NCBI GenBank assembly: GCA_022825825.1 | Contig: JAJDWA010000023.1 | Span: 104,424-168,423 of the forward strand | From: Candidatus Poribacteria bacterium | Lineage (GTDB): Bacteria > Poribacteria > WGA-4E > WGA-3G | DNA: 64,000 bases | Direction of reading: 5' to 3' | In this document: one piece after another, positions 1 through 64,000 of the stretch | Position numbering within the stretch: position 1 is the first letter of the stretch | Layout of the letters: each line of letters begins with the position of its first letter | Notes under the pieces: model-generated | What the model saw: only the letters and a program-made list of their open reading frames with translations | Told to the model about the DNA's origin: nothing | The model's database searches: none | Translations under genes and position numbers: made by a program

Positions 1-769
1 TATAGACGTAACGTCACTTTCCGAAACAGCAGTAGACCGAATTCTACAATGTGTTTCGGATGCGGGGATAACAATTAGCGGGTTAGGCTACTATCCGAAT
101 CCGCTGACACCTAACGAAACAGAAGCGAAAATCTATAGCGAACACCTTAAACAATTGATATTGGCAGCGAAACGTCTATCAGTAGACATCGTAAATACAT
201 TCATTGGTAGGGATCAGACACGTACAATAGACGACAATTGGGAACGGTTCAAGCAGGTGTGGAAACCACTAATCCAAGTTGCTGCAGACCAGGGTATCCG
301 TATCGGTATTGAGAATTGTCCGATGTTTTTCACAGAAGACGAATGGCCCGCTGGACAAAACCTTGCCTATTCTCCAGCAATTTGGGAACGCATGTTTGAG
401 GAGATTCCATCCGAGAATTTTGGACTTAACTTTGACCCATCCCATTTTATTTGGCTGCAGATGGACTACCTAAAACCGCTTGCTACCTTCGCTGATCGCA
501 TTTTCCATGTGCATGCAAAGGATGTACGTTTAGATAGGGAAAGGCTTGATGAGGTTGGAATCCTTGCAACGCCACTGGCATATCATACGCCCAAACTGCC
601 GGGACTTGGTGATGTAGATTGGGGACGTTTCTTCTCTGTTTTGAACGATACTGGTTATGATGGTTCTGTCTGTGTTGAGGTTGAGGATCGCGCTTACGAA
701 GAGACGTTGGAAACACGGCAACGTGCGCTAAAACAGAGTCATATCTTCTTGAGACAGTTTATTGGGTGA
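1..769 (+). CDS. Sugar phosphate isomerase/epimerase (xylose isomerase-like TIM barrel), 5'-truncated by window
   Basis: Frame is open from base 2; motifs IGIENCP, LNFDPSH, HVHAKD, VCVEVED. Confidence 0.85.
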
Positions 770-773
770 CATT

Positions 774-1949
774 ATGAACTACCACGATTGGCTACAAACA
801 GAATACGCGGAACTGGAAGAAGCGGGGTTGCTGCGCCACCTCCGCACCGTGATGAGTCCCCCCGCAAACACAATCACTCTTGATGGACACTATGTTGTGA
901 ACCTCGGATCAAACAACTATTTGGGGTTAAGCACACATCCCAAGGTTATGTCCGCAGCAGGCTCTGCAGCGATGGTTTATGGCGCAGGTGCAAGCGGCTC
1001 CCGTCTACTTTCAGGCAACATTCAAAACTACACAAAATTGGAAGATAACTTAGCGAAAGCAAAAGGAACTGAAGCAGCGCTTGTCTTTAGTTCAGGTTAT
1101 GCTGCGAATACGAGCATCATTCCCGTGCTTGCGGGGGAAGGTGACCTTATTTTAAGTGATGCACTTAACCATGCAAGTATCATTGACGGATGCCGTCTTA
1201 GCCGTGCCAGCAAAAAGATATACCGACACTGCGATGTGGAACACCTTAAGACGTTATTAGCAGAGTCTTCTGATTTTAGGCGTCGACTCATTGTAACAGA
1301 TGGTGTTTTCAGCATGGATGGCGATATTGCACCGCTACCTGATATTTACGAAGTCGCCTTGAATTATAATGCGATGCTGTTGGTAGACGATGCACACGGA
1401 TTTGGCGTATTGGGGAAAAATGGGAGTGGTACTGTGTCACATTTTGGATTAGAAGGGCAAGATATTATTCAGATGGGGACGCTCAGCAAAGCGATAGGCG
1501 GTTTGGGAGGATATGTCGCCGGGCGTCGTGTGTTGATTGATTTGCTTATCAACCGAGCGCGCGGTTTTATTTTCACAACAGGACTTCCACCCGCAACGTT
1601 ATCAGCGGCAGACGCAGCTCTCAAGGTCATGCGTTCTTCACGGGATTTGCGGCAACGTCTACTAAAACACGCTGAAACCATGAAAACAGCGTTAACAGAT
1701 TTAGGGTATACCCTATTGCCGAGCCAAACACAGATTTTGCCGGTGATAATAGGAGAACCCCAACGCGCAACGGACGTAGCTGAAGCGTTGCTTGCAGAAG
1801 ATGTGTTTGCACCTGCAATTCGTCCGCCTGCAGTACCAGCAGGTACAAGTCGTCTACGTGTTACCGTGATGGCGACACACACAGATTTAGATATAGAACA
1901 TGCGATATATGGGTTTGCAAATGTGCATAAACTGGTTTATGGTAAATAG
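774..1949 (+). CDS. bioF: 8-amino-7-oxononanoate synthase (PLP-dependent)
   Basis: [51 protein letters not shown]; ATG at 774. Confidence 0.88.
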
Positions 1950-2107
1950 AACAGTTTAAGCTGCTAATTGATTAATGACTCGTCCATGCCGTGGTATGAA
2001 AAAGCCGCATCCCCGCCGGTAACACGGCTTTCGTTTCAATCATTAACCAAGGATCAAGGATTCATTATCTTTAGTGGTTTTAAGGTTGTTCTGATTGGGA
2101 TTGGCTT

Positions 2108-2983
2108 TCAAGATGTAGTGTCTGCGGAATTAAATTTGACGATTTCTTCCCAAAGCATGTTGCCACGAGTATCCTGTCGGTTGATATTCTCTTTTGCCAC
2201 TTGATAGTACTTCGGCAAAATTTCAATGCCCGCGGAATTCCTTAATAACTTTTGAGCAACCTGACAAGTCGTACCTGAACCTGCAAAGGGATCAAGCACC
2301 CAATCATTTTCTCGCGTAAACAACTTGATAAACCACTCAGGCAATGTCTTGGGGAAAACGGCACTATGTTTTTTATTCCCTGTTTCCGTTGCTAAATGCA
2401 AAACATTTGTCGGATATGCCATTTTTCGGTCTAACCAATTTGAAACGTTTTTACCGAACCCGCTCCCTACTTTCGACGTATCCCGACTTTTATCTGTCTT
2501 GCTGAGATTTTTTAACCTTTTCTCCGCCCAATCTCCCATCGGCACCATAACTGCCTCTTGATACATATCGAACTTCTTAGTTTTGTTAAATTGCAGACAT
2601 CTTTCCCAAGCATCTCTGAATCGGTTGGGCCACTTACCTGGATAACTATTTTTCTTATGCCAGACAAATTCCTCTGTCCACAACCATCCCTGCTTTTTCA
2701 TCTCAAGTATCAACTCAATAACGTATGTGTGTCGTTCTCCGTTGACAGCTTTCTCTTTAATGTTTAGGATAAATGTGCCAGACGGTTTAAGGACTCTAAA
2801 AAATTGTTCTGCGCGGGGCATAAACCAACTCACATATTCATTGGGATTGATGCCGCCGTACGTTTTAGATCGACGGTCAGCATAAGGGGGAGAGGTCATA
2901 ATCAGGTCAAACGAATCGGCATCAAAATTAGCGAGTACCTCTAAGCAATCCCCAAGATAAAGGTCTGTTTTTATTCCTGCCAT
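2108..2983 (-). CDS. Site-specific DNA methyltransferase, beta class (probably N4-cytosine), orphan
   Basis: TSPPY catalytic motif precedes VLDPFAGSGTT SAM-binding motif. Confidence 0.9.
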   Translation of the reverse strand: MAGIKTDLYLGDCLEVLANFDADSFDLIMTSPPYADRRSKTYGGINPNEYVSWFMPRAEQFFRVLKPSGTFILNIKEKAVNGERHTYVIELILEMKKQGWLWTEEFVWHKKNSYPGKWPNRFRDAWERCLQFNKTKKFDMYQEAVMVPMGDWAEKRLKNLSKTDKSRDTSKVGSGFGKNVSNWLDRKMAYPTNVLHLATETGNKKHSAVFPKTLPEWFIKLFTRENDWVLDPFAGSGTTCQVAQKLLRNSAGIEILPKYYQVAKENINRQDTRGNMLWEEIVKFNSADTTS

Positions 2984-3039
2984 TTAACGGTCTGCCTTCG
3001 GAAAACTCTTCCAAGAATATTAAGCAAATGCTTATCAAA

Positions 3040-3068
3040 ATAGTACCATATTGCCTTAAGAAGGTCAA
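3040..3068 (-). promoter_or_regulatory. Sigma70-like promoter for the MTase
   Basis: TTGACC-17 bp-TACTAT with extended TG, minus strand. Confidence 0.55.
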
Positions 3069-3080
3069 GCAAAAGATTTT

Positions 3081-3222
3081 TATAGTGAAACCAATAATTA
3101 TTTGGACACTACGGTAGGTGCGATTTCCTAATCGCACCCGATGGGTCTCGGAAATGGTTCGGTTAGGAAACCGAACCTACCGGGTCGGAACAAGTGTGCC
3201 ATGTTTTCTTAAATTGACACCT
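3081..3222. mobile_element. MITE-like element containing an inverted pair of GTAG REPs
   Basis: Starts TATAGTGAAACC; REPs at 3113-3138 (+) and 3156-3181 (-); 3079-3156 matches the reverse complement of 48659-48736 with 2 mismatches. Confidence 0.75.
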
Positions 3223-3263
3223 AATCGTGACCTACAATAATATGTTGGCGAAGCATTACCCTC

Positions 3264-5216
3264 CTAAAACAGGAACCGATACATCGGCTTATCCAACGTA
3301 ATCCCGATAAGACTCCATACACCGCCAACAACAAATTCACCAAGAATCAAACCAAGGAAAAATGGAATGAGCTTGCGGTGCAGATTCATTCCGCCTTGCT
3401 TCAGAATAATCCACTTGATGACAGAACTAACAAAGATAGAAAACCAAAACACATTCATTGACCAACTGCTTGAAATAGCAAACCCCGCGGGATGAAAAGG
3501 CCACCAAAACAGTCGTATCCGCATAATCATTAAGAACCCAGTAATCAAAAATCCGACACACATCGCGATACTCGCAGGGATGTCTGGCGCTCTGGGTGAA
3601 GTGAGCCAACTTTGGAGGCGGTTAAACGGTCTTCCCGCAAACCAATTGCGTGCACCTTCAATGTATGAAATATGATAAAATGCCCAAAATGATGCAAATG
3701 TACCAATAACAATTGCTACACACATTGCGATGAGCAGTCTACGATTAGAAATTCGTGTGCGTTCAGCAAGTTTAAAGCCTTCCAAGATATGTGGCATCGG
3801 ATGTCCACGATAGGCACGATTGAAAGAGAACAGATAGGCAAGCATTGTCAGATTTCGCGGGCCGAGCAGGCGCGTCCCAAAGATACGAGGCATCATCTCA
3901 TCCGGCCCAATAAAATGCAAATCGTGTACGGGTGAGCCGAGTTCAGCACGCATTCGAGTCACAGCGGTAGAAATTGCGTAATAAATTCCGAAGAAAACCG
4001 CAATTGCCCAGATTGACATCCCGGCAGCATTACAAAAAATAGCAATGACCATAAGGCTACCGATAAGGCAAAGGACCATACCGAGATAGGACATCGGCTC
4101 ATCGGAATCTTCACCTTTCCGTTGCTTAAAGATTTTGCGTGCTACTTGTGCAAGGTGTTTTCGCGTGGCGATTATAGCAATAACAAATAAACCGATATAC
4201 GCGCCAAACGACTGCTCATCGGTGAACGGAAAATTCGGCAGTCCTCTAATGCCCAACGCATCTCCGAAAATTCGTTCCGCCTTCCAAAACAGGTAGAAAA
4301 ACCAACACGAAAACGACAGATCCAGTGGAATAAAGAATGCCATTCCCACAGCAAACGGGAATACAGCAACAGGAGTCCAACCGATCGCGCTCCACGGTTT
4401 CTGTGTAAAAAATGGGCGTAAATCGTAGAGACGACCACCGAGGCTCGGCACAGTTGGGAAAAGATAGTGTAACCCGTTCAGTACATCAATCGCACCTGCA
4501 ATCCCGAATCCAAGCCACATCATCTTGTTTGTCAACAGACCTGTTTTGCCGACATTTGTCAATTCAAGCGGGAGTTGAATAATCGGGTAACTCAGTTTTT
4601 CGTGTTCTGTCCACTGCTTGCGAACAAGTGTATTGATGAAAACCATGACGAACACGAGCGCACACAAAAAACCACCCCAAGTGAGGGTGGTAGTCATCCA
4701 TCCTTCAACGATTTCCCATTGATATAAACTCGTTTCGCCTCGGTAATACTCCGTTAAAAATGTCCTATCTTTGACTGCTATCCAATCAGGAATATAGCGA
4801 TGAAATAGATGTGCCCAATCGTTTTCAGGAGTAGCATACCAGAAAGCGTAGGGAATCATTGGGATTAGGACGCGAAGCACATCGTGCCCTGCCAAGGAGG
4901 AGGCAATCGCGAGCATGACATAGATCGTTAACAATTCGCCTTGTTGGAAGGCTACTCGCGGCAAAACCTGTTTCAATGCCAAATTCACACCTGTCAAGAT
5001 AAAGATGCAGAAGATAACATTAAAATAGAGCGAAATCGTGGTTGGATACCCTTGCCCCGCTGAATCTAAAATCCAATAGACGTTGGGTACAGTGAGTGCA
5101 GTGCCGATTAAGATAGCACGCCATGTCCCACCGAAGTTTTGTCGTTTCTGTGTTGTGAGTGCACGATACGTAGTTTTTTGATCGTTTCCTGATTGCTGTG
5201 AAGTTGTAGGGCTCAA
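3264..5216 (-). CDS. Polytopic membrane protein, DUF6785/DUF6784-like (possible OPT-related transporter)
   Basis: 650 aa, many TM segments, RKQW..EKLSYPI and WWPFHPAG motifs. Confidence 0.7.
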   Translation of the reverse strand: MSPTTSQQSGNDQKTTYRALTTQKRQNFGGTWRAILIGTALTVPNVYWILDSAGQGYPTTISLYFNVIFCIFILTGVNLALKQVLPRVAFQQGELLTIYVMLAIASSLAGHDVLRVLIPMIPYAFWYATPENDWAHLFHRYIPDWIAVKDRTFLTEYYRGETSLYQWEIVEGWMTTTLTWGGFLCALVFVMVFINTLVRKQWTEHEKLSYPIIQLPLELTNVGKTGLLTNKMMWLGFGIAGAIDVLNGLHYLFPTVPSLGGRLYDLRPFFTQKPWSAIGWTPVAVFPFAVGMAFFIPLDLSFSCWFFYLFWKAERIFGDALGIRGLPNFPFTDEQSFGAYIGLFVIAIIATRKHLAQVARKIFKQRKGEDSDEPMSYLGMVLCLIGSLMVIAIFCNAAGMSIWAIAVFFGIYYAISTAVTRMRAELGSPVHDLHFIGPDEMMPRIFGTRLLGPRNLTMLAYLFSFNRAYRGHPMPHILEGFKLAERTRISNRRLLIAMCVAIVIGTFASFWAFYHISYIEGARNWFAGRPFNRLQSWLTSPRAPDIPASIAMCVGFLITGFLMIMRIRLFWWPFHPAGFAISSSWSMNVFWFSIFVSSVIKWIILKQGGMNLHRKLIPFFLGLILGEFVVGGVWSLIGITLDKPMYRFLF

Positions 5217-5255
5217 AATTGATGTGAACTTTCCGCGTTATAGTCTCAAATTTCC

Positions 5256-5284
5256 TTGAGATTTTCAGTAAATCCTTGTATACT
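5256..5284 (+). promoter_or_regulatory. Sigma70-like promoter for the PhyH gene
   Basis: TTGAGA-17 bp-TATACT. Confidence 0.55.
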
Positions 5285-5363
5285 TTAAACTATAGGACGA
5301 TCAAACGTCCAAAATAGGAGTTACATAAATTGAGTTTAGACATGTCTAAAAAAGGATGAAAAA

Positions 5364-6200
5364 ATGGAAACGATGAACGATTTGTCTGAGGCAGTAGTCC
5401 TTACGCCTGAACAAAAGCAGTTTGTTGATAATAATGGGTATCTTTTAATTAAAAACGCGCTACCATCAGATGTCGTAGCAGAAATTGACGCTGCTGTAGA
5501 TGAAGTTTATGCCAAAGAGGAGGAAGCAGGAAATCTGGAAGCAGGTGGTAAACTGAATCTTCGCAATTGTCTTACACATCATGAAGCGTTTCTCCAACTT
5601 CTCGACTGGCACAAAACTTTTCCCTATGCTTGTGGTGTTTTAAATTGGAACATTCAGATGATAACGTCACACCTAATTGTGCTCCCTTCAAAAGAGGAAC
5701 CACCCGACGATGTCAAGACCAAGATTGGACTTCATCGTGATGGCGGAACGTCATATCGTGAGATGCAGGAACCGCATCCGCGTATTCTGCTTAAGATTGC
5801 GTACGCTATCAGTGACCAGTCTGATCCCGCATCGGGTGCAACGGTGTTAGTGCCGGGAAGCAACCGACTAACAGGCATGCCCGCCCGTGATCCTGAAACA
5901 GGTTGGGCACGCGGTGCAATTTCTATGAACGTCAATGCTGGTGATGCTTTCCTCTTTGAACAACGGACGTATCATGGCATCGGACACAATTGGTCAGGTT
6001 TGCCACGCAAAACTATCTTTATGGGATATGCTTACCGTTGGATCAAACCGATGGATTATATACAAATGCCGGATGAGTTGGTCGATAAATGTAATCCGAT
6101 TCAAAAACAACTAATCGGTGTTGTTGACGATGCGATGAGTTTTTATATTCCACAAGATAAAGATGTTCCATTGAAATCGGCACTGAGTGGCGGCAGTTAA
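5364..6200 (+). CDS. Phytanoyl-CoA dioxygenase (PhyH) family Fe(II)/2OG dioxygenase
   Basis: GYLLIKNAL, LHRD (HxD), VPGSN, AGDAFLF..RTYHG, R motif. Confidence 0.88.
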   Translation: METMNDLSEAVVLTPEQKQFVDNNGYLLIKNALPSDVVAEIDAAVDEVYAKEEEAGNLEAGGKLNLRNCLTHHEAFLQLLDWHKTFPYACGVLNWNIQMITSHLIVLPSKEEPPDDVKTKIGLHRDGGTSYREMQEPHPRILLKIAYAISDQSDPASGATVLVPGSNRLTGMPARDPETGWARGAISMNVNAGDAFLFEQRTYHGIGHNWSGLPRKTIFMGYAYRWIKPMDYIQMPDELVDKCNPIQKQLIGVVDDAMSFYIPQDKDVPLKSALSGGS

Positions 6201-6233
6201 ATTCTATCTTTGCCAAATCATTAGTAGAAGCAT

Positions 6234-7181
6234 TTACTGATCTTTGGCAGGACTTAATTGTAGTTTTAGAGAAAGACCATGCTCTAACAGTGCGCGAGCA
6301 TAAGGGATATTGTGTAAACCGTAACCGCTGTCTCCTTTCACCATGTCATAGTTTAACTTTGCATCTTTATAGGCTTGCGAATCTTTATCTTCTGCGTTGT
6401 TCAGCACTGTTTTGACTTCCTGCATCTTTGCCTCGATTTCAGCGCGATACAAAGGAAGTTTCACGGTCATATCGTTGTCAGCACTATCATGACATCCTGC
6501 ATTGCCACAAGTTGAAAAGTCCGCCTTAAAGGTATGCCCACCATGTTTTGCTACTTTGATTTGATTGTCTCCCTTTGATAAGGGGGGTTGGGGGGTTGCA
6601 TCTTTTTTTGCCATGTGGCAGTGGACACACCGTTTTTTCATGGCGCGCACATGGGGTGACGGCATCCGTTTAACGCCTGCCCCTTCACGTCCTAAAAACA
6701 TCTCTGTTTGCGATTGGTGCACAATGCCAGCACCAGCACACCCACAGTCCATCTTGTGGCAGGTGACACATAATTTTTTGGCTGGTAGTACCAACAAATG
6801 TTCCTCTTTGCTGGCGTGAGAGTGGCAAGAAGAGCAAGCAACTGCATTCACAGCTGTCTTTTCGTTATACGGGTGTCCTGGAATGCCTCGCTCGGCAAAT
6901 ATCGTATAACCAGAAGAGTGGCAACTTAGACAAGACGTTTTTACCTCATAAGGTCCCTCCAGGAGATTGACAAGTGCATGCGAATGTCCCGCCTGTGTCC
7001 ATTCTTTGTAAGCATCTTCATCTCCGTGACATTTGTTGCACCCCTCAGCAAAAGGTGTTTTTATAGTCTCCGAAGTGCTTTCCTGTGCCCCCGTAGATTC
7101 CGCTTGAAGTGTGGCAATTTTGAAAACAACGAGTGAACACATCAGCACGGATAAAGTTAAAAATAAGAATGCTTGTTTCAT
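6234..7181 (-). CDS. Exported multiheme cytochrome c
   Basis: Signal peptide; CNKCH, CLSCH, CSSCH, CVTCH, CVHCH plus CGNAGCH. Confidence 0.85.
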   Translation of the reverse strand: MKQAFLFLTLSVLMCSLVVFKIATLQAESTGAQESTSETIKTPFAEGCNKCHGDEDAYKEWTQAGHSHALVNLLEGPYEVKTSCLSCHSSGYTIFAERGIPGHPYNEKTAVNAVACSSCHSHASKEEHLLVLPAKKLCVTCHKMDCGCAGAGIVHQSQTEMFLGREGAGVKRMPSPHVRAMKKRCVHCHMAKKDATPQPPLSKGDNQIKVAKHGGHTFKADFSTCGNAGCHDSADNDMTVKLPLYRAEIEAKMQEVKTVLNNAEDKDSQAYKDAKLNYDMVKGDSGYGLHNIPYARALLEHGLSLKLQLSPAKDQ

Positions 7182-7270
7182 AGCCTCTAATTGTCTTTAA
7201 ATATTTTTCTAAAGACCTTGCTTTCATCTTATATTCAGTTAGTATTTTTAAAATCACCGATTATTCATAT

Positions 7271-7299
7271 AGGATATGTTATTTTCCAAAATTTGTCAA
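7271..7299 (-). promoter_or_regulatory. Sigma70-like promoter for the cytochrome c gene
   Basis: TTGACA-17 bp-TATCCT, minus strand. Confidence 0.5.
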
Positions 7300-7327
7300 T
7301 AAAAAATAGTGTGCCAATTTATCACTT

Positions 7328-7365
7328 TATAGTGAAACCTAAAATATGCGAACACTCCCTGGTAG
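7328..7365 (+). repeat. Left end of a TATAGT-type MITE-like element (truncated)
   Basis: TATAGTGAAACCTAAAATATGCGAACACTCCCTGGTAG resembles 48569-48608 and 51496-51530. Confidence 0.65.
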
Positions 7366-7497
7366 ATGAGGTGGAAAGAGAAAGGTATCAATGCCGCGCT
7401 TACTTTACGGTGTTTAGTGAAAAATGGGGACTGGGACAGATATTGGAATGAACTTCCACAGGTAGCATGACATTTATAACCAAAACTTTACACACCC
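7366..7497 (+). mobile_element. ISKra4/p-MULT-like IS remnant: transposase C-terminus plus right terminal repeat
   Basis: 7366-7470 reads MRWKEKGINAALTLRCLVKNGDWDRYWNELPQVA*; followed by AAAACTTTACACACCC, also found at 40053-40068. Confidence 0.7.
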
Positions 7498-7513
7498 GTT
7501 ATTTTAAAAATTA

Positions 7514-7543
7514 TTGACAAAAAACATTAAAATTTGGTATTAT
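7514..7543 (+). promoter_or_regulatory. Sigma70-like promoter for the NUDIX-mutarotase unit
   Basis: TTGACA-18 bp-TATTAT with extended TG. Confidence 0.6.
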
Positions 7544-7553
7544 ACTGTATAAA

Positions 7554-7982
7554 GTGTATTGTTACGATTATCCGCGCCCCTCAGTGACTGTTGATATCGT
7601 ATTATTGACGGATGCTTTTCCGCATCCCAAAGTCTTGTTAATTCGCCGTAAGAATTCTCCTTTTAAAGGCTTGTGGGCACTGCCGGGCGGTTTTCTGGAA
7701 ATGGACGAAACACTTGAGGAAAGCGCACTACGCGAGTTAAATGAAGAAACAAACATATCAGATGTTGAACTGATACAAGTCGGAACTTTCGGACATCCTG
7801 ACCGGGATCCACGCGGACGCGTAATCACTGTCGCTTATGTTGGCTTCATTAAATCGGAACAACAGGAGACTGTAGCCGGTTCTGATGCTGCTGAAGTTGC
7901 ATGGTTTTCAACATTAGATTTGCCACAACTTGCCTTCGACCATAATGAGATAATCGAAAAGGCGTTAGAAGGATTAAAATGA
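7554..7982 (+). CDS. NUDIX hydrolase
   Basis: WALPGG..ETLEESALRELNEET Nudix box; RDPRGR. Confidence 0.92.
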   Translation: MYCYDYPRPSVTVDIVLLTDAFPHPKVLLIRRKNSPFKGLWALPGGFLEMDETLEESALRELNEETNISDVELIQVGTFGHPDRDPRGRVITVAYVGFIKSEQQETVAGSDAAEVAWFSTLDLPQLAFDHNEIIEKALEGLK

Positions 7983-8311
7983 AACACTTCGGTTTAACCT
8001 TAAACCTAAAAAACGATCCTGCAGTTATTGAACAGTACAAGGAATACCACAGAAACGCTTGGCCAGAGACATTGGCAGGTCTGAAAGCTGTCGGCATTAC
8101 AAAAATGAATATTTATCTGTTAGGTCGACGCTTATTTATGGCCATGGAGACTGTGGATACTTTTGATATAGAACGTGATTTCCCACGCTATCTTGAAGAA
8201 CATCCGAGGTGTAAGGAGTGGGATAAATTGATGCGAACTTTTCAGGAACCAGTTGAAGAAGCACAAACAGGTGAATGGTGGGCGCAGATGGAACCTGTAT
8301 TTGAACTATAA
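7979..8311 (+). CDS. L-rhamnose mutarotase family protein
   Basis: EQYKEYHRNAWPE, GITKMNIYL, WWAQMEPVF. Confidence 0.85.
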   Translation: MKHFGLTLNLKNDPAVIEQYKEYHRNAWPETLAGLKAVGITKMNIYLLGRRLFMAMETVDTFDIERDFPRYLEEHPRCKEWDKLMRTFQEPVEEAQTGEWWAQMEPVFEL

Positions 8312-8394
8312 AACGGAAAAAACGTAATAATGTTAGATGTCCACAATCTTGTTTGAGTAATTTTCCAGGTTAAGAAATAAGGTTTAAAAAAAAA

Positions 8395-9297
8395 ATGACG
8401 ATTAGTTACGACTTCATGGCATTCAGTGGTAGGCTTTCAGAGAACAGTTGGACTCTTGGAATGAAAGCGATTCAAGGCGAAGTGCCTCTGGATATTGTCA
8501 TCCCAAGTTTGGAAATATCCGCAGATTCAGACGAAAAGGACATAATCGGAGTTTTGACGAAAGAGGGTATCATGCGAGAAAGTTCTGATGTGATGGAACT
8601 TTACCGATACCTTCGGCAGCTAAATCCGAAATCGAATCAAGCATTCGGATACAATGAAGTTGCGATCCGTAACATTCATACCCGCCTAAATTTGCTCAAG
8701 GTTGATGAGGAACTTCGCGTTCAAATCTCTTACACCGAACGTAAAGAAAACTATATGCCAGCTACATACAACATCAAGTTGTTAGGCACCTTCCAGATAA
8801 CAGTTGCCGACACCTTAGAGCCAGAACCAGTAACATCTGAAGTGACTGAGACAGATCTGTCTGAAGAAAATATACAGGATATTCCAAAACAGGAAGAAAA
8901 AGATGTAATTCCGATGGATTTCTCTCAAACAGATCCAGAAATACCGGTTTATAAAACTACGAATACCCTTGAGAAATTAATCGCTTTCACTCGAACGTTA
9001 CAGTCTGAATTGAAAGAGACAACGGAAAACCTCGCTTCAATGGTAGAAAGAGTGCAATTATTGGAAGAAGAACGTCAACGTTATCAAGAACAAGAAAGTT
9101 TGCTTCAAGATATTCTTGATCGTCTCGACCAATTAGAAAATTTAAACAGGCGGATTAGTTTCCTTGAAGAAGACCGTCATCAACTTAGCAAGTTACAACA
9201 AACTTTAGCGAAGTATTTCAAAACCTCGCATCGGCAGGCGCGAGCATTGCTTAAAGAAGTTAGTGATGAAACGGATGACACCGATTTTGACATATAA
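8395..9297 (+). CDS. Hypothetical protein with acidic linker and C-terminal coiled coil
   Basis: 300 aa ORF; heptad-rich C-terminal third. Confidence 0.65.
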   Translation: MTISYDFMAFSGRLSENSWTLGMKAIQGEVPLDIVIPSLEISADSDEKDIIGVLTKEGIMRESSDVMELYRYLRQLNPKSNQAFGYNEVAIRNIHTRLNLLKVDEELRVQISYTERKENYMPATYNIKLLGTFQITVADTLEPEPVTSEVTETDLSEENIQDIPKQEEKDVIPMDFSQTDPEIPVYKTTNTLEKLIAFTRTLQSELKETTENLASMVERVQLLEEERQRYQEQESLLQDILDRLDQLENLNRRISFLEEDRHQLSKLQQTLAKYFKTSHRQARALLKEVSDETDDTDFDI

Positions 9298-9343
9298 ACA
9301 CCTTAACTTAAATTAAACTGCCATACAGAAAGGAAACCGTTTC

Positions 9344-10144
9344 ATGATGAAAATTGGGACGATGTCTTTGAATGTCAAAGGCACTACAGCAACAGACTTT
9401 GCCCAAATCGTATACGACCTCGGTTTTGACGTAATTGAACTCCATTATGGAGCGTTTGAATCCACCGATGTGAACTATCTGCGTGAACTCAAGATGAACC
9501 TTATGCGGAAAGGGTTGCCATTAGGTTATATCGGTATCAGCAATAACTTTGGCAAACCTGTTGCCGAACACCCCGAACAGATCGCACTTATTAAGAAATG
9601 GATTGATGTTGCGGCTTTTATGAGTTGCCCGATAGTACGGGTTTTTGCAGCTTATGTACCCGCAGACTGCGATGATGAGGAAACTTTGTGGCCTCCAATG
9701 ATTGAAGGCTTTAAAGAGGTTGCTGAGTACGGCTATGAATCAGGAATTCTTGTCGGTTTGCAGAATCACAATCACAATAATGTTACACGCGATGGGGATG
9801 CCGTTTTGCGCGCGCTAAATGAAACTGACCATCCATATTTCACACATATTTTGGATACGGGACAGTACGCAGGTTCTCCTGGTGCCAGTGGGCATCGCGG
9901 TTCGCCACATCCCGACTACGACTGCTACACGAGTATTGAACAAACAGCACCACATGCTGTTTACGTCCGTACCAAGTTTTATGAGATAGATAGTGGTGTA
10001 GAAGAATGGTTGGATTACCCGCGGGTTTTGGACATTTTGCGAGGGGTTGGATATAACGGTTGTCTCTCTGTTGTTTATGAAGGTCAATCAGATCCGATTG
10101 AATCGATGCGCAAGGCGAGAAGTTATTTGGAATCCTTACTGTAA
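9344..10144 (+). CDS. Sugar phosphate isomerase/epimerase (TIM barrel)
   Basis: GFDVIEL, GLQNHNH, ILDTG, LSVVYEG. Confidence 0.82.
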   Translation: MMKIGTMSLNVKGTTATDFAQIVYDLGFDVIELHYGAFESTDVNYLRELKMNLMRKGLPLGYIGISNNFGKPVAEHPEQIALIKKWIDVAAFMSCPIVRVFAAYVPADCDDEETLWPPMIEGFKEVAEYGYESGILVGLQNHNHNNVTRDGDAVLRALNETDHPYFTHILDTGQYAGSPGASGHRGSPHPDYDCYTSIEQTAPHAVYVRTKFYEIDSGVEEWLDYPRVLDILRGVGYNGCLSVVYEGQSDPIESMRKARSYLESLL

Positions 10145-10168
10145 AGTTACTATACCGTAGAGGGTAAG

Positions 10169-11272
10169 ATGAAAACACGTGCCGCAGTAATGTATGAACA
10201 CAATCAACCTGTTGTGGTTGAGGAATTGGAGTTAGAAGAAGCGAAAGCAAATGAAGTTCTCGTCCGCACTGCTGCAAGCGGTGTGTGTCATTCTGACCTT
10301 TCTGTCGTCACGGGTGCTATCTATTACGACGCGGCTGTTGTGCTTGGGCATGAGGGGGCGGGTGTTATTGAGCATGTTGGAAGCGATGTAACAGATTTTC
10401 GGGTAGGAGACCATGTCATCCTCTCATTCGTGACCTATTGCGGTGATTGTTACATGTGTCAGATGGAAAAAGTCTGTTTGTGCGAAAGCTACAATGTACC
10501 ACGCGGATTTCAATTAGATGGTACTTACCGCTTGTATAACAAATCAGGGGACGGTATCCTGCAGATGGCACGCATTGCGACTATGTCTGAATACATGGTC
10601 GTGCCGCAACAAAACCTCGTCAAGATAGACCCCGATTATGCGTTAGAGAAAGCTGCGCTTGTCGGCTGCGGTGTAACCACAGGCGTTGGTGCTGTCTTGA
10701 ATACTGCCAAGGTGGAATCCGGTAGTTCCGTAGCCGTTATCGGCACAGGCGGAGTCGGTTTAAACGCTATCCAAGGTGCTGTGCTCGCGCAAGCAGAAAA
10801 GATTATCGCTGTTGATATTACAGAGAAAAAACTTGACTTTGCAAAAAGTTTTGGTGCAACAGATGTTGTTAACGCTGCGAAAGATGATCCGGTTGAAGCG
10901 GTTCGTGAGTTGACAGATGGTCGAGGTGTTGATTATGCGTTTGAGGTAATCGGTAATCCAGAGACTATAACCCAAGCATATCAAATGGTGCGCGCCGCTG
11001 GGGCCGTTGTTATTGTAGGAATAACACATCATCAAAAGGAATTCAGTGTCCCCGCACAACATTTTGTCACATCTGAGAAACAGATAATCGGTTCGTTCTA
11101 CGGTTCGTGTCAACCACGGGTGGATATGCCGAAACTTCTCAATCTATACTCGGAGGGGAAGTTGAAGTTAGATGAACTCATTACAAAACATTATCGGCTT
11201 GAGCAGATTAACGAAGCATTTGCTGATATGGAAGCCGGTGAAAATGCTCGTGGCGTTATCCTCTTTAATTGA
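10169..11272 (+). CDS. Zn-dependent alcohol dehydrogenase (MDR family)
   Basis: GVCHSD, GHEGAG, CGDCYMC, GCGVTTG, GTGGVG. Confidence 0.92.
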   Translation: MKTRAAVMYEHNQPVVVEELELEEAKANEVLVRTAASGVCHSDLSVVTGAIYYDAAVVLGHEGAGVIEHVGSDVTDFRVGDHVILSFVTYCGDCYMCQMEKVCLCESYNVPRGFQLDGTYRLYNKSGDGILQMARIATMSEYMVVPQQNLVKIDPDYALEKAALVGCGVTTGVGAVLNTAKVESGSSVAVIGTGGVGLNAIQGAVLAQAEKIIAVDITEKKLDFAKSFGATDVVNAAKDDPVEAVRELTDGRGVDYAFEVIGNPETITQAYQMVRAAGAVVIVGITHHQKEFSVPAQHFVTSEKQIIGSFYGSCQPRVDMPKLLNLYSEGKLKLDELITKHYRLEQINEAFADMEAGENARGVILFN

Positions 11273-11311
11273 TATCCTTCCTTTTCATCACAAAATGGTG
11301 AATACAATAAA

Positions 11312-12088
11312 ATGAAATCTATCCACACCTCTGTCCGCGAACAGTTTAGCCAACATGCCGACTATTATGCCCAAAGCAGCGCACATGCCAAAGGAGATAC
11401 CCTTGAGGTTATCCTTGACTTTGCAAATCCGAAAGGGATGGAGAAAACGCTGGATATTGCGACAGGTACAGGTTTTACTGCATTCGCTCTTGCGCCTAAG
11501 GTCGCGTATGTCGTCGCCACGGATCTCACCCCAGAGATGGTTGCTAAGGCATCCGAATTAGCACAGGAACAAGCGATAAAAAATGTTACGTTTTCCGTTG
11601 CTGCAGCGGAGTCCCTACCATTTGCTACTGCTTCATTAGATTTAGTAACCTGCCGACTGGCACCTCACCATTTTCAAGATGTCCCCAAATTCTTAAGCGA
11701 GGTTTATCGTGTTTTACGCACAGATGGACTTTTTTGCCTTGTGGACTCTGTTTCCCCTGAATCAGAGAAGTTAATAGCATGGCAAAACCGCGTGGAAAAA
11801 TTACGTGACGATTCTCATGTATATGGATATCCACCTTCTCAGTGGGATGCGATGATTTCGGATGTCGGTTTTAATATTGAGAGGACAGCACATACCCGAA
11901 ATGCACTGATGTCGTTTTTATGGTGGGTACGTCCACAGAAAAACCCACCGGAAGTGGTGCAGGAGATCCGTGACGCGTTCGCACAACTCTCGCCTGATGA
12001 CGCAAAAAAGTATTATACAGTTGAACCTGCAAATGATGATTTCTATTTTTCGTGGCCGATGTATGCTGTTAAAGCAAAACGGAGGTAA
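11312..12088 (+). CDS. Class I SAM-dependent methyltransferase (UbiE-like)
   Basis: LDIATGTG, AAESLPF, CRLAPHHF. Confidence 0.88.
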   Translation: MKSIHTSVREQFSQHADYYAQSSAHAKGDTLEVILDFANPKGMEKTLDIATGTGFTAFALAPKVAYVVATDLTPEMVAKASELAQEQAIKNVTFSVAAAESLPFATASLDLVTCRLAPHHFQDVPKFLSEVYRVLRTDGLFCLVDSVSPESEKLIAWQNRVEKLRDDSHVYGYPPSQWDAMISDVGFNIERTAHTRNALMSFLWWVRPQKNPPEVVQEIRDAFAQLSPDDAKKYYTVEPANDDFYFSWPMYAVKAKRR

Positions 12089-12133
12089 TACAACCGTGTT
12101 GTTGCGGGGAAGATTATTGCTAACGCGGTGATG

Positions 12134-12547
12134 TCAGAGTTGATCTTCAATCCATTCATCGTTATGGTCAGGGTTATAAATTAGTCCTTTTTTGATATCC
12201 AGACAAAGGTCAAGCATTTCCAAAATCATGTGTCCCACAAGGACAGGCACATTTTCCGGTATATCTGTGACCTCAATTATTCCGCTTCGTTCCAAGACTG
12301 TAAATTGTACCGGCGAATAAATAAACCTATCCACGATACCGTTTGTAGTTTGTGCTTTCCTACTGCCGACAGGTGTCAAACCAAGTTGTTCAACGATAGA
12401 TTTGGGTAGAGACAATCGAGAAGCCCCCGTATCAACGATTGCATCCTCAACAGTTATCCGCCGAATCTCTTCAGGATTAATAACGCCTGCTTCTGCTAAA
12501 TTCAAATCTTTTAAATTTGTGAGCTCAATCCTTGTCGTATGTTTCAT
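12134..12547 (-). CDS. Clan AA (retropepsin-like) aspartic protease
   Basis: AIVDTGAS, VLVGHMILE. Confidence 0.85.
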   Translation of the reverse strand: MKHTTRIELTNLKDLNLAEAGVINPEEIRRITVEDAIVDTGASRLSLPKSIVEQLGLTPVGSRKAQTTNGIVDRFIYSPVQFTVLERSGIIEVTDIPENVPVLVGHMILEMLDLCLDIKKGLIYNPDHNDEWIEDQL

Positions 12548-12721
12548 TGTTAATCCGCATAATCACATGAGAATAAATCGATACCATTTTGTACTTTGGA
12601 GTCTGATTATAAGGATACCACAAAAATTTGTGAATATCAAGTGGTAATCGGCATGCCAAAAGGCATTCTGTTTTCTGAATTGATAATGGGGTAAATAGGT
12701 TTACAAAAAAAGATGCTCTAC

Positions 12722-12779
12722 AAGATAAAAGTTCTATGAATGAGCGATTGCAACCCGCTATTCATAGAACTTTTATCTT
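12722..12779. terminator. Long hairpin downstream of the TonB-dependent receptor (probable terminator)
   Basis: Perfect 20-bp inverted repeat AAGATAAAAGTTCTATGAAT / ATTCATAGAACTTTTATCTT. Confidence 0.6.
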
Positions 12780-12789
12780 ATGAAAAACT

Positions 12790-15597
12790 TTAGAAAGTTT
12801 GTGTTAACCGCGCCATCGCTAAACGTCCAATCTCCGGTGTTCCCACAAATTGCTGATGTTTATAATCCAGCAGATTTTGCACAGTCACTGACAGGCGTGG
12901 TTTAGGACCGAGTGGAATAACATAACCAGCGTTTAGATCAAGCGTCCAATACGATTCGACCTCACCGATGTAAACCCCGGATCGGACAGGAAAGCCTTCC
13001 ACAAACCGTGCGCGTAATCCCACGCCTAATCCGAGATCAATGTTAGTGTATTGGACGTTTGCACCAAACTTATTTTTGGGAGCGTTGAGGGCAATGTCGC
13101 CGATTCCATCAACGTTTTCAAAGAGGTCTTTGCTGACAAACGAATAATTAGCGCCAAGACTCAAACTCGGATTGAGGAAAAAGGTAAAATTCAGGTCTAA
13201 TCCGTTGAGCGAAATGTCCCCGTAGTTGCGATAGGTTTGCATGACTGCGTTTGGATCTACTGCCTCTTCGGGTGTTACCGTGCCAAACGGAATGAAAGCA
13301 GCTCCATTATTTTCCGTTCCTGCAACAAACAACGTTACCAACTCATCAACAGGTGAACCGTTGCCGTTTCCGCCTTGAGTAGGTGCATCAAACGCGAGTA
13401 GTGCCTGGGCAAGTTGTACGTTTTGCGGATTAGCCAACGCCGCCTCTATCTGCTGTATGAGAGACGCACTCAATGTTTCGGTGTCCAGGAATACATTGGG
13501 GGTTTCGAAAATCAAAGGACCGATAAAATTGTTAATCCTTGAGTGATACACATCAGCAGAAAAAGCTAATCTGTTTAGGAGAATTCCTTTGTAACCGACC
13601 TCATAAGTTTGTGTGATAGTTGGCTTAAGTGGCTCAATATCATTTACATCTTCAACGTTAATGAATGGCGGTTCATTTGGATCGTTTATTTCGGGGTTAT
13701 ATTTTGGATTAACTGAACGCAAGACATTTTTTACACCTTCAACCCCTGATGGGATAAGGTTTTCAAAACCTTCAGAAAGGGATTCGATTATAGGTTCTGG
13801 CAACCCTTGTGCAGTTAGACCTGCTTCAAATTTCGGTTTCGCTTCACTCATAATAGCAGTTCGTGCTACGTTCCACATGACGTTGGTGAAATCAGGGTTA
13901 TTAAGCGGGATGAAATTATCACCTGCGGGTGAGAAGGGTGAACGAAATTCAGGGCGTGCATTTTCACTTCTTTTGAAAGTGAATCCGGTTTCGGAAGGGA
14001 CACCCTGTGCACGTATGTCAATTCCTACCTTAAAAGGGTTTTCTTTTCCCAGGATATCAAGAAATAGATTTGAGGTCCCTGGCGTGCTGAAAGCGCGGTT
14101 ATAGGTTAGTCTTATGTTATGGTCGTCATTCGGTTGAAACGCAAGCGCGACCCTTGGCGAAAGCACAATGTCGTTGAGATGGTTGTGGTGATCTGCCCTC
14201 CCTGCAGCAAGCAGCTTCAGCTGCGGCAGGATATTGGTTTCGGATTGCAAATAGCCCCCAATTTCATTTATATTGTCACTATCTTCGTTGGCACCATTGA
14301 TTGTTTCCTCAGTATCGGGGCGGGTGAGCAACACATCCAATCCGTAAGTAAACCTTTGCACATCTCCAATGCCATAACTGTGTTGAATCTGACCTACATA
14401 CAGGTCAGAATTGTCGATGATTGGTTGACCTGTTCGGATTTGATAGGTATCGCCAGCATCACTTCGATTCCAAAAGGCTTGGGCAAACAGATCCTTGTAA
14501 ATAAACCGGGCTTGGGCATAACCGTAAGTCCAGTTTTTGGCTTGTCCTGCACCGATACCGGTCAGTTCTATACCAGTGGCTTGTGTGAATCCACTGGCAA
14601 GAATCGTTGTCAGTTCATCGTTGGGACGATAATCCACGCGAAATTCGCCGCCGGCTTTGTATGTCCCAAATATCGGTTCTCCTTCACCTTCAAGGTCTTC
14701 TTTCGCTCGTCCTTCCTTCCAGTCGTTGCCTCGGGTATAATTGCCCGACAACTTATAGCCTATCGTATCATTGATAACACCTGCATGTCGAAGCGATCCG
14801 ATGAGAAGACTCCGCTCACCACCGCCAACGCTGACGGTTGTACCTTGAGAAGTAAACGGAGATCGGGTGAGAATGTGCATCACACCGTTGGCACTGTTCG
14901 GCCCGTAGAGTGCAGCGCCAGGGCCTGAGACGACTTCAATCTGTTCAATATCTTCACTGATAGTCGGTACGAATCTATAAGCGTTGACCCGCAGCGAAGG
15001 CACGCTTGCGATTCGATTGTCCACAAGCGATAGAAGTGAACCAGAAAAAACGTTGTTGAAGCCCCGCACGACAACATGCGATGAGCCAAGCCCCGCGGTC
15101 ACGACATCCACCGCGCGCAGCGATTTCAAGTGTTCTGTAACACTTGGCGCGACCCGGTCTTTGATATCAGAAGCATCAAGCAAAGCAACTGATGCTGGTG
15201 CTTCAAGGACTTTCTCCTTACGGCGTGATGCTGTCACTGAAACTTTTTCAAGTTCAATCACTTCTGAAGAAAGAGCAATTTCTACCGATTTTGTTTGATC
15301 GGTAGCAAGCTCTACATTTGTCATAATCTTTTCAGTGTACCCTTGAGAAGATGCGGTAATTGTGTAGACACCCGCAGCTAAATTAGCTACTGCAAGTGTG
15401 CCGTTTTCATCGCTAACACCTTTAGCAGTATCGCCCGCTTCAGGTTTAACGTTAATCGTAACATTGTTCAGTTTATCGCCGGTTTGGGCATCTGTCACCG
15501 TGATGTTCAAAGTAGCGGCCTGCCCTGGCAAAGTAGCAACTCCTAAAATAACAAATAAGGCGAACATCACTATATTAATTAGTCTCAATCGTTTCAT
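12790..15597 (-). CDS. TonB-dependent receptor with N-terminal carboxypeptidase-regulatory-like domain
   Basis: Signal peptide, VSVTASRR, plug IEQIEVVSGPGAALYG, VQNLLD, C-terminal F. Confidence 0.92.
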   Translation of the reverse strand: MKRLRLINIVMFALFVILGVATLPGQAATLNITVTDAQTGDKLNNVTINVKPEAGDTAKGVSDENGTLAVANLAAGVYTITASSQGYTEKIMTNVELATDQTKSVEIALSSEVIELEKVSVTASRRKEKVLEAPASVALLDASDIKDRVAPSVTEHLKSLRAVDVVTAGLGSSHVVVRGFNNVFSGSLLSLVDNRIASVPSLRVNAYRFVPTISEDIEQIEVVSGPGAALYGPNSANGVMHILTRSPFTSQGTTVSVGGGERSLLIGSLRHAGVINDTIGYKLSGNYTRGNDWKEGRAKEDLEGEGEPIFGTYKAGGEFRVDYRPNDELTTILASGFTQATGIELTGIGAGQAKNWTYGYAQARFIYKDLFAQAFWNRSDAGDTYQIRTGQPIIDNSDLYVGQIQHSYGIGDVQRFTYGLDVLLTRPDTEETINGANEDSDNINEIGGYLQSETNILPQLKLLAAGRADHHNHLNDIVLSPRVALAFQPNDDHNIRLTYNRAFSTPGTSNLFLDILGKENPFKVGIDIRAQGVPSETGFTFKRSENARPEFRSPFSPAGDNFIPLNNPDFTNVMWNVARTAIMSEAKPKFEAGLTAQGLPEPIIESLSEGFENLIPSGVEGVKNVLRSVNPKYNPEINDPNEPPFINVEDVNDIEPLKPTITQTYEVGYKGILLNRLAFSADVYHSRINNFIGPLIFETPNVFLDTETLSASLIQQIEAALANPQNVQLAQALLAFDAPTQGGNGNGSPVDELVTLFVAGTENNGAAFIPFGTVTPEEAVDPNAVMQTYRNYGDISLNGLDLNFTFFLNPSLSLGANYSFVSKDLFENVDGIGDIALNAPKNKFGANVQYTNIDLGLGVGLRARFVEGFPVRSGVYIGEVESYWTLDLNAGYVIPLGPKPRLSVTVQNLLDYKHQQFVGTPEIGRLAMARLTQTF

Positions 15598-15703
15598 TAT
15601 ATTAACTCCTTTAACAATGGTTAAGTATCACAAATCTAAAAAGAAAAAGCAAACTTTTTCGAAAAAATGTTGCTTGTCCGTCTACGGTAATATTCTTTAC
15701 AAA

Positions 15704-16660
15704 CTATCTTAACAGAAACTGTTCAATATCCGAATGGGTTGGCAGTGCGGGGATAACACCAACTTTCCGAGTCGCCAGTGCTCCCGCTGCATTTGCATAC
15801 TGCATGATAGAACCAAATTGGTCTTTTTCAAGTGATGCCAAGTTAGCATGCATCATTAGTTGGGTAAGCATAGCAGCGACAAACGCATCGCCTGCGCCAA
15901 GCGTATCTACTACTTCAACGGCAAAACCGTCAACATAACCTTCAACGTTACCGTTTGTGTAATAACATCCACGTTCCCCTAATGTTACAACAACCAACTT
16001 CACACCGAGTCCGAGGATCCGTTCAATGCCTCGCTTCAATTCGACATCTCCTGTAACAAACTCCCATTCCTCTTCTGAAATTTTGACGACATCGGCGTAG
16101 GACATTACCTCCCAAATCCAGTGCTTTGCATCCTCAGCGTTGTCCCATAGCATCAACCGCAAATTTGGATCATAAGAGATAAACGCACCTGCATCCTTGG
16201 CACATTGAATTGCTTTGAGGGTTGCTTCGCGGGTCGGTGAATGGCTCAGACTAACAGAACCGTAATGAAATAGTTCCGCCGATTGAATGTAGTCTGCATC
16301 AATCTCATCGGGGGAAAGCTGAATGTCGGCACCTGGATGTCGATAAAAAGTAATATCCTTCATGCCATCGGAACGTGTGGCAACAAAGGCTAATGTGGTA
16401 CGGGATGCTTCTCCCGCTATGAGATAAGTTGTATCAACACTGTTCTGTTGAAGCGTATCAGTCAGGAAATCACCGAACGGATCAGCACCGACTTTGCCGA
16501 TAAACCCTGCATCAATTCCGAGTTTGGCTAACCCAACAGCGACGTTAGCAGGAGCACCGCCAGGTGCCTTAACAAATCCCGGTGCCTCGGCAAGGGTGAC
16601 GTCAGGGGTCGTGGATACAAAATCGATGAGCAGTTCACCGATACATAAAGCTTTTGGCAT
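15704..16660 (-). CDS. PfkB family carbohydrate kinase (fructokinase-like)
   Basis: GGAPANVA, DTLGAGDAF; start placed at MPKALC after a GAGGA RBS. Confidence 0.92.
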   Translation of the reverse strand: MPKALCIGELLIDFVSTTPDVTLAEAPGFVKAPGGAPANVAVGLAKLGIDAGFIGKVGADPFGDFLTDTLQQNSVDTTYLIAGEASRTTLAFVATRSDGMKDITFYRHPGADIQLSPDEIDADYIQSAELFHYGSVSLSHSPTREATLKAIQCAKDAGAFISYDPNLRLMLWDNAEDAKHWIWEVMSYADVVKISEEEWEFVTGDVELKRGIERILGLGVKLVVVTLGERGCYYTNGNVEGYVDGFAVEVVDTLGAGDAFVAAMLTQLMMHANLASLEKDQFGSIMQYANAAGALATRKVGVIPALPTHSDIEQFLLR

Positions 16661-16744
16661 AAGATTTATTCCTCTAAAATATAGGCATAAGGTTTGCACA
16701 AATTGAGGGCTGATTTTCTACCTAATACTATATTTCTGTGCGTT

Positions 16745-18643
16745 TTACCTCGGTGGAACATCCCACAAAAGCACTGTCCCATCTGTACTTGCAGTTGCGA
16801 TTGTGCGGCCATCCGGACTGAAAGTAACCTCATTGACGACAGAACCATGTCCAATAAAATTCCGTAATGATTCGCTTGTAGAGATATTCCATATAGTGAC
16901 TGACCCGTTTTTATTAGCACTTGCAACTATGCGGCCATCCGGACTGAAACAGACGTTTTCGACCCAACCGGCGGTATTCCCCGTAAGTTCTTTATGGAAC
17001 CCGAACATAGAAATAGGGAACAAATGTATTTTATTATGTCCACCAGTTACGAATTGCCTACCGCTTGGCGTAAAACTCACCCCGCTACCGAGGTTGTTTG
17101 CGATGATTCTTGAGCGCCTCCCTGTAGCATTCCATAAATGTAATTTGTTTGTGGCAGTTAATATTTTTCGACCATCTGGTGAAAAGCGGACGGTGCTGAC
17201 AATTTTGTCATGCGGTAATGTGTTTAAGAGTTCACCAGTAGTTACATCCCATAAAAGTACCGTTGTGTCCCAACCGCCACTTGCAATTTTTCGACCATCT
17301 GGCGAGAAGTCAACACTTAAGACAATACCTGTATGTCCTTCCAGAGTTTTCAAGGGTCTACCTGTAGATATATCCCACAAACGCACTGTTTTGTCTTCGC
17401 TACCACATACAACTGTTTTACTATCCGGCGAAAAACAGACGCTTCCGATCGTAGAAGTATTTCCTCTAAAAGATATTAAATGTTCCCCGGTAATAGCATC
17501 CCATAAATGAACAGCCCTTTCTTCGCCGCCAGTAGCAATTTTCAGTCCGTCCGGAGAAAATTGAACGCTACTAACTCTGCCAGTATGCCCTGTCAATGTC
17601 TTACGAAGTTCACCCGTGTCAACATTCCAAAAATGAATCTCGTTTTCGCTTGCACTTGCTAATGTTTTTCCATCCGGCGAAAAACGGATGTTTTTGACAT
17701 TCCCGCTCGGTACTTCAATAGATTTTAGGAGTTCTCCTGTGTCAACATCCCAAAAACGCACCTCACGATAGTTAGCACTTGCCAAGGTTTTTCCATCCGG
17801 TGAAAAACTAACACCTTTGATCCCGTTTGAAGAAGAATGTGCCTTTAGCGTCTTGATTTGTTTGCCTGTTGTAACATTCCAAAAACGCACACTATTGTCT
17901 TTACAAGCACTCACGAGCGTCTTCCCATCTGGCGAAAAACTGATACCCGTTACATCACCTTTATGTTCCTTAATCGTATGTAGGGTTGTGCCAGTAAGAA
18001 CATCCCATAAATACATCGTGCCGCTTTCTTTATAACTTTCGCTTTCGGTTCCGGTGGCAAGTATACGGCCATCTGGGGAAAATCTGATACAGGTATAAGG
18101 CTTAGTGTGCTTTTTTGCCCCTTTGAGAAGTTCTCCAGTGGTAGTATTCCATAAACGTAACTTTCCATCATAACCGCCGGTTGCAAGTATCGTTCCATCT
18201 GGAGAGAAACTTATGGCAGATACCCATAAAGTATGATCTGGCAAAGTATGCAAGAGTTGACCAGTAGTCGCATTCCATAAATGGACTGGACCTTTATGGG
18301 CACCAGTTGCAACTCTTGTTCCAGCCGGTGAAAGACTCCCACTCCAGACAAAATCTTTATTGTTGGTAAATAGTGCTAATTCCTTAAGCGTATCGGTATC
18401 ATAAAGCCAAGTCCCTATGGAACTGGTAACCGCGAACCGCTTTCCATCTGCAGAATATTCTATTCCATTTATCCAACCTTTACCAATACGGGCTTTGGCA
18501 CCCTCAGGCAAACTGAGTTGGGTAGACGGTGCATAATTGGTTTCCAACGGTTCTGGAAGACGGGGATTCTGTTGACAAGCAGTACCGCCTGCAAGAATTA
18601 GGAATCCGAAAAATAAAACGATTTTCTTTGCACGTGTAAACAT
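16745..18643 (-). CDS. WD40-repeat protein, probable lipoprotein
   Basis: About 13 FSPDG..W[DN] repeats; signal peptide ending in Cys. Confidence 0.9.
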   Translation of the reverse strand: MFTRAKKIVLFFGFLILAGGTACQQNPRLPEPLETNYAPSTQLSLPEGAKARIGKGWINGIEYSADGKRFAVTSSIGTWLYDTDTLKELALFTNNKDFVWSGSLSPAGTRVATGAHKGPVHLWNATTGQLLHTLPDHTLWVSAISFSPDGTILATGGYDGKLRLWNTTTGELLKGAKKHTKPYTCIRFSPDGRILATGTESESYKESGTMYLWDVLTGTTLHTIKEHKGDVTGISFSPDGKTLVSACKDNSVRFWNVTTGKQIKTLKAHSSSNGIKGVSFSPDGKTLASANYREVRFWDVDTGELLKSIEVPSGNVKNIRFSPDGKTLASASENEIHFWNVDTGELRKTLTGHTGRVSSVQFSPDGLKIATGGEERAVHLWDAITGEHLISFRGNTSTIGSVCFSPDSKTVVCGSEDKTVRLWDISTGRPLKTLEGHTGIVLSVDFSPDGRKIASGGWDTTVLLWDVTTGELLNTLPHDKIVSTVRFSPDGRKILTATNKLHLWNATGRRSRIIANNLGSGVSFTPSGRQFVTGGHNKIHLFPISMFGFHKELTGNTAGWVENVCFSPDGRIVASANKNGSVTIWNISTSESLRNFIGHGSVVNEVTFSPDGRTIATASTDGTVLLWDVPPR

Positions 18644-18670
18644 TGTAACCTCTTATGTTGATGGACAATA

Positions 18671-19753
18671 TCAAAATGTGGTTCGTAAGGTTTGCGCTTG
18701 TCCTGTTTCAGCTGACCGATAACCTGCGTCAAAAATCTCTATGACATGTCGTGCATGTTCCGCTGTAACGATGGTAGGTTTATCCTCACGTATCCAGTCA
18801 ACAAGTTGCATGATGTCTTCATATACGTGTGCTTCCTGTATGCTGCGATGTGGTCCTACGACGTGCGGTAGTTCTCTTTTTGGTGCATCAATCGGTTTAC
18901 CGTTAATGGTACTACCCTCAATCACGCCTGCTGTGCCGTTAATTGCTAATCCACCTTTGATTGCGTGCCCTGCCGCGGCACCATAGATAAAGCCGAAGAA
19001 GGCATCGCCGAAGTCAAGCAAAATAAAGGTGTTATCGTCCATGTCGCACGGGAGCATTTCCCCTCGGAATTCACGTTCTTTGACGCGTACACCTGAGAAA
19101 GCCGTTACCCGCTTGACGGGACCAAGGATACCAGTCATCGTGTGCAACCCGTAAACGGTCATGTCGTATAGCGGACCGCCGCCCGGTTTTCTAAAATACC
19201 ATGCGGGGTTGATATTAGAAAGGACATCATCACCTTGGCGGACAGATTCACTTTCGTGGTATCTGCCGAAAGAGGAACCCGTGGCAGCCCACGTCAATGT
19301 TCCGATTGCGCCATCGTTAATAAGTCTCTTAATCTCCTGATGTATCGGACGCAGCATCTGTCCTGGGGAAGCAACTAATTTGACTCCTCTACGCTTTGCT
19401 GATTCAATCAAATCATCAGCCTCATCAACGGTGGTTGTCATCGTTTTGTTGAAGTGTGCGTGGAGGCCGTGTTCAATAGCGAGTTTTCCTTGCTCGTAAT
19501 GTAAACCTATAGGTGATGCGATGCTGACAGCATCAACGTGTCCATCTGCCAATAATTCTTCAAAGGTTTCATAAGCGTGCGGCACATTGAATTTTTCAGA
19601 TGCGGCTTGTGTCCTGCCGGGAACGGGGTCGCAGACAGCGGTTACTTTTAGTCTATCCTGAACGTCGTCTTGTGTGAGGTGCGGCAGAATACCGCGTACT
19701 GAGATACTACCGACACCAACGACTCCGATACGCACTCTGCCATTAGTTGCCAT
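18671..19753 (-). CDS. Gfo/Idh/MocA family oxidoreductase
   Basis: IGVVGVGSI, GGGPLYDMTVY. Confidence 0.88.
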   Translation of the reverse strand: MATNGRVRIGVVGVGSISVRGILPHLTQDDVQDRLKVTAVCDPVPGRTQAASEKFNVPHAYETFEELLADGHVDAVSIASPIGLHYEQGKLAIEHGLHAHFNKTMTTTVDEADDLIESAKRRGVKLVASPGQMLRPIHQEIKRLINDGAIGTLTWAATGSSFGRYHESESVRQGDDVLSNINPAWYFRKPGGGPLYDMTVYGLHTMTGILGPVKRVTAFSGVRVKEREFRGEMLPCDMDDNTFILLDFGDAFFGFIYGAAAGHAIKGGLAINGTAGVIEGSTINGKPIDAPKRELPHVVGPHRSIQEAHVYEDIMQLVDWIREDKPTIVTAEHARHVIEIFDAGYRSAETGQAQTLRTTF

Positions 19754-20639
19754 GATATCTCCTCCACGATGTTTCGTGTTGCCACCCGACAGCGTTTTTG
19801 AGTTTGTCGCAATTGATAAACGATTGATGTTCCTTTAGTGATCGGACTTTTGACAGAAATTCTGGTTTAAAACGTTCAACTAACTCCAAGGATGGTTCTA
19901 AAGCAGAAGTGTCATCTGCGTTGAGAAAGTATACATCGTGCGGGGGAAGTGTGTCTGCTTTTTCCATAATCAAACGGTGCGCGCTTGCAACGTCTTCACT
20001 TCCTACCCAACACCAAAGCCATGGAGTCCAACCGTTTGTCGGTTTTGCGTTTGCTGCCATCTGTTTTCTACGTTCCTCTGACGTGATCCCAGCGGGACGG
20101 GTGATATAGGTTCGGATACCGTAGGCACGTGTATAACTCGCTAATAGGTCTTCACCACAACGTTTGGAGAAACTATAGGAATCTTCTGGATAGCACGGAT
20201 GTTCTTCATCTAAAGGCAGATAATCTATCGGCATGTGTGTTTTGCTAATGCGGAATCCGTGCCCTAATGCACAATTGCTGCCGGACATCACCACCGTTTT
20301 TACGTCTGCTTCAATTGCGGCTTGCATAAGGTAGTATGTGCCGAGCATATTGGTTTTGAAAGTTGCATCAAATGGGATGTCTTTCTCTGCAGCACCCGCA
20401 CGCATATCCGGATGGTCTACGGGACCGGGTTGTGCGCCAAGGTGTTGGATTGCATCTACGCCTTCTACGGCGCGTTGACAGTCCTCGAAGTTGTTTAGAT
20501 CGCCTTGAATAAATGGTAGTTTAGAAAATTCATCAGGCGGTTGTCTACGGGACATTAGGACAAGTGTATGTTTCTCTGCTAATTCTCGGATGAGATATGC
20601 CCCGAGCCTACCGCTTGCGCCAGTTATTAGGACTTTCAT
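19743..20639 (-). CDS. NAD-dependent epimerase/dehydratase
   Basis: ITGASGRLG, YSFSK (YxxxK). Confidence 0.88.
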   Translation of the reverse strand: MKVLITGASGRLGAYLIRELAEKHTLVLMSRRQPPDEFSKLPFIQGDLNNFEDCQRAVEGVDAIQHLGAQPGPVDHPDMRAGAAEKDIPFDATFKTNMLGTYYLMQAAIEADVKTVVMSGSNCALGHGFRISKTHMPIDYLPLDEEHPCYPEDSYSFSKRCGEDLLASYTRAYGIRTYITRPAGITSEERRKQMAANAKPTNGWTPWLWCWVGSEDVASAHRLIMEKADTLPPHDVYFLNADDTSALEPSLELVERFKPEFLSKVRSLKEHQSFINCDKLKNAVGWQHETSWRRYHGN

Positions 20640-20688
20640 GAAAAACCCTTTCATATTAATTTACAAATAGTTAAGTCGAAGAATTCAG

Positions 20689-20753
20689 TTGACAGGTGTC
20701 AGTGTGTTGTCTATTATTGTTAGGTATTATAGCACTACAGAGAATTTTGTCAA
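20689..20753. promoter_or_regulatory. Face-to-face sigma70-like promoters for divergent genes
   Basis: Plus strand TTGACA(20689)-17-TATTAT; minus strand TTGACA(20753)-16-TATAAT. Confidence 0.55.
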
Positions 20754-20784
20754 GTAAACTGTATTTGTAGAGGAGAAAACCACA

Positions 20785-21819
20785 ATGTATAACGCCGAAA
20801 AACATTTTGGAAACTTATACGCCACTGTGCCTCGGAAATATGAATTTCATGAAACGACACGAGAAGGATTAGTAGCATGGCAGTCCAATTTTCGTCCGGA
20901 ATTGCGGGAAACACTCGGTTTAGATAACATGGAATCTGACCTTGCTGGCTATCTCCCGAAAGCGGAACAGCTGGAGGTTTTAGACATGGACAACCATTTT
21001 CGGGAAAGTTGGTATCTGTGGGTAGAACCGACAGTCCCGCTGCCATTCTATCTGCTGCGTCCAAAAACAATTGAAGGGGAAGTTCCACTTATCCTTGCCC
21101 CACACGGACATAACCATCCGCATATCTACGCTGGGATTGCCCACTCTGAAAAAGAGGAGCAGGAAATGGTAGAAGGTGAACGCGATATTGCTCGGCAGGC
21201 AGCAGCAGAAGAGGGATATATCGCTATTGCACCGACAACACGAGCGTTCGGTGAAACACGCACCGAAGCGGATAAGCAAAACAATAGTACACACTCCTGC
21301 CGACATCAGTTAGTCCATAGCATACTTGTAGGCAGAACCCCGATTGGTGAGCGGGTATGGGATATGTCGCGCCTCATTGATTGGGCAATAGAAAATTTAC
21401 CCATAGATGCTGATCGGATAGCAATTACTGGCAATTCTGGTGGCGGGACGGTATCTCTTTTCGCGGCCGCGTGTGAAACACGTATTGCTGTGGCAGTACC
21501 AAGTTGCTACTATTGCACGTTTGAAGGGAGCATCGGCACTATCCGGCATTGCGACTGCAACTATGTGCCAGGTGTGATGCGGTTAGGTGAGATGTACGAT
21601 GTTGCAGGTTTAATTGCACCACGTCCGTTTTGTGCGATTGCTGGACGAGACGACCGCATTTTTCCGATTGATCACGTCAAGTTTGCTTATGAACGTTTGA
21701 AGGAAATCTACACGGTTGCGGGGGTTGCGGATAGGTGTGAATTATTCATCGGTGATGGCGGACATCGCTATTACAAAGCGGGAGCATGGCCCTTTGTGCG
21801 GCGGTATTTTGTAGTATAA
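20785..21819 (+). CDS. Alpha/beta hydrolase (dienelactone hydrolase/acetyl xylan esterase-like)
   Basis: GNSGGG nucleophile elbow, PHGH, HCDCNYVPG, GGHRYY. Confidence 0.85.
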   Translation: MYNAEKHFGNLYATVPRKYEFHETTREGLVAWQSNFRPELRETLGLDNMESDLAGYLPKAEQLEVLDMDNHFRESWYLWVEPTVPLPFYLLRPKTIEGEVPLILAPHGHNHPHIYAGIAHSEKEEQEMVEGERDIARQAAAEEGYIAIAPTTRAFGETRTEADKQNNSTHSCRHQLVHSILVGRTPIGERVWDMSRLIDWAIENLPIDADRIAITGNSGGGTVSLFAAACETRIAVAVPSCYYCTFEGSIGTIRHCDCNYVPGVMRLGEMYDVAGLIAPRPFCAIAGRDDRIFPIDHVKFAYERLKEIYTVAGVADRCELFIGDGGHRYYKAGAWPFVRRYFVV

Positions 21820-21820
21820 A

Positions 21821-23218
21821 CTACCGAGAACCTTTTTTAATTGCCCATAGCGTTTTCAGGATAATTTTTATATCTAACGCGAGGGACCAATTTTCAATAT
21901 AGTAGCGGTCATAGTTAACCCGATCTTCAAGGGATGTGTTGCCCCGCAGACCGTTGACTTGTGCCCAACCCGTCATACCAGATTTGACGCGCTGTCGTGC
22001 AAGATAGTGTGGAACTGATTCTTGGAATGTTCTAATTAAACCAGACATCTCTGGACGCGGACCTACGAGGCTCATATCACCTTTGAGTACATTGAAAAAT
22101 TGGGGCAATTCGTCCAGACTCCAACGTCTGAGGAATTTTCCGAGTGCGGTTTGCCGCGGGTCATCGTTTTCTGCCCACACATGTCCAACTTTTTCTTCAG
22201 CATCTACACGCATAGACCGAAATTTATAGATTTTGAATCGCTTTCCTGCTCTGCCGACGCGTTCTTGTCGGAAGATCGCTTTACCGGGTGATGTTAGTCT
22301 AATGATCGCTGCAATTATCAACATAAGTGGACTTAACACTACCAACGCCAAAAAACTAAAAATGATGTCTATGAGCCGTTTTATGATGCCACTTACCCCC
22401 TGCATCGGTGTCTCGCGTAGTTGAAGTAGCGGTATACCATCAAAAAACGTAACGGCTGTGCCACCACTAATAAATTCGGAGAGCTCTGGCAGCACATTGA
22501 TTTGAACTGGCACACCTTCGCAAGCGTGCAAAATCTGCAAGATTACATCATTTGACACTGTTGGAGATGTGAGGAAGAGCATGTCAAGGCGATGCATTTG
22601 CACAAGTTCAAGAATGTCTTGACTATTGCCGAGATGCGGCACACGGTTTATCTCACCGTTTGCATCAATAATCCCTATTAATTCGTATCCACTATTCGGT
22701 TTAGCATTCAAAGCATTGATAATTTTTTCGCCGCGTTCATCATAGCCTACGAGTGCTACACGACTCACACCAACTCCCTGTGCCTGAACTGCCTGACGAA
22801 AACGGGACAGGACAAGTCGTCCGAGGAACAACCAAACAAGGCTAAACCCGGTGGCAAGGAGCATTACCCACCGTGAGTATGCATCGTGATGATAGATGAA
22901 AAAGAGCGCAGCTAACGTAGCGATGAGCGCGATGACTGAGGCTTTACAAAGTGCCCAAAACGCTGAACGTGTTGCGTTGTTTTCTGGGCGATAGAGTTTG
23001 AAACCTTTTAACGTCAATAACCAAATAATTGTCGTTACAGGAATGAGGCGCAAATAGTCATCAAAGGGAGGTGTGCCGCCTTTGTGTAATGCTAAAGCGT
23101 CGAGCCAACCTGATTCAAATCGCAGCCAATATGCAATGACGATTGCGGTGGCAATGAAACAGAGATCGCATAAAACTGTGAGTGTTATTAGTAGATGGTC
23201 AAGTGTTTTTTTGCTCAT
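21821..23218 (-). CDS. Undecaprenyl-phosphate glucose phosphotransferase (WcaJ-like)
   Basis: N-terminal TMs; KFRSM, SLDELPQFFNVLKGDMSLVGPRPE. Confidence 0.9.
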   Translation of the reverse strand: MSKKTLDHLLITLTVLCDLCFIATAIVIAYWLRFESGWLDALALHKGGTPPFDDYLRLIPVTTIIWLLTLKGFKLYRPENNATRSAFWALCKASVIALIATLAALFFIYHHDAYSRWVMLLATGFSLVWLFLGRLVLSRFRQAVQAQGVGVSRVALVGYDERGEKIINALNAKPNSGYELIGIIDANGEINRVPHLGNSQDILELVQMHRLDMLFLTSPTVSNDVILQILHACEGVPVQINVLPELSEFISGGTAVTFFDGIPLLQLRETPMQGVSGIIKRLIDIIFSFLALVVLSPLMLIIAAIIRLTSPGKAIFRQERVGRAGKRFKIYKFRSMRVDAEEKVGHVWAENDDPRQTALGKFLRRWSLDELPQFFNVLKGDMSLVGPRPEMSGLIRTFQESVPHYLARQRVKSGMTGWAQVNGLRGNTSLEDRVNYDRYYIENWSLALDIKIILKTLWAIKKGSR

Positions 23219-23411
23219 GAGTGGTATTTGAAGGTACCCGCTATTTGATGTACCAACCTAATTTTATATGTCGTAGAATGTTTACTATTATACCGTGCTT
23301 GATTTTAGAAATCAACTGAAGTCTTTGATAGAATTTGAATGGCAAGAACATTACTGATAAATTAATCACGATGTGTTATGCTATTTCTATATTTAATAAG
23401 GAGGGACACAC

Positions 23412-24500
23412 ATGGCGAATAAACTAAAGGTGGGAATTGTTGGCGCACATCGGGGAAGTTCCTATTTTCAACCATTTAGCACAATTGCGGAAACTGAAGT
23501 CACTGCAGTATGTGACATCAATGAGGGGACACTTCAAAACGTTGGTGAAAGGTTTAATGTTCCACAGCAGTTTACAGATTACACAGAGATGTTAAATGCG
23601 GTTGACCTTGTCGTGCTTGCGACACCGGAGAATCTGCACGTCCCGCAGTCTATAGAAGCATTGGAAGCAGGAAAACACGTCATCAGTGAAGTAACCGCTG
23701 CTGTCAAGTTAGAGGAGTGTTATGATCTTGTTCGGGCAGTTCGGAAGTCGTCTGCTAAGTACACAATGGCTGAAAATACGTGCTATTCCAAGCACAATGT
23801 GTTAATCCGCAATATGGTAGAGACAGGCATGTTTGGCGATGTATATTTCGGAGAGGGAGAGTATGTCCATAACGTAAAATCGCTTCATCACGATGAAAGT
23901 GGTAACCCAACATGGCGTTACTATTGGCAAGTAGGCATCAATCGATGTAACTATGCGACACATAGTCTCGGGCCTGTGCTGCACTGGTTCAGTGAACGCG
24001 TGGTAAGTGTTTGTTGTCTCGGCACTGGCGTTCGGACTGATCCAGAGCATGCGATGGAAGATACAGTGATGATGCTTTGCAAAACGGAAAATGGTGGGTT
24101 AATCAAAATTCGGATTGACATGCTTTCTAATCGTCCTGCGAATTCCTATTTTAGTTTGCAAGGGACGAAAGGGTGTTACGAGAGTTCGCGCGGACTGGGT
24201 GCCGCACCGAAGCTCTGGTTAAGTGAGTTTGGCATAAGCGAGCAGTGGAGACCGCTTTCCCAATTTGAAGACTTGCTGCCTGAACGGTGGAAAAACCCGC
24301 CTGCTGAAGCTCAGAATATAGGTGACCTTGGCGAGTATTTTAAGGTACGCGATTTTGTTGATAGTATCCTCAACGATACTACGCCACCGATAGATGTCTA
24401 TGCAGCGATGGACTTTACGGTGCCGGGGTTGGTTTCGGAGAAATCTATTGCGAACGGAGGGACACCTGTGGAAGTGCCAAATTTTCGGGAGATTGAATAA
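23412..24500 (+). CDS. Gfo/Idh/MocA family oxidoreductase
   Basis: VGIVGA, AGKHVISEV, EGEYVH, YATHSLGP. Confidence 0.88.
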   Translation: MANKLKVGIVGAHRGSSYFQPFSTIAETEVTAVCDINEGTLQNVGERFNVPQQFTDYTEMLNAVDLVVLATPENLHVPQSIEALEAGKHVISEVTAAVKLEECYDLVRAVRKSSAKYTMAENTCYSKHNVLIRNMVETGMFGDVYFGEGEYVHNVKSLHHDESGNPTWRYYWQVGINRCNYATHSLGPVLHWFSERVVSVCCLGTGVRTDPEHAMEDTVMMLCKTENGGLIKIRIDMLSNRPANSYFSLQGTKGCYESSRGLGAAPKLWLSEFGISEQWRPLSQFEDLLPERWKNPPAEAQNIGDLGEYFKVRDFVDSILNDTTPPIDVYAAMDFTVPGLVSEKSIANGGTPVEVPNFREIE

Positions 24501-24517
24501 TCTGATTGAGTTACAGC

Positions 24518-24709
24518 TTAATCGGAAACGACCTTTGACTCTTCCTCTACAGGTTTGAAGACGAGTCCGCAGCTGCTACATCGGTATCCACTTTCCGGTT
24601 TTGACACCAAAGCAGGGAAAAGCATTCCACAGCAGGTTGGACAAGGTTCGTCAATTTCCATTTCAGCTTGCTCCATTTCGCCAGAGCGGTTTTCAAATTC
24701 AACGATCAC
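24518..24709 (-). CDS. Small zinc-ribbon protein
   Basis: AGGAGG RBS before GTG at 24709; CPTC...CSSC. Confidence 0.65.
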   Translation of the reverse strand: MIVEFENRSGEMEQAEMEIDEPCPTCCGMLFPALVSKPESGYRCSSCGLVFKPVEEESKVVSD

Positions 24710-24722
24710 GGGTGTCCTCCTA

Positions 24723-25295
24723 TTAATCAGTAACTGTAACGCGCATATAGATGTCACGCAAGGATATCTTGCAGCCGATTGAGGTGAGCGTCAGCACATC
24801 TTCAGGTGCCCGAAATTCGGTGTGTTCCCACTGTCTATCTTGCCGGCAATAATGCTCAACACAGAACTTATGTTGTGAAACAAGGATGTAGTCTTGCAAC
24901 GACGTCAGTTGCTTATAGTGCGAAAATTTCTCCTCTCGGTCATAGGCTGCAGTGGAAGGTGAAAGCACCTCTACGATAACAATCGGATTCAGAAGTGTGT
25001 CGAAAACATCATCCTCAAAGCGAGGTTCATTGCAGGCAACAACGACATCTGGATAGAAGTAGGCTATTGGACTCGGCTGCACACGCATATCACTGGAATG
25101 GACTTCACAATCTGATGCTATTAATTGGTTGTAAAGTCTATTGAATATATTTCCTGTGATAAGACTATGTGCCCGACTTGCCCCAGACATTGCAAATATC
25201 TGCCCGTTGAGGTATTCACTTTTGTGCAGTGCTTTTCGTTCTTGGGTAATGTACTCCTCAGGGGTGAAGAGGGTTTGTGCAGGAAGAGATGCCAT
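24723..25295 (-). CDS. Uma2/DUF820 family endonuclease-like protein
   Basis: KSEYLNG, YFYPDVVV, IVEVLSPST, DYILVSQ. Confidence 0.92.
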   Translation of the reverse strand: MASLPAQTLFTPEEYITQERKALHKSEYLNGQIFAMSGASRAHSLITGNIFNRLYNQLIASDCEVHSSDMRVQPSPIAYFYPDVVVACNEPRFEDDVFDTLLNPIVIVEVLSPSTAAYDREEKFSHYKQLTSLQDYILVSQHKFCVEHYCRQDRQWEHTEFRAPEDVLTLTSIGCKISLRDIYMRVTVTD

Positions 25296-25404
25296 GCGTA
25301 TTTCCTTAATAGCAGTGATGTTAACAATATGATACTATATTCTAAGGCAAAAATCAATCTTTTTTATGCCGTTTTAAAACTGAGGAATTTCACTGGGAAA
25401 GACG

Positions 25405-25743
25405 TTAACCATAGCGGTTCAGGGTCGGATCAATTTCGACTGCCCACTGGTCAATACCACCAGCAAGGTTTTTGGCATCGGTAAACCCATTTTGATGTAG
25501 ATAGGCGGTTGCGTAGAGACTCCGCTGTCCATGATGGCAGTAAACAACAATTTCTTGGTCTGATGGAAGACTGTCTATATGATGCGGCAACGTGTTGAGC
25601 GGGACTAACCGCGCACCTTCAATATGCACGATGTCATATTCGCTCTGTTCACGCACATCTAATAAAAACAGAGACTCGTTTTCGTCTAATTTCTGTTTCA
25701 GTTCTTGTGGTGAAATTTCTGGGAGTGAGGGTTTCGGGTGCAT
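25405..25743 (-). CDS. Single-domain rhodanese (similar to the MoeZ C-terminal domain)
   Basis: LLDVRE, VVYCHHGQRS, NLAGGIDQW; start overlaps the upstream stop (TAATG). Confidence 0.92.
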   Translation of the reverse strand: MHPKPSLPEISPQELKQKLDENESLFLLDVREQSEYDIVHIEGARLVPLNTLPHHIDSLPSDQEIVVYCHHGQRSLYATAYLHQNGFTDAKNLAGGIDQWAVEIDPTLNRYG

Positions 25744-26129
25744 TATTCAGTTTCTTCCTCGTTTTGCATAGGTGGCAACGGCATACATTCCGGACACGGA
25801 CATATCTCGCGTAAGACTTCAAACGGATAGATACCGGTATTGTGTCCATCGTTCCAGCTGAATTGGAGTGCATAACGACCAACCAATTGAATGTCAAGCG
25901 GTTGAATATCGTTTGAAACCTCTATTAGTGTTATATCACCGTCGCCTTGTGGTGAAAAGAGGGAATGGATATCTTTACCTTCATGTCTTATGATAGCACA
26001 TTCAGCACACGGACACATCTGCCTGAGATAGCGGTATGGATACCAGCTTTCATGTCCATCCTTCCATTCAATTTGGAAGGCGTTTTCATGTTTCTTGAGG
26101 GTTTTTGGACTTTTGCTAACTGTATTCAT
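25743..26129 (-). CDS. DUF971 / GBBH-like N-terminal domain protein
   Basis: IEWKDGH, LRQMCPCAEC, VGRYAL..W.DGHNTGIY. Confidence 0.88.
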   Translation of the reverse strand: MNTVSKSPKTLKKHENAFQIEWKDGHESWYPYRYLRQMCPCAECAIIRHEGKDIHSLFSPQGDGDITLIEVSNDIQPLDIQLVGRYALQFSWNDGHNTGIYPFEVLREICPCPECMPLPPMQNEEETE

Positions 26130-26138
26130 TGTGAAGAC

Positions 26139-26495
26139 CTACAGCATTTTCAAAAGAACTCCGATTCTTTCCAAAACGGTATCTACTGTCTCTGTCGGCA
26201 AGGAACAAATATATTCTGTTCTTCTCGCTCGCCAATCCATAGTCCGAATTTGATCTGCAAGAATAACTCCATCTACTGCTAATCCTTGTGGAATTTCGAT
26301 CGCAAACGGATTTCTCTGTTCTCTCGTGCTGCTCCGAGTGATCGGACAAAGAACGACTAAACTGGTTTTATCATTAAAATCTTTGGTGGTGAGTACAATA
26401 GCAGGGCGACGACCAGCTTGTTCACGGCCAACTTGAGGATTAAAGTCAATCCAGACCGCATCTCCGCGCAATGGGACGTTTGTAAATCCTACCAT
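26139..26495 (-). CDS. mazF: MazF/PemK family endoribonuclease toxin
   Basis: RGDAVWIDFNPQVGREQAGRRPAIVL, CPIT, DQIRTMDWRAR. Confidence 0.92.
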   Translation of the reverse strand: MVGFTNVPLRGDAVWIDFNPQVGREQAGRRPAIVLTTKDFNDKTSLVVLCPITRSSTREQRNPFAIEIPQGLAVDGVILADQIRTMDWRARRTEYICSLPTETVDTVLERIGVLLKML

Positions 26496-26875
26496 ACTTC
26501 ATTGCCCACCGGCGGGCCGCTATCTACCTCATCGTGTGAATTATTCTCTGTTACTTGGTCTAATAAGTCTTTCAACGTATAATCAGGAGTTTTCAAGGGA
26601 TAACTTCCTTTTTCTGTTCGCGGGGGACCAAATGGTGCGTCTTTTGCCTTCTTGCTGTTTGAGTTATCCGCTGGTATTTGTGCTAACAAGTCTTCTAACG
26701 TATAGTCAGGGCGTTTTATAGAATCGCTCCCTTTTTCACGACGAGGTGGCCCAAACCCTTTTACTTCCTTCTCTACTGGAGACCGATCTGCCTGTTCTTG
26801 ATTAACGGACTGTAGATAACAGAGATATGCAATCACGATCAAGCACTCAGTGAAAGTAAACGTTTTTTCTGACAT
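26489..26875 (-). CDS. Atypical MazE-like antitoxin with duplicated C-terminal motif
   Basis: YTLEDLL and YTLKDLL..HDEVDSGPPVGNEVW tail typical of MazE; stop overlaps mazF start. Confidence 0.7.
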   Translation of the reverse strand: MSEKTFTFTECLIVIAYLCYLQSVNQEQADRSPVEKEVKGFGPPRREKGSDSIKRPDYTLEDLLAQIPADNSNSKKAKDAPFGPPRTEKGSYPLKTPDYTLKDLLDQVTENNSHDEVDSGPPVGNEVW

Positions 26876-26933
26876 GCTCTTCTCCTTATACGTGTATGCT
26901 TGTAAACGACAGTACCTATTAGTAAGGAAAGTG

Positions 26934-27142
26934 CTACACGACTATCTCAATCGGGACGTTTTCTGGCAATGAACGTCCTAACTCTTGATAGAGTTCCATG
27001 ACTGCACTAAAAGCGTCTTTGACGTTTTCTAAAGACTCGTCTAACGAATCACCCTCAGTAACCAACTCAGGCAACAACGGAGAGGTCACTGTATACCCGC
27101 CTTCAGGTTGCGGTGCAGAACAAGGGGGATTTTGTATTCCAT
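26934..27142 (-). pseudogene. HicB-family antitoxin pseudogene (1-nt frameshift)
   Basis: MEYKIPLV then, in a shifted frame, APQPEGGYTVTSPLLPELVTEGDSLDESLENVKDA; no hicA nearby. Confidence 0.75.
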
Positions 27143-27160
27143 CAGAACCTCATAAACTTG

Positions 27161-27460
27161 TTAAAAGATGCCGAGTTCGTCCTTCGCTTCTTCGCTCATC
27201 ATTTCGGGTGTCCAACGCGGTGTCCAAACAACACTGACATTGACCTCTTCAACACCATCCATCTGCTGCGTAACATGCTGCGTGCCGTTAATAATTTGTC
27301 CACCAGCGGGACATCCAGGACTTGTTAGGGTCATGGTAATATCAACAGTTGTGTCGTCAATGTCAACACCGTAGATAAGTCCCATGTCAACGATGTTAAT
27401 TCCAATTTCGGGGTCAATTATTTCTTTGATAGATTCTAAGACAGATTCTTCTGTTACCAT
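27161..27460 (-). CDS. DUF59/SufT-like (PaaD) Fe-S assembly protein
   Basis: DPEIGINIVDMGLIY, MTLTSPGCP, VWTPRWTPEMMS. Confidence 0.92.
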   Translation of the reverse strand: MVTEESVLESIKEIIDPEIGINIVDMGLIYGVDIDDTTVDITMTLTSPGCPAGGQIINGTQHVTQQMDGVEEVNVSVVWTPRWTPEMMSEEAKDELGIF

Positions 27461-27510
27461 TTCTTTTCCTCCTATAGTGACTATGGTAATCTACTCTGAT
27501 GAGGTAGTGG

Positions 27511-27822
27511 TTAATCGATGCTAACTAATATTTCGTCGTCCTCAATTTTGACGGGGAAACATTCAATGTCTTCAACAGCGGGCATGCAAAGTGCTTTTCC
27601 TGTTTTAACACAAAACCGTGCGCCGTGCCGCGGGCATTCTATCTCATCATCCTCCAAAAAGCCTTCACCTAAAGGACCGCCATCATGTGTGCAGACATCC
27701 TCCATCGCGTAAAACTCGCCTCCTACGTTAAAGAGTAGCACAGGGACGAAATCTACTTCAACTAATTTTTTTGTGCCGATAGGCACTTCACTAACTTTTG
27801 CAACTTTGTAAAATTCTGGCAT
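27511..27822 (-). CDS. Rieske-type [2Fe-2S] ferredoxin (possible alternative start at 27927)
   Basis: CTHDGGPL, ECPRHGARF. Confidence 0.9.
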   Translation of the reverse strand: MPEFYKVAKVSEVPIGTKKLVEVDFVPVLLFNVGGEFYAMEDVCTHDGGPLGEGFLEDDEIECPRHGARFCVKTGKALCMPAVEDIECFPVKIEDDEILVSID

Positions 27823-27919
27823 TATTTCTTTCCAAATTTCCTCATGTGTATGAAATGTTAATTGGTCTGCTTTTTTGCGTTTAAGAATATCTACCATATC
27901 TTCATAAAGTGGAGATTCC

Positions 27920-28309
27920 TTATCCATCTTCTTCACCAGGCCAGCCTTTGATACCGTAGGCACCCGTTTTGAGAACTTTGAGCGCCAATAAGGCACATTT
28001 TACACGGACAGGTCCCAACGGAATGCCGATCATATCCATAATGTCGTCTCTGGAGAGTTTTTTGACTTCTTCCAGTGATTTTCCTTCAATCTTTTCGGTT
28101 AACATAGAGGCGGCAGCTAAACTAATGGTACAACCGTGTCCACAAAAACGCACCTCTTTGATAATGTTATCCTCAACAATCAGGTCAATCCGAATTTTGT
28201 CTCCACAGAGTGGGTTATCCTCTTCGTGTGAGACATCGGGGTTTGAGAGTACCCCGTAGTTGCTCGGGTTTTCGTAGTGATCTAACAGTTCTTCCTGATA
28301 TATGTTCAT
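27920..28309 (-). CDS. sufU: SufU/NifU-type sulfur transfer/scaffold protein
   Basis: LDHYENP, NPLCGD, GCTIS, RVKCALL. Confidence 0.92.
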   Translation of the reverse strand: MNIYQEELLDHYENPSNYGVLSNPDVSHEEDNPLCGDKIRIDLIVEDNIIKEVRFCGHGCTISLAAASMLTEKIEGKSLEEVKKLSRDDIMDMIGIPLGPVRVKCALLALKVLKTGAYGIKGWPGEEDG

Positions 28310-29565
28310 TTATTTCTCCGGGTCATGAGGGTCTGTGTTTTTTGTAATCCTTCGTATAGACGATCTATATCATCATACGTGTTGTATAGGTAAAAACTTG
28401 CGCGGACAGTAGCGATAACATCTAATTTTTTCATCAGCGGTTGTGCACAGTGATGTCCTGCACGGATAGCAACGTTATGTGTATCCAAAATGCCTGCCAC
28501 ATCATGCGGATGGACGCCCTCTATATTAAAGGAGATAACCCCCGCTTTTTGATGCGGTGCCGGTCCATATATGGTGATGCCTTCAATTTCTTGTAAGCGT
28601 TCATGGGCATATTTCAAAAGTTCCTGTTCATGCACATGAATTGATGCTAACCCCGCTTGCGTAATATAGTCTACAGCAGCGCCGAGTCCGATCGCTTCAG
28701 CGATGCTTGGCGTACCTGCTTCAAACTTCGCGGGAACGTCTGCGTAGGTTGATACATCGCGTTCAACAGAGCGAATCATTGACCCGCCGCCGAGAAACGG
28801 TGGCATCTCCTCAAGCAGTTCCAATTTGCCGTATAGCACACCGACACCTGTTGGACCGCACATTTTATGCCCAGAAAATGCAAGAAAATCGCAACCCAGC
28901 TGCTGCACGTCTACATGAAAATGCGGTACAGATTGCGCTGCGTCTACTATAACTTTAGCACCTGCAGTGTGTGCAGCATCAATAACAGACTGAATCGGGT
29001 TAATTGTGCCGATAACGTTAGAGACATGCGTTATCGCCACTAACTTTGTTTTTTCGGACAGCACGTCACGCAGTTGTGTGAAATCAAGCAAACCTTCATC
29101 AGTTATCTCAAGAAATCGGAGCGTTGCCCCTGTGCGTTGTGCAAGCAGTTGCCACGGCACAAGGTTGCTATGATGTTCAAGATCAGTGAGAATGATCTCA
29201 TCACCTTGTTGGATATTCATGCTTCCCCAACTGTATGCTACAAGGTTTATAGACTCTGTGGTATTTCGTGTAAAGACAATTTGACTTGTACGCGGTGCAT
29301 TAATGAGTTGTGCGACTTTCTGCCGTGCGATTTCGTACTGTTTTGTCGCCTCTTCTGAAATCCGATAGATACCGCGATGGATATTGGAGCGGTAGGTATC
29401 ATAATACGCGTCCATCGCTTCAACGACAGGGCGCGGGGTCTGTGTTGACGCAGCACTATCAAGAAATGCTAACGGCGGTGTGTCCGCAAAGATTGGAAAA
29501 TCTTCTCGGATTGCCTTAACATCAAGTGGTCTAAAGTCGGATGTGTGTATTGTTTTTTGTGTCAT
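28306..29565 (-). CDS. sufS: Cysteine desulfurase SufS
   Basis: LDSAAS, EHHSNLVPW, FSGHKMCGPTG, RAGHHCA; start at MTQKT with RBS. Confidence 0.95.
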   Translation of the reverse strand: MTQKTIHTSDFRPLDVKAIREDFPIFADTPPLAFLDSAASTQTPRPVVEAMDAYYDTYRSNIHRGIYRISEEATKQYEIARQKVAQLINAPRTSQIVFTRNTTESINLVAYSWGSMNIQQGDEIILTDLEHHSNLVPWQLLAQRTGATLRFLEITDEGLLDFTQLRDVLSEKTKLVAITHVSNVIGTINPIQSVIDAAHTAGAKVIVDAAQSVPHFHVDVQQLGCDFLAFSGHKMCGPTGVGVLYGKLELLEEMPPFLGGGSMIRSVERDVSTYADVPAKFEAGTPSIAEAIGLGAAVDYITQAGLASIHVHEQELLKYAHERLQEIEGITIYGPAPHQKAGVISFNIEGVHPHDVAGILDTHNVAIRAGHHCAQPLMKKLDVIATVRASFYLYNTYDDIDRLYEGLQKTQTLMTRRNK

Positions 29566-29581
29566 ATCAGCTCCAACTGAT

Positions 29582-30466
29582 TTAATTGTCGTTTTGACGG
29601 TTTGCAAGTTGCGCACGGAGTCGTTCTATCTCTGTTTTTAATTCATGTCGTCGTATCGCTTCTGCTACAGCTACTGCTTCTGCTACCTGTTGTCGTTTTG
29701 CTTCTTTTTGCCATTGTGTTTCTGCTACTGTAAACATGCATGCTGCTCTTTTAAGATAGTGATTTTCCATAGAAGTTGTAATCGGGGTGCCATCAGGTAG
29801 ATATGGACGTAAAAGCCTAACGTGCGTATTATATTGGTTTTCCCATCGGAACCAGAGATTTAACGCTTCACTGAACAAACCACCTTGTGCGTGTTGTGTA
29901 ATTTCTGCAATGTCTCCGGTTGTACTCCGCCGCCATCCACGAAATACAGGCGATTTCTCCATTTCAGGTTGATGGACAAAATATTCTTGAACACCCACTT
30001 CATTCAAGTATAACGTAACCATTTCAGGCTGATCTTGATGTTCTGTTGCATCGGTGAGAAATTGAAAAACAGCGACAGGCACCGCACCCTCTGCCCAAGT
30101 ATAAAAACTGCGGCGTAGCGGATATTTATCAACACCAAACACGATGTGGATATCGGGGGCGACACGTTTTGTGATGTCCCCTTCGCAATAATAGATAAAA
30201 CTATCAACACCAACGCGAACCAGAGCATTGATTTCGAAGTATCGTTTGAGCTGGTCGTATAACGTGGTTATCTGCACACCGTGAAATCCTGTCGCAGCCA
30301 TAGGTTCGTCGTCTTCACCCGGATACCCTTCAATATAGACAGTCGTTTTGCCACTCGCTTTTGGAAAGACGGGCATATACTTTCTCTGTTTGATTTCAAA
30401 GTCTTTTATGGTATCCATGATTTTCTCCGTATTGATGGGACCAACTATACTCTCACACTTTATCAA
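29582..30466 (-). CDS. Uma2 family protein with coiled-coil tail (start uncertain)
   Basis: YP.EDDEPMA, VAPDIHIVFGV, GVQEYF. Confidence 0.75.
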   Translation of the reverse strand: MIKCESIVGPINTEKIMDTIKDFEIKQRKYMPVFPKASGKTTVYIEGYPGEDDEPMAATGFHGVQITTLYDQLKRYFEINALVRVGVDSFIYYCEGDITKRVAPDIHIVFGVDKYPLRRSFYTWAEGAVPVAVFQFLTDATEHQDQPEMVTLYLNEVGVQEYFVHQPEMEKSPVFRGWRRSTTGDIAEITQHAQGGLFSEALNLWFRWENQYNTHVRLLRPYLPDGTPITTSMENHYLKRAACMFTVAETQWQKEAKRQQVAEAVAVAEAIRRHELKTEIERLRAQLANRQNDN

Positions 30467-31826
30467 CGATCTCTACTTCTAAATCAATCTGTAATTCCTT
30501 AGCAATACGATCAAGAATCCTTTTTTTGTTTTTTGTAGACATGCGCTTCACTATATAATACTCACCAAGTTGGTGTTGCGCGTGCGTAGGGTCTTTAGAA
30601 GTTGATATAAGAGGAATAGTATTTCGGATTAGGTTAAGATTTTTTACGCGTTCTATTCCTAGCTTTTCAATAACTTCAATGAAAGTAGTTAGCCCGTTTT
30701 TACGTTCAATCACTTCTCCATCGTCCATTGTGACGCGTAGTCGTTTAAGCGTAAACTTCTTTTTATCTTGTTTAGGTTTCTCATGAACGATTTTGGGGAC
30801 AGATGTTGGTTTTACAGATGGAACAGATAAGTTTTTCAAAAATGATACTATTTGTTCTTCTGTAGGTTCGTGCCCAACCTTATCTCTTGCTTTATCCATC
30901 ATAGCAAGCAGCAGATACTCATTTTTTTCCTGCACCAATTCGCCCCATATCTCTGGTAATCTTTCCTCAATTTTTCTCTGACTAACAATGAGCCGATAAT
31001 CCTCTGCAATGACTTTAGAAGCTTTTCCTGTTCTTACAGCTTCATAGTTCAAGTATCTGTCAAGACAATTGCTACATTCTTCACCGTCTTCTGCGATGAG
31101 ATCTATCTCTGCTACCATACGGTCTTCATAAGAACCTTCCCCCGCAGGATGGTAAAACCGCCATTTCTGACCGTCTGTGAGAACAACAATAGGAATCCCT
31201 CTGTGAAAAGCATATTCAAAGAGTTGTTTGATTCCTTTATCAATGTTTCCAACTCGCTTCGCCTCAATGAAAACGCGGGGTGTTGATTCTGGATGACACA
31301 GTGCAAAATCCACTCTTCGTCCTTCAACTGCGTATTCATCAATGACAATCTGAGGTGTAAATATCGGCCATTCCAACGCCTGAAGCAGTCTGTTCACAAT
31401 ACGATCAGAAACTGTACGTTCTCTTTCATTTGCAAATACACCTTGTTTTAACAGATTACTTATGTCATCAATATGTTCCTTAAGTGTCATTTTAATACTA
31501 TCCTTCCTTTCAACATTCTGTTGCCAAGCATGTTCCTGAAGAATCTCGACAATCTTGGGAGCAATTGGTCGTAGTCTTTCTTCTAATACCTCATCATCAA
31601 TAGAAAGGAATATACCTTTGTCTACATCCAGCGGAAAAGCTTTATCCTGTTTTATACCGTTCAGGGCATAACGGACACGCACAAAAGGACTATATCTACG
31701 ACCTTCCCGATAGGGTTCTTCGACACTTAAAAACTCGATTGAGTCGGTAGCGGGGACGCGTCCTTCCAAGTCTATAGTCTTGAATGTGAGTTCAAGTTTA
31801 TTGACATTATCAACTATATGTTTCAT
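30453..31826 (-). CDS. Apparent fusion: 112-aa unknown domain + HsdR_N-like PD-(D/E)XK restriction domain + C-terminal domain
   Basis: RRVDFAL..VFIEAKRV, QLFEYA, LTDGQKWRFY; internal AAGGAAGGA RBS before ATG at 31490. Confidence 0.75.
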   Translation of the reverse strand: MKHIVDNVNKLELTFKTIDLEGRVPATDSIEFLSVEEPYREGRRYSPFVRVRYALNGIKQDKAFPLDVDKGIFLSIDDEVLEERLRPIAPKIVEILQEHAWQQNVERKDSIKMTLKEHIDDISNLLKQGVFANERERTVSDRIVNRLLQALEWPIFTPQIVIDEYAVEGRRVDFALCHPESTPRVFIEAKRVGNIDKGIKQLFEYAFHRGIPIVVLTDGQKWRFYHPAGEGSYEDRMVAEIDLIAEDGEECSNCLDRYLNYEAVRTGKASKVIAEDYRLIVSQRKIEERLPEIWGELVQEKNEYLLLAMMDKARDKVGHEPTEEQIVSFLKNLSVPSVKPTSVPKIVHEKPKQDKKKFTLKRLRVTMDDGEVIERKNGLTTFIEVIEKLGIERVKNLNLIRNTIPLISTSKDPTHAQHQLGEYYIVKRMSTKNKKRILDRIAKELQIDLEVEIVDKV

Positions 31827-31841
31827 GAAAGCACTTCTTAT

Positions 31842-32441
31842 TTACTCTGAAAAAGGCATATCAACATAGACATCAAAACAGTTTACGACACAAGTTGCGG
31901 GGATAGTACCGTACGCAAGAATTTCAGCATCCCGTAAGGCTCTGACTAATGTTTCCAATTCAAGTGTCAAATTAGGTGGACGAGGCGTGCCTTCGCTCAA
32001 CGGAGGCTGCGGCGAATGCCGTCCTAAAAAATGCCCCATATTTCTTGGATTTACAACGCCTAACAGAAATTCTTGGGATCCGTCGTGCTGATAAGCGGGC
32101 CCAATAGTAGGCGGAGACGGTAACTCTTTGGCAACTTCCTTAACCGGATCTAGCATTTTAAGTCCAGAAGGTAATGGATCCTGAAACTCTATCTCATACA
32201 CATAGGCAGGTTTGCTCGGTGTTGGAATCTCTGGACTACTTAATATCGCATAGTCCCGAGCTACCGCGTATGAGAGTGTTAAAGAAATAAAAGGACTGTT
32301 ATTGGTTCCTCTTGAAATATGCTGTATCAGTCGTGCTGTTGTAGGTGCAACATCAGGTGCTCTAGCTACAAAACCTATCTCTACTGGATTATTAAGATAC
32401 CAATAAGTATCAATGCCTGCCCCACGATAGAATATCGGCAT
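31842..32441 (-). CDS. Putative ADP-ribosyltransferase-fold protein (R-S-E clade)
   Basis: FYRG, SPFISLT, AYVYEI, RDAEIL motifs in the expected order; no signal peptide. Confidence 0.6.
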   Translation of the reverse strand: MPIFYRGAGIDTYWYLNNPVEIGFVARAPDVAPTTARLIQHISRGTNNSPFISLTLSYAVARDYAILSSPEIPTPSKPAYVYEIEFQDPLPSGLKMLDPVKEVAKELPSPPTIGPAYQHDGSQEFLLGVVNPRNMGHFLGRHSPQPPLSEGTPRPPNLTLELETLVRALRDAEILAYGTIPATCVVNCFDVYVDMPFSE

Positions 32442-32473
32442 AAACCATTTTCAAGCGCATTCGCATTAGTAAT

Positions 32474-32498
32474 GGCGAGGCATGAACGCCTCGCCTAT
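32474..32498 (-). repeat. REP-like or terminator-like hairpin downstream of the glutaredoxin gene
   Basis: GGCGAGGC-6 nt-GCCTCGCC. Confidence 0.5.
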
Positions 32499-32511
32499 AA
32501 TAAAAAGACAA

Positions 32512-32853
32512 TTACCTACTTGGAAAGCCGATATTGACAGGAGCTGTATCGTGGCTTTCACATGCCTGATCAGTCGGGACATCCGTTTCGGCACTGTTAG
32601 GTGAGACAATACCCTCCTCAAGCAGATATGCCTCCACTTCATCACCACTGACATCGGCAAGAATGATGTCGTCAATTTGGACACAAGGCTGATAAGGTTG
32701 CCGTGTCTTCTGCACCATTTCACGATAGTTGTCTTCATTGTTGATAATGTCTCTGTCTTCATATTCCAAATTGTATTTGGCGAAAATGGCACGGACACCG
32801 TTGCTCCAGCCACAGACAGGTTTCATGTAAGCGATAATTGTTGGTTGACTCAT
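32512..32853 (-). CDS. Glutaredoxin-like protein (monothiol, CGWS)
   Basis: YMKPVCGWS, YEDRDI, QPCVQID. Confidence 0.85.
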   Translation of the reverse strand: MSQPTIIAYMKPVCGWSNGVRAIFAKYNLEYEDRDIINNEDNYREMVQKTRQPYQPCVQIDDIILADVSGDEVEAYLLEEGIVSPNSAETDVPTDQACESHDTAPVNIGFPSR

Positions 32854-32909
32854 TGTAGTGACTCCTTTTTATTGTGGCAACGTCTTATGACGTGCTTCAT
32901 ATTATAAAT

Positions 32910-32934
32910 TCGGGGTTAACAAACCCCTCCTACA
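32910..32934 (-). repeat. GTAG-family REP
   Basis: Minus strand GTAGGAGGGGTTTGTTAACCCCGA; degenerate copy at 43689-43713. Confidence 0.55.
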
Positions 32935-32952
32935 ATCTATGAGATAACTGTG

Positions 32953-34302
32953 CTACTTTTCTAATTTGCGTGAGACAAATTCTTGTAATTCTTCTCGTAC
33001 CGATTCCATCGGCACGCGTTCCATGACGGGTTCAAAAAATCCGTCAACAATCAGTTTTTCTGCTTGTGCGTAGGGAACACCACGACTCATCAAGTAGAAT
33101 ATTTGATCTGCATCAATCGGACCTGCAGTTGCACCGTGCGTGCATCGGACCTCATGCGCTTCAATTTCTAATCCGGGCAAGGTATCGGCATGTGCGCGTT
33201 CACTGAGCAACAAATTATCATTTTTCTGATACGCATCGGTATAGTTTGCCGCAGGATACACATAGATATTGCCACCCCAAGCAGTTTGCGATCTATCCTT
33301 GAGAACAGTGCGGTATAGCAGATCGCTTGAGGTATGCGGTGAAACGTGTTCTTGTGCGGTGCTAACATCTAAATGTTGCCGCGCATCGGTAAATGCTAAT
33401 CCCAACAGTTGCGCGTGCGCCCCGTTGCCTTCTAACATAACTGCTTGGTTTAGTTTACTTAAACGACTACCGAACGTAGCAGTAACCCAGCAGAGCTGCG
33501 CGTCTTTGCTAATAACAGCGCGCTGTGAAGCGAAATTCCAGACCTGCCGATTCCAGTGTTGCACCTGTACATAAGTAACATTGGCATTCTGTCCGGCGAA
33601 AATCTCAACTGCGCCACAGTGTAAACCACCTGCATCCGGATGAGCAGACGCATTATCTTCCAAAATTACAATTTGACTATCCTCTTCAGCAATAAGGAGG
33701 ACATGTGACATATCCGCGTGCTGATCTTCGGAGAGTTTGATATAAACACGTAGCGGATCCTCTATCCTGACACCTTTCGGCACATGGAGAACATAACCAC
33801 CCTGCCAAAACGCACCGTGAAGTGCATCAAACGCGTTACGACTGGCGATATTTCCACTTTTCAGGGTCGTCTCTAATGTGACTGCCTTTGTCATAAAGTA
33901 GTCACGAATGAGATCACCCTGTTCCTTTAGTGCCGTGTGCAGATCAGCGAAATAGACATCCTTTTTTTCTAATTCAGGCGACAAGTAGGTGTGTTGAGGA
34001 TTCCCATCAACTTGGACCAACACCCCTGCACCATCTTCTACTTCAGCCGATGTGCTGCCGTTCGCTTCGGCAGCGGGATGATAATTTTCAACTGCGAAAC
34101 CACGAAGATGCCGCCGAGTTCGCCGCCAGTAATCCTGCGTCCGCATATCAACGGTACGCCGCCACGTATCATCTTCAGCGGTATGCGGCATTGGCAACGA
34201 TTCGTAAAGCGAGTATGCCTCCAATCGTTTGTCGCGCATCCACTGCGGCTCATCCCGCGCTATCTTCTCAACAAAATCTTTTGAAAAATCACCTGTTTGC
34301 AA
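32953..34302 (-). CDS. sufD: Fe-S cluster assembly protein SufD
   Basis: NLLLSERAHADTLPGLEI, CTHGAT, FYLMSRG. Confidence 0.93.
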   Translation of the reverse strand: MQTGDFSKDFVEKIARDEPQWMRDKRLEAYSLYESLPMPHTAEDDTWRRTVDMRTQDYWRRTRRHLRGFAVENYHPAAEANGSTSAEVEDGAGVLVQVDGNPQHTYLSPELEKKDVYFADLHTALKEQGDLIRDYFMTKAVTLETTLKSGNIASRNAFDALHGAFWQGGYVLHVPKGVRIEDPLRVYIKLSEDQHADMSHVLLIAEEDSQIVILEDNASAHPDAGGLHCGAVEIFAGQNANVTYVQVQHWNRQVWNFASQRAVISKDAQLCWVTATFGSRLSKLNQAVMLEGNGAHAQLLGLAFTDARQHLDVSTAQEHVSPHTSSDLLYRTVLKDRSQTAWGGNIYVYPAANYTDAYQKNDNLLLSERAHADTLPGLEIEAHEVRCTHGATAGPIDADQIFYLMSRGVPYAQAEKLIVDGFFEPVMERVPMESVREELQEFVSRKLEK

Positions 34303-34316
34303 TTCTGCATCCTCTC

Positions 34317-35735
34317 CTATCCGATTGAACCTTCCATCTGAAGTTGGATGAGACGGTTCATCTCAACAGCATATTCCATCGGGAGTTCTTTGACAAGCGG
34401 TTCAATGAACCCGTTGACAATCATAGTGGATGCCTCTTCTTCGGATAATCCACGGCTCATCAGGTAGAAAAGCTGCTCTTCACCGATTTTGCTGACGCGT
34501 GCTTCATGTTCAATATTGGTATCGTTTTCATTAATTTCAATGACCGGATAGGTATCTGAACGTGAATCCTTATCAAGCAGAAGCGCATCACAAACGACGT
34601 GAGATTTACATCCTTTCGCGCCTTTTGCAACATCAACCCAACCCCGATAACTGGAACGTCCGCCATCTTTACTGATGGACTTTGACGTAATCTGTGAGGT
34701 AGTGTGTGGCGCGCAATGGTAGACTTTAGCACCCGCATCCTGATGTTGCCCTTTGCTTGCGAACGCAATGGAGAGGATTTCACCCCGCGCACCGGGTTCC
34801 ATCATATAGACACTCGGATACTTCATCGTCAGCTTACTGCCGAGATTACCATCAACCCACTCCATCTGTGCGTCTTGGTAAGCCATCGCACGTTTGGTGA
34901 CGAGATTGTAGACATTCCCCGCCCAATTCTGGATAGTTGTGTAGCGCACCCGCGAACCTTTCATGCAAATGATTTCAACGACAGCACTATGCAAGGATTC
35001 ACTGCTGAATGTCGGTGCAGTGCAGCCTTCAACATAATGCACCTGCGAACCTTCGTCAGCGATGATGAGCGTGCGTTCAAATTGCCCCATGTTTTCGCTG
35101 TTGATTCGGAAATATGCCTGCAAAGGATAATCAACCTTTACACCGGGCGGCACATAAATAAAACTACCACCACTCCAGACAGCACTGTTTAGTGCGGCGA
35201 ATTGGTTATCCGCAGAAGGAATGATTGTTCCGAAGTATTTCTTCACAAGGTCAGGATACTCTTTGACAGCCGTATCCGTATCAACGAAAATGACACCAAT
35301 TTTATCCAATTCTTCAACGAGGTTGTGATAGACGACCTCAGAATCGTATTGTGCGCCGACACCTGCAAGGAATTTCCGTTCCGCTTCCGGTATACCAAGG
35401 CGGTCAAAGGTATTCTTGATGTCTTCCGGCACATCGTCCCAACTGCGTTCGCTTCGGTCAGATGCCTTAACATAATAATAGATGTCGTTAAAATCGAGCT
35501 GCGAAAGATCGCCACCCCATTTCGTCATCGGTTTCTGTTTAAAGATTTCGTAAGCTTCAAGCCTATACTGACGCATCCAATCCGGTTCCTCTTTGATGTC
35601 GCACATCTGATTGATGACCTCTTCGTCCAATCCTTTTCGGGATTTGAACGTCGGTTTAACATCATCGTGGAATCCGTATTGATAGTCTTTACTTATTCCA
35701 ATTTCGTCAAGTTGTTGCGTTTCGGGGGTTGCCAT
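34317..35735 (-). CDS. sufB: Fe-S cluster assembly protein SufB
   Basis: [32 protein letters not shown]; start at MATPE after GGAGG. Confidence 0.96.
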
Positions 35736-35799
35736 TTTGTATTCCTCCTTCAGAATATTTATAGTTGTAATTTTCAAGGGGTAACGATTCGTTGTTGCT

Positions 35800-36201
35800 T
35801 CAGTCTTTCAATATTTCCTGTGTAAGCGTTTCAAATTGTTTTTTGACAAAACGCTCATTTCTGATTTTCCGCACGCCGGCAATTAATAGTGCTACTACAA
35901 CTACCACTGTGAGCGCGATTAGTCCATAAAGGACATACTTTGCAGGTGGTATTTGCTTATCAACGTTTTCAAATTGATTGCCAACGATCTCATGTTTGCC
36001 TAACATCCCTGCAACATCTTTCTCTACATTCTGAATCCGAGCATCTAACGCGTCAATCTTTTGGTTAGTTATAGCACTTTCTTTCTTGATTTCTTCCTTG
36101 ATAATCGATCGGATTTTATTGAGATCAGTATCTGTTAACTCACCAAGAGCTGGCAATGTGATTATACAAAAGAGGACTGAGAAAAGAAAAACTGTTTTCA
36201 T
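35800..36201 (-). CDS. Hypothetical protein: signal peptide, coiled coil, C-terminal TM
   Basis: 133 aa; possible 3' frameshift (see findings). Confidence 0.65.
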
Positions 36202-36237
36202 CTTGGGTGAATTATTAAAGGTGAACGTAAAACTACA

Positions 36238-37368
36238 TTATAGTGGTAATACTTTTCTTTTATTCAAAATATTGTTTATATCCTGCACTACATCATCGTG
36301 ATTATCTGTTTCAGTTACTATTAATAATTTAACGCCATGCCTTTTGGAAAGATTTGCTTTCCTCTTGTCACGTTCAACTGTTTCGTAAAATGTTTCTTTT
36401 CCGCCAAAAAACTCAACAGGCTCAAAATGCTGTCTGCCATGATATTCTACGGCAATTTTCCAATTAGGGAACCATATATCAAAATGCTGCCTGCCTAACC
36501 AAGTTGGTCTTCCATGTTGAATTACCTTTGTGTTAGAAAACTCAGCTTCTAGTCTACGAAATAGTGCTGTTTCCGATATCCAACCCTCACCAATCTGAGG
36601 GACTCCGGCAATGCTTCTTGCTTTATTTTCTGATTCTTTTGATAACAATTTGACTGTATCTGATAGGTCAATTGTATCTGACAGGTCATATGCTGCATAC
36701 AGGCACTCGATTTTAAATTGTAAATAAGGTTTTTCCTGAAGAGCAACACCACTGAACAAGGAATGTGAATATAAACGCTTGGCTTTTCTGTGAGTAAACC
36801 ACTCTTCAAATAAAGAAAACCATTCCATATTTTCTTGAGCATACTCGTTGAAAGTATCTATGATACAGTCTCTGTACAAGGTTTGATTCTCGATTATAAA
36901 TTGGTTCTTTCTACCTCCAAACATACGTAATACGTCTATTGGATTAGCAGGCAGCCCAAGTTTCTTTTGAACATTAAGCCTCAGATTTGAAGCATGAGTC
37001 CTTTTTTTTACGACCTCTTTAGGTTCAGTCTTATCTATATATTCTTCATACTTCTCAAGTCCAAGAAGACAGTCATAAGCCCAATGCAGACAATATTTAG
37101 ATAACTTCTCTTCATGTTTATATATTTCTGATAGATAAATCAGGAACTCTGATAGCCGATCAAAACCATCCTCATTCCATCGTGATAGCAATTTATATAT
37201 AAATGCAAATACGTAACTTATATTACCATCAACATCTATATAATTCCCCTTATTAAGATTCGATTCCACCACTTTATAAAAAGATAGTTGATCGTGATCC
37301 ATATCATCTTGTGATGGGAAGTACATATTAAACTTTGGGACTTTCATAAATTTCTTAAGACCTAACAA
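36238..37368 (-). CDS. TerB_N-like domain fused to a Vsr/PD-(D/E)XK-like nuclease domain
   Basis: YFPS..ISYVFAFIY N-terminal pattern; QHFDIWFP..IAVEYHGRQH..RDKRK; visibly AT-rich. Confidence 0.6.
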   Translation of the reverse strand: MLGLKKFMKVPKFNMYFPSQDDMDHDQLSFYKVVESNLNKGNYIDVDGNISYVFAFIYKLLSRWNEDGFDRLSEFLIYLSEIYKHEEKLSKYCLHWAYDCLLGLEKYEEYIDKTEPKEVVKKRTHASNLRLNVQKKLGLPANPIDVLRMFGGRKNQFIIENQTLYRDCIIDTFNEYAQENMEWFSLFEEWFTHRKAKRLYSHSLFSGVALQEKPYLQFKIECLYAAYDLSDTIDLSDTVKLLSKESENKARSIAGVPQIGEGWISETALFRRLEAEFSNTKVIQHGRPTWLGRQHFDIWFPNWKIAVEYHGRQHFEPVEFFGGKETFYETVERDKRKANLSKRHGVKLLIVTETDNHDDVVQDINNILNKRKVLPL

Positions 37369-37375
37369 AGTTTAG

Positions 37376-38167
37376 TTACTCAACAGCTTCAGCAATGCCG
37401 TGTTTTTCACGAATCGGATCGTAGCCTTCTGCTTCTAACAACTGTGTAAGTTCCCATCCACCCGACTCAACAATCCTGCCATCAAGCAGTATATGCACAA
37501 ACTGCGGACGAATGTAGTCCAACAACCTCGGATAGTGCGTAATAATAAGGACACCGAGTTCAGGTCCAACCAAACTACTAACGCTTTCACCGACAATACG
37601 AACAGCGTCAATATCAAGTCCAGAGTCTGTTTCGTCAAGAATAGCGATTTTCGGTTCAAGCATTGCCATTTGTAAGATTTCAGCCCGTTTTTTCTCACCA
37701 CCAGAGAATCCATCGTTGAGGTATCGTCTTGCAAACGAATCGTCCACACCGAGTTGTGTCATCTTTTCGCGGAGTTCTTTGCGGAATTCCCGCATCGGAA
37801 TCAGTTCGTTGTTTTCAGAACCGTTTGTTTCCGCAGAACGGACTGCACTGACAGCAATGCGTAGGAAATTCGCTAAACTCACACCCGGAATAGCAGTCGG
37901 GTATTGAAAAGCGAGGAAAAGTCCTAATTTTGCGCGTTCATTCGGTTCCAATTCCAGCACATCAACACCGTTAAAAATCACCTCACCAGAATCAATTTCG
38001 TACGAGGGGTGTCCCATCAATCCGTTTGCGAGTGTGCTTTTACCGGACCCATTTGGTCCCATCAGAGCATGCACCTCGCCCTGTTTGACAGTTAGATTTA
38101 ATCCTTTAATAATCGGATTTTCTTGCACGCTAATGTGTAAGTCTTTTATTATTAGGTCATTGCTCAT
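37376..38167 (-). CDS. sufC: Fe-S assembly ATPase SufC
   Basis: GPNGSGKST, FSGGEKKR, LDETDSGLD, ITHY. Confidence 0.96.
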   Translation of the reverse strand: MSNDLIIKDLHISVQENPIIKGLNLTVKQGEVHALMGPNGSGKSTLANGLMGHPSYEIDSGEVIFNGVDVLELEPNERAKLGLFLAFQYPTAIPGVSLANFLRIAVSAVRSAETNGSENNELIPMREFRKELREKMTQLGVDDSFARRYLNDGFSGGEKKRAEILQMAMLEPKIAILDETDSGLDIDAVRIVGESVSSLVGPELGVLIITHYPRLLDYIRPQFVHILLDGRIVESGGWELTQLLEAEGYDPIREKHGIAEAVE

Positions 38168-38207
38168 TTATTGACTTCGGACTCCTTATTTGTTGTTGTT
38201 AATCGAT

Positions 38208-38579
38208 TTAATTTTCCGCCACATGTGCTGGTGTGTTTTGCCCCTCTAACGCATCGGTATACGTGTCAGGGGTACGGTTTTCAAGTTTTATTGGTTGAAT
38301 TGAGAGCTGATATCCAAGTGCCTCAAGAACAGTTCCGAGTGCGTCAATCAAAGGGACATCCTCATTAGAGATCATTTTTGAAAGAATTTGTGGGTCCATA
38401 TCTACCTGCTTTGCAAGTTCAGAAACACCGCCTTGCGCTTCAACGACGGTTCGGATTGATCTATGAACTGCAGCTGGATTTTTGTAGATTTGGTAGTCTT
38501 CAAGGATTGCTTGTAAATAGGCAATTGAGCTTTTCTGGTCGGCAATCTGTTCAATAAGACATTCACGCCATGTTCTCAT
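38208..38579 (-). CDS. HTH addiction-module antidote-like protein (orphan)
   Basis: AYLQAILE, VVEAQGGVSELAKQ, VLEALGYQL. Confidence 0.75.
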   Translation of the reverse strand: MRTWRECLIEQIADQKSSIAYLQAILEDYQIYKNPAAVHRSIRTVVEAQGGVSELAKQVDMDPQILSKMISNEDVPLIDALGTVLEALGYQLSIQPIKLENRTPDTYTDALEGQNTPAHVAEN

Positions 38580-38597
38580 TTTTATATGAATTCCTAT

Positions 38598-39593
38598 TTA
38601 TCCGCCAATCCTTGACATATTTCGCTCAGGTTTTATAAAGTCTGCAGCATTAATTTTATGTCCCGCCTCTTTTTTCGCAACTGCATCAATTATGAGTTGT
38701 TCAATCACTTCATCGTCAGCACCTTCGCGTAATGGCGTGAGTAGGTCAGTTTCTGTTATTGAGAACAAACACGTTCGAAACTTCCCATCAGCAGTGAGAC
38801 GGATACGGTTGCAGCTTTCACAGAACGGTTCACTTACAGAAGGTATAACGCCAAGCTCAGTGCCATTATCAGCAAAGCGAAAACGTTGTGCCGTATCGCT
38901 CTTTGAATCCCCGTTTAGCGTCATTCGCTCCAGTGGATAAACATTACTAATTTTATCAATAATCTCTTTGCCGGGGATGAACATGTTGCGTCCCCAAATA
39001 TCATCGGCATCAAGCGGCATAAACTCTATGAAACGCAGCTGATAACTGTTTTCGCGTGCAAAGGTGGCTAAATCTACGATTTCATCATCAGTAAATCCAC
39101 GCATTGCAACGGCATTCACTTTAATCGGATTAAACCCGCATTCGTGTGCAGTTTTAAGCCCTTTCAGCACACGCGAGAGAACTTTGCGTCGCGTCATCTG
39201 CTCAAACTTCTCTTCGTTGAGTGTGTCTAAACTAACGTTGATACGTCTCAGTCCAGCATCGTAAAGTGCCTGTGCTTGGGTGATGAGTCCGATGCCGTTA
39301 GTTGTCAAACTGATGTCTTTCAACGCATCTATCTGCCCAAGTTGTTCAATGAGGTGCGGCACTCCGGGACGTACAAGCGGTTCGCCTCCCGTAATCCGAA
39401 TTTTGTTAACCCCTAACCCAACAAAGATACGTGTAAAATGCAAAATCTCGTCGTACGTCATCAGTGCAGAATCTGGCATAAATACCATGTCTTCAGGCAT
39501 ACAGTAGATACACCGAAAGTTACATACATCTGTGACGGAGATTCTGAGGTTCGTATGGACACGTCCAAAACTGTCGAGTAGTTGCTGTTTCAT
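38598..39593 (-). CDS. moaA: GTP 3',8-cyclase MoaA
   Basis: CNFRCIYC, FCESCNRIRLTADG..CL, C-terminal MSRIGG. Confidence 0.96.
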   Translation of the reverse strand: MKQQLLDSFGRVHTNLRISVTDVCNFRCIYCMPEDMVFMPDSALMTYDEILHFTRIFVGLGVNKIRITGGEPLVRPGVPHLIEQLGQIDALKDISLTTNGIGLITQAQALYDAGLRRINVSLDTLNEEKFEQMTRRKVLSRVLKGLKTAHECGFNPIKVNAVAMRGFTDDEIVDLATFARENSYQLRFIEFMPLDADDIWGRNMFIPGKEIIDKISNVYPLERMTLNGDSKSDTAQRFRFADNGTELGVIPSVSEPFCESCNRIRLTADGKFRTCLFSITETDLLTPLREGADDEVIEQLIIDAVAKKEAGHKINAADFIKPERNMSRIGG

Positions 39594-39622
39594 CGTTAAA
39601 TAGACCGATTTGATTTTTTAAT

Positions 39623-39651
39623 AGTATAGCATATTGTTATCTGGTTTGCAA
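39623..39651 (-). promoter_or_regulatory. Sigma70-like promoter of the moaA-suf run
   Basis: TTGCAA-17 bp-TATACT with extended TG. Confidence 0.65.
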
Positions 39652-39654
39652 GTG

Positions 39655-39680
39655 TTTTTTATAGTAAATACTATAAAAAA
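39655..39680. promoter_or_regulatory. Perfect 12-2-12 palindrome next to the moaA -35 box (operator or MITE scar)
   Basis: TTTTTTATAGTA-AA-TACTATAAAAAA. Confidence 0.5.
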
Positions 39681-39686
39681 GATTTT

Positions 39687-40068
39687 GGGTGTTTTTTTGC
39701 CAATTTATAGGTATCAATTTAAGCATATTAAGTCTGTAATCAATAAATCGGGCGGAAAGCACCGGATTGACACCTTTCTCCTGCCATCTCATAGCAGCTT
39801 GTGGACACGCACTCTCAATCACGCCACTGCCGATTTGATACCATGTCGTATGGCTCACTTCTATACCCTGACGCGATAACTCCTCTGCAGATTCTCTAAA
39901 ATCAAGATGCATCATCAAACGACACATCATCTCTGCCACACGCCGCGTGTATTTATAGTAATCATTCGTATCCTCTCCTATATGGAAAAGTTTATTAGGT
40001 AAGGATACCATTTTTATAAATACTTTTCAAACTCCCATTCAATTCATGCAAAAAAACTTTACACACCC
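39687..40068 (-). mobile_element. Internally deleted ISKra4/p-MULT-like IS remnant
   Basis: Fragments FRESAEELSRQGIEVSHTT and IGSGVIESAC..MRWQEKGVNPVL; left terminal repeat GGGTGTGTAAAGTTTT at 40068. Confidence 0.7.
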
Positions 40069-40084
40069 GCTATTTGTATTAAGT

Positions 40085-40113
40085 TTGACTTTTATCTCAA
40101 ATTAAAGTATAAT
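40085..40113 (+). promoter_or_regulatory. Near-consensus sigma70 promoter
   Basis: TTGACT-17 bp-TATAAT. Confidence 0.75.
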
Positions 40114-40144
40114 ACATTTCACTATTCTCAATTTAGGAAAAAAG

Positions 40145-40390
40145 ATGGCAACGATTGTAAAACACAATGCAACAGGCAAGAATTACTGTTTACTCGGTAC
40201 AGGATTTGGTGTCTACCAATCTGCGAAACCGAACATGTTTTTGGGAAATTGGTTGGCAGATGTAGATGAAGGTCAATACGCAATGGCATGCGTCTGTGAT
40301 AGCACAGGTAAAATTAGCTGGATACAAGTCGAAGACGTTACAGTTGTTAGTATTGATGGACAGGACATCGGTGGACTACCGCTCGCGTAA
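40145..40390 (+). CDS. Small hypothetical protein
   Basis: 81 aa, AGGA RBS, directly behind the promoter. Confidence 0.7.
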   Translation: MATIVKHNATGKNYCLLGTGFGVYQSAKPNMFLGNWLADVDEGQYAMACVCDSTGKISWIQVEDVTVVSIDGQDIGGLPLA

Positions 40391-40470
40391 CTGAAGCAAA
40401 TTCTAAATTCCTAAGAGGAGGGCAATCTCTCCAACCGTTTTTCTACTCACGAAAGGAAACTTTTCATCGA

Positions 40471-41049
40471 ATGGATTTACAGCAAATTAATATTAAGGTT
40501 TTTACAACTGAAAATAGCACGGTCAACTACACTAACTTCATCAAAGTTTTCAATCGCTGGATGGAGGAGGCTGATTCTGAAGATTACTTGAACTATGCCG
40601 ACTATTCACACGTTGATGCGGGACCGGGTGTGCTATTGATTTTGAAACAAGCTAACTATAGCATTGACAATGCCTATCATCAACATGGATTTCTCTACAA
40701 CAGAAAGCATGATGTAGAAGGTGATAACAGCGAAAAGATTCGTCAAGCACTCACTGAGACGCTTTCCAAATGCGAACTACTTGAAGCATCGGAAGAATTG
40801 GAAAATGCTATCCATTTCAACGGCGGAGACATTCTGTTTATGATAAACAACCGCCATATTGCACCGAATACAGCAGAGACAGCAGATGCGATTCAAGCAG
40901 ACCTTGAACCTGTACTGAAACAGATGTACGGCGGTGATAACTTCACAATAGAACGTACCTCTGAGGATGCTCGCGAACGTTTTGCCGTACGAATCTCCGC
41001 GAATTCAGATAAACCGATTTCAGAACTCCTCTCCAATCTCGGAGGATAA
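40471..41049 (+). CDS. Hypothetical protein upstream of moeB, ending in Gly-Gly
   Basis: 192 aa; ADYSHVDAGPGVLL motif; stop 1 nt before the moeB ATG. Confidence 0.8.
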   Translation: MDLQQINIKVFTTENSTVNYTNFIKVFNRWMEEADSEDYLNYADYSHVDAGPGVLLILKQANYSIDNAYHQHGFLYNRKHDVEGDNSEKIRQALTETLSKCELLEASEELENAIHFNGGDILFMINNRHIAPNTAETADAIQADLEPVLKQMYGGDNFTIERTSEDARERFAVRISANSDKPISELLSNLGG

Positions 41050-41050
41050 G

Positions 41051-41857
41051 ATGCTTAACTTTACGAATGAACAGATTGAGCGGTATAGCCGACATATTAT
41101 CCTCAAAGAGGTCGGCGGGATGGGGCAGACGAAGCTGCTTGAGTCGAAAGTACTGCTGATCGGTGCGGGAGGACTCGGTTCACCTATAGGCGTTTACCTT
41201 GCAGCGGCGGGGGTTGGCACGCTCGGCATTATTGATGACGACGTGGTTGACCTCAGCAATTTGCAACGCCAGATTCTACACGGCACAAGTGATATTGGTA
41301 TCCCAAAAACGAAATCTGCAGAAGCCACTATTGCAGAGATGAACCCAGATGTCAAGGTGATCCCTCACAACGAACGCATCAATTCGGAAAACGTTTTTGA
41401 GATACTGGAACAGTATGATCTGATTGTGGACGGGTGCGACAACTTTCCAACGCGCTATCTGCTCAACGACGCGTGTGTTATGCTTGGCAAACCGATTGTG
41501 CACGGCAGCATCTTTCAATTTGAGGGACAAACAACCGTGCTTTATCCAGGTAAGGGCCCGTGTTATAGATGCATCTTTCCTGAACCGCCACCGCAAGGCA
41601 TGGCACCGAGTTGCCAAGAGGCTGGTGTCTTTGGCGTTCTCCCCGGTATTATCGGTACGATTCAAGCTGTTGAAGCGATTAAAGTCCTTTTAGACATTGG
41701 TGAACCTTTGATTGGAACCCTTCTCCTTTTCAACGCGCTCACAATGGATTTCAAACGGCTAAAACTCCGTCAAGACGAAAACTGCCCAATGTGTGGTAAA
41801 AATCCTACTATTACAGAACTGATTGATTATGAGGAATTTTGTGAAGTGCGGTGGTAA
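41051..41857 (+). CDS. moeB: MoeB/ThiF-family E1-like adenylyltransferase
   Basis: RYSRHIIL, GAGGLG, SNLQRQ, DGCDNF, CYRC, CPMC; ATG at 41051 after GGAGGA. Confidence 0.93.
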   Translation: MLNFTNEQIERYSRHIILKEVGGMGQTKLLESKVLLIGAGGLGSPIGVYLAAAGVGTLGIIDDDVVDLSNLQRQILHGTSDIGIPKTKSAEATIAEMNPDVKVIPHNERINSENVFEILEQYDLIVDGCDNFPTRYLLNDACVMLGKPIVHGSIFQFEGQTTVLYPGKGPCYRCIFPEPPPQGMAPSCQEAGVFGVLPGIIGTIQAVEAIKVLLDIGEPLIGTLLLFNALTMDFKRLKLRQDENCPMCGKNPTITELIDYEEFCEVRW

Positions 41858-42189
41858 GTGCAGATACCAATTGGTTTTTCCGACATTGAAAAGGAGTAAA
41901 ACATGTTGATTGGAATTTCTATTCAAATTTTTGGGCTGGCATTGATGCTTTTTGGTATTCTACTCGTGCTGGGTCGCATTTCTAAAACGCTCAAGAGTAA
42001 TGGCGAAAGTTTGTCCAAAATTGCGAAACACCTTGAGCAAATTGATGGAAAAGACGATGATTGAAAACAAGTATCTTAACGATTGTAAAACACAGAGTCA
42101 AGATGAAAACTGCCCAATGTGTGGTAAAAATCCTACTATTACAGAACTGATTGATTATGAGGAATTTTGCGAAGTGCGGTGGTAGGTGC
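41769..42189 (+). repeat. 93-bp direct repeat of the moeB 3' end (41769-41861 and 42097-42189)
   Basis: Three mismatches: GAC/GAT, TGT/TGC, TAA/TAG. Confidence 0.95.
41903..42064 (+). CDS. Membrane micropeptide A (53 aa)
   Basis: AAGGAG RBS; MLIGISIQIFGLALMLFGILLVLGRISKTLKSNGESLSKIAKHLEQIDGKDDD. Confidence 0.7.
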   Translation: MLIGISIQIFGLALMLFGILLVLGRISKTLKSNGESLSKIAKHLEQIDGKDDD

Positions 42190-42226
42190 TATTTAAAAAT
42201 TGCTTTGATGAGACAAGGAGTTTGCA

Positions 42227-42391
42227 ATGGTAGAAAAAGGTATAGCAATAATATTATTTTGCATTGCTGGATTGACGCTATTCCACATTCTTAGTCTGAT
42301 CTGGATAGCACAAAAGATCAATAAGATCGAAAATAGTTTGTCCAAAATTGAAAAACACTTTGAGCAAATTAACGAGAAAGACAAAGATTGA
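42227..42391 (+). CDS. Membrane micropeptide B (54 aa)
   Basis: AAGGAG RBS; MVEKGIAIILFCIAGLTLFHILSLIWIAQKINKIENSLSKIEKHFEQINEKDKD. Confidence 0.7.
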   Translation: MVEKGIAIILFCIAGLTLFHILSLIWIAQKINKIENSLSKIEKHFEQINEKDKD

Positions 42392-42518
42392 TAAATAGAG
42401 GTAGCCAACGATTACAATACGATGTTGTCTCTACTTGTCCTCAGATTCTCCAATATCTCCAGTTGAAATGTATGAACTGCCTCCAATTAAAGGAACCTAG
42501 AACAATATCAATAAGCTT

Positions 42519-42659
42519 ATGGATATGGTTATTTTTGTCTCATCTATTATAATTTCGGCTACTCTCTTAATGATACGCGGAGAACTCAAGGATATTGCGG
42601 AAAGCCTATACAAGATTGCGAAACACTTTGAGCAAATTGATGAGAAAGATCAAGATTGA
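42519..42659 (+). CDS. Membrane micropeptide C (46 aa; start uncertain, possibly decaying)
   Basis: MDMVIFVSSIIISATLLMIRGELKDIAESLYKIAKHFEQIDEKDQD; same C-terminal tail as A and B. Confidence 0.55.
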   Translation: MDMVIFVSSIIISATLLMIRGELKDIAESLYKIAKHFEQIDEKDQD

Positions 42660-42751
42660 TGAGCAGTTGGAGACAACGACTGCAAAATAACATCGATTCC
42701 TCACTCCGTTCCAGAGTTTTCCAAAGCCTAAGCAAATAGGTAGCATTGAGG

Positions 42752-43513
42752 TTATGCCAAAGTTTTCTGTCGAATTGGCGAATCAATAAACAGAGAATCG
42801 CCTCCATCAATTGTCAATTCCAATCCCGTAACCCACGCCGCTTCGTCTGAACATAACCATAACGCAGCATAAGCTATATCAATTGGGTTACCTAATCTCT
42901 CTAACTGTGTCGCGACTGGAGCGATTTCTCCTTCTGGCAACGGATCCCAGATAATCCCCGGACATAACGCATGGACACGAATGTTCTTATCATATAATTC
43001 TTTTGCCAGGTTTTTTGCTGTTGCCACCATCCCCGCTTTTGCTGCAGCGTAAGCGGCGTTTGCATCTTGACGCACCCGTGCACCAGCGGAAATAGTGATG
43101 ATACAACCGCCACCGCGCGTCTCTAAAATCGGCACGAGCAGCCGTACGGGGTTAAAAAGCGTGCGCAAGTTGTTTTGCAATGCACCATCCCAATACGCAG
43201 GATCCATCGTTGTAATATCGTGTTCAGTTGAAAAGAACCCGCCCGCAGCGTGAATGAAGCAGTCAACACCGCCAAATTCAGCAACTGTAGCATCAATAAG
43301 AGACTCCACTTGTGCAGCATCTGTCAAATCAGTTTGATGTGTTAGCACATCACCACCGTTCGCGCGGATCCGTTCTGCTGTCTCTTCCATCTTTTCTGTT
43401 GTGCGTGCGGCAAGTGCTACCTTTGCCCCTTCTTGTGCAAAAAGTATTGCTGTTGCGCGACTCATATTTGAGCCAGCACCACCGATTAACAAAACTTTAT
43501 CTTTTAATCGCAT
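42752..43513 (-). CDS. SDR family oxidoreductase
   Basis: GGAGSNMS, YAAAK, IRVHALCPG, IDGG. Confidence 0.9.
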   Translation of the reverse strand: MRLKDKVLLIGGAGSNMSRATAILFAQEGAKVALAARTTEKMEETAERIRANGGDVLTHQTDLTDAAQVESLIDATVAEFGGVDCFIHAAGGFFSTEHDITTMDPAYWDGALQNNLRTLFNPVRLLVPILETRGGGCIITISAGARVRQDANAAYAAAKAGMVATAKNLAKELYDKNIRVHALCPGIIWDPLPEGEIAPVATQLERLGNPIDIAYAALWLCSDEAAWVTGLELTIDGGDSLFIDSPIRQKTLA

Positions 43514-43831
43514 TTTTAATTTCCTTTTCTGTTTACTTTATAAGTCTTGGCAGGAAAACTTGTAAATGGTAACGGAGGTCCTTTCGGTCTAAGATCAAAC
43601 TCACATTATAGAATACGTTATTTTTCATAAAACTCAAGCCAACAATCCTATCCCGAATGCAGAGATATTCAATTGTAGAGGACTTCTCTTGTTGGAGGAT
43701 TTTCCAACCCCGATAGACGAACAGACATGTTTGCTCTCGCTCAATTCATTACGCCTCTTTTAGTTTTTGTGGCAATATTTAACGTTTCTGAAATAGAAAA
43801 ACCGACAATTGAATGCCTCTGCTCCGAATGG

Positions 43832-45100
43832 CTAACGCACACCAACTGAATGACGACTAAACTGAGTTAGATAATCCCCAATCTTATCCTGAATCCCCCG
43901 CGCCGTTGCCGCCGACCCAACATAATGACTAATCAGGATGCCAAATGCAAAGACCTCACCATCTGCTGTTTTGGTATAACCTGCAAGCGCGGAAACACCA
44001 CTTAATGTCCCCGTTTTCGCACGCAATGTCTTTTCAGCGTACATCCCTTGCATCCGATTTCTCAATGTGCCGTCAACGCCAGCAATTGGAAGTGATGCCA
44101 TAAATTCCGGCATCAACTCAAAATTGTGGGACATATAAACAAGCAGCTTGGTCAACAATTCAGCGTTGAGCAAATTATAGCGAGAAAGCCCTGAACCATC
44201 AACGAACCGATGTGCAGGCGGGTCATCTATTATTTCACTCAAAAATTCAGTGACAGCCTCTCTCCCTTTTTTCCATGTTCCTGGTTCACCTTTCACTTCA
44301 GCACCGATTGTTTTGAAAAGGAACTCAGCAATCCAATTATCACTCGGTTTGTTCATGAGTTTGATAATGTCGGCGAGTGGTGGCGATAGATGTGTGGCGA
44401 CTTTGTTTGCTTCTGATGGCACTGTTCCTGAGACGACCTCACCCATCACGTCAATACCTTTTTGCATCAGTGTGGTTTTTAGAAGATGTCCACATGTAAT
44501 AGCACGGCTATCCGTTTTAACATCGGGTTCAACGCTTCGGATACTCAAAGCACTCATCCGAAACGGTTTATCATCCCACATCCATCCCGGACCTTCCCTA
44601 ACAGTGTCAAAATACGTTTCGTCAACTACAATATCTCCCTGAATAGACTTTAAACCAGTTTGCACGAATGCATCACACAATTTTTCTATATCGGTTGTCT
44701 GAAGCACTGGATCAGCTCTGCCTTTGAGATATACGTTTCCTACTACTTGCGTCCCTAATGTTGCATCAGTATAAAGCATAGTTCCAAATTGATAGTTCGA
44801 GCCAAGTTTCGCCAAGGCTGTTGCTGCTGTGAAGAGCTTTGTTGTGGAAGCGGGGTGGTGCAATTTGTGTGCGTTTTTGGTGTAAATCACCTCTCCTGTT
44901 TCAACTGCAATAACTTTTATGCCTATGCTTGCAGTAGTAAATAATGTATTTTGCAAGATCGCATCAATATCTGCATGTAGTTTTTCAAGCGGATTGATAG
45001 AAGGTGTTGGCGGTTGTGTTTCGACGGGTTTTGTCCCGAATATTCCACAACTTGAAAATAACAATACACAACAGATTAAGAAAATGCTATAGCTCTTCAT
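43832..45100 (-). CDS. dacB: D-alanyl-D-alanine carboxypeptidase/endopeptidase (PBP4, peptidase S13), lipoprotein
   Basis: PASTTK (SxxK), SDN, DGSGLSR, AKTGTL. Confidence 0.92.
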   Translation of the reverse strand: MKSYSIFLICCVLLFSSCGIFGTKPVETQPPTPSINPLEKLHADIDAILQNTLFTTASIGIKVIAVETGEVIYTKNAHKLHHPASTTKLFTAATALAKLGSNYQFGTMLYTDATLGTQVVGNVYLKGRADPVLQTTDIEKLCDAFVQTGLKSIQGDIVVDETYFDTVREGPGWMWDDKPFRMSALSIRSVEPDVKTDSRAITCGHLLKTTLMQKGIDVMGEVVSGTVPSEANKVATHLSPPLADIIKLMNKPSDNWIAEFLFKTIGAEVKGEPGTWKKGREAVTEFLSEIIDDPPAHRFVDGSGLSRYNLLNAELLTKLLVYMSHNFELMPEFMASLPIAGVDGTLRNRMQGMYAEKTLRAKTGTLSGVSALAGYTKTADGEVFAFGILISHYVGSAATARGIQDKIGDYLTQFSRHSVGVR

Positions 45101-45194
45101 GATTTATTAATGGTAGCATAAATTTTTAGATTATGAAAGCAAAATATGTTGTAAATTTACAAGGCCATCAGCATCGAATACGATTACAATAATC

Positions 45195-45223
45195 TTGACT
45201 TTTCCCCTGATATGTGATAGAAT
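45195..45223 (+). promoter_or_regulatory. Sigma70-like promoter for cimA
   Basis: TTGACT-17 bp-TAGAAT. Confidence 0.65.
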
Positions 45224-45340
45224 TTCAGTATGAGTAAATAGGTATTGCCAAATAAAGGAGACACCAAATTTTGGCATTGTAGAGTGGGTTTTGTGAGTTC
45301 ATATTCAAAGTGCAAGCCAAAAATTACTGTTTGATATAAC

Positions 45341-46912
45341 ATGGTTGAATTTTATGATACAACACTCAGGGACGGTAGTCAAGCCGAAGGCGTAGCATTT
45401 TCGGTTGAAGATAAACTTATCATCATAAAAGTGCTGGATGAATTAGGTATTCGCTATATTGAAGGTGGGTACCCCGGTTCTAATCCGAAAGATATAGAGT
45501 TCTTCAAACGAGCAAAAGATATGCCATTAGAAACAGCAACGATTGTGCCGTTCGGTAGCACGCGCTATCCTACTTATGCCCCCGATGCTGACCCGAACCT
45601 GTCTGCCCTACTTGATACAGGTACCAGAACTGTTACGATTTTTGGTAAAAGTTGGCGTCTCCATGCAACTGATGTCTTACGTGTAACAGCAGATGAGAAC
45701 TTAGAATTAATTGAGAGTTCTGTTAAATATCTTGTGGAAAACGGACGTGAAGTGATTTATGATGCAGAACACTTTTTTGATGGTTACGCTGATGACTCGG
45801 CGTATGCAATTGAAACGCTCCGGGCAGCTTCAGTAGGTGGTGCAAAATGTATCGTCCTATGTGATACCAACGGAGGTCGGTTGCCATTAGAAATACAGGA
45901 GGGTGTGAAAGCAGCGGTGTCGGCACTCCTTTTGCCTATCGGTATTCATGCACACAATGATGCGGGCATGGGGGCAGCAAACTCGGTGTTAGCTGTTCAA
46001 GCTGGTGCGAACCATGTTCAAGGAACATTCAACGGCTACGGTGAGCGGTGTGGAAATGCAAATCTCGCCTCTATTATCCCCACAATTCAGTTAAAGTTAG
46101 GTATTCCGTGTATCAGCGATACCCAGCTGCAAACAGTTACCCGCGTGTCTCGGTTAATCAGCGAGTTAGCAAACCTGCCGCATGATGAGCGTCAACCGTA
46201 TGTTGGGCGTTCCGCATTCGCGCACAAAGGTGGCTTACACACCGATGCTATACGTAAAAACCGCCTTACTTATGAACATATCATTCCCGAAAAAGTTGGC
46301 AATACACAACGTATCCTTGTCTCCGACCAAGCAGGTCGAGGCACCATTATGAAAAAGATTGAGAAGGAATATCCCAACTACGACAAAAACTCACCACAAG
46401 TACTAGAACTCTTTAATCGCGTCAAAGAAGCCGAGAGTGAAGGTTATCAGTATGAAGCCGCTGAAGCATCTTTTGAGCTCTTGGTACGCAAAGTCTTTAA
46501 TGGGTATGAATCCTTTTTTCAACGTCTCGGTTTTCGTGTCATTATTGAGAAGTTCACTGACCATACCATGCGTTCAGAGGCAACAGTAAAGGTCACCACT
46601 CCAGATGGTGCTACAACCCACACAGCAGCGGATGGAGATGGCCCTGTCAATGCATTAGATACTGCACTCAGAAAGGCGCTTGAACAGTTTTATCCAGCCT
46701 TACAGACAGTCAGATTGATAGATTACAAAGTTCGGGTATTGGATACTAAAGCAGGAACTGGTTCAAAAGTGCGTGTGCTTATTGAAGCAAGTGATGGCGA
46801 AATGAGTTGGGGAACCGTCGGGGTTTCAGAAAACATCATATCTGCAAGTTACGAAGCACTCATTGATAGTTTTGAATATAAGTTGTATAAAGATGAAGAT
46901 TCAGGCAAATAA
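45341..46912 (+). CDS. cimA: Citramalate synthase
   Basis: DTTLRDGSQAEG, EGGYPGSNPKD, YDAEHFFDG, HAHND, GERCGNA, LeuA-type regulatory domain. Confidence 0.9.
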   Translation: MVEFYDTTLRDGSQAEGVAFSVEDKLIIIKVLDELGIRYIEGGYPGSNPKDIEFFKRAKDMPLETATIVPFGSTRYPTYAPDADPNLSALLDTGTRTVTIFGKSWRLHATDVLRVTADENLELIESSVKYLVENGREVIYDAEHFFDGYADDSAYAIETLRAASVGGAKCIVLCDTNGGRLPLEIQEGVKAAVSALLLPIGIHAHNDAGMGAANSVLAVQAGANHVQGTFNGYGERCGNANLASIIPTIQLKLGIPCISDTQLQTVTRVSRLISELANLPHDERQPYVGRSAFAHKGGLHTDAIRKNRLTYEHIIPEKVGNTQRILVSDQAGRGTIMKKIEKEYPNYDKNSPQVLELFNRVKEAESEGYQYEAAEASFELLVRKVFNGYESFFQRLGFRVIIEKFTDHTMRSEATVKVTTPDGATTHTAADGDGPVNALDTALRKALEQFYPALQTVRLIDYKVRVLDTKAGTGSKVRVLIEASDGEMSWGTVGVSENIISASYEALIDSFEYKLYKDEDSGK

Positions 46913-46946
46913 ATCCTACCGATTGTTTTATAACGCTAAACTTTCC

Positions 46947-46975
46947 TTGACACTGTTTTATATAAATGTTATACT
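46947..46975 (+). promoter_or_regulatory. Near-consensus sigma70 promoter
   Basis: TTGACA-17 bp-TATACT with extended TG. Confidence 0.7.
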
Positions 46976-47002
46976 AATTATAACATTTATTGGAGGTGTG
47001 AC

Positions 47003-47566
47003 ATGGGAAATTTAGATCAGATTGAGAAAGCGGCGCAGAAACTCATTGCGCTATGTGAGAAAGAGAAACCGACTAAGACCGACAAACAAAAGATGTTGGG
47101 ACTACATGCCGACATTCTTTCTGGCATTGAAAACCTTACGGAATGTGAACTTTGTGGGGCTATCAGTGAAGTTATTGTAACAATGACATTAGCTGAAGTT
47201 ACAGCGAAATTGTGCAAAGAGTGTGGTTTTAAAGCGTTAGACGCGGGGAAAATTCAGAAGGCGACACCTCGCAAACGCACTCGCACTGTGAAAACGCGGA
47301 ATACTGATTCTAAGAAGACAACATCAAAGCCCGACGAAACCCCGCAAGAGTCGGAGACGCCTGCGGCATTACATACTCGTGTAGAAGAACAGACTGGGAT
47401 TAAGAAAACCGATGTCAAACGTCTACACAAAATTGTGCAGGAAATTGCAACCCCGATGAATTTGGAAAATACCTTGACCTATGTGAAACGCGAAGTAGAA
47501 AATGCTAAGATGAAGGTGGATGGAGAGGCGTTGGAAAAAGCAGTGGAAATCTTGATAGCTGCTTAA
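47003..47566 (+). CDS. Hypothetical protein with C4 zinc-finger and basic linker
   Basis: GGAGG RBS; CELC...CKEC; K/R/T-rich linker. Confidence 0.75.
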   Translation: MGNLDQIEKAAQKLIALCEKEKPTKTDKQKMLGLHADILSGIENLTECELCGAISEVIVTMTLAEVTAKLCKECGFKALDAGKIQKATPRKRTRTVKTRNTDSKKTTSKPDETPQESETPAALHTRVEEQTGIKKTDVKRLHKIVQEIATPMNLENTLTYVKREVENAKMKVDGEALEKAVEILIAA

Positions 47567-48534
47567 CCAGTTGAAATATCCTTTACCCAGTCACGATGCT
47601 CTTGATACCATTTAACGAGTGCTGTAATTCCTTCACGAAAAGTTACTTGTGGTCGCCATCCTAAAAGCTGCTCTGCTTTTTGAATATTTGCCCACGTTGC
47701 ACGTACGTCGGCGGGGTGAAACGGTTGATGTGATAGTTCCGCCTTCTTGCCAACGAGTTCCTCTATCAGTCTTATCGTATCAATTAACACAATCGGACTA
47801 TCTGAACCGAGGTTTATGACCGAATATCCCAGCGGTTTCAGTCCTGCGATCACGCCGCGTGCAATATCTTCAACATAGGTGTAATCGCGTGAGGATTGTT
47901 TCCCGTCCCCATAGACAATAACCGGTCTTCCCTCACTAATCCATTGGACAAAACGGAACGCACTCATATCTGGACGTCCAGCGGGTCCATAGACAGTAAA
48001 AAAACGAAATATTGTTACATCAATATCGTAGAGATGGTGGTAACTATGGCAAAGTGCTTCTGCCCCTTTTTTTGAGGCAGCATACGGAGAGAGCGGTCCA
48101 TCTGTGTTCGCCTCTTCGCTAAACGGAAGCGGATTGTTGGCACCGTATAAACTTGAAGTAGAAGCCAACACAAATTTTTCTATATCAGATGTACGACAAA
48201 GTTCTAATAGGTTTAGCGTACCTGTCACATTCGTATCAATGTAAACCCAAGGATTTTCAACAGATTGTCGGACACCTGCACGTGCTGCGAGGTTAATCAC
48301 AGCATCATAATGATTGTCAAATATCGGTTTTAAAGAAGCACGGTCGCAGATATCTACACGGTGAAAATGAAATTCGGAAAACTTTTGGAGTTGCGAAAGT
48401 CGCCACTGCTTAACCGTCACATCATAGGCATCATTTAAATTGTCAATACCTATTACCGTATGTCCGTCAGCGATAAGAAATTCAGTGACTTTCCACCCTA
48501 TAAATCCAGCACATCCCGTGACAAGATATTTCAT
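47563..48534 (-). CDS. NAD-dependent epimerase (UDP-glucuronate 4-epimerase-like)
   Basis: TGCAGFIG, LAARAGVRQS, YAASK, RFFTVYGPAGRPDM. Confidence 0.9.
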   Translation of the reverse strand: MKYLVTGCAGFIGWKVTEFLIADGHTVIGIDNLNDAYDVTVKQWRLSQLQKFSEFHFHRVDICDRASLKPIFDNHYDAVINLAARAGVRQSVENPWVYIDTNVTGTLNLLELCRTSDIEKFVLASTSSLYGANNPLPFSEEANTDGPLSPYAASKKGAEALCHSYHHLYDIDVTIFRFFTVYGPAGRPDMSAFRFVQWISEGRPVIVYGDGKQSSRDYTYVEDIARGVIAGLKPLGYSVINLGSDSPIVLIDTIRLIEELVGKKAELSHQPFHPADVRATWANIQKAEQLLGWRPQVTFREGITALVKWYQEHRDWVKDISTG

Positions 48535-48568
48535 ACCAATCCTCTACTATTGTTTTCCCTAACTAAAT

Positions 48569-48734
48569 TATAGTCCAACCTAAAAATATGTGAACACTCT
48601 CCTAGTAGGTGCGGTTTCCTAACCAATTCAGAATACCATACGCGTATTCTGACATACCCATTTCCCAGACCCATCGGGTGCGATTAGGAAATCACACCTA
48701 CCGTAGTGTCCAAATAATTATTGGTTTCACTATA
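48569..48734. mobile_element. TATAGT-ended MITE-like element with internal REPs
   Basis: Ends TATAGTCCAACC / GGTTTCACTATA; REP remnants at 48605-48624 and 48677-48702; hairpin 48628-48652. Confidence 0.7.
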
Positions 48735-48908
48735 AACAGAATTCTTTTGTAGCAAACTAAAAACGTGTTGCTCTGGAGTGTCATCCCTGCCATTATTTGT
48801 AAGGTGTCATCTAATCTTACGGATTTTAACCTTATGCTGTGCATGGATATTGCACAAGTTTCACCACGATTTTTGTAAATCATCTGGCGTCAGTAGATTG
48901 CTATTCAT
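48735..48908 (-). pseudogene. Possible decayed gene (cognate restriction endonuclease?) coupled to the MTase
   Basis: ATG overlaps the MTase stop; MNSNLLTPDDLQKSW*NLCNIHAQHKVKI has a premature TGA; abuts the MITE. Confidence 0.35.
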
Positions 48909-49881
48909 AACATGTTACCTTTATTCTTTCTTGTGCGCGACTTGCCATCTCGGATTCAATCTCATACCCAATAAAATCTCTGCCTTCAAGTATAGCTGCG
49001 ACCCCAGTTGAACCTGAACCGGCGAAAGAATCAAGGACGAGAGCTCGGGGCGCGGAGAATATACGGATGAGGTGTTGCAGTAAATCGACAGGTTTTGCTG
49101 TCATGTGCCCATATCGTTCTTTTGGTTTATTTGACGGGATAACAGTTCCCGGAAATTGAGATGCGTTGATCAAAGGGTTGTTCACATCAATTAAGCCGGT
49201 TTCCCACTTATCCCAGTTATCCACAAAAGTGCCTTCTCTTGGGGCTTGTCCGAGGATTATCATTTCTCCTTGTGGCTTGAGCTGTGGTGTTTTCCGTCCG
49301 CCTATTTTATGGAGAAGCCTATCTTTTTCTTCAGCTGAGATCTTCCGCTTTCGGATAAAATGGTCTTGCGAGAATGCTTTTGCTTGCCCTTCATATCGCC
49401 ATATCAAAACGTCGCGTATTTCAAAGCCAGCGTCTTCTAATGCGATAGCAGTCCTATGTGCAAGTCGGTTCTGGCTAAAGACGAGGCAAAATCCGCCGGG
49501 GCGAATAACACGCATCCATTCTTCAGCAACAGGTGTGAGAAACTTTTGCAATTCTTGTCCCTGTTTGACAGAAAATTTCATCCCCGCCGGTAGTGAACCG
49601 ATAACACCTGGTTTCACTCGTGCTTTTAACTTTTGGGTGTTCCAATCATCCCCCATGCCATCAATGAAATAGGGTGGATCCGTAAGTATAAGAGAAATGG
49701 AATTCTCTTTAAGTTGCTTCATTCCGATCCGACAATCTTCATTTTCTATTATTGCTGATAAGTCATTATGAGCTACCGATGAACGGAATAACTTTTGCTG
49801 GCGCGCTGTAAATAGGTCTACGTCATCAATGACATTTTCATTTTTCACAATTGGGTATCTTCGTTTGTAATGGTAGAACAA
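48901..49881 (-). CDS. Site-specific DNA methyltransferase, beta class (DPPY)
   Basis: LTDPPY, HMTAKP, VLDSFAGSGST. Confidence 0.9.
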   Translation of the reverse strand: MFYHYKRRYPIVKNENVIDDVDLFTARQQKLFRSSVAHNDLSAIIENEDCRIGMKQLKENSISLILTDPPYFIDGMGDDWNTQKLKARVKPGVIGSLPAGMKFSVKQGQELQKFLTPVAEEWMRVIRPGGFCLVFSQNRLAHRTAIALEDAGFEIRDVLIWRYEGQAKAFSQDHFIRKRKISAEEKDRLLHKIGGRKTPQLKPQGEMIILGQAPREGTFVDNWDKWETGLIDVNNPLINASQFPGTVIPSNKPKERYGHMTAKPVDLLQHLIRIFSAPRALVLDSFAGSGSTGVAAILEGRDFIGYEIESEMASRAQERIKVTCYE

Positions 49882-49948
49882 ACCTTGAGTATTGATGAGA
49901 TACGTTATTAGTTAACGTTTCAGTTTCTGCTATCTTCAAGGATTGCTC

Positions 49949-50806
49949 TCATTCATCATCTACCTGAAAATCATCAAGTTGCTGTTGAAAGATCGACAAC
50001 TCCATTCCCGCCTCTTCACGTTTTGCCTCTATTTCAGTTTCAAGTTCCTGTAATCGAGTTTCCTGATGGATTATCAAATTGTCCACCTTATCAACTTTCT
50101 GCTTCGCCTTTGTAATATTTTCATAATTAGCGTATGTGCTGTTACAAAGTATCATTAACTCCCGATAATCTCTTATGCCTTGGTCTAATAGAGTCAAACC
50201 GCCATTTACATGTGTTAGTTCTACGCGATAACGCTCTAAGTCTGCTCCTGTTAAAAAACTGGAAAGTTTCTTCAATGCCTCGTTCAATTGGGTGAGCTGA
50301 ATTTGCTTTTCGGACCAGAGTATCTTTTTAGCAATACCTTCTACACTATCGTTATCAATTACTGGTGCATCATTTCTAAGATTTTCCTGAAGCTGTTTTT
50401 CTACATTAGCTAACATGGATTGTAGATTTCTTACATTTTTCTTAAATTCATTGCAATAATCACGAAATTGAGGAAGTTTGCCATGGAGTTCTTGATATTT
50501 CTGCTTGAGTTTTTCAACTTTTAAGATATAGGATGGATACTGAATCTTAAGATTCTTTGAGGTTTCAAACTTAAGTTTTCGTAATTTAGCTGGACTGGGA
50601 GATACTCTTTCCAAACTCATTAGACCGCATAGAGTTGCCATTGAACCTGAAAACGAGAGAAGCGCTGAACCAGCAAAAAACATGATGCTTTCTGCCGCTT
50701 GAGCTAATCCCAACCATCCTAATACACCGACAAAGGAACCACTACCAATGAGAAGCATCGGGAAGGACAAATATTTTTTTATTTCACCTTTGGCTTTGGA
50801 ATCCAT
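49949..50806 (-). CDS. Hypothetical protein: two N-terminal TMs plus long coiled coil
   Basis: 285 aa; hydrophobic N-terminus; heptads; AT-rich. Confidence 0.7.
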   Translation of the reverse strand: MDSKAKGEIKKYLSFPMLLIGSGSFVGVLGWLGLAQAAESIMFFAGSALLSFSGSMATLCGLMSLERVSPSPAKLRKLKFETSKNLKIQYPSYILKVEKLKQKYQELHGKLPQFRDYCNEFKKNVRNLQSMLANVEKQLQENLRNDAPVIDNDSVEGIAKKILWSEKQIQLTQLNEALKKLSSFLTGADLERYRVELTHVNGGLTLLDQGIRDYRELMILCNSTYANYENITKAKQKVDKVDNLIIHQETRLQELETEIEAKREEAGMELSIFQQQLDDFQVDDE

Positions 50807-50864
50807 ATTTATCTCCTGTGTGTAGCATAATACCCCAGCCTATCCTATCATGTGCAATCACAGT

Positions 50865-51395
50865 CTAAGGTTTTTCAGTTAAGAGGGTCCCAATTTGTTT
50901 TTTGAGTTCCGCATAAATCTCGGGTTTAAAATTCGCTTTCCGATGGAATTCGATTTTTCCCTGTGATGAAATCAGATACAAATTAGGTTTCTTTTTATCT
51001 GTCTGATAACGTTGATGTACTTGCCCTTTCCAATCAAGTAGGAATGTCACTGGTGGTGGTTTTCTCTTTAATCGGGACCGGATGAATCCTTTCGGTATAA
51101 ATCCTGGGACACTTCGCATATCTGCAATAATATAAGCGATGACCTGTTCGTTATCCTTATAATCTTTCTGAAATGCTTTTGCCCATTTGTCATCTTCTTT
51201 CCGTATTTTCCGATTTCCCATAATTAGAAAAACAAGTTTTCCACGCATCTTCTTTAAATTGTGCTCTTTTTCCTCGGCATCTTGAAGTGTAAAATTTGGT
51301 GCGACATCCCCTATTTTTGGGGGTTTGTCCTCCGCAAGGCTTGTAACACCTATTAACATAAGGCAAATGAGCAGACATGTAGTTACTTTTATCAT
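50865..51395 (-). CDS. Exported redoxin/AhpC-TSA-fold protein lacking CxxC
   Basis: KIGDVAPNFTLQD, FLLDWKG, PNLYLI. Confidence 0.75.
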   Translation of the reverse strand: MIKVTTCLLICLMLIGVTSLAEDKPPKIGDVAPNFTLQDAEEKEHNLKKMRGKLVFLIMGNRKIRKEDDKWAKAFQKDYKDNEQVIAYIIADMRSVPGFIPKGFIRSRLKRKPPPVTFLLDWKGQVHQRYQTDKKKPNLYLISSQGKIEFHRKANFKPEIYAELKKQIGTLLTEKP

Positions 51396-51495
51396 ACTTT
51401 TATTTTATCACAGGTAACAAATTAATGTCAAGCAGTGATTGACAGGGGTATTTAGTTTTCGGTTTTCTGTGCTTTTATCATATCCGTTAATGTTT

Positions 51496-51820
51496 CATAG
51501 TAAACCTAAATATGTGAATAACCTTGGTAGGAGCAGTTCCCTAACCATTCCATTTCGCCCATCCCCATCAGGATCGGTTGGGAAACCGCTCCTGATGCGT
51601 CAATTTAGCGGTCCACAGCCCTGGTAGGCGCGTTTTCATGAAGATTAATTTATTAATTCGGTAATATTTATTTTCCCAGGCCCGGTAGGTGCGGTTTCCT
51701 AACCGCACTGGATATAATTATGAAATTACCGAAATATTTATTTAAACTTCATGAAAACGCGCCTACCAGGGGACTAAATCGAGATTAGAAAGTCTACGGG
51801 ATTCATCAAACTCACGTTAT
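51496..51820. repeat. Cluster of nested MITE/REP-like repeats
   Basis: TAGT-type end at 51496; hairpin 51566-51597; perfect 25-bp IR 51619-51643/51747-51771 around REP 51684-51708; ATCAAACTCAC(G/A)TTA at 51805 and 43594. Confidence 0.75.
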
Positions 51821-52114
51821 CTTACAAAATTGGTTTGAATGTTCAAATTATGAACAGCAATGTTTATTTTTTAGCAGTATCTGCCGCAATTTCAGGAACG
51901 ATTTGTGATGGTTCTACGGCGCATCTGTTTACTGCAATTGGCATCATATTTGCTAATATATGTTTAGAAGACAATCAATCACGAAATTGCTGTTCCTCAT
52001 TTCACACAAAATGTCTTGAAAATTAGATTGAAAAATGCTAAAATTTAAACTATGTGTTCTATTTTATGTATAAGTTTTATTAAAACCTATATTCAAGGTA
52101 AAGAGGATATAAAA

Positions 52115-53077
52115 GTGATCAAAAAAATGATATATGCAGCGATGCTGTTTTTGATGTCTATCGCTACAGTGCACGGTCAGTATAATGGAGAATGTTGGGT
52201 TGTCAGTGGTGGTGAGACCGTTTATAAATTACATGCAAATGGCAAAGCAGATCCTGATGCTATTCAAGGTTTAACACATGCCAGTGCTGTACAGGTCAAT
52301 CCAGCTAATGGGATTGTTTGGATTGCGGCTTCAGCAGGAGATGCAGTCTTCAGATACGATCCAGCTACAGCCCAATTCACTCAAACCCCACCGATTAAAG
52401 CGCCTACTGGAATCTCTGTTAACCCCGCTGATGGCACCGTTTGGATCGCTGGACTTGATGGTGTGAGAAAGGTTTCTGCTGATGGAAAAAATATTCTTGC
52501 CCAAGTAATTCCACCCGACGGGCCTGCGAATCTTGACACGGGTAGATTCAATGTGGCTGTTAACCCGAAAGATGGGAGCTGCTGGATAACGGATGGAAAA
52601 GGTCCAATTGGACGTTATGACGCAAATGGGAATCTGCTTGCAAATGCTCCACCGCTGAACGAACCGAAAGGTGGTTTGTCAGTGGACTACCAAGGGAATG
52701 TCTGGATAGCAGATACACAAGGTAACACCGTTGTCCGTTACTCACCTAATGGTGAAGAATTGGTAAAGATAACCGATATTCCCAATCCTGTTTCACCGAG
52801 TGTTAATCCAAAAGATGGAAGTGTGTGGCTCGCAGGAAATAACAGTTTGTTGATCAATTTATCACCTACAGGCACAAAACTCAAAGAATTTACGGTTGGA
52901 GGGGCACTTGTTGCGGTTACCTATTCACCTGCAGACGGTGAGATTTGGATTGCAGACATGTTTAGTGAAACGTTCCAGGGACAGGTCAGCAAATGGACGG
53001 CGAATGGTGTAAAGCGTTTTGGAAATGCTATCCCGAATCCCTCTACCGTTTCAATTGGATTTTGGGAAGGGAATTGA
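52115..53077 (+). CDS. Secreted NHL/Vgb-like beta-propeller protein
   Basis: Signal peptide; repeated VNPxDGxxWIA blades; start placed at GTG 52115. Confidence 0.8.
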   Translation: MIKKMIYAAMLFLMSIATVHGQYNGECWVVSGGETVYKLHANGKADPDAIQGLTHASAVQVNPANGIVWIAASAGDAVFRYDPATAQFTQTPPIKAPTGISVNPADGTVWIAGLDGVRKVSADGKNILAQVIPPDGPANLDTGRFNVAVNPKDGSCWITDGKGPIGRYDANGNLLANAPPLNEPKGGLSVDYQGNVWIADTQGNTVVRYSPNGEELVKITDIPNPVSPSVNPKDGSVWLAGNNSLLINLSPTGTKLKEFTVGGALVAVTYSPADGEIWIADMFSETFQGQVSKWTANGVKRFGNAIPNPSTVSIGFWEGN

Positions 53078-53177
53078 TTTAGTTTTAGCGATGATTGGAA
53101 ACGAGCAGTCGGTATAAATCGAGCTAACAAAGTACTCTTACAAGAGAATTTATTGCTGATAATATGGGAGGTGTGTT

Positions 53178-55577
53178 ATGAAAATGAAAAGATTAGTCGC
53201 TTTCACAATCGGAATGTTTTTTATTGCTATTATTGGAAATGCGAACGCACAACTTCCAGATTTTCAGATAGAGGCCAAGAATATTATCTTCTCTAATCCG
53301 ACACCTGTTGAAGGGGAAGAAATTACAGTTTGGATTGAAATAAAAAACGTTGGAACTGGAACACCTACGATGAATGAAGATTTAGTAGTTGATCTTTATG
53401 AGGGTGATCCAGCGACTAATCCGCTCCAGATTTTATGTAATGATGTTATTTTGGATTTGGAACCTGGAGAAACGGATCGTATAGAGGCACAGTGGCAGCC
53501 GCCTGTTGGTAAGACTGAGATATATGCTATCGTCAACCCCACAGGTGATTTACATATTGAAGAATCTAACAAAGAGAACAATGTTGCACATGCTGCAATA
53601 GTCGCTTCCGCCAAAACGTTCCCTAAAGTAACACCAGACCAAATTCAGGCATCTATTGACCGAGGTATTGCATGGATAGAAGCACGACAAGGTAAAAGTA
53701 GCCGAACTTGTTTGCAATGTGGCATCGAAAACCAAATGATTTTAGTGTGTGTTATCTGTCGTGCAAGTCTGAAAGGTTTAGCAGTAAACTTTATACCGGG
53801 TTCTGTCTGGAATTTTGGTGAGGATCCAATACAGGAGACTTCATTGGCATTGCAGGCTTTGCTTGCAGCAGGACGCACCCCGGCTGACTTATCTGTTCAA
53901 AAAGGTCTTGCATACCTTCTTGAACGGGATTGGAATGAGCTTGATGTGTACCAATATGCTGTACTCGTTCCGGTATTGGTGGCGATACAGGACCCGGCTT
54001 ATCGGGAACGCGCGCAATTTGCAGTGAACCAGCTTGTAAAAAAACAACTGCCTGTTCCCGGTGATGAGTTTGATGATCCGAGAGATGACGGCGGGTGGGG
54101 TTATGGTTACTCAGCAGATGGTGCACACATGAACATGGTAATTTACGCGCTTTATGCTGCGAAGCAGTGGGGACTTGAGATTCCACAAGATACATGGGCA
54201 CGCGCTGAGAATTGGATTCGGCGGAATCAGACCGAGACCGGTGGATGGCTTTATAATTTAGTTGAAGAAGGTTCACTTTGGGGAATAGGGGTTTACGGCA
54301 GCATGACCGCGACAGGTTTGTGGGCACTTCGTGCCTGCGGTGTTTCCATTGATGATCCCCAAGTGCGAAAAGGTATTGATTGGATAAGGACACACTGGTC
54401 GCTTACCCGAAATCCAGGATCTACTTCATGGCTTTATTATTATCTCCTTTCCCTGCAACGTTTTAGTGATATTCCACCAAAGGTAGAGAAGTTAGCTGGT
54501 CATGACTGGTACAACGAAATCGCGAGTATGATGGTCACAGAACAAAGAGCGGACGGTAGTTGGGATAGTCCTGGGGCGGCGACAGATTTTATGTCAACCT
54601 GTTTTGCAGTGATGTTCTTGAGCCGTGCACTTGTTGGTCCCACTGCACCAAATATTGGTGTAGTACCACAAAGTTTGCGGTATTCACCGCCAGCTCCTCG
54701 CGTTGGTGAAGCCGTTAAATTGAGTGCAACACTTAGGAATACAGGCACCCCTTTTGATAAAACGCTGAATGTTAAGTTTTATGCTGACAATACAGAAGTG
54801 CAAACAGCAGAGGTTTTCTGGACATCCTCCCTCAATGAGTCCGTAGCTTCAATTGACTGGGTACCAAAACAGGAAGGTGAAACGGAGATTTCTGTTTACG
54901 TGGACTTTGAGGATACAGATGAAAGCGATAATACGGAATCTGTAACGCTGAATATCCATCCAAAATCTACTGCTGCTACGGACGCAAAACTGGTAGATAT
55001 TAAGAAAATCTCTGACAATGTGTTTCAGATGGGAACTGTCGTTGTTGATACCCATAAAAAGGAGATAACTGTCCCTGGCGAAATTAACATTGCAAGTGGT
55101 GATACAATAATTGAATTCTTTGCTTGTGGGACACGCGGGCCATCCCATGAAAGTATCTTAATGCTTGATACCGAACCACTTTTTCTTTTTACAGCACTCG
55201 GTTTGTTAGACCTTGAAGCAGGCATGAATCTTGAAGTTCAAGGTGATCCACGCAATCCTGAGGGGTCTCACGTACAGATATGGGTTGAATGGCAACACGG
55301 AGGAAAAGTTGTTTCTCGCCCGGCACGAGACTTGGTGTGGAATACAATGGCTGGACAACCGATGCAAAAAACGCATTGGGTTTTCACCGGCGGACGAAAA
55401 AGAAAAAACCAACTAACTTCCCAACTTACTCATAATATTATTGCAGTATACCGCGATCCTGACTCACTAATCAATAATCCATTACCCGGTGGCACTGATG
55501 ATCGTACCTATCTTGTCAATACTGATGTGGTTCCACCCAAAGGCACAAAAGTTAAGGTCATCATTCGTCCGATATAA
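53178..55577 (+). CDS. Secreted multidomain protein: CARDB + prenyltransferase/squalene-cyclase-like repeats + CARDB + YdjY-like domain
   Basis: IKNVG..IEESNKENN; DGGWGY, QTETGGWLY, QRADGSW; HESIL..WVFTG..VPPKGT. Confidence 0.7.
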   Translation: MKMKRLVAFTIGMFFIAIIGNANAQLPDFQIEAKNIIFSNPTPVEGEEITVWIEIKNVGTGTPTMNEDLVVDLYEGDPATNPLQILCNDVILDLEPGETDRIEAQWQPPVGKTEIYAIVNPTGDLHIEESNKENNVAHAAIVASAKTFPKVTPDQIQASIDRGIAWIEARQGKSSRTCLQCGIENQMILVCVICRASLKGLAVNFIPGSVWNFGEDPIQETSLALQALLAAGRTPADLSVQKGLAYLLERDWNELDVYQYAVLVPVLVAIQDPAYRERAQFAVNQLVKKQLPVPGDEFDDPRDDGGWGYGYSADGAHMNMVIYALYAAKQWGLEIPQDTWARAENWIRRNQTETGGWLYNLVEEGSLWGIGVYGSMTATGLWALRACGVSIDDPQVRKGIDWIRTHWSLTRNPGSTSWLYYYLLSLQRFSDIPPKVEKLAGHDWYNEIASMMVTEQRADGSWDSPGAATDFMSTCFAVMFLSRALVGPTAPNIGVVPQSLRYSPPAPRVGEAVKLSATLRNTGTPFDKTLNVKFYADNTEVQTAEVFWTSSLNESVASIDWVPKQEGETEISVYVDFEDTDESDNTESVTLNIHPKSTAATDAKLVDIKKISDNVFQMGTVVVDTHKKEITVPGEINIASGDTIIEFFACGTRGPSHESILMLDTEPLFLFTALGLLDLEAGMNLEVQGDPRNPEGSHVQIWVEWQHGGKVVSRPARDLVWNTMAGQPMQKTHWVFTGGRKRKNQLTSQLTHNIIAVYRDPDSLINNPLPGGTDDRTYLVNTDVVPPKGTKVKVIIRPI

Positions 55578-55635
55578 CTACAGATGAAACGTATAATTAT
55601 TTCGAATCGAATAATTAACCATAAAAGGAAAAACA

Positions 55636-55818
55636 ATGCCTATTTTTGAATATCATTGCAATAAATGTGAGACTAAGTTTGAAGTGCTACAACGGACAAA
55701 TGATACAAAGAAACCTTTGGAATGCCCTAACTGTGGCACACAAGATACAAAAAAACGTTTTTCAGCGTTTGCAGCGATGGGTACTCCAAAAGAAACTACT
55801 CAGGATAGTGGAACCTGA
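55636..55818 (+). CDS. FmdB family zinc-ribbon protein
   Basis: MPIFEYHCNKC...CPNCG. Confidence 0.88.
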   Translation: MPIFEYHCNKCETKFEVLQRTNDTKKPLECPNCGTQDTKKRFSAFAAMGTPKETTQDSGT

Positions 55819-55847
55819 GCAGTTCCAAATTAGAGACAGTTGTTCTC

Positions 55848-57245
55848 ATGAAACAGAAACCTGTAAATATTCTTCGTGAAATCGGAGGAAACAAAATTGC
55901 CCCTGTTTATCTACTCTGTGGTAAAGAGACTTTCCTTATTGAAGGGACGCTCAAACAGATGTTGGATAAACTCCTGCCTTCTGATACCCGCGATTTCAAC
56001 CTGACATTTTTAGATGGTAATGCCGTCACTGTCAAAGACATTCTCAGTAATGTTGAGACCTACCCGATGATGTCAAAATGGCGGGTGATTGTTGTAGAAG
56101 ATTTTCCGGCATTTAAGTCGCAAAAACGAAGCACCTCACCACTAAATACCATTCGTAATGCTATGCAAATTGAAACCGAGGATACTCAAAAGTGTGTTAC
56201 GGATATTTCCAAACTGCTCGGTATCTCTGTACAGCAGATAACAGATCAGAATGCCGATTTCCACAGTGCTATAGAAGAGATGCATGAAACATTGGCAGAT
56301 GGTTTAACCGAAGATGTAAAAACTTTTTTTGGACGTTTGCCCGAACTTGCCGCACAAGTAGAGGTTGTTTCGGAGAATAGTAGCAATGATGAAAATGTGG
56401 ATGTGTTGTTGGAATGGCTCCAAGGTGATCTTCCTAAAACGAGTGTACTGATTTTTACGGTAAAGGGTGAGGTAAGTGAGAGAAACCGATTTGCTAAAGC
56501 GATTCAAGAAGTGGGTAGGTACGTCTCTTTCGATCCTTTGGAAAAAGGAGGTTCACTCAACCGAGATCCGCTTTACAAAAAGGTAGTGGAAAAGTTTGCG
56601 ACATACGATAAAAAAATTACACCGCGCGCGTTTGAACAACTCCGCAGCCGAACCGGTGGTGATATGCACATAATTGCGGAGGCAATCAACAAAATTATCA
56701 ACTTTGTCGGTGATAAACAGCAAATAGATGAACGTGATGTTCGTAATTTGGTAACGCAGAGCGCTTTTGACAAAATTTTTGACCTTACCGATGCTATTGG
56801 AAAACGTTCAACTCGACAAGCTTTGAAAAGCCTGCGCGAAGTATTAGCAAGCGGTCAAGAACCAATCCCACTCACTGCATCAATTGCAAGCCACCTTCGC
56901 CTAACTCTGCAAGCTAAGTTAATCGTTGGCAAAAAAGGAATCAAACCGATAAGTAACCAGATGCGCTATCCTGATTTTACAGCCAAAATCTTTCAACCGC
57001 TTGCTGAAGAAATGGGGGATATCTTACCTAATTCAGCGTCTTATAACATTCTGAAACGAAATCCTTACATTGCGTTCAAGGTATTTCAAACGTTACACGG
57101 TTTCACAGTCGAAGAATTGATGACTGCTTTAGAAAAAGCATTGGAAGTGGAAATTCAAATGAAGACAACTCCATTTGATAAGGAAGTGCTTTTGGAACAG
57201 TTGGTATACGATATTTGCAACAGTTCACAGCATCGGTGGAATTAA
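55848..57245 (+). CDS. holA: DNA polymerase III delta subunit
   Basis: PVYLLCGKETFL, DFNLTFLDG, YPMMSKWRVIVV, IFDLTDAI. Confidence 0.85.
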   Translation: MKQKPVNILREIGGNKIAPVYLLCGKETFLIEGTLKQMLDKLLPSDTRDFNLTFLDGNAVTVKDILSNVETYPMMSKWRVIVVEDFPAFKSQKRSTSPLNTIRNAMQIETEDTQKCVTDISKLLGISVQQITDQNADFHSAIEEMHETLADGLTEDVKTFFGRLPELAAQVEVVSENSSNDENVDVLLEWLQGDLPKTSVLIFTVKGEVSERNRFAKAIQEVGRYVSFDPLEKGGSLNRDPLYKKVVEKFATYDKKITPRAFEQLRSRTGGDMHIIAEAINKIINFVGDKQQIDERDVRNLVTQSAFDKIFDLTDAIGKRSTRQALKSLREVLASGQEPIPLTASIASHLRLTLQAKLIVGKKGIKPISNQMRYPDFTAKIFQPLAEEMGDILPNSASYNILKRNPYIAFKVFQTLHGFTVEELMTALEKALEVEIQMKTTPFDKEVLLEQLVYDICNSSQHRWN

Positions 57246-57311
57246 TTTGGAAAGATTCTATCGCCTATCAAAGACAGAAACTGCTAAGTTGGATGCTGAC
57301 TGTGATAACCA

Positions 57312-58043
57312 TCAATGCGTAAGTGAATAAATAACAGCGTTAATACCTATTTTCAGTGCAATGTTGGAATACTCGCGCGGATAATAATCCTCTGCAGCAT
57401 GTTCCCATGCATCTCCAAGGTCCGAATTAAAACATATCAACATCATGAGTCTCCCCTTATCATCAAATACGCCCATATATCGTGCAGGATGTCCGTCGTA
57501 GCGTTCATAAGTCTGTCCACTGAAGAGCGCGCGGAGACCAGGAATCTGTATCAATTTTTCGATTTTAAAGAAACACCGGAAAATGGGATGTGATACAGGG
57601 ATGTCCACCGGTTCTCTGTTTGGAAAGATTTTTTTGAATTCTGTATAAAACCACTTCCACTCCATCCCACCGTGAAAGTCATCAACAAAAATGAACCCGC
57701 CACGTAAGAGATATTCACGTAGGTTCTTAGCTTCTGCCTTGCTAAGCCGCATACTCCCAACTTCTAATATGTAGGCAAACGGATAATCGAATAACTCCTC
57801 CGACCAGACTGCAACTTTCTTACTATCGGGGGCAACATCTATACTCGTCTGCTTTCGGAGTTGGTAGATAAAATTACGATCAGAAGCAGGATAATCTACT
57901 TCCCAATTACTTAGCTGGGTGAGTTTGCCCCGATATTGCAGGCGAACAAAGGTAAATTCATGCTCCTGATTTGCCTGCGAATTTCGGAGTGTATTAGGGA
58001 AGAACGTCGTGATGAAGAAGGTTAATAAGATTATAATTCGCAT
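57312..58043 (-). CDS. DUF4159 domain protein (exported)
   Basis: FTFVRLQY, DYPASD, LREYLLRGGFIFVDDFHG, NSDLGDAWE. Confidence 0.88.
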   Translation of the reverse strand: MRIIILLTFFITTFFPNTLRNSQANQEHEFTFVRLQYRGKLTQLSNWEVDYPASDRNFIYQLRKQTSIDVAPDSKKVAVWSEELFDYPFAYILEVGSMRLSKAEAKNLREYLLRGGFIFVDDFHGGMEWKWFYTEFKKIFPNREPVDIPVSHPIFRCFFKIEKLIQIPGLRALFSGQTYERYDGHPARYMGVFDDKGRLMMLICFNSDLGDAWEHAAEDYYPREYSNIALKIGINAVIYSLTH

Positions 58044-58051
58044 ATTTTATC

Positions 58052-60448
58052 TTAAAAACTATTATACCATGAAAAAGAGGTTTGCCAACCTTTCCATGAA
58101 TCCAATGTTTTGGCAATATTGATCCTTAAGGGGCCATTTTCTTGAAACTGTAAACCGATACCGATATCTGCTTTCGGCTCAAACGAAAATGTTCCATCTG
58201 AGACATTCCAAACTTGTCCTTCGTCAAAGAAAAAGACAAGAAAAGTGTTTTTGAAAATATTATAATTAGACAAGTTTGCTAAACGGTAATGAAATTCAAC
58301 GTTAAGTAAAAATCCACGGTCTCCCATAAAGGCATATTGTGAGTAGCCATACCAAGACTTAGTAGATACTTCCTTTTCATCTTCGTTTGCAGGAACATAT
58401 AACGGATAACCTTTCAAACCGCCTAAACCGCCGATTACAAATTTTCTTTGAATTGGTAGCGGGGCGTTGGCAAAACCGAAAAGCAATCGCGTACGGACAC
58501 GGTGGTTATCTAAAGGAAAGGCATATCGAAAATGCAATTGAGCCCGTATAAAATCAAAATCAGATCCGACAACAGCGTTGCTATGCTCAACGAAAAGTGT
58601 ATTGTGCCAGCCAAGAAAATCCGTTCGGGTATTAAAATCGTATTGGAACGTGAGGCTTCGCATTTGACCAGGGTCTATTGACGGATTTAGCCTGGCTTCC
58701 AGCTCTTTTACAACCCAGCTTACCGTGTTCCAATCTGTGCTTTTTTCGAGACTCTTATGTGATTCGGCAAGCATTCCTAATTTGAAGGAGTGGACCGGCA
58801 TTACTGGACTCCACTGTAATTCAACTTCTACACCTTGTCTTAAATAGTAATTTTGAAGGTCAGGATAACCTAACACACGTTGAACAATGGATGTGTCATT
58901 ATTGAAGTTAGGAAAAAGTTCAGGCGCTATCGCATCGGTTTGTCTATGTAGTTGTGCTGTCAGTCCGAGATTCCATGTATACGGTTTACCCCAGTTTGCT
59001 CTTCCACCAAAACGGTAGTGTAAATGCGGATTACCGAAGGTGTAGCTAATCTTCCCAAAGAAATTTGAGGTTTGCCTGTTCAATGAATCTGGCACATTCC
59101 AGCTCCACAGAGGCCCGAGATCGGTCGATCTTCCCACTTGAAAACCTGTTCCAATTTCCCAGTTGGTAACGCGGTTAAACCGCAAAAATAGCGGTGGACG
59201 AAGACCGAAATAGATGTTTGAGGATAAGCGTTTTTCATCAAAGGTAATTGTTGCTACACGAGTGAAGTTCTCTTCATTAACCTGTAGACGAACCTCTTTA
59301 AAATAAGGCATTACTTTAAATAGGGTTTTCAATGCTTGTTCAATATTCTCAGAACCGTTATTAAGTGTTTGGCGTATCTGTTCCTCTGGGACTTGCTGAT
59401 TTCCTTGAATACGTATTTCGTGAATAGGCGCGTCTCCTGCTCTAAATCGTGTGGCTGTGTAGGAGAATAACTCATCAGTCTCAAGACGTGAAGCAGTTGT
59501 TTTTACATTCCGATTCGCTCCCGATTGCGTTATTGTTAGAGACTTAAGCACCGATAGCGACTTTGATCGCCTACGATTCTCAACGGTAAGGACAGCAACG
59601 GTTTCTCCATTCTCTTCCGTGACCCGCACAGATATTTTGCGACGGTTACCCAGTGATTTAGTAATCATTGGTAGGACATTTTCCAAGCTCCCCGAACCGT
59701 TTGCAAGAAACTTCAAAATATTGGTTCTTTCTGGACTTTTCGCGTTCTGAATTATGAAATCATGAATCTGAATGCCGTTGAACCGCCAAGATGATGTTAC
59801 TAAGGGTTTTTGTAAATCTACACTAAATGATTGAAGGTTCTTCTGAGAGATAGGTCTTTGAGGTGATTTCATCTGTGTATTTAATGGATTGCGGACAGGT
59901 GGTTCTATAGTATCAGTTGATGCCTTAGGGTGTGCGAAAACTGAACCCGGTAACCTCCGAAGATTTTTCAATTCTGGTATATCAATACCGAGTTGGTTAA
60001 GATTTCTTAGCATATCTCCAACCTGTTCCGTGGGCAATTCACCTATAATGTTTATGAGATAAACATTATTTTCACTGTGGACGATAATAAAGATGCCAAC
60101 GACAAAATCCTCTTGTCTAAACGTGTAAAGATGAAATCTTTCACCTTTCTGATATACGCTCCACCCACGCGCTGTTAGTCTATCCTTATAATGCTGAAGC
60201 ATCTGCTTATAATTGAGCCCTTTTCTATGATAATTGCGTAGGTATAGGTAGTCCACTTTTTTATACAATGCAGCGATTTCTGCATTCGGATTTTCCATTA
60301 CCTGCGCAATGATGCGCCGATCTAAATCAAATTTAAATTGCGCAGATGGGGCATTGTACCAATTGAAAGATACTTTTCCGCTGCTGCTTTGCGCACTGGC
60401 AGCCCCGCATAGAAGCAGGAAACACAAAATAATAAAAATGTTCTTCAT
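58052..60448 (-). CDS. Omp85/BamA-TamA-like outer membrane protein with DUF4252-like N-terminal domain
   Basis: Signal peptide; YLINIIGEL; POTRA-like IHEIRIQGN; IGGLGGLKGY loop; FFDEGQVW; C-terminal F. Confidence 0.72.
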   Translation of the reverse strand: MKNIFIILCFLLLCGAASAQSSSGKVSFNWYNAPSAQFKFDLDRRIIAQVMENPNAEIAALYKKVDYLYLRNYHRKGLNYKQMLQHYKDRLTARGWSVYQKGERFHLYTFRQEDFVVGIFIIVHSENNVYLINIIGELPTEQVGDMLRNLNQLGIDIPELKNLRRLPGSVFAHPKASTDTIEPPVRNPLNTQMKSPQRPISQKNLQSFSVDLQKPLVTSSWRFNGIQIHDFIIQNAKSPERTNILKFLANGSGSLENVLPMITKSLGNRRKISVRVTEENGETVAVLTVENRRRSKSLSVLKSLTITQSGANRNVKTTASRLETDELFSYTATRFRAGDAPIHEIRIQGNQQVPEEQIRQTLNNGSENIEQALKTLFKVMPYFKEVRLQVNEENFTRVATITFDEKRLSSNIYFGLRPPLFLRFNRVTNWEIGTGFQVGRSTDLGPLWSWNVPDSLNRQTSNFFGKISYTFGNPHLHYRFGGRANWGKPYTWNLGLTAQLHRQTDAIAPELFPNFNNDTSIVQRVLGYPDLQNYYLRQGVEVELQWSPVMPVHSFKLGMLAESHKSLEKSTDWNTVSWVVKELEARLNPSIDPGQMRSLTFQYDFNTRTDFLGWHNTLFVEHSNAVVGSDFDFIRAQLHFRYAFPLDNHRVRTRLLFGFANAPLPIQRKFVIGGLGGLKGYPLYVPANEDEKEVSTKSWYGYSQYAFMGDRGFLLNVEFHYRLANLSNYNIFKNTFLVFFFDEGQVWNVSDGTFSFEPKADIGIGLQFQENGPLRINIAKTLDSWKGWQTSFSWYNSF

Positions 60449-60463
60449 CAGAGTCCCTTAGAT

Positions 60464-61570
60464 TCATTTGTCCATCTTTTTGATACGCTGTTTTAACTTT
60501 TTTAGTCCATCTGGAACGTCCGGCTTACCGGGATGGAAGATAACTTCGGGTGGCACAATCTGTCTTGGGCGGTTGGGTGGTTTATAAAACCATTGCAGAG
60601 CAATCTGGAATCGTGGTCCTTGGAAATAGTGTATTTCAACAAGGTGAAAACCTGCTGTAAGTCTCACGTGTGATCGTCTGCTTAGCGGCCCATGTATCCC
60701 ATCATTATCAACAACTAATTTTCCATTGATATATAACTTAGCCCCATCATCAGAGAGCAGTTCAAACATATATGTGCCGGGCGTATCCACTGCCAATTTA
60801 CCACGGAAATGTATAGCAAAGTTTTCAAGTACAGTTTGTTTCTGAGGTGTAGGAAATCCTGCTGTATAATTTCTGGCAGATACATCCAAATTAGCCGTTG
60901 CAAAGGTATATAGAGGAGTCATCCGCTTAAAATTAGGCATAAAATGAATTGGCCCACCAGGAATATAGACCTGACCTATTAATCCGTGTCCGGGCATTAC
61001 GTCAGAGTCAAAAATACCGAGTCCCATGATGCCTTCGTCTAAATCTATTGAATCGAGACCTACTACACCTGCCACATTTGATAATCCTTTGCCTATACCG
61101 CTGCCTGTGCCACCACGCCCAGGCCCCCGTACGTTCCCTCCTGCTCCACGGTACTCTGGAACGACAATAGGTCCCGCTGCTTCAGCATCTTTCCCGAAAC
61201 TCGCGTTGGGTAGTGCAGGCGCGTCTGTTCGAGGTATATTTGCATAAGTGACAATTTCGGGAGCGATATTATCATGAATTGGAGCTTTCGGAGGGTTCAT
61301 CTCTGGAGCATACTTGGGGGCTGCGCGCGAAAGTGCGGGTGATCCGTTATCGGGCCTGGGTTTAGGTTGTACCCGCTGGTGTTGGCGCATGAAACGACGT
61401 TTCACGTGTTCTGGAGTATCTGTTTTAAAGATTACAAGAGAGAGGTCGGGATCTGTTTCATTGAAATGTTTTACCAAAAACGGTGATATAATTAATATCA
61501 ATATAAAATGTATCCCTAAAGAAATTAGTAAAGATATTTTACTTTTGGTTCTTTTCACGACACAACTCAC
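60464..61570 (-). CDS. Single-pass membrane protein with Pro/Gly-rich linker and C-terminal PA14 domain
   Basis: TM with SLGIH; ENFAIHFRG, SDDGAKLYING, DNDGIH, YFQGP. Confidence 0.82.
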   Translation of the reverse strand: MSCVVKRTKSKISLLISLGIHFILILIISPFLVKHFNETDPDLSLVIFKTDTPEHVKRRFMRQHQRVQPKPRPDNGSPALSRAAPKYAPEMNPPKAPIHDNIAPEIVTYANIPRTDAPALPNASFGKDAEAAGPIVVPEYRGAGGNVRGPGRGGTGSGIGKGLSNVAGVVGLDSIDLDEGIMGLGIFDSDVMPGHGLIGQVYIPGGPIHFMPNFKRMTPLYTFATANLDVSARNYTAGFPTPQKQTVLENFAIHFRGKLAVDTPGTYMFELLSDDGAKLYINGKLVVDNDGIHGPLSRRSHVRLTAGFHLVEIHYFQGPRFQIALQWFYKPPNRPRQIVPPEVIFHPGKPDVPDGLKKLKQRIKKMDK

Positions 61571-61620
61571 CCCATTATTTGTTAAGTATTGCCTGACACA
61601 ACTGAATTTAAAACAAAATT

Positions 61621-63981
61621 CTAAAAACTATAGAAAAACATTAGATTGAATTGAGTACCTTGCTCATCATCAAATGCTTTTGCAATGTTGAAGCGAAAAA
61701 TATTAGCCTCCGATCCAATCTGCAGACCAATACCAGCACTGCTTTTCGGTTTAAAATGCCAATTGTTGTCCAGTTTATTCCAAACTTGTCCTTGATCGAA
61801 GAGTAAAACCACATACATATTATTCAGCACGTCCATATTGATATTATTCAGCACATTGATCTTATTGATACGCGGCAAACCAATGAGAAATTCTACGTTG
61901 AAAAGGTAGCCCTGATCACCAGCGAATATATATAATGGATAACCGTTGAGTGTACCAATTCCACCGATTATAAATTGACGTTGAATCGGTAGGAGAGCTG
62001 TCCCAACATGATCCTCAGCAGGTTTGCCTACAACCGAACCCAGCACAAACCGAGTACGAAGTTGGTTATTTCGGAATGGAACAGCATAGCGCAAATGTGT
62101 TTGAAACCGTGTCCAATCAAAATCGGAACCAAAAGATGTATTGCTATGTTCAACAAGAAAAGTATTATGCCAACCGAGGTAATTATTTCGATTCTTATAA
62201 TCTGATTTGAACTGAATACTGCGCATGTTACCTGGTGTTATTACAAGATTTTCTCGGACTTTTGATGATGACCGCCAGTTGAGAAGATGCCAATCAGTTG
62301 TTTTTTGCAGGCTTTCGTGTGTTTCCCAAAGCATTGAAAGCCTAAAATTTATTGATCGCCCTGGTTGCCACCGTAATGCAACTTCTGCCCCGTTTCTCAA
62401 ATAGTAATCCTGATGATCTGGTACGCCAAAAATACGCAGCATAAATGTGCCAGTATCGTTATAACCAGCGTAAATATCTGGTGCGATTGTGGTTGTAGAG
62501 CGTTGAAACTGTGCGGTTAAGCCTAAATTCCATTTACTGCGGTCTCCCCAGATTCGGTTACCACCAATCCGGTAATAGAGTTGTTTATTCCCGAATCCGT
62601 AGCCAAACTGTGCAAAAAGTTTGGAGTTGTCCTTTTTAATCGGTACGTTAGAGTACCAGTCGAATTCAAAGGGCGTGATATTATCTCTCTTTTGCGAACG
62701 CAACCCAGTTTCGACACGCGCGCCGAGTTCCCACCCTGTGACACGATTAAATCCTATCCGTGGAATCATGGTTGTATAGGTGCTTAAAGGAAACGTTTTC
62801 TCTATAAGATTTATTGTCGCAATCCGTTGTTTAGGGAATTCCTCAATTTTGATCTCTACCCGATCAAATTGATCAATTTCTGGAAAAGTTTCAGACAAGG
62901 ATATAACAGCATCGGCGATTTCTGCGGGACCTTCTTCAAGTGCCTTTACAATCTCATCCGATTCAGCGGACAGATTCCCCTCAACCTGTATTTCATCAAT
63001 AAAATCTCCGTTGCGCGTCTGGTATCTCCGAGAAAGCGGAATTAGACCGGCTTCATTCGGTATATCCTCAAGGTAGATATTCACCCATTTTTCACTTGTA
63101 TTCACGGTAACTTTTTGCACGAATTTCGCTACATCTGAATCCGATAATTTTTTTAACAGTACCGCGAGGTCTTCTGGACCTTCTTGTGGTACAATATTTC
63201 CGAAGAAAACATCTTTGACTGCATTTACTCTCCCTTTGTGGCTGATGCCCTCGGTTTTCGTCCGTGATTGTATCTGAATCTCTTGAATTGGGTGTCCACG
63301 ATAAGTCCAATCCGCTGAATGTGTTTCTTGTATTGTCCCTGAAAACTGGATAAACGGATTTGGTGAATCATCTGAAATACGAAACATTGTTACCGGCTTT
63401 TTATCCAGCAATATCTCTTCAGTCTCTGAAACCACTGTTTCCGTCTCAACACTCGGTAACTCAATGGTTTCACCGAGCGATCTCAATTCGGGTATCCAAA
63501 TACCGATTGCATTTAGGTTTGCTAACAGTTCACCTATTTGTTCTTTTGGAATCTGTCCAACGACGTTGAGCAGATGTACTCCTGTCCTATCCTTAACAAC
63601 AGCAAAGATACCTCTGCAGATATTTCCTGATGTCGTTTCGGTAAGAATAGAAATTTGTCGGTTTTCATCCTTAGCGAAACTTTCCCATCCATTCTGCTGT
63701 AACTTCTCACTATAATATCGTACAAATTTGTCAAAAAGACCCTCTTTAGTATCGTACGTGTGGACATATAGATTTTCAACAGCATAGAAAGGTTCGTCCG
63801 TTGAGATAAGAGCAATCAGTTCACGGTTGAGGTTGAACTGAAATTTGACAGGTAGCACATCAGGACAATCGAAAGGGATCGTTCCTTCTGGCGTCTGTGC
63901 CTGTAATAGCATTGTTCCTGAAAGTATAACGAATACAATAATAGTTTTTTTGATAGTAGATATTGACAGTAACATTTCCAC
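61621..63981 (-). CDS. Omp85/BamA-TamA-like outer membrane protein with DUF4252-like N-terminal domain (paralogue of 58052-60448)
   Basis: HLLNVVGQIP; FNRVTGWELG; IGGIGTLNGY; LFDQGQVW; C-terminal F. Confidence 0.72.
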   Translation of the reverse strand: MEMLLSISTIKKTIIVFVILSGTMLLQAQTPEGTIPFDCPDVLPVKFQFNLNRELIALISTDEPFYAVENLYVHTYDTKEGLFDKFVRYYSEKLQQNGWESFAKDENRQISILTETTSGNICRGIFAVVKDRTGVHLLNVVGQIPKEQIGELLANLNAIGIWIPELRSLGETIELPSVETETVVSETEEILLDKKPVTMFRISDDSPNPFIQFSGTIQETHSADWTYRGHPIQEIQIQSRTKTEGISHKGRVNAVKDVFFGNIVPQEGPEDLAVLLKKLSDSDVAKFVQKVTVNTSEKWVNIYLEDIPNEAGLIPLSRRYQTRNGDFIDEIQVEGNLSAESDEIVKALEEGPAEIADAVISLSETFPEIDQFDRVEIKIEEFPKQRIATINLIEKTFPLSTYTTMIPRIGFNRVTGWELGARVETGLRSQKRDNITPFEFDWYSNVPIKKDNSKLFAQFGYGFGNKQLYYRIGGNRIWGDRSKWNLGLTAQFQRSTTTIAPDIYAGYNDTGTFMLRIFGVPDHQDYYLRNGAEVALRWQPGRSINFRLSMLWETHESLQKTTDWHLLNWRSSSKVRENLVITPGNMRSIQFKSDYKNRNNYLGWHNTFLVEHSNTSFGSDFDWTRFQTHLRYAVPFRNNQLRTRFVLGSVVGKPAEDHVGTALLPIQRQFIIGGIGTLNGYPLYIFAGDQGYLFNVEFLIGLPRINKINVLNNINMDVLNNMYVVLLFDQGQVWNKLDNNWHFKPKSSAGIGLQIGSEANIFRFNIAKAFDDEQGTQFNLMFFYSF

Positions 63982-64000
63982 TCCTGCGTTGATCTGTTGT

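Follow-up and report, generated by a model that had tools for sequence, protein, structure and literature searches.

The stretch of DNA considered here, referred to as the window, is 64,000 nt taken from Candidatus Poribacteria bacterium (GCA_022825825.1, contig JAJDWA010000023.1, positions 104,424-168,423, forward strand), an uncultivated sponge symbiont. Within it, three short open reading frames, here called pepA, pepB and pepC, form an array in a variable slot, bounded by moeB and by a dehydrogenase gene whose 3' ends converge there (Table 1). The three frames had been picked out in an earlier note and are found in the ORF list exactly as it described them. The same note's identification of moeB holds, as the product is recognised by the ThiF Pfam model at E = 2e-85 and by several NCBIfam MoeB models. 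Since the MoeB products of relatives are 268 aa in length, the real start of the gene is suggested to be the ATG at 41051 and not position 40967, where the longest ORF begins. Further upstream, the promoter candidate may possibly represent the start of an operon that runs via moeB to the peptides. Co-transcription of the peptides with moeB is likely, because the gaps are short, ribosome-binding sites are in place and a terminator scan of the locus predicted none. Promoter-like sites at the locus number 4 against 3.5 expected in shuffles, which is no excess, and an Rfam scan of 39400-43000 gave no match up to E = 1.

Table 1. Features of the moeB-peptide locus, with positions counted from the first letter of the window.
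Feature	Position	Strand	Basis
Sigma-70-like promoter candidate (TTGACT, 17 nt, TATAAT), ahead of the 81-aa ORF	40085..40113	+	by eye
81-aa ORF, no Pfam family, conserved in relatives	40145..40390	+	ORF list, Pfam
192-aa conserved ORF, syntenic with moeB in relatives	40471..41049	+	ORF list, Pfam, synteny
moeB, ThiF-family adenylyltransferase, longest ORF	40967..41857	+	Pfam, NCBIfam
93-nt direct repeat, copy 1, true moeB 3' end	41769..41861	+	repeat search
pepA, 53 aa, type A	41903..42064	+	ORF list, alignment
Post-stop motif of pepA, 17 nt	42078..42094	+	motif search
93-nt direct repeat, copy 2, orphan moeB 3' end	42097..42189	+	repeat search
pepB, 54 aa, type B	42227..42391	+	ORF list, alignment
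Spacer preceding the type-C peptide, DNA conserved across genus g1, holds second motif copy	42392..42518	+	relatives' DNA
pepC, 46 aa, of the most widespread type (C)	42519..42659	+	ORF list, alignment
Third post-stop motif copy	42675..42685	+	motif search
Short-chain dehydrogenase gene, convergent, bounds the variable slot	42752..43513	-	ORF list, Pfam, synteny

The feature that unites the three peptides is their tail. In the three-way protein alignment there are 16 invariant columns, 12 of which lie within residues 36-53 (S36, L37, K39, I40, K42, H43, E45, Q46, I47, K50, D51 and D53), while the hydrophobic N-terminal halves are scarcely alignable; the near-invariant tail reported earlier is thus borne out, and the predicted cytoplasmic helix of the peptides carries the signature ESLxKIxKHLE. 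The tail is also conserved as DNA, again in line with the initial description, forming a three-copy repeat family of 100 nt with 64-72% identity to the reference copy, from which a 27-nt degenerate pattern finds three matches against 0 expected. An AAGGAG ribosome-binding site is located 6 nt upstream of the ATG of both pepA (41891-41896) and pepB (42215-42220), as had been noticed, and reading the DNA upstream of pepC revealed no comparable site in this genome. The motif AACGAYTRYAA, which had likewise been seen to follow each stop codon, begins at 42078, 42407 (to 42417) and 42675 and occurs four times in the window against 0.38 expected, a number that 0 of 100 shuffles reach. The fourth copy, at 40150, lies within the start of the upstream 81-aa ORF, and the 17 nt that follow the pepA stop are identical to 40150-40166, which are codons 3-7 of that ORF. 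The flank after the pepA stop resembles the end-of-array flank of relatives, and the motif is absent from some relatives. An integron-like or Xer-site reading of the motif was rejected, as it is neither palindromic (judged by eye) nor dispersed, and no integrase-like ORF stood out in the 39500-45000 list, eight ORFs of which were Pfam-scanned. A hairpin in the spacer that precedes pepC, formed by AGAGGTAGC and a downstream partner, was also set aside, with relatives showing mismatches and not compensatory changes when compared by eye.

The array bears the mark of a rearrangement. The 93-nt direct repeat, whose copies are 97% identical, places a second moeB 3' end between pepA and pepB, a sign that the array gained a unit of 328 nt. 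A contig from another sample omits exactly these 328 nt (41842 to 42171), giving a moeB-pepB arrangement, and another contig has pepA, 35 nt and then pepB without an intervening moeB copy. Among all of the loci compared, the duplicated moeB end is seen in this genome only. The latest event in the array would thus be the gain of a unit made up of the moeB 3' end and pepA, probably through recombination with the allele of a close relative. Neither this duplication nor the fused relatives described below figured in the earlier note.

Are the three frames genuine genes, and how widely are they distributed? Of the 111 further genomes in a single Poribacteria family (f1), 54 have homologues in the same frame, as against none of 64 genomes from ten other families, such that the peptides are restricted to that one family of Candidatus Poribacteria. 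The homologue search returned 18 proteins of 46-76 aa with the frame intact. Nearly all homologues are situated directly 3' of moeB, a position that is kept in four genera; some family members adjoin a DUF58 gene or sit elsewhere. Given these same-frame homologues, the moeB-adjacent position and tail differences that are often mostly synonymous (for instance, 10 synonymous and 5 non-synonymous between genomes G000 and G030), pepA, pepB and pepC are most likely real genes. Ten type-C pairs, the rows with locus L011 being left out because their coordinates were out of frame, give an overall dN/dS of 0.10-0.85. The values rest on 4-12 synonymous differences per pair, and some are high, at 0.85 within type C and roughly 0.6 in types A and g5s. 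In the 5' halves of types C and D, synonymous changes amount to 0-1 of about 16 sites, which hints at some constraint at the DNA or RNA level and which, together with the conservation of the tail as DNA, is what could be expected if the frames were not genes at all but repeats (tandem or dispersed) or an RNA element, non-coding and open by chance in one frame. That explanation is close to refuted: the frame, the start codon and the hydrophobic-then-amphipathic pattern are kept over dozens of genomes despite divergence of the DNA, the tail changes are mainly synonymous, Rfam offers no match, no copies exist in this genome beyond pepA, pepB and pepC, and the same module begins a 135-aa protein that has a recognised domain. 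A dispersed non-coding repeat, one of the outcomes that the earlier note had named as fatal to its proposal, is very improbable.

The earlier picture of a polymorphic cassette array with swapped membrane segments stands in part. The number and type of peptides in the slot do differ between relatives, but the N-terminal segments are not freely swapped; they sort into a small number of ancient paralogue types (A, B, C and D) that are each conserved across species. While moeB is present in 61 of 61 genomes searched, the slot is empty in 9 of 44 rows, three of which have the dehydrogenase gene about 76 nt after moeB, and in other genomes it is occupied by Gp49/DUF891 toxin-like, DUF433, CarboxypepD_reg or Laminin_G_3 genes. 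In one genome, G018, an extra family copy adjoins a fused PARIS AriAB-like gene (E = 5.9e-35), a single case. Viral contigs provided 195 pattern matches and 0 confirmed relatives, and metagenome contigs at least 600 pattern matches, with one confirmed locus among the matches listed. The library-wide profile (121 positions) included the L7/L12 domain of one fused member; as it had absorbed that domain, most of its 3635 library matches are L7/L12 domains, and only short and fused members were used.

The three peptides share the same predicted layout, in which a short uncharged or acidic N-terminus is followed by a membrane helix of ~20 residues, then K/R, and then a cytoplasmic helix. The hydrophobic window covers residues 1-23. 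Of the 31 family members examined, 30 have an N-terminus with a net charge of 0 or below, and in all 31 the stretch of 8 residues past the hydrophobic window contains 1-4 K/R. An AlphaFold2 model consists of a single helix over residues 2-51 with a pLDDT of 91.5, so that each peptide is predicted to be one continuous helix whose membrane part runs into its cytoplasmic part. Along this helix an unbroken 3-4 hydrophobic spacing (I19, L23, I26, L30, I/N33, L37, I40, L/F44 and I47) can be followed, and across the family L37 and I40 are invariant with L23, I26, S36 and H43 conserved at 90% or more. The tail profile matches designed alpha-helical-barrel peptides in the PDB with E-values of 1.4e-13 to 0.01, which are inflated because the designed peptides are repetitive, and the coiled-coil reading itself extends over 2-3 heptads. 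Compared with the barrel-design repeat, type C offers an exact heptad (LKDIAES) and a near one (LYKIAKH), and type A a single heptad (LSKIAKH). Ala is found at position e in 17 of the 31 members, and Ser at position g in 28. Asn and Gly in type A replace the Ile and Ala of type C, and R/E occurs at position e in the fused forms, deviations indicating that a barrel is not a family-wide feature. A complex prediction for pepC, run with an alignment and for four copies only, scored 0.32 against a mark of 0.42, with controls at 0.00-0.04, a score that tips the balance in neither direction. The residues K39, K42 and E45 are strongly conserved although they are exposed to the solvent, which points to a partner and is unexplained by pure self-assembly. 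Taken with the PDB matches and the family conservation, the model renders plausible the earlier idea of a constant interaction tail, in the form of an interaction or oligomerisation helix.

The earlier note did not recognise the family, and the databases agree: searches of Pfam and NCBIfam gave no family that fits pepA, pepB or pepC. The sole recurring match is DUF948 (PF06103), the family of FacZ, found weakly in 10 of 31 members (best E = 9e-4), with bit scores of 12.6-17.1 where listed, all far below the gathering score of 37.2, and with none of pepA, pepB and pepC reaching E = 0.1. These weak matches span exactly the membrane helix and the first part of the cytoplasmic helix. Holin BlyA (PF05102) hits 4 of 31 members at a best E of 0.021, short of a match to the model, and neither the ORF list nor the viral-contig scan places the array in a phage context. 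PADLOC gave no match for the three peptides, one fused form and one G018 copy, and a search of the ESM Atlas with pepA reached at best 0.88, short of the lead level of 0.9, and pointed to no informative family. A narrow literature search, which cannot show absence from print, returned no description of the peptide family or of membrane-anchored L7/L12-domain proteins.

A clue to the origin of the peptides comes from basal relatives, where the same slot holds a protein of 135-152 aa composed of the same anchor and helix, a linker and what would be a copy of the organism's own ribosomal L7/L12 C-terminal domain. The domain is recognised by PF00542 at E = 4.5e-25, is present in 12 of 12 longer homologues and is 67% identical to that of rplL of this genome; the fused forms are found directly 3' of moeB in 6 genomes. 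The structure model of a fused form has the helix, a disordered linker at residues 45-59 and then the domain. In this genome rplL is the sole match to PF00542, none being found in pepA, pepB or pepC, and no remnant of the domain was detected near the short forms. In a MoeB tree of 44 rows, these being the loci that happened to be retrieved, the 6 fused loci form a basal grade and the 29 short and 9 empty loci form one clade (support 95/74), in a tree that is of a single gene and has its root on a paralogue branch of great length (6.4 changes per column). Synteny and the tree are most simply explained if the micropeptides are domain-less descendants of the fused protein that were then duplicated and reshuffled; after loss of the domain, the short forms would have duplicated into types and been lost several times.

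What, then, might the peptides do? As a whole, the observations are on balance best explained by a coding paralogue family that arose by domain loss and whose members act as membrane-anchored coiled-coil oligomers. The peptides would insert into the membrane with the N-terminus out and the C-terminus in, and would join themselves or each other via the continuous heptad seam to give parallel helical bundles at the inner membrane face. Such bundles may serve as a small oligomeric scaffold or pore, in an accessory role that would be outside molybdenum-cofactor synthesis. A more elaborate scheme, which we regard as distinctly unlikely, starts from an ancestral gene behind moeB that would have encoded a pseudo-stalk, an oligomer of membrane-tethered L7/L12 domains, in which the domains on their flexible linkers could tether translational GTPases or ribosomes to the inner membrane. 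Following domain loss in genus g1 and part of g5, the remaining anchors would have evolved Leu-Ile-Ala-Ser heptads and would now form alpha-helical-barrel micro-channels, the barrels continuing into the membrane and the composition of the hetero-oligomers being set by the paralogue types stacked in a given strain.

Other functions have to be weighed against the membrane-anchored oligomer. Type I toxins are short peptides (<60 aa) in which a single membrane helix is joined to a charged C-terminal tail. They come as tandem paralogues with a patchy distribution, and pepA, pepB and pepC resemble them in all these respects, including patchy presence among close relatives, with the membrane helix being a prediction. 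The peptides could on this basis be pore-forming or depolarising products of a stack of selfish modules, silenced by antisense RNA over the conserved 3' end. The toxin-antitoxin-type genes (Gp49/DUF891 and DUF433) in the same slot of other genomes would be in keeping with this, as would the conservation as DNA of the tail and the short post-stop motif; in reverse complement the motif after pepA gives a -10-like TACAAT, and two promoter-like sites on the minus strand are located there. However, the promoter-like sites show no excess over shuffles and the post-stop motif is not universal in relatives. The strong AAGGAG sites of pepA and pepB close behind moeB, with no terminator between, suggest that the peptides are constitutively co-translated with a housekeeping operon, an unusual arrangement for a toxin, and the largely synonymous tail differences indicate that constraint acts on the protein. 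Moreover, the tail is a conserved 25-residue heptad helix and not the short charged stub of type I toxins, the fused relatives point to a structural anchor role, and neither PADLOC nor the viral contigs supplied a match. A toxin-like role is accordingly judged unlikely, while retaining some weight.

The immunity or exclusion role that the earlier note proposed, in which the variable helix would recognise phage proteins or toxins that act on membranes, with a shared function provided by the constant tail, has gained no positive evidence, because nothing connects the peptides with toxins, secretion systems or phages. Array composition does vary among strains and species, the orphan 3' gene end beside a displaced module may be likened to the orphan modules of polymorphic-toxin loci, and the G018 copy has its defence-gene neighbour. 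That neighbour is one instance, though, the peptide types are few and conserved across species and not hypervariable, the duplicated gene end comes from moeB, a housekeeping enzyme and not a toxin, the window neighbourhood holds no cognate toxin, bacteriocin, secretion or phage gene, and PADLOC matches and viral relatives are lacking, making this role improbable. Even less probable is a partnership with MoeB, the peptides acting, for example, as its membrane tether or as a small subunit of a molybdate or molybdoenzyme membrane complex. The placement immediately 3' of moeB in four genera and the likely co-transcription speak for it; against it, moeB is present in every genome searched yet the slot can be empty, other family members lie by the DUF58 gene or elsewhere, and the slot also receives unrelated accessory genes.

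Small membrane proteins are routinely overlooked by annotation, and there are few families whose origin can be traced. Here, a lineage-restricted micropeptide family is linked by synteny to a longer protein that combines the anchor with a ribosomal-stalk domain, and it may provide a concrete example of a micropeptide that arose by domain loss and then expanded. Its tail may carry the heptad code that designers use for helical barrels, and the putative function, as a scaffold or pore built from membrane-anchored coiled-coil oligomers, is one that we infer. The membrane-anchored L7/L12-domain proteins are worth study in their own right.

How do these proteins compare with systems already known? 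The ribosomal protein bL12 (L7/L12) is built from an oligomerising N-terminal helix, a flexible linker and a C-terminal domain. The fused relatives share with it a true C-terminal domain placed after a flexible linker and a putatively oligomerising N-terminal helix, but their N-terminal part is a predicted membrane anchor with a coiled coil and not an L10-binding domain. A second parallel is with FacZ of Staphylococcus aureus, an 18-kDa protein that is reported to have an N-terminal membrane helix with a short external N-terminus and a membrane-proximal cytoplasmic coiled coil, to be predicted to form homo-oligomers of 3-4 protomers and to bind GpsB through a long disordered, positively charged C-terminus (PMC10914604). 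The peptides show the same predicted succession of N-terminal membrane helix and membrane-proximal cytoplasmic helix with heptads, but lack a long disordered partner-binding C-terminal region, ending 6-10 residues past the helix, and whereas FacZ is from the Firmicutes the peptide family is confined to one Poribacteria family. Finally, with designed proteins, an LppIApZ repeat, where Z is small and the first residue may also be I, is reported to give barrels of 5 to 7 helices (PMC8503928). In the Type-2 barrel designs (CC-Hex2, CC-Pent and CC-Hept) Leu occupies position a, Ile d, Ala e and a small residue g, a pattern that the peptide heptads approach, and the LKDIAES-LYKIAKH of type C resembles the design repeat LKEIAxS (PMC8503928). 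The match in the peptides covers 2-3 heptads compared with four in the designs and includes a His at g of its second heptad, the e/g rule of the Type-2 designs is broken in type A and in the fused forms, and the peptides are natural and predicted to be anchored in the membrane, unlike the soluble designed barrels.

The sequences after moeB are best explained if the micropeptides encoded there are lineage-specific N-out/C-in proteins corresponding to the membrane anchor plus coiled coil of a longer L7/L12-domain protein that is itself tethered to the membrane. The array itself is confirmed and extended: the same three ORFs, pepA, pepB and pepC (representatives of types A, B and C of the family), are recovered on the forward strand at the coordinates and lengths proposed in the earlier note, between a gene assigned to moeB (ThiF, E = 2e-85, and NCBIfam MoeB models) and a convergent dehydrogenase gene that closes the region. 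The shared tail behind dissimilar hydrophobic halves also stands, with 12 of the 16 invariant columns of the three-peptide alignment falling within the last 18 residues and the N-terminal halves scarcely alignable. The tail is conserved as DNA too, as had been claimed, forming a three-copy, 100-nt repeat family, and a degenerate 27-nt pattern derived from it has 3 matches where 0 are expected. The AAGGAG ribosome-binding sites noticed for pepA and pepB both lie 6 nt upstream of the ATG, and the motif AACGAYTRYAA is found after all three stops (4 occurrences within the window against 0.38 expected). Position 41769, where the earlier note placed the start of the region, is the first base of a direct repeat, absent from that note, of 93 nt and 97% identity (41769-41861 and 42097-42189), which is the moeB 3' end, with its second copy between pepA and pepB.

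Coordinates of the micropeptide ORFs and associated genes
Feature	Position	Strand	Remark
pepA ORF	41903..42064	+	53 aa
pepB ORF	42227..42391	+	54 aa
pepC ORF	42519..42659	+	46 aa
Short-chain dehydrogenase gene	42752-43513		convergent, closes region
Second MoeB paralogue	G000:C16:32633-33424 (locus L092 783..2021)	-	source genome, outside window
Toxin-antitoxin-type slot gene	L024 1107-1481	-	relative's locus
Toxin-antitoxin-type slot gene	L029 1607-1987	+	relative's locus
Toxin-antitoxin-type slot gene	L059 2536-2940	+	relative's locus
Toxin-antitoxin-type slot gene	L082 1460-1729	-	relative's locus
59-61-aa subgroup + DUF58/vWA gene	L084 3033-4156		relative's locus
59-61-aa subgroup + DUF58/vWA gene	L086 1595-2715		relative's locus
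59-61-aa subgroup + DUF58/vWA gene	L085 1594-2711		relative's locus

Judged from comparison with relatives, the three ORFs are almost certainly coding. The search for frame-keeping homologues that had been suggested finds the family, with a broader profile, in 55 of 176 genomes from the phylum, every one belonging to f1, the Poribacteria family of the source genome (54/111 of its other genomes, against 0/64 in ten other families), and spread over genera g1 (29/39), g5 (23/65), g2 (1/3) and g3 (1/1). In relatives the frame and the ATG start are preserved, usually along with a purine-rich site ahead of the start, and the source genome holds three copies only, its next best match having E = 0.13. 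A profile of the three peptides draws 18 proteins of 46-76 aa from a collection of 5.8 billion, the sole names among them being 'Candidatus Poribacteria' hypothetical proteins. That the family had not been recognised is borne out by Pfam and NCBIfam, which give no meaningful match for any of the three peptides, and a search of Rfam over 39400-43000 found nothing. By the Nei-Gojobori method, for which counts are small but agree in direction, dN/dS is 0.10-0.85 overall in the 10 valid type-C pairs and 0.60, 0.32, 0.31 and 0.59 in the type A, D, E5 and g5s pairs, respectively; within the tail of type-C pairs the changes are often mostly synonymous, for instance 10 synonymous and 5 non-synonymous between the source genome and G030.

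Orthologues of types C and D show a further pattern (e.g. window 42392-42590 compared with L069, L071, L074 and L075), in that the membrane-helix half and the upstream spacer have synonymous changes at 0-1 of about 16 sites and the tail half at 3-10 of about 13, the opposite of what is seen between paralogues within a genome. The low synonymous change in the 5' half possibly reflects RNA-level constraint or recombination mosaics.

In tblastn, nearly all homologues come immediately after moeB, the gene order being 192-aa ORF, moeB, peptide(s) and often the dehydrogenase gene. Comparison of cassette number and identity, another of the proposed checks, covered 44 different MoeB loci, among which genomes with matches are over-represented. 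The slot between moeB and the dehydrogenase gene holds one short peptide at 20 loci, two at 8, three at 1 (the source genome only), a longer fused form at 6 and no family member at 9, three of the empty loci having the dehydrogenase gene about 76 nt after moeB. Unrelated accessory genes also occupy the slot, among them Gp49/DUF891 toxin-like genes after the peptide in G051 and G023 (E about 5e-22), a DUF433 gene in G001, a CarboxypepD_reg protein in G046, a Laminin_G_3 protein in G048 and, under Pfam cut-offs, a weak HTH 'antidote'-like ORF in G058. Since the content of the slot is so varied and moeB of the window type is kept in 61/61 genomes searched, the slot is a hot spot for accessory genes, flanked by two convergent genes and outside the molybdenum-cofactor pathway. 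The earlier picture of a polymorphic array with a constant tail holds in part: the array is polymorphic and the helix constant, but the N-termini are recurrent types rather than hypervariable, with A, C and D recurring across genomes at 70-90% identity, and the usual g1 layout is a variable first peptide, a DNA-conserved spacer and then type C.

Contigs of two other samples bear on how the triple array arose. In one, 41842 adjoins 42171 and exactly 328 nt are missing, such that moeB is followed by pepB without the pepA unit, and 606 other letters stand in place of the pepC region; a further one reads moeB, pepA, 35 nt and pepB, without the moeB fragment. Among all loci examined the moeB 3' duplicate occurs in the source genome only, moeB ends of other species reach no more than 92% identity with it, and the downstream flank of pepA resembles the end-of-array flank after type C in G030, G032 and G134. 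A unit of moeB 3' end, pepA and array-end flank would have been acquired from a close relative and joined upstream of the resident moeB-pepB-pepC by illegitimate or unequal recombination, an event that would have left the orphan moeB end.

Upstream, a near-consensus promoter seen by eye (TTGACT, 17 nt, TATAAT, at 40085-40113), 32 nt ahead of an 81-aa ORF, may drive a unit of this ORF, the 192-aa ORF, moeB and the peptides; both ORFs are kept in relatives and have no family assignment. The longest moeB ORF, which starts at 40967, overlaps the 192-aa ORF over 83 nt, and the annotated moeB start may be 84 nt too far upstream, because the 268-aa MoeB of relatives begins at a Met corresponding to 41051. 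The 17 nt AACGATTGTAAAACACA are identical at 40150-40166, codons 3-7 of the 81-aa ORF with which the putative operon begins, and at 42078-42094, 14 nt past the pepA stop. The genome does not carry the 15-mer of this sequence as a dispersed element, with only these two sites at up to 1 mismatch, and 21 matches at up to 2 against 30 for the reversed control; in relatives the start of the 81-aa ORF drifts synonymously, with no co-variation with the flank motif. The pair could be what is left of an old duplication junction, or both copies could serve as a binding site for RNA or protein. A second MoeB paralogue, 62-64% identical and with one in-frame TGA, is present in 61/61 family genomes searched, and in the source genome is a 412-aa rhodanese-MoeB fusion. 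The TGA aligns with a conserved Cys of the window MoeB (GMVPS-TGA-SEAG and GMAPSCQEAG) and probably encodes selenocysteine at the active-site loop; MoeB-like selenoproteins are listed in marine surveys.

The origin of the family is suggested by the fused forms. For instance, the 135-aa homologue of G003 shares the membrane helix and the SLEKIEKHLE-containing helix with the short peptides and carries PF00542, the Ribosomal_L12 C-terminal domain, behind them (E = 4.5e-25), and this domain is found in 12/12 longer homologues, 11 of which are 135 aa long. Fused forms of 135-152 aa stand directly after moeB in G170, G161, G053 and G043 (g5), G003 (g3) and G001 (g2), and in a model of the fused protein residues 4-50 are helical, 45-59 form a linker of low confidence and 64-131 make up the domain (beta-alpha-alpha-beta-alpha-beta). 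Their domain is 67% identical to that of the source genome's rplL, the only PF00542 match there, and no L7/L12-domain remnant was found near any short form. On a MoeB tree the fused rows, six in number, branch as a basal grade and a single clade (support 95/74) takes in all 29 short and 9 empty rows, with 2, 7 and 7 changes of the fused, short and empty states. Provisionally, the fused form would be ancestral and the short form derived through domain loss, a polarity limited by the single gene and by rooting on the second paralogue, a very long branch; duplication and reshuffling of the short forms in the accessory slot would have come later. Many library proteins, such as P0020-P0027, carry 2-8 tandem L7/L12 C-terminal-domain repeats in up to 1056 aa, some repeat proteins having zinc-ribbon-like or membrane segments (P0118, P0147, P0156), and such non-ribosomal proteins look like a large, apparently undescribed class.

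The module is also used beyond moeB. A distinct 59-61-aa subgroup in g1 (G056, G134, G034) lies immediately upstream of, or overlaps, a DUF58 gene, by 4 nt in G134; the source genome lacks a close orthologue of this gene (best match 52% identical). In G018 an additional copy stands behind a gene resembling a fused PARIS AriAB (E = 5.9e-35), and a second type-C copy in G052 adjoins a 293-aa ORF also present at the moeB locus of that genome, which suggests that a segment was copied. These contexts fix no function.

Structurally, pepA is modelled by AlphaFold2 (30-sequence alignment) as a single helix over residues 2-51, with a mean pLDDT of 91.5. Among 31 members the best 19-residue hydrophobic window begins at residues 1-13, the N-terminus carries no net charge or a negative one in 30, and 1-4 K/R lie within 8 residues past the window in all; this charge pattern and the cytoplasmic domain at the C-terminus of the fused relatives fit an N-out, C-in orientation. 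A 3-4 hydrophobic spacing starts within the membrane helix and continues unbroken to the end (I19, L23, I26, L30, I/N33, L37, I40, L/F44, I47). L37 and I40 never vary, S36 and H43 hardly do, and a membrane-anchored parallel coiled-coil oligomer is likely.

The role may be that of a scaffold, pore or toxin. Type I toxins, which are defined by antisense RNA and toxicity, have in common with the micropeptides their size, single helix, tandem copies and patchy distribution, but strong ribosome-binding sites that follow a housekeeping gene count against such peptides, and the swapped immunity cassettes envisaged earlier gained no positive support. The proposed origin and the barrel-like heptads are unusual and can both be tested with peptides, but the host is uncultivated. 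A PDB-sequence profile search matches with any strength only designed coiled-coil barrels (sc-CC-5-24, E = 1.4e-13; CC-Hex2, CC-Pent2 and CC-Hept, 0.006 to 0.5), scores inflated by repetition in these targets. For such designs, barrels of 5, 6 or 7 helices result from L-p-p-I-A-p-Z repeats in which Z is Thr, Ser or Ala (PMC8503928). Type C (LKDIAES-LYKIAKH) fits this rule over two to three heptads only, whereas type A has Asn and Gly in its first heptad and the fused forms R/E where Ala is required, so that a barrel with a channel is only possible. The one recurring Pfam signal is DUF948 (10/31 members, best E = 9e-4), always across the membrane helix and on into the beginning of the cytoplasmic one, with all matches far under the 37.2-bit cut-off, so that the micropeptides do not qualify as members. 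The DUF948 protein FacZ of S. aureus (PMC10914604) has a disordered C-terminus and is predicted to form 3-4-mers; its partner-binding tail is absent from the micropeptides, but the architecture of N-terminal membrane helix and membrane-proximal coiled coil is alike.
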